Shown piece by piece: positions 1 through 45,064 of a DNA stretch of 45,064 bases. This DNA comes from Octopus bimaculoides (taxonomy: Eukaryota). Where the stretch lies: assembly GCF_001194135.2 (NCBI RefSeq), contig NC_068994.1, positions 10,417,167-10,462,230 on the forward strand. The letters run 5' to 3'. A program made the position numbers and the translations under genes. Positions within the stretch are counted from its first letter, which is position 1; the number at the start of each line of letters is the position of its first letter. The notes beneath the pieces are model-generated. The model did no database searches. It was not told where the DNA came from and was given only the letters and a program-made list of their open reading frames with translations.

Positions 1-29
1 GGCAACCCACACACCCAAGTCGTGCCATT

Positions 30-579
30 TCACATTCTGAGTTGAATTCTGAACCGGAGAAGTGCTGGTTGAACTGTGTGTATATCTGGTTTCGGTAGCT
101 GTTGTATTTGTTCAGAGATGTATGTATTTTCTTTGTAATCTTTTATATATTGTTTCCAAATTGTAAGCCACATCAGTGGGTTCAATTCCTTTTGTCCCAG
201 TTGTTTAAGTTCTGGCATTGCTTTTCTTGTGTTGTATAATATCATGCATGCTTTCAAAGCTTTATTCTTCTTGTGGGCATCTATCCCACGGGTTCGTATT
301 TGATGTACTGAGGCATGGTGTACATTTTATGATTCTCTCATTCTGGTGTTTAATGTTAACGTATATGTTTGTTCCTTCTAAGATACATTTTGCCTCTTCC
401 ACGTTAGTGTTTAAGAACCACATTTCGTCGGTAAATATTAATGTCTTGTCGATGCCTGTGCCGAACGTAAAGTTGTCAGATGCCTGACATCTCATGAGTC
501 CGTTTCTTATGGAGCGCAGAATATAGCTTTTGCCGGAGTTTGGGACTCCTGTTATATGAAAGGAATTAATCTTGTGGCA
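30..579 (-). pseudogene. NS1: Endogenous parvoviral element: C-terminal half of a densovirus-like NS1 (SF3 helicase), frameshifted near 262
   Basis: Manual translation gives HKINSFHITGVPNSGKSYIL (Walker A), KTLIFTDE (Walker B), EEAKCILEGTNIYVNIKHQ (motif B') and KCTPCLSTSN (motif C). After a frameshift it continues KALKACMILYNTRKAMPELKQLGQKELNPLMWLTIWKQY. Motif order and spacing match the parvoviral NS1 helicase and its C-terminus. The N-terminal side is cut at the SINE at 581. Confidence 0.9.
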
Positions 580-580
580 T

Positions 581-847
581 GGAGGCGCAATGGCCCAGTG
601 GTTAGGGCAGCAGACTCGCGGTTTTGATTGCCAGACCGGGCGTTGTGAGTGTTTATTGAGCGAAAACACCTAAAAGCTCCACGAGGCTCCGGCAGGGGAT
701 GGTGGCAAACCCTGCTGTACTCTTTCACCACAACTTTCTCTTACTCTTACTTCCTGTTTCTGTTGTACCTGTAATTCAAAGGGTCAGCCTTGTCACACTG
801 TGTCACACTGAATATCCCCGAGAACTACGTTAAGGGTACACGTGTCT
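581..847 (+). mobile_element. tRNA-derived SINE family A, 3'-truncated copy
   Basis: A box TGGCCCAGTGG and a degenerate B box. Colinear with copies at 9663, 39436 and 40748. Has a 14-nt deletion between two CGCGG repeats in the head and stops at ...gggtacacgtgtct. Confidence 0.9.
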
Positions 848-854
848 AATCTTG

Positions 855-1145
855 AATCTTGCCAGTTTGTGTCCTGTTCCTTTCCCGATTTCAAGAGGTA
901 CTACGAGAACGTGAGCCACTCCAAGACTGTGAACGAGAGCGGCAAAGATTGTCCAAGCGATGTGTAAGGCTATTGAGCCTGCCAAGAATGTCGTTATTGG
1001 ACAAAGGAGAGGACTGCTGAGGAACGACTGGAGGGGACTCAGTGCAGTGACAAACAGCACGAGAATGGTTGCCAGAAAATTCTAGAATTTTGTCGGCCAT
1101 TGCAGCGACATTATCCAGTGTTGGACAGGAGCCGCCCGCCAAACT
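855..1145 (-). mobile_element. Gypsy/Ty3 LTR-retrotransposon gag C-terminal fragment
   Basis: LAGGSCPTLDNVAAMADKILEF...DILGRLNSLTHRLDNLCRSRSQSWSGSRSRSTS matches the 'LDKLAxMADKIxE...coiled coil...RSRSRS' pattern of a common invertebrate Gypsy gag. The CWYH knuckle, protease and LTRs are absent. Confidence 0.75.
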
Positions 1146-1149
1146 CTGC

Positions 1150-1660
1150 TTCTCTTAATCATTGTTCTTTTATAAATTTATACATAAATTTAAAATTTGA
1201 AGCTATAAACTTCTTATTTTACAATTTCAATTTATCATATCTTTGTAATGAGTCATTTGCCTCTTACACTTTTCTTTTTATGGGCCACAAGCCCTTTCAA
1301 TATGAGGCACTCGTCCTCATACATTTTACTGCCCGACCAGACTCCATGCTTCACTTAAGCTCCTCGGTGGTTCTTCATCGGGCACCTTCAGTAAAAAGCG
1401 GAATACGTCTTTGGGGAAGGAATTCATCACCCTGCACAAGTCTGTTTCCCACACGACCTCCGCAGTCATCTGGAGGCCAGCTAGGGTCCTTGGTACATGT
1501 GAGGATCCCTCTCGTCTGACCCTTCCTTGCAAACTTTTTAACAAAATTTTCAACAGCCCCTCCCTTGTGGAAGAGGACGACAAATTCCTCATCCTCATAG
1601 GGCGAGGCCTCAGGTTCTACTGTCGGCGGCACAATTCCCACCGACAGGAAATATACAGTT
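1150..1660 (-). pseudogene. Possible degraded N-terminal part of the parvoviral NS cassette (NS1 with an overlapping second frame)
   Basis: Two overlapping same-strand ORFs (1375-1641 and 1326-1598). The first frame continues through several stops to ...SNFKFMYKFIKEQ*LRE at the gag junction. Same strand as, and upstream of, the helicase. No HUH motif is recognisable, so the assignment is weak. Confidence 0.3.
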
Positions 1661-2329
1661 CAACAAACGGTCGACAGTGCCTTTTAAAACTGCAACAATC
1701 CAAAAAAGTGAAATGGAATTTATGACTACACGAGGGAATCGCATCAGAGAACTTATTTGATGTGTTTAAACTATATGTTCTAAGGGTAATGTACAATTCC
1801 CTTATACATGTCGTGCATTTATTTGAAGTAGCACTATAAGCGGGAAGGGGCCTCTGCAGTTATGGCCCAGGATGAAGAATAATCAATGTTGCTATCTCTT
1901 AGAGTTATTGAGTTGACAAGTTAAAATGTTAACAGAAAAATTTAGAAGTATGAATTATACAAACCTGTTGAAAAATTTCGATGGTGACAAGTTTAAATGT
2001 TCATAAGTCAATATTAAAACTGTGCATCGATTTGTTTGAATGTACAAGGCTCATTAGTGTGAGCGACAAGAAATGAATATTATCAAAGTTTGTCATACTG
2101 AGTTAAGACGAAAAAATAAAACAAGGGAGAAATGAAAATAGTAAAAAAGGGGATTTGGTTTACGATTTCTCTGATCCTCTTTCCGCCATGTGTAGAAACT
2201 TTCACTTGTAAGCAGTGTGTTTTGGAATCTGATGTATTTATAATTTTTTCCGCAAACGGTTCTGATTTTTGATTTGTTAAAAGTACTGATGACCTATCTC
2301 TAAGCAATTTCAGAAGGCTTCAGAGTTTA

Positions 2330-2975
2330 GCACTCTTTTATTGCCTTCCAACGATTTCCTTAAATTCGTTCACCTATGCATTGACACAGAAAGAAAGGTG
2401 TATAACCTTTGTATGAAACCAAAATAGCTGACTACTTCAGCACAGCAAGAAGCAACAGCTTGTTGAACAAGATTCAACGAATGAAAACTGCAGCTGGATT
2501 CTTTTCTTTGAGTCTGGTTTGCATTCCTGTATAATGACCAGACATATTACTGGTGTCGTCATAGGATTGTCTCTTGCAGTCTTCAAAATTTATACCCTCT
2601 TTTCATAGATGCAGCCAGTACTGCCGCTTTGTGGAAAGCTTTTATCAGCTTACCAGAAATAACATAACGTGTAATAACTGTTAGCTTGGTCTGGTGTTGA
2701 ATCTACAGAAACAGAGAAATACTTGGCAGTTTTAAGTTCTGCAACAATATAATTCTTTACATATTTTGATATCAATGAAACAATTTCTTCGTAGATGGCA
2801 GGTGACAAGTATGACTGTTTACCACTTCCAGGATTGCCTAATTTTTCCAAATGGTCTTAGAAATGGATCAAATTGTGCTATAAGTTCCATAATTCCCAGA
2901 AATTTCTCATTGTGTTTAGAGCCTATTATTTCTTCACCACCTCTAAATGCCAGGCCTCTCTCAGAAAATGTGGAT
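2330..2975 (-). mobile_element. hAT-superfamily (ZMYM1-like/DUF4371-type) transposase relic
   Basis: SERGLAFRGGEEIIGSKHNEKFLGIMELIAQFDPFL / HLEKLGNPGSGKQSYLSPAIYEEIVSLISKYVKNYIVAELKTAKYFSVSVDSTPD / GINFEDCKRQSYDDTSNMSGHYTGMQTRLKEKNPAAVFI / SLNLV...YFGFIQRLYTFLSVSMHR*. Several frameshifts and deletions. Confidence 0.9.
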
Positions 2976-3190
2976 TTGGTAGACAGAAACTGAAAGAAGC
3001 CTTTTGTGTGTGTCTTGTTTGTTTACATTCCCTTGTTTTGGCAAAGAGAGACCAATAGAATAAGTATCATTCACTAATAATTTAAAATAAAAAAAAAAGA
3101 CCTAGGGTCGATTTGTTCAACTAAACTCTTCAAGGCAGTGTCCTGGCATCACTGCAGTCTAGTGAATGAAACTAATCAGTAAGAGATAAA
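2976..3190 (+). mobile_element. SINE fragments (CORE-type body and tail)
   Basis: ttggtagacagaaactgaaagaagcc and gtcgatttgttcaactaaa...cttcaaggcagtg motifs recur at 23400-23610, 28300-28440, 37016 and 40125. Confidence 0.65.
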
Positions 3191-3261
3191 TAATAGAATT
3201 ATAAGCATTCAAAATTATTATCAGAGAGAGTTTTGAAATCTCAAAAAAGAAAGGCTTTTTT

Positions 3262-3291
3262 TTTTTTTTTTCAATATGGTCACTGCAGTAA

Positions 3292-3324
<33 letters not shown>

Positions 3325-3700
3325 CCTATATGGTTGCTGCAGTAGAATTTTTTTTTCCTATATGGTCACTGCAGTAGAATTTTTTTTTNNNNNNNNNNNN
3401 NNNNNNNNNNNNNTTTTTTTTTTTTTTTTTTTTTTTTTTTTCCTATATGGTTGCTGCAGTAGAATTTTTTTTTCCTATATGGTCACTGCAGTAGAATTTT
3501 TTTTTTTTTTATGGTCACTGCAGTAGAATTTTTTTTTTTTCTTATAGTCACTGCAGTAGAAAATTTTTTTTTCCTATATGGTCGCTGCAGTATTTTTTTC
3601 TTACATGGTCCCTGCAGTAGAATTTTTTTCCTATATGTTCACTGCAGTAGTTTTTTTTTGTTTTTTTTTTTCTCTCATATCGTCACTGCAGTAGAATTTT
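3262..3700. repeat. ~30-35 bp minisatellite, T(n)-CCTATATGGTCACTGCAGTAGAA
   Basis: 11 CTGCAG-containing units are visible, separated by variable T runs, with one N gap inside. Confidence 0.95.
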
Positions 3701-3894
3701 ATGAGGCTTTGGCATTGTAGTGTCTGTTTGAAGAAAAAAAAATCAAAAATATTTTGTCAAATCTTGAATTTGGTTAATTATTATGTTATGTTTGTCAAAA
3801 TATTTGGGTTTTCTGATTGGTCATTTGTTGTCCATTAATTGTATTTATGAATCATTTGTAAATGATATACGAATATGAACACAGGTAATCATTT

Positions 3895-4137
3895 TTAACC
3901 CTTTAGCATTCAGATTACTCTTAATTGTGCTGCCTGTTTAATCACATTGTTTTAAATTAATCATACATTAACTCATAGTTTTGAGATTTCAATGATGCTT
4001 TAGTTTTAAAATGGCACTGTAGGGTACATGCGAGAGGCCTGGTTTTGACACAGATGTTAATAAAACAGGTACCATATTTTCTAGCTTACAAGTCAAAATT
4101 TTCAGACGGTCATTCATAGCCAAAAAAGCTAGGTTAA
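3895..4137. mobile_element. piggyBac-type non-autonomous MITE, degenerate right end
   Basis: Left end TTAA-CCCTTTAGCATT. Right end ...AAAGCTAGG-TTAA is only a partial inverted match. Confidence 0.45.
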
Positions 4138-4415
4138 CTGTTTGAAGAACAAATTCCCTCTGAAATGCAGCAGGATTTGGAAAGATATTTGGATGTTTAC
4201 ACAATATGCTATGGTGGCTTGTATGCTGGAAAATATGGTGAAGTGTCTGGGCCAGTTCAATTACATATGTAATATTTTCCCAATGTTAGTTAATGTCAGC
4301 GTTTTTTTTTCTTCATTGTAAGTTGTCATTATCAATGTACTTAACAAAATATTGGTGAAATAAACTCTATTTTTACACTAGAATTCTTGTTTTATTTCCT
4401 TATTTTTTCTTTCTT

Positions 4416-4578
4416 CATTATCATCATCATCGTTTAACGTCCGCTTTCCATGCTAGCATGGGCTGGACGATTTGACTGAGGACTGGCAAGCCAGAAGGCT
4501 GCACTAGGCTCCAATCTGATCTGGCAGAGTTTCTACAGCTGGATGCCCTTCCTAACGCCAACCGCTCTGAGAGTGTAG
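4416..4578 (-). mobile_element. 3' part of SINE family with Meta-like domain and (GAT)n tail
   Basis: Reverse complement of the 20790-20959 sequence (ggcgttaggaagggcatccagctgtagaaac...gcggacgttaaacgatgatg). Confidence 0.85.
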
Positions 4579-5199
4579 TTTCATATTTCTTGTCCTTTAG
4601 AACTATCACACAATGTCAAGACCAGGAGACAAAAAAACACAGTGGGATTGAACCAAGAACCATATGGCTAGGTAGTCAGATACTCAACCATAAGGGATGG
4701 CCCGTATTGCACTACCAAGATTGACAAGTAATTCTCAGTAAAACATAGTGTTTGTGATGGCGTTCCCGATATATCAAGAAAACATGGTATGGCCAAGAAA
4801 TTTGCCTCCCAACCACGTGGTTCCAGGTTCAGTCTCATGTACCACCAAGTGTCTTCTATAGCCATGCGCCAACCAAAATCTTTTAGGTGGATCTGGTTGA
4901 CAGAAACTTTGATGTGTTTAAGTATTGAAGGCGATTCATTCAACTAAAATTCCTTGAAGCATTGCTCCAGCAAGGCCACAGTCTAATGACTGAAACATGT
5001 GAAAGACGTGTGTTTGCATTTGTGCTTCTCCAAAAATTACTCGGCCATGGGCAATGATAATAATATCGTTTTCCTTGTTCATGGGTCATGAAGGTTTTGT
5101 GCCTATGAAAGATACCCCTTCCTTGAAAAACATAAGGGTTAACAATAGAAAAGGCATTCAGCTGTTAAAACATGTCAGTAATATATTTACCAGGTGCAA

Positions 5200-5570
5200 G
5201 CGAGGGTGTCTGGTAAGGAGATTCCTTGGTTGTATGGCCTCGGGTTCAGTCGCACTGTGTGCCACTGATGGCAAGCGTCATCTATAGACCCATGCCAACT
5301 AAAGTCTCAGGAGTAAATTTGTTAAACGGAAATTGAAACCAAATCGTCGTTTGTGTGTCGCTGTCTCCTTGCCTTGAGTAAACGAAATTACTGTCACACA
5401 AGTGGTATCCTTCATTTCTGATCTTCTGGACTGCGGGAATATTACCTTACTTGGAAACAGGTGAGTATTGGCTCAGCAAAGACCTGGCTGTAGAAAGAAA
5501 AATACGCTTGTATAAATTCTGTCTGACCCATGCAAGCATGGAAAAGTGGACGTTAAAACAATGATGTTAG
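5200..5570 (+). mobile_element. Old diverged SINE (CORE-type head, ...ggacgttaaa..gatg tail)
   Basis: B-box-like ctcgggttcagtc. Tail cccatgcaagcatggaaaagtggacgttaaa is shared with 20905-20940 and 24241. Confidence 0.6.
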
Positions 5571-6480
5571 CATGGAAAAAAAAATTGAAAGTTACGAAGA
5601 GGTAATATTGTGGAGTTGGGTAGAGAAGTATACTTATGTAGTAATGCCAAGCTGACGTAAATTAAAGCCAGTTTTCTTCAGCTTTCTATTTCTTCAACAA
5701 ATATGAAAGGATATAGGAATCAACATAATTCTGTCGATACTGGATTGAGCTTGTAATCTGTAGAAAATAGCGCTGTAAATGTTTGAGCAAATTTTATATT
5801 TCCAACAGTATAAACTACCACGCAGTAAATTGATTATGATTTGTGACTGAAGCGTAATAAAGAAAGAAGTTTCAAATCTGTATTTTGATAAAAATATATT
5901 AAAACTGGATTTCATAAAAAATTTTCCAGACAATCTAACCGTTTATAGTAAAAGTTACATAATAACAATTTATTAATAAGTAGCTTTCTTCATTATGGAG
6001 TAGATTATTATTATTATTATCATATTTAAGACCAGCAAAGAATTCAGAAACATCAAAGGAATGAGAAAAAGAAATTACTTTTTTTTTTTTTTTTATAAAC
6101 GAAATTTTGAGAATATTTTTGCGCAGTCTTAATATCCGACGAAGGAATTTTCGAGAAGTAAATAATTATGGTATGTGCTTACTCCAAAACATTACTGCCG
6201 AAAGATATTCATAGCATTGGATAGATAGCATGTTTATCTTCGATTGAAAAGAAGTCTTTTATAGTGAGCACATTGTTATTTATCTAAAAAAAAACTATGA
6301 TTAATTTTGGGAGCAATTGCTGACCAAATTCGTATAAAATTGTATATAAATTACTGCTAAACTTAAATTAATATAATTGACATTGAATATTTTGCAGTAC
6401 AGTAGCAAAATCGAAAAAGTAATAAGAGCAATAACACTAATAGTAATGATTTCAAAATTTGGCTCCAGGCCAGCAAGTTC

Positions 6481-6645
6481 GGGGAAGGGTATAAGTCGAT
6501 TACATCGACCCCAGTGCTCAGCTGGTACTTATTTTATCGACCCCGAAAGGATGAAAGGCAAAATATACCTCGGCAGATTTTGAACTCAGAGCGTAAGGAC
6601 GGATTAAATGCTGCTAAACATTTTGCCCAGAGCGGTAATGATTCT
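6481..6645 (-). mobile_element. tRNA-derived SINE with Nin/Deu-type core
   Basis: ctggtacttattttatcgaccccgaaaggatgaaaggcaaa core. Other minus-strand copies lie at ~7530-7745, 10575-10775, 21925-21975, 22450-22575, 22895-23100, 25425-25660, 30640-30820 and 43745-43885. Plus-strand copies lie at ~35100-35230, 35290-35450, 38597-38760 and 38805-38950. Confidence 0.85.
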
Positions 6646-6905
6646 CCTATCATAGTAGGTGCCTTAGGTATAATAAAAAAATATTCAGACAAATACATAA
6701 CAAAACACCAGGACTTACAAATATATATAACATACAGAAAATTGCACTACTGGGCACTGCACACATTCTACGCAAAACACTTTCAATACAGTAACCATAA
6801 GAGCATCACAGCAAACCACAGCACATACCCAAGGCACACAGAGCTGCGCTCGGTAGTGAAGTGAAAGCACGTTATAAAAATAAAACTACTGAACAATAAT
6901 AATAA
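6646..6905 (+). mobile_element. 3' end of an R4/Dong-like (restriction-like endonuclease) non-LTR retrotransposon with (AAT)n tail
   Basis: PIIVGALGIIKKYSDKYIT(fs)KTPGLTNIYNIQKIALLGTAHILRKTLSIQ* (stop 6792-6794), then a 3'UTR and AAT tail. A second copy is at 31612-31830. Confidence 0.8.
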
Positions 6906-7746
6906 ATTCATTCTACTGGAAGTACATTTTGATAAAAATATATTAAAACTAGACTTTATAAAAAAGAATTTCCAGACAATCTAACCGTTTATAGTTTCTT
7001 TCTTTTGGTAAAAGTTACATAATAACAATTTATTAATAAGTAGCTTTCTTCATTATGGAGTAGATTATTATTATTATTATCATCATATTTAAGACCAGCA
7101 AAGAATTCAGAAACATGAAAGGAATGAGCTCAGATCGTGAAGACGGACGAAACACCACTAAGCATNNNNNNNNNNNNNNNNNNNNNNNNNNNNNNNNNNN
7201 NNNNNNNNNNNNNNNNNNNNNNNNNNNNNNNNNNNNNNNNNNNNNNNNNNNNNNNNNNNNNNNNNNNNNNNNNNNNNNNNNNNNNNNNNNNNNNNNNNNN
7301 NNNNNNNNNNNNNNNNNNNNNNNNNNNNNNNNNNNNNNNNNNNNNNNNNNNNNNNNNNNNNNNNNNNNNNNNNNNNNNNNNNNNNNNNNNNNNNNNNNNN
7401 NNNNNNNNNNNNATGAAAGACAAAGTCGGCCTCAGCCGAATTTGAACTCAGAAAGTGAAGACTGTTAGGCATTTTGCCCGGAGTGCTAACGATTCTGCCA
7501 GCACGCCAAATTATTATTATTATTATTATTAATCCTTTCGGTTATGGGCACAAGGCCTGAAATTTGAGGGGAGGGGTCTAGTCGATTACATTGATCTCAG
7601 CGTTCAACTGGTACTCATTTTATCGACCCCGAAAGAATAAAAGACGACGTCAACCTTGGTCGCATTTGAACTCAGAACGTAAAGACGGACGAAATGCCGC
7701 AAAGTATTTTTCCTGGCGTGCTAATGATTCTGCCAGCTCGCCGCCT

Positions 7747-7790
<44 letters not shown>

Positions 7791-7837
7791 TACAACAATA
7801 AATGTATAAATAAATGTAGTCTTTTTACCTGAAAATA

Positions 7838-8080
7838 ATCGATTCAGCATCCCATGCTGTGATATAAATTATGGAAGAAGAAGAAGAAGAAAAAATTTAC
7901 GTTAGAAAATTAATGAAGGAATCAATTATCTAATGTCAAACGGTGACCTCAAACATGACTCCAAAGGTAACAACTATGGATTTTTGCTATTTTAAATACA
8001 GTCTGTAAGAGATTCCTGCAGAGATGTTGAAGAGTAATTAGGTATTGACAAAGTGTGGTGCGATTGTTATAAACAATAAG
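7838..8080. other. Dispersed paralogous non-coding element, copy 1 (copy 2 at 23878-24130)
   Basis: Core 7899-8010 vs 23947-24058 is 110/112 identical with no indels. Flanks are more diverged. No open frame spans it. Confidence 0.9.
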
Positions 8081-8779
8081 CAGATAAAAAAAAGAGCCAA
8101 GTAGTTGGGTATTGTTACGTCAGTAATGTTGAGGCTATGCCACGTTCGCCGGCAACAACGAGCTGCAGGTTTTTTAGGTGATAAGTGATAGGCTCTGAAA
8201 AGAAAAAAGCCTCCCTGTAGTATCGTGTAATATATTCTTTTACTTGTTTCTGTCATTTCACTGCGGCCGTGCTGCAGCACCGCCTTGGAGTGTTTTAGTC
8301 GAACAAATCGACCCCAGGACTTTTTTTAAACTTAGTACTTACCACACAGCCACTCCGACATTCGTACTCTACTGGTATTTTATTTTCTCGACAATGGAAG
8401 ACTAAAAGGCAGAGTTGATTTCTAAGTAATTTGAACTCAGNNNNNNNNNNNNNNNNNNNNNNNNNNNNNNNNNNNNNNNNNNNNNNNNNNNNNNNNNNNN
8501 NNNNNNNNNCCCCAGGACTTTTTTTTTTAACCTAGTACTTACCACACAGCCACTCCGACATTCGTACTCTACTGGGATTTTATTTTCTCGACAATGGAAG
8601 ACTAAAAGGCAGAGTTGATTTCTAAGTAATTTGAACTCAGAACGTAAACTGTCTCATTATTGCAAAGTTGCTGACAAGAATTTCTCAGTCAAACGAAGGA
8701 AAAAGAAACAGTATGTAATTTCAGAAATATATAGTACTTCCATCTAAAAGGCAAATACCCAGAAAATACATTTCGTATT

Positions 8780-8965
8780 GTACAGTTATCTCCGTCAATA
8801 ATACATCAACAAGCTATAGAGCAGATAAAGAGAATTCATTCAAAAGTTGCTTGCTCCAACAAAATATCTAATTACATCAGACATATTCAGAACAACACAT
8901 CCCTTTCTAAATATATTTGGAGTATAAGAGATAAATGAGAGACAACCAGAATTATATGCGTAGAA
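8780..8965 (+). mobile_element. Penelope-like element relic (GIY-YIG C-terminal region)
   Basis: ENSFK...(fs)NNTSLSKYIWSIRDK matches the conserved 'T.LSKYIW.LKD' Penelope motif. Confidence 0.55.
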
Positions 8966-9163
8966 CTCAATAAAAATATGAGTTCTTAGGAATAAATCGA
9001 ATTACTGCGATTCCTTACAAATAACCTTTACGTCATATGCCCTTCAACATCAATCCTTAGAATAAAAAATCCCCTAATTTCAATCAGCTAATATTCAAAT
9101 TCTTTACGAACTTTTAAATAAGCAATCCTCACTCTTAATGAATCCACCACAAAGTTTACTCCT

Positions 9164-34790: not shown

Positions 34791-36872
34791 TTTCATTTTG
34801 TTCGTAAGAGAGGCCTTGGCTCAATAAATTAATGTTTTAGAACGACATAAGCTATAGAGAAGTGAGATATTAGTTAATTTTTTTCAATTAGATAGAAGGG
34901 AAGAGTTTTGCGCGTTTGAACCAGTCATTTATCCTCTATTTATACTAACTACGGAGGCAGCAAAGGTTTTTCTGCAACTATAATTCACCTTAATGCTATT
35001 TTTATTAAATTGCATCTATAATATCTATGGTTTGCAGCGATATATTTATATATACGGTTTAGAAAAAAATTAAGCTAATATTAGAAGGAACATCAAAAGG
35101 CAGCGAGTTGGCAGAATCGCTTGGAAAAATGTTTAGCAGTTTCTTCCGACCTTACACGTTCTGAGTTCAAATGCCGCCGTGGTCGACTTTGCTGTCATCC
35201 TCTCGGGATCAATAAAGTAAGTACATTGATGTAGCTGTAATCTCCCCCAAAATTGCTGGCCTGTAGCCAATATTAGAAGGAACACCAAAAGGCAGCGAGC
35301 TGACAGAATCTTAAGCATGCCGAACAAAATACTGAGCGGTATTTCGTCCATTTTTATGTTCTGAGTTCAAATTCCACTGAGGTCGATTTTGCCTTTCATC
35401 TTTTCTGGGTTGATAAAATAAATACCAGCTGAGCACCGAAGTCAATGTAATTTGAAACCAATGTTAGAAGGAACATTGAAACTATAAGGTTGATTATATC
35501 AATTAATGCTTCTTTTCCGGTGTTTGAGTTTTTTTAAGTATAAATGTCTTTCTGTATGTAACGTATTTTGTCTTTCAAGTCGCTGTTTTTAATGTGTTAA
35601 TGCTAATAATGAGTATCACGGTTAAAGAGTTAATCGTCAAATGATAATCAAGATACGAGGTTACCAATATTATTAACTGAATTTCTAATCATTATAAGCA
35701 GATGGTTGGAATTTAAATTAATATGCTGTCATTCTTCATTAGTTTTACTACACGGAAAGTAACTACCAGTCTTTAATTCTGAGAAGTTGTCTATACTTAG
35801 AATCGTACGTACTGTGATTTTTAAATCTAATTATTTCTGTATGTTAACTCCTTTCTAACAGTATCCTTGTATGACTATTCATACTTTGCAAAACGAACAC
35901 TTCATTATCACACCGAAAACTACGTAGCAGGATTTCTTCTAAAGTAAGTTTAAACTATACGTTCCTAAGGACCGGCAAACCTGCGCTCCATCATACGATT
36001 CCATGACTACATCAGACAATTCCTGGCAGTTACGTTTTTAATTCTCCACCATTAAAATCGTCGCAAAATTGCAAAAATTTGCAGGCACGTATAATAATAT
36101 TAGCGTTAGATGAATTATAGTCACACAAAACTATGAACTGGAAAGAAATCTTTTTTTCTGAATTCTATGGCTTTCGAGAAAGAATTGGTTTTAGACAGAG
36201 AAAGCTTACAAAGGTGGGTTCTTATTATTTAAATTTAGACACGTCTATGAATATTTATTGAAGTCTTGCCAAATTGTTCAAACTGTTCATTTACTCATAA
36301 TGGAATGAACCTATTCCAAAAGACGTTCTCAAGCATTAAGTTTTTAATTAGCATTGAAACTACAAACGATAGAATTTTTGATTATGTCTGAGTTTCGAAT
36401 ACGCAACATGAAAGTTTATTTCGAATCACCAAGCAAAGACATCTGCGTGAATGCCCGCTAGGGACAACAGCTAAATATCCCACAATTCTCATTCTACTAC
36501 CTTTAGGAAGGACATATTCTAGTATGTAGTCAAATGTGTGTGTGTGTGCATTATATATATATATATATATTCTATATCCCACATTAATTTTATAAGAATA
36601 TAAATAAAACATAAAAAACAGACAGAGTTGGAATTCTTTTGAATTATATATATNNNNNNNNNNNNNNNNNNNNNNNNNNNNNNNNNNNNNNNNNNNNNNN
36701 NNNNNNNNNNNNNNNNNNNNNNNNNNNNNNNNNNNNNNNNNNNNNNNNNNNNNNNNNNNNNNNNNNNNNNNNNNATATATATGGTTCAAATGTACGGAAA
36801 ACAAAAGAGAAAGACCGGTGAAGGAACAACAAGCAGATGTATTTGTTTAACGCTTGGGAAGAATAGAAAAGT

Positions 36873-36908
36873 CTTTGACGTTTCGAGCCTACGCTCTTCG
36901 ACAGAAAG
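36873..36908 (-). ncRNA. Minimal type I hammerhead-like motif
   Basis: CUUU-CUGUCGA-A-GAGC-GUAG-GCUC-GAAA-CG-UC-AAAG. 4-bp stems I and II, palindromic ACGU stem III, GUC site. Variants are A6U and an extra A after A9. Confidence 0.6.
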
Positions 36909-37591
36909 GGATGAGAGGAAAAGAAATGGAGACAGAAAGAAGAAAACGGTTCCGAGTTCAGTCTCATTTCATGGGAACTTGGGCTAGTATCTTCTGTGAA
37001 GCCTTGTGAGTGGATTTGCTAGACGGAAGCTGAAAGAAGCCCGTCGTATGTGTGTGCGCGTGTGCTTATGTTTTGTAAGTGTGTGTATGGATATGTTTGT
37101 GTGTGTATGTGTGTGTAAAGTGTATATCGTCATTATAATGAATAGCAGAAAACCACCCAGAGGGCAATACCGCCACCTCTATGTCTGTCTGTCTCTCTCT
37201 CTCTACTACTACTACTACTACTACTACTACGACTACTACTGGTATGTATAATATATCTAAACTCACATTTTACGTCAAAGGTGTATTGAAAAAATAAAAG
37301 AAAAACAAAAACAATCAGCAAGTTTTGCCAGTCTCCATGTTTCGTTTAAATATTTCATTTCACAGAATGGTAATTACACATAAATAAGTAATGAAGCGTT
37401 ACAGCTTAATAATTTGCATTGGAAAGTTTGACGCAAATTTTAACTGGATTGTAAGTGAATTATTTACGTGCTTGCAGCTTGCATAATAATAATTTATTAA
37501 AACTGTTGCAGTCGAGGCTGTCTGGTTAAGAAGCTTGCTTTCCAACGACGTGGTTTTCGGTTCAGTTCCACTGCGTGGCACATTGGGCAAA

Positions 37592-37619
<28 letters not shown>

Positions 37620-37640
<21 letters not shown>

Positions 37641-37880
37641 TTATGTTTGACTTTTGTTTTGCATTTGTACAAGTTGGATCCAAGTCTCACCCAGAGACCT
37701 CAAGAGACAACAAGTTAGAAGTTCATGTAGGTGTTATGCCTAGGGTACCATATATTTGGATTTGTACAGTTTTGTTCTAGTGAATATTTAAGAAACCATA
37801 AGAAAATTATGTGTTTGCTTTAATTTTCTTATGGTTTCTTAAACATTCACTAGAACAAAACTGTACAAATCCAAATATAT
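37620..37880 (-). mobile_element. LINE 3' end with (AAT)n tail whose 5'-most 60 bp are duplicated in inverted orientation
   Basis: Arms 37750-37809 and 37821-37880 are 59/60 complementary with an 11-nt spacer. TAT runs lie on both sides. Confidence 0.75.
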
Positions 37881-37884
37881 TATT

Positions 37885-37920
<36 letters not shown>

Positions 37921-39058
37921 NNNNNNNNNNNNNNNNNNNNNNNNNNNNNNNNNNNNNNNNNNNNNNNNNNNNNNNNNNNNNNNNNNNNNNNNNNNNNNNN
38001 NNNNNNNNNNNNNNNNNNNNNNNNNNNNNNNNNNNNNNNNNNNNNNNNNNNNNNNNNNNNNNNNNNNNNNNNNNNNNNNNNNNNNNNNNNNNNNNNNNNN
38101 NNNNNNNNNNNNNNNNNNNNNNNNNNNNNNNNNNNNNNNNNNNNNNNNNNNNNNNNNNNNNNNNNNNNNNNNNNNNNNNNNNNNNNNNNNNNNNNNNNNN
38201 NNNNNNNNNNNNNNNNNNNNNNNNNNNNNNNNNNNNNNNNNNNNNNNNNNNNNNNNNNNNNNNNNNNNNNNNNNNNNNNNNNNNNNNNNNNNNNNNNNNN
38301 NNNNNNNNNNNNNNNNNNNNNNNNNNNNNNNNNNNNNNNNNNNNNNNNNNNNNNNNNNNNNNNNNNNNNNNNNNNNNNNNNNNNNNNNNNNNNNNNNNNN
38401 NNNNNNNNNNNNNNNNNNNNNNNNNNNNNNNNNNNNNNNNNNNNNNNNNNNNNNNNNNNNNNNNNNNNNNNNNNNNNNNNNNNNNNNNNNNNNNNNNNNN
38501 NNNNNNNNNNNNNNNNNNNNNNNNNNNNNNNNNNNNNNNNNNNNNNNNNNNNNNNNNNNNNNNNNNNNNNNNNNNNNNNNNNNNNNNNNNNNNNNNGATG
38601 GCAGAACGTTAGCACGCCGGACGAAATGCTTAGCGGTATTTCGTCTCTGCCGTCACGTTCTGAGTTCAAATTCCGACGAGGTCGACTTTGCCTTTCATTC
38701 TTTCGGGGTCGATAAATTAAGTACCAGTTGCGTACTGGTGTCGATCTAATCGACTGGCCGCCTCTCCAGAAATTTCGGGCCTTGTGCCTAGAGTAGAAAA
38801 GAATCGTTAGCTCGCCGGGCGAAATGCTTGGCAGCATTTCGTCCGCCTTTACGTTCTGAGTTCAAATCCTATCCAAGTCGACTTTGCCTTTCATCCTTTC
38901 GGGGTCGATGAAATAAGAGCTAGTTGAACACTGGGGTCGATGTAATCGATTAAACCCGTTACCCTAAAGTCAAAATTAGAAACCAATATTTTATATATAG
39001 TCATGATAGATTGTTGACCAAACACCATTCAATTTTTTTTAATTTTTTTTCTCCGTAT

Positions 39059-39092
39059 TCTTTCTGAAGAGCGTAGCTCGAAACGTTAAAGA
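39059..39092 (+). ncRNA. Degenerate copy of the 36873 hammerhead-like motif
   Basis: UCUUU-CUG-AAGAGCGUAGCUC-GAAA-CG-UU-AAAGA. There is a 3-nt deletion in the core relative to 36873, and a 5-bp stem I. Confidence 0.45.
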
Positions 39093-39249
39093 CTTTNNNN
39101 NNNNNNNNNNNNNNNNNNNNNNNNNNNNNNNNNNNNNNNNNNNNNNNNNNNNNNNNNNNNNNNNNNNNNNNNNNNNNNNNNNNNNNNNNNNNNNNNAGAC
39201 ACTTCATTTCACGTTGCTCCAGTTCACTCAGTTTGCAAAAATGAGTAGT

Positions 39250-39815
39250 ACCTGTATTTCACAGGACCAGCCTTGTCACACTCTGTGTCACGCCGAATCT
39301 CCCTGAGAACTACGTTAGGGGTACACGTGTCTGTGGAATGCTCAGCCTCTTGCATGTTAATTTCACGAGCAGGCTGTTCTGTTGATCGTATCAGCTGGGA
39401 CCTTCGTCGTCGTAACCGACGGAGTACTGCTTACTGGTGGCGCAATGGTTCAGTGGTTAGGGCAGCGGACTCGCGGCCATAGGTTCGCGGTTTCGATTCC
39501 CAGACCGGGCGTTGTGAGTGTTTATTGAGCGAAAACACATAAAAGCTCCACGAGGCTCCAGCAGGGGATGGTGGCGAACCCTGCTGTACTCTTTCACCAC
39601 AACTTTCTCTCACACTTTTTTCCTGTTTCTGTTGTCCCTGTATTTTAAAGAGCCAGCTTTGTTACCCTTTGTGCCACGCTGAATCTCCCCGAGAATTACG
39701 TTAAGGGTACACGTGTCTGTGGAGTGCTCAGCCACTTGCACGTTAATTTCACTAGTAGGCAGTTCCGTTGATTGGTTCAACTGGAACCCTTGTCGTCGTA
39801 ACCGACGGAGTACAC
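39250..39815 (+). mobile_element. SINE family A: 3' half (39250-39427) followed head-to-tail by a full copy (39436-39815)
   Basis: Colinear with 9663-10041. Confidence 0.9.
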
Positions 39816-39852
39816 CTTACATATATACATATATATATATATGTGCATATAT

Positions 39853-39904
<52 letters not shown>

Positions 39905-40747
39905 ATATGTGTGTTTGTGCATGTGTATTATTTTGTGCGTGTGTTTGTTCCCCCTACGCTTGTTCCCGTAACATAACGGTTCGACAAAAGATATTTTACA
40001 AGTATATTTTGTGGAAAAACAAAGTTAATATACTTTTATGGTTCCGGGTTCAGTCCCACTGCGTGGTATCTTGGGCAAGTATCTTTTACTATAGCCTCGG
40101 GTCGACCAAAGCCTTTTGAGAAGATTTGGTAGACGGAAACTGAAAAAAACATTTCCCCGTAAAGTAGCGGTTCGGTAAAAGATGGCGGTTCATTTAATTT
40201 TAATCTACGAGGCAGTCCTTAATTTAATTACTTTCCATAGGTAAGCTCTATGGTATATTTGACATAAAGAATACATTAATGTGAAATCGAACCACCTTTG
40301 ATATTCATTTCGAAATTTCTATGAAATGTGTGACTAATGTGAATCTGAACACTCGACCTCGCAGCTTACAACCTTATAAATCAATCATCAACTCTCAGTT
40401 TAATTTTCCAGCGGTCAAGCGGTATATCAACGTCAATAACCTCTCCTCCACCCATTCCCCACCAACCGCTGCTAGGAAAAGCGAGATTTGCTTTCTTTGT
40501 CTTTCATTTGTTTTGCTCTCCTCTCTTCTTCCACCAGCTATCTACTGCTTCCACACATTTTGATCACATATTTTGGACAACAGTTCACTTGTACCGCACA
40601 TCGCATCCAGGCTGATGATCGGAAACATCAGCTTCGAATAACCAGATGTGATGTATCAGCTGCAATAAGCATCAGCACCTCTCACATATCGGTATTGAGT
40701 ACAGATTTCAACTCCTCACCTGTATTTACGTATACTATACATACATA

Positions 40748-41123
40748 GTGAAGGCGCAATGGCCCAGTGGTTAGGGCAGCGGTCTCGCGGTCAAAGGATC
40801 GCGGTTTCGATTCCCAAACCGGGCGTTGTGAGTGTTTATTGAGCGAAAACACCTAAAAGCTCCACGAGGCTCCGTCAGGGGATGGTGGCGAACCCTGCTG
40901 TACTCTTTCACCACAACTTTCTCTCACTATTACTTCCTGTTTCTGTTGTGCCTGTAATTCAAAGGGTCAGCCTTGTCACACCGTGTCACGCTGAATATCC
41001 CCGAGAACTACGTTAAGAGTACACGTGTCTGTGGAGTGCTTAGCCATTTGCACGTTAATTTCACGAGCAGGCTGTTCAACTGGAACCCTCGACGTCGTAA
41101 CCGACGGAGTGCCAACAACAACA
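40748..41123 (+). mobile_element. SINE family A, full length, CAA tail followed by (CATA)n
   Basis: Colinear with 9663-10041. Confidence 0.92.
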
Positions 41124-41319
41124 ATACATACATACATACATACATACATACATACATACATACATACATGCATACATACATGATCGCTTCATCTTGACAG
41201 ATGATAGCTGTCTCAATCAATCTATATTACCCCGACAATCGTTATTACGTCTGTGTGCTCTGTCTGAGCTATCGCCAAGGGACTTTTCTGAAAAGACAAG
41301 ATGTACCTGACTGTTACCA

Positions 41320-41788
41320 GATGGTTACTCAGTGGTATTTGGTGGACTTCTGGATTTTTAATTTGTTGTCGATGCACACGCGAGCGTTCTGATAGTGCAT
41401 TACCTGTCTGGCCAACGTAGAGTTCTTCACAATTTGGGCATTTGATGCAGTACATTAAATTTCTGCTTTTGCAGTTCATGTTCGCGTTTGTGAATATTTT
41501 CCCTGTTTTTATGTTCATATATGGGCCGGTATAAATTAATTGGCATGTACCGCATCGGCTATCATTGCATTTAGACACAGTGAATGGTTAATCTTTGTTG
41601 CTAAGGTCAAACTTTGCCCTTGTTAAAAACTTTTTCTGTCTCTTACTGAGAGTTATAGTTTCCAGATTATGAAGCAATCGTCGAGGTATCTCTTCCATGT
41701 TTTTTTTCAAAGTACTTCCTAAATTCAGTGCTGTATCTCTCCTCTATTTCTTGGTAGAGTTTTTGTTCTAAGTATCCCATCACCAAGT
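41320..41788 (-). mobile_element. Penelope-like element, internally deleted RT + GIY-YIG relic
   Basis: RT core LVMGYLEQKLYQEIEERYSTEFRKYFEK(fs)WKRYLDDCFIIWK is joined directly to FLTRAKF...SKCNDSRCGTC...NLMYCIKCPNCEELYVGQTGNALSERSRVHRQQIKNP, which is the Cys linker plus GIY-YIG. Confidence 0.9.
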
Positions 41789-41944
41789 NNNNNNNNNNNN
41801 NNNNNNNNNNNNNNNNNNNNNNNNNNNNNNNNNNNNNNNNNNNNNNNNNNNNNNNNNNNNNNNNNNNNNNNNNNNNNNNNNNNNNNNNNNNNNNNNNNNN
41901 NNNNNNNNNNNNNNNNNNNNNNNNNNNNNNNNNNNNNNNNNNNT

Positions 41945-41985
41945 ATATATATATACATACATTGATATATCTATATATAATACAG

Positions 41986-42018
<33 letters not shown>

Positions 42019-42174
42019 CAGATAGATAGATATACATACATATATATACACACACACATAAATATACATATGTACATACATACATACATACATACGTATA
42101 CACACATACAGAATCATACGAAAACAGTGCTATACACACACCTATACAGACCAACAGACAGCTAGCTAGCTAGC

Positions 42175-42239
<65 letters not shown>

Positions 42240-42287
42240 TGATTGATAGAAAAACAGACGACAGACAGAAAGGCAGACGACAGATAC

Positions 42288-42345
<58 letters not shown>

Positions 42346-43167
42346 GGATAGAGATGGGTAGTAACAGAGAGGAAACAAAGAAAGAGAGACAGAGAGGGGT
42401 GGAAGAGGTGGAGAGAGATAGTAAGAACAGTGTAATTCATTGTTCGCATACAATAGTTACCGTCGGTTATTGATTTAGCGTGCTCCAATCTCTTTAATGC
42501 TTTCTTGAACTCACTATGTTCTTTACTAAATCTGTGTCACTGACTGTACAGCAATGGCCGTACTGTGTGGTATGGAGCTGCGTCAGAGACAATGGAAGAA
42601 GACAGAGAGGGATAGCAGAGAGAGACAAAGAAACAGTGAAGAAGACAGAGAGATAGCGAGAGAGAGAAGAGGGGATTTAAAAGAATTAACCTCAATACCC
42701 ACTGTTAATCCGGGATTTTTATCATGTATTTATATGATATGTATCAACACACGATTAGTGTTACATAAGAAGATACTATTTATGGATATATTGCTGTTGT
42801 TGCTGCAACTGTTGATGTTATTGTTGTTGTTTGACAACCGCATGAACTCCGACGGAACGCGTCTAAGTTTAAAGTGTCCGTAACCATTCTTGCGTGTTTA
42901 GCGGTTTGTAGAAGTCCATCGTCTAACTTGGGAAAAGCGTTTTATATACTTTGCTTCACGTGGATATATTGTAGAAAGCCGCAAAGCTGCAGTGTTCAAC
43001 TCGAGAAAGCTTCTCGTGTAGGATGTATAGTGCTAAAAGGAACAGAAGTGTATCGGTAGAAGACGGAAAGCGTCTAGCAACGGTGATGGAATTGCTGATG
43101 GTGGTGGTGGTGGTGGTTAGGACGATGGTGGGAAAGAGGATGTTGCTGCTGCAGATGGTGGTGGTGG

Positions 43168-43210
<43 letters not shown>

Positions 43211-43394
43211 CGTTGTGGTGGTCCTGTTGATAGGGACACCGGCTTCGATGGTTTCGGTCGTGCAGAGTCAGGATACCGATGGAGTTAGTGATAGTGATGA
43301 TGATGATGATGACGATGATGGTGATGACAAGATACCGATGAAGTTAGTGATGGTGATGACGATGACGATGACTGTGACAGTGATGATGACGACG

Positions 43395-43425
<31 letters not shown>

Positions 43426-43620
43426 TAAAGAAGAGGGGGACAATGATGATAATAGCGATGATGGTGATGATGATAATGATGTTGATGATAATGATTATGG
43501 TGATGATGACAATATCGATGAGAATGGTGATGATGAGGATATTGATGAGAACGGTAATGATGAAGATAATGGCGATGATAATGATGATGGTTATGATAGA
43601 GATCACGGACCTGATAGCGA
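41945..43620. repeat. (GATA)n, (GA)n and (GAT)n/(GGT)n/(GAC)n microsatellite fields
   Basis: Visible directly in the sequence. Confidence 0.95.
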
Positions 43621-43937
43621 TAGTTATTTAACGAGGACGATCATCAAAGCTGACATATCGATCTGCTAACTTTGACAAAAGGCTATCAAAGTTTACAAAA
43701 GAGTTAATATGATCGATTGAATTGACCCCCACCCCAAACCAACACCCACCCCAGTGCTTGATTAGCTCTTTTATCATATCGACCGAAGGTGGATGAAAGA
43801 CAAAGTCGACCTCGGTGGGATTTCACAGAACATAATGGAACCTAACTGAAAAATACGAGGCATTTCATCCAGCTTTTAACATCCAATAATAATAATAATA
43901 ATAATAATAATAATCCTCTTAGTCCCTTGTGGAGCAT

Positions 43938-44175
43938 AAGGCCAGTTTCCTGGTTTCCATGGCATATGTGTTCCCCCCTAGCTGAACGGGTCGTCAGTTC
44001 ATCGCGGCTTTTTACTCAAGAAACAGGAAGAAAGAGTGAGAGAAAATTGGGGCGAAAGAGTACAACAGGGGTGTTTTCGCTCAATAAACACACACAACGC
44101 CCGATCTGGGAATCGAAACCGCGGTCCTCCGACCGCGAGTCCACTGCCCTAACCACTGGGCCATTGCGCCTCCAC
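43938..44175 (-). mobile_element. SINE family B, internally deleted
   Basis: Reverse strand has the intact family-A head (A and B boxes), a deletion in the body, and a V-like tail as at 29942. Confidence 0.85.
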
Positions 44176-44405
44176 AATAATAATAGTAATAGTAATAATA
44201 AATGCCCTGATGAAGTTCCAGGCAGTGGCTCTCATGGCATCTGATCTTAGCTGATTGAAAGTGTTACCATGTAGATGTTTTGTCTTGGTATAAAAGATGG
44301 GCTACAGCAAATATTCTGCTCAATACCACAGATCTGCTTGTCGGTTGCTTGACCTTAACCAGTTGAGGATGTCCCTCAGTGGCTGACGATATGTGCATCT
44401 CTGAT
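44176..44405 (-). mobile_element. Retroposon 3' end with (TAT)n tail
   Basis: Tail repeat abuts a unique-looking body. Family not assigned. Confidence 0.45.
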
Positions 44406-44410
44406 TTTGC

Positions 44411-44712
44411 TTAACCCATTACCTCCCATAATTCTATTAACTGGAATTTTTTTTTTAGGAAACTTTGATTTCTAGCATAAAACAGCCTTCGAAACACGCT
44501 GGATTGATCAAAATAACATTTCAAAATAACATTTTAAATAGAAATAAGCGAGATATTAGGTGAAAAATTAGCAAACCTTATTTGAATATCAGAGAAATAT
44601 ACTTAGTAGATATAGCAAAAAGGTTAGATATGTGTAAATATTGACAGATAATTACGAAATTTGTAATTTTTAAGTGGATTTCATATGAGATCACTGGTAG
44701 GTAATGGGTTGA
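44411..44712. mobile_element. piggyBac-type MITE (294 bp)
   Basis: TTAA-CCCATTACCT (44411-44424) ... AGGTAATGGG-TTGA (44699-44712): a 10-bp perfect TIR starting CCC, with TTAA/TTGA flanks. Confidence 0.7.
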
Positions 44713-45064
44713 GGGTAAAGTCACTTAGACTTTTAGTGCAGCTGAACCTTCGTCGTTGAACGACGGAGAGCCATCCATCCATCCATCGAGTTCAATTAGC
44801 CGAACAACTAGAATAGTCATTATCAAAACCTTTTAATAGTATTCATACAAATTATAAATATAGAACAGAAATGAAAGAAAGCTTCAATAATGGAAATACA
44901 AATAAAAGAGAATATGTTATCAGCATTTTTTTTTTGGCATTAAACAAGATGGGGTTTAGTGAGAAAGGGTGGGTGGAGTGGAATCAATATTTCGTTATAT
45001 TACAACTGACTTCTGAGATCAAACGCAAGCTGGTTTCACTTGCACTTCATTCGGCTGAAATCAC

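What the first reader, a model, noticed from the sequence alone, without database searches (positions are those of the whole stretch)
30..579. Endogenous densovirus-like NS1 helicase in a cephalopod-type genome
Seen: ordered SF3 motifs (GVPNSGKS, IFTDE, ILEGTNIYVNIKHQ, TPCLSTSN) plus the C-terminal helix, split by one frameshift. Known: this motif layout is that of parvoviral NS1, and parvoviruses leave germline fossils in invertebrates. Inference: this records past infection of the cephalopod germline by an invertebrate parvovirus that may be uncharacterised. The EGxxxxVNIKHQ block reminds me of brevidensovirus-type NS1 and the C-terminus of ambisense densoviruses, so placement needs a tree.
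Basis: partly seen in the sequence, partly recalled or inferred. Interest (0 to 1): 0.8.

Follow-up and report, generated by a model that had tools for sequence, protein, structure and literature searches.

The report
Broken parvovirus replicase fossil, cephalopod-type genome
Window 30-579 (minus strand) holds the decayed tail end of a parvovirus replication gene (NS1) that became part of the host's DNA. It is one of many such fossils left in cephalopod genomes by an unclassified parvovirus lineage, and is an ordinary kind of finding with one interesting side issue.

Summary
On the minus strand of 30-579 lie, in order, Walker A, Walker B, B' and motif C of an SF3 helicase, plus the C-terminal helices, read in two frames (one frameshift). 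The helicase piece alone passes Pfam Parvo_NS1 (E 2e-13, 50 bits against a cut-off of 20). Its only solved relatives are AAV2 Rep40/68 and B19V NS1. It is a fossil. It lacks the whole N-terminal nuclease half, and homology stops exactly at 579, where a host SINE (580-847, six more copies in the window) begins. It belongs to a well-supported family (291/300 bootstraps) of more than 80 mostly broken copies. Two of these lie on megabase scaffolds of the cuttlefish Acanthosepion pharaonis. Copies differ by saturated synonymous but few non-synonymous changes, which points to separate integrations of diverged viruses. The "densovirus/brevidensovirus-like" label is not supported. The nearest named relatives are unclassified "Parvoviridae sp." from bird cloacal viromes (20-22% identity). 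A parvovirus-related sequence in Octopus bimaculoides was already published in 2016, so this is a new member of a known kind. In passing: relatives carry the capsid gene (with PLA2) upstream of NS1 on the same strand, which is the reverse of the canonical parvovirus layout.

The parts
30..579 (-). Endogenous parvoviral element. It is the 3' part of an NS1/Rep gene, running from just upstream of Walker A through motif C and the C-terminal helices to the stop codon. It is broken: 5'-truncated (the whole nuclease/oligomerisation half is missing), with 1 frameshift, 2 short in-frame deletions and no internal stops within either piece.
580..847 (+). Host SINE-type interspersed repeat that abuts the truncated 5' end of the NS1 fragment. 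Its 5' end is intact and its 3' end is cut short relative to other copies, so the 847/848 junction is a secondary break.
   Evidence: Six further copies in the window at 81-90% identity, three of them full-length. Alignment with three full copies shows the 3' truncation and no target-site duplication. ARAGORN and Rfam find no tRNA there.
848..3388 (.). Gap-free flank with no detectable NS1 N-terminus, capsid gene or any Pfam domain. It shows that the rest of the viral gene is absent and that the fossil is contiguous with ordinary host-type sequence up to the first assembly gap.
   Evidence: no family match outside 42-597; first N run at 3389; no Pfam hits

Best explanation
Window 30-579 (minus strand) is a dead endogenous parvoviral element. 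It derives from DNA of a parvovirus that was joined into the germline genome of the host, most likely a cephalopod. The surviving piece encodes the C-terminal roughly 180 codons of NS1/Rep, the replication initiator. In the virus, the SF3 helicase domain of NS1 forms a ring ATPase that unwinds the viral origin after the N-terminal HUH nuclease nicks it.

Here the protein cannot work. The nuclease and oligomerisation half is missing, the frame is broken once, and two short in-frame deletions lie in the helicase core. Shown: identity as parvoviral NS1, breakage, truncation exactly at a host SINE, membership of a cephalopod-associated multi-copy family, and divergence between copies under purifying selection.

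Inferred: a SINE inserted into the element, and a later deletion removed the SINE's 3' end together with the upstream viral sequence. Also inferred: the copy arose from its own integration event rather than by duplication of another genomic copy. Any present role, such as a template for small RNAs, is untested.
For: (1) Pfam Parvo_NS1 E 2e-13, 50.4 bits against a cut-off of 20; papillomavirus E1 helicase only 21.9 bits, below its cut-off.
(2) PDB: AAV2 Rep40/68 E 1e-5 with the single piece and 3e-12 with the family profile, then B19V NS1. No E1, large T or D5 at E<=0.01. The residue alignment puts the window's Walker A, B, B' and C under those of Rep40.
(3) Family: more than 80 protein clusters at 54-76% identity. 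Two lie on 0.85 and 1.5 Mb scaffolds of Acanthosepion pharaonis, which UniRef names 'Parvovirus non-structural protein 1 helicase domain-containing protein'.
(4) Full-length relatives have the HUH pair (22/22 sequences) and a conserved Tyr (24/26). An AlphaFold model of P0206 (pLDDT 78, above 90 in the helicase) aligns over about 510 columns with AAV2 Rep68. All of the top 50 BFVD hits are Parvoviridae NS1.
(5) Relatives carry a PLA2-bearing capsid gene next to NS1, and its profile hits solved parvoviral capsids.
(6) Endogenous state: family homology ends at 579 exactly where a SINE with six more copies in the window starts, and there is no assembly gap until 3389.
(7) Between copies pS is 0.79-1.0 and pN 0.06-0.19, including two copies in one genome.
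(8) NJ tree: family clade 291/300 bootstraps, with the window on a deep branch inside it.
Against: The species of the window was not identified. 'Cephalopod' rests on the hosts of the relatives and on repeat content that I recognise only from memory. No read-level or second-assembly evidence was available for the 579/580 junction. No target-site duplication flanks the SINE, so the insertion-then-deletion history is an inference. An element already truncated at integration, next to a pre-existing SINE, fits equally well. The tree has 103 columns, uses NJ only, and contains no sequences of classified genera, because none could be fetched as sequences. Subfamily placement therefore rests on search ranks. 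The direct model of the 105-residue window piece was poor (pLDDT 58) and was not used.
Confidence: 0.88

Rival explanations
1. The fragment comes from a non-parvoviral SF3 ATPase, such as one from a Polinton/Maverick-type element, a D5-like primase-helicase, or a papilloma/polyoma-type helicase.
For: PPV_E1_C gives a weak hit (E 1e-4, 21.9 bits). SV40 large T and papillomavirus E1 appear further down the PDB fold search (ranks 18 and 37 onward), as expected for any SF3 fold.
Against: Parvo_NS1 scores 50 bits against a cut-off of 20, while E1 stays below its own cut-off. The PDB sequence-profile search returns only AAV Rep and B19V NS1. The top 50 BFVD hits are all Parvoviridae NS1. Relatives have an HUH nuclease N-terminus and a parvoviral PLA2 capsid gene alongside.
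Confidence: 0.02
2. The segment is exogenous virus DNA (contamination) or a misassembly, not part of the host genome.
For: The window is a draft assembly with 19 N runs. The viral piece lies at the very edge of the window, so its left flank is unseen.
Against: The gene is truncated, frameshifted and carries in-frame deletions. It abuts a host SINE that has six more copies in the same window, with no gap until 3389. Sister copies lie inside 0.85-1.5 Mb scaffolds of another species.
Confidence: 0.03
3. The family is not a set of viral fossils but a parvovirus-derived mobile element that multiplies inside cephalopod genomes, and the window holds one dead copy.
For: There are many copies (more than 80 clusters). 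One compact architecture of about 3.5 kb recurs in six loci. A strong hairpin lies at one end of one copy. Some contigs carry intact NS1 ORFs of 514-568 aa.
Against: A capsid gene with PLA2 is retained next to NS1, which intragenomic spread would not need. Copies within one genome differ by saturated synonymous change, unlike a recent burst. Most copies are broken. Related ~4 kb contigs of the same layout occur in environmental and gut metagenomes.
Confidence: 0.06
4. The fragment has been kept because it now serves the host, for example as a source of antiviral small RNAs or as part of a host transcript.
For: EVE-derived small RNAs and reuse of parvoviral fragments are described in arthropods (PMC12297876; PMC11357303 on shrimp EVEs). 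The fragment lies in a repeat-rich region.
Against: No protein function is possible in its present state. No expression or small-RNA data could be examined. Its pN against relatives is no lower than that between other copies.
Confidence: 0.08

Closest known systems
Endogenous parvoviral elements of invertebrates, including the Octopus bimaculoides parvovirus-related sequence (protein KOF81493) listed by Francois et al. 2016 (PMC5013282)
   Same: A germline-integrated, fragmentary NS1 helicase sequence in a cephalopod-type genome. The phenomenon and the host class are the same.
   Different: The published octopus sequence belongs to the Lamellibrachia-like NS1 group. Members of that group (P0062, P0065) share only about 30% identity with the window piece. 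The present family is a separate clade (291/300 bootstraps).
AAV2 Rep40/Rep68 and B19V NS1 (solved structures 1s9h, 1u0j, 9bc5, 9kbj)
   Same: SF3 helicase with Walker A, B, B' and C in the same order and spacing. Full-length relatives also align over the HUH origin-binding domain.
   Different: Only 14-20% identity in the fold-search alignment of relative P0206. The window copy lacks the nuclease half and is broken. Relatives place the capsid gene upstream of NS1.
Unclassified 'Parvoviridae sp.' from bird cloacal viromes, the 'parvovirus dark matter' lineage of Dai et al. 2023 (PMC9896142)
   Same: These are the best named matches by HMMER profile (QTE03882, QTE03754) and by structure (Motacilla, Turdus and Emberiza 'parvoviridae sp.'). 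They are small genomes of about 4 kb that lie outside the classified subfamilies.
   Different: Only 20-22% identity over NS1 in the fold-search alignment. They are exogenous or dietary sequences from birds, not host-integrated. The NJ tree does not resolve which metagenomic group is sister to the family (105/300 bootstraps).
Acanthosepion (Sepia) pharaonis genome proteins auto-named 'Parvovirus non-structural protein 1 helicase domain-containing protein' (P0031, P0038; assembly GCA_903632075.3)
   Same: Same NS1 family (about 75% identity in the helicase core), likewise embedded in host scaffolds and broken.
   Different: The species is different. Those loci keep the capsid gene and the NS1 N-terminus, which the window copy has lost.
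   Same: Parvoviral fragments in the genome of an aquatic invertebrate. The capsid of some relatives gives a weak IHHNV_capsid Pfam hit.
   Different: IHHNV NS1 is only rank 17 at 12% identity, and no brevidensovirus is in the top 50. Relatives carry a PLA2 domain, which penstyl-, hepan- and metallo-type viruses lack (PMC11357303).

Membership tests
Parvoviridae NS1/Rep (Pfam PF01057) | SF3 helicase with Walker A, B, B' and C in order, scoring above the curated family threshold | tested here: met
   50.4 bits against a cut-off of 20, E 2e-13, for the window's helicase piece alone.
Parvoviridae NS1/Rep (Pfam PF01057) | N-terminal HUH (rolling-circle) endonuclease domain in the same protein | tested here: not met
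   It is absent from the window: homology stops at 579 and nothing upstream matches. It is present in full-length relatives, with the HxH pair in 22/22 sequences, a conserved Tyr in 24/26, and a fold that aligns with Rep68 over about 510 columns. The window therefore holds a truncated member.
Parvoviridae (virus family) | Jelly-roll capsid (VP) gene in the same small genome | tested here: not met
   There is no VP homology anywhere in the window. Six related loci have a capsid gene with a PLA2 N-terminus. The profile built mainly from the capsid ORFs of the ~4 kb metagenome contigs, with three cephalopod-locus ORFs, hits solved parvoviral capsids 9nek (2e-9), 3n7x and 6wh3.
Parvoviridae (virus family) | Linear ssDNA genome of 4-6 kb with terminal hairpins | tested here: inconclusive
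   The window cannot show this, because the element is truncated on one side and runs to the window edge on the other. One relative (L005) has a hairpin with 42-nt arms, dG -35 kcal/mol and z -9.8, lying 7 nt outside the element's homology. It was not seen in other loci.
Endogenous viral element | Viral sequence physically continuous with host sequence and no longer a working gene | tested here: met
   It abuts a SINE that has six more copies in the window, with no N run until 3389. It has 1 frameshift, a 5' truncation and 2 in-frame deletions.
Endogenous viral element | Vertical inheritance: the same insertion at the orthologous site in related individuals or species | not testable with these tools
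   No searchable cephalopod genome collection was available, and the window's own ORFs are not in the protein collection.
Densovirinae / Penbrevirinae ('densovirus-like', 'brevidensovirus-type') | NS1 groups with classified members of the subfamily | tested here: not met
   The best named hits are unclassified 'Parvoviridae sp.'. After them, ichthama-, chaphama-, ambidenso-, copi- and erythroparvoviruses are interleaved at 12-17% identity, and no brevidensovirus is in the top 50. This is a rank-based test only, because no reference sequences were available for a tree.
Non-parvoviral SF3 helicases (papillomavirus E1, polyomavirus large T, D5, Polinton ATPase) | Best family or structure match to one of these | tested here: not met
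   PPV_E1_C scores 21.9 bits, below its 26.5 cut-off. None appears in the PDB profile search at E<=0.01. Large T and E1 appear only below Rep and NS1 in the fold search.

The most novel reading that the evidence does not exclude
The window's fragment may be one fossil of a cephalopod-associated parvovirus clade that lies outside the six recognised subfamilies. In this clade the genome would be laid out in reverse of the canonical order, with a PLA2-bearing capsid gene first and NS1 second on the same strand. The clade would have entered cephalopod germlines many separate times and may still circulate, since intact NS1 ORFs of 514-568 aa occur in sequencing runs.
Probability: 0.35. Interest if true: 0.6.

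Novelty: new member of a known kind. Interest (0 to 1): 0.4.

Why it matters
On its own the fragment is one more parvoviral fossil in an invertebrate genome, and adds little. Its value is as a pointer. It belongs to a large, barely described family of parvovirus insertions in cephalopods, a class for which I found no characterised parvovirus in the held literature. That family links to the unclassified 'dark matter' branch of Parvoviridae. If the capsid-first gene order and the repeated independent integrations hold up, the family would offer dated host-linked calibration points and a likely host assignment for part of that branch.

Tried and rejected
- A structure prediction of the 105-residue window piece with the shallow family alignment gave pLDDT 58 and an implausible all-beta model. 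I discarded it and modelled a full-length relative instead.
- An Rfam scan of 1-3000 and a tRNA scan of 500-1000 found nothing relevant.
- Pfam scans of the ORFs flanking the fragment, and of other long ORFs in the window, found nothing, so no host gene was available to identify the species.
- Run and assembly accessions of the related contigs were not informative in the paper library, apart from confirming that GCA_903632075 is cited in papers on cephalopod genomes.
- Names for the nearest metagenomic relatives were mostly absent: 3 of 20 looked up carried a name. No sequences of classified genera could be fetched, so I made no subfamily-level tree.
- A third protein search with a broadened alignment returned more family members and annelid or bivalve genome copies but no classified virus.
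- I looked for a target-site duplication around the SINE and found none.
- I looked for terminal inverted repeats in the ~4 kb metagenome contigs and found none.
- Literature searches for cephalopod parvoviral EVEs and for a capsid-first parvovirus layout found no direct description.

Full report
**What is there.** The feature lies on the minus strand. Three-frame translation of 1-1200 shows one frame that reads, in order, GVPNSGKS (Walker A), IFTDE (Walker B), ILEGTNIYVNIKHQ (B') and TPCLSTSN (motif C). A second frame continues with a C-terminal stretch and ends at a stop codon at 30-32. I searched the two pieces separately and did not join them. The helicase piece (105 residues) scores 50.4 bits, E 2e-13, against Pfam Parvo_NS1 (cut-off 20). 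The papillomavirus E1 helicase model reaches only 21.9 bits, below its cut-off. Against all PDB chains the only real matches are AAV2 Rep40/Rep68 (E 1e-5) and an NS1 later identified as B19V, and the alignment puts each window motif under the matching Rep40 motif. The C-terminal piece has no Pfam hit of its own. It does match residues 168-230 of a family protein at 49% identity, E 5e-20. Relatives that read through in one frame match both pieces, so the count is one frameshift. Against the family alignment the window copy also has two short in-frame deletions.

**Bounds and neighbours.** About 30 family proteins stop matching the window at exactly 579, although they extend 35-218 residues further towards the N-terminus. 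No other part of the 45 kb matches NS1 or the capsid gene of the relatives. Positions 580-847 are an interspersed repeat with six further copies in the window (81-90% identity), a SINE-type element by size and copy number. ARAGORN and Rfam do not call a tRNA in it. Alignment with three full copies shows that its 5' end is complete at about 580, but that it is cut short at 847, where the other copies continue. No target-site duplication is present. The simplest history is a SINE insertion into the viral gene followed by a deletion that removed the SINE's tail and the upstream viral sequence. An element already truncated at integration cannot be excluded. The first N run is at 3389, so the fossil, the SINE and 2.5 kb of flank form one gap-free stretch.

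**The family.** A search of 5.8 billion proteins found 13 relatives, and 65 when the family profile was used. They are short, 54-76% identical, and nearly all come from Logan assemblies of sequencing runs. Two are annotated proteins of Acanthosepion (Sepia) pharaonis on 0.85 and 1.5 Mb scaffolds, which UniRef names as parvovirus NS1 helicase domain proteins. A further search added longer members, including NS1 ORFs of 514 and 568 residues. An exhaustive HMMER profile search of 1.84 billion representatives gave 1032 hits. The 15 strongest are this family. Below them come full-length NS1-like proteins of 500-700 residues, at 31-38% identity, from contigs of 3-4.4 kb. The few that carry names are 'Turdus ... 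parvoviridae sp.' from bird cloacal viromes and genome-encoded proteins of the tubeworm Lamellibrachia satsuma and the clam Mactra antiquata.

**Is the family truly parvoviral?** Full-length members and their nearest relatives carry an invariant HxH pair (22/22 sequences) and a conserved tyrosine (24/26) in the N-terminal domain. An AlphaFold model of the 568-residue member P0206 has mean pLDDT 78, and above 90 in the helicase. It aligns over about 510 columns with AAV2 Rep68 and with TM 0.70-0.75 to Rep40; SV40 large T and papillomavirus E1 rank lower. In BFVD all of the top 50 hits are Parvoviridae NS1. The family-profile search of PDB sequences returns only AAV Rep (3e-12) and B19V NS1.

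**Placement.** The best named matches are unclassified 'Parvoviridae sp.' from Motacilla, Turdus and Emberiza cloacal swabs (20-22% identity). These belong to the branch that Dai et al. describe as separate from Parvovirinae, Densovirinae and Hamaparvovirinae (PMC9896142). Below them, ichthama-, chaphama-, ambidenso-, copi- and erythroparvoviruses are interleaved at 12-17% identity. IHHNV is rank 17, and no brevidensovirus is in the top 50. I could not fetch sequences of classified genera, so this is a test by rank and not by tree. An NJ tree of 103 helicase columns and 58 taxa supports the cephalopod-associated family as a clade (291/300 bootstraps). The window copy sits on a deep branch inside it, and the sister group is unresolved. 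The current taxonomy has six subfamilies (PMC13426907). Nothing here assigns the family to any of them, and the 'densovirus/brevidensovirus-like' label is unsupported.

**How the copies arose.** Between helicase codons of the window and four related loci, and among those loci, synonymous differences are saturated (pS 0.79-1.0) while non-synonymous differences are low (pN 0.06-0.19). This holds even for the two copies in the one A. pharaonis genome. The copies therefore diverged while the protein was under selection, that is as replicating viruses, and then entered genomes separately. They are not pseudogene duplicates. Most are now broken. In the loci I examined, NS1 is spread over three reading frames in L001 and changes frame at least three times in L005, and in L005 the capsid region is also split by frameshifts.

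**Noticed in the relatives.** In six independent loci of the family, a gene with an N-terminal phospholipase A2 domain (PF08398) lies upstream of NS1 on the same strand, ending 75-190 nt before it. In L001 and L006 this gene is read as two ORFs. It is collinear with a single 594-residue PLA2-plus-capsid ORF in the nearest metagenome contig. A profile built mainly from the capsid ORFs of the ~4 kb metagenome contigs, with three cephalopod-locus ORFs, hits solved parvoviral capsids: 9nek at 2e-9, 3n7x, 9n5l and 6wh3. Four of the five nearest ~4 kb contigs show the same capsid-then-NS1 order, and one is ambisense. The gap between the genes is too short to hold two genome ends, so the order is not a concatemer artefact. 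Canonical parvoviruses have NS on the left and VP on the right (PMC12297876). I found no description of the reverse order in the held papers, but that search is not exhaustive. One A. pharaonis locus has a strong hairpin (dG -35 kcal/mol, z -9.8) 7 nt outside the capsid-side end of the element. It is a candidate telomere seen only once.

**What is already known.** Endogenous parvoviral elements are well documented in invertebrates. The supplement of Francois et al. 2016 already lists a parvovirus-related sequence in the Octopus bimaculoides genome (KOF81493), aligned there next to Lamellibrachia sequences. That sequence belongs to a different NS1 group from the present family, whose identity to the Lamellibrachia-type proteins is about 30%. 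The A. pharaonis copies already carry an automatic NS1 name in UniRef. The finding is thus a new member of a known kind.

**Limits.** I could not identify the window's species. The cephalopod assignment rests on the hosts of the relatives, and the window's SINE was absent from all fetched loci. No read data, orthologous loci or expression data were available.

**Verdict.** This is a genuine but ordinary parvoviral NS1 fossil. It is correctly spotted and partly mislabelled, and it leads to a possibly unusual virus lineage that is worth a descriptive follow-up.

Noticed in passing
Loci L001/L002, L003/L004, L005, L006, L014, L015; metagenome contigs L007, L009, L010, L013 (L012 differs): Relatives of the window's NS1 keep the capsid gene (PLA2 N-terminus) upstream of NS1 on the same strand, 75-190 nt apart. 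This is the reverse of the canonical NS-then-VP parvovirus layout. L012 is ambisense. I found no description in the held literature.
   Followed up: partly
L005:6804-6907: A hairpin with 42-nt arms (dG -35.3 kcal/mol, z -9.75) lies 7 nt outside the capsid-side end of the Acanthosepion pharaonis element. It is a candidate terminal hairpin and was not found in the other loci.
   Followed up: partly
Helicase codons of window 30-579 and of L001, L003, L005, L006: Synonymous differences are saturated (pS 0.79-1.0) while non-synonymous ones are low (pN 0.06-0.19), even between two copies in one genome. The copies diverged as functional genes before integration.
   Followed up: yes
window 580-847, 9664-9944, 29944-30084, 39245-39332, 39435-39718, 40749-41030, 44019-44174: These are seven copies or fragments of one SINE-type repeat of about 280+ bp (81-90% identical). 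The copy next to the NS1 fragment is 3'-truncated and has an internal 14-nt deletion.
   Followed up: yes
window 22936-23409, 30661-30800, 38600-38837 and others: A second abundant short repeat is recognisable by a recurring translated motif (…NWYLIYRPRK…RQSRP…NLNSE…) in several ORFs on both strands. From memory it resembles a common octopus SINE, but I did not verify this.
   Followed up: no
window 3256-3659 and 11638-12325: There is a T-rich 32-nt minisatellite (about 7 copies, embedded in poly-T) and a C/A-rich 17/49-nt minisatellite with strong negative GC skew. There are also many microsatellites and 19 N runs, as expected for draft-quality, repeat-rich sequence.
   Followed up: no
L005:18112-20799 and L006:17565-18518: Both A. 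pharaonis loci carry a related repeat of about 1 kb (71-90% nt identity) 7.2-7.7 kb downstream of NS1 in the same orientation. It is probably an unrelated common transposon, but the similar spacing is unexplained.
   Followed up: no
P0062, P0225, P0235, P0237 (Lamellibrachia satsuma); P0113 (Mactra antiquata); ENA scaffolds of 50-970 kb (P0210-P0240): More distant NS1 relatives (28-36% identity) are encoded many times on large scaffolds of a tubeworm, a clam and unnamed ENA assemblies. This suggests widespread endogenisation of this broader parvovirus branch in lophotrochozoans.
   Followed up: no
L014 (SRR8281675) and L015 (SRR11869386): These contigs carry uninterrupted NS1 ORFs of 568 and 514 residues from the same family, each preceded by the end of the capsid ORF. 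Whether they are young insertions or exogenous virus could not be told from contigs of 2.4-2.5 kb.
   Followed up: partly
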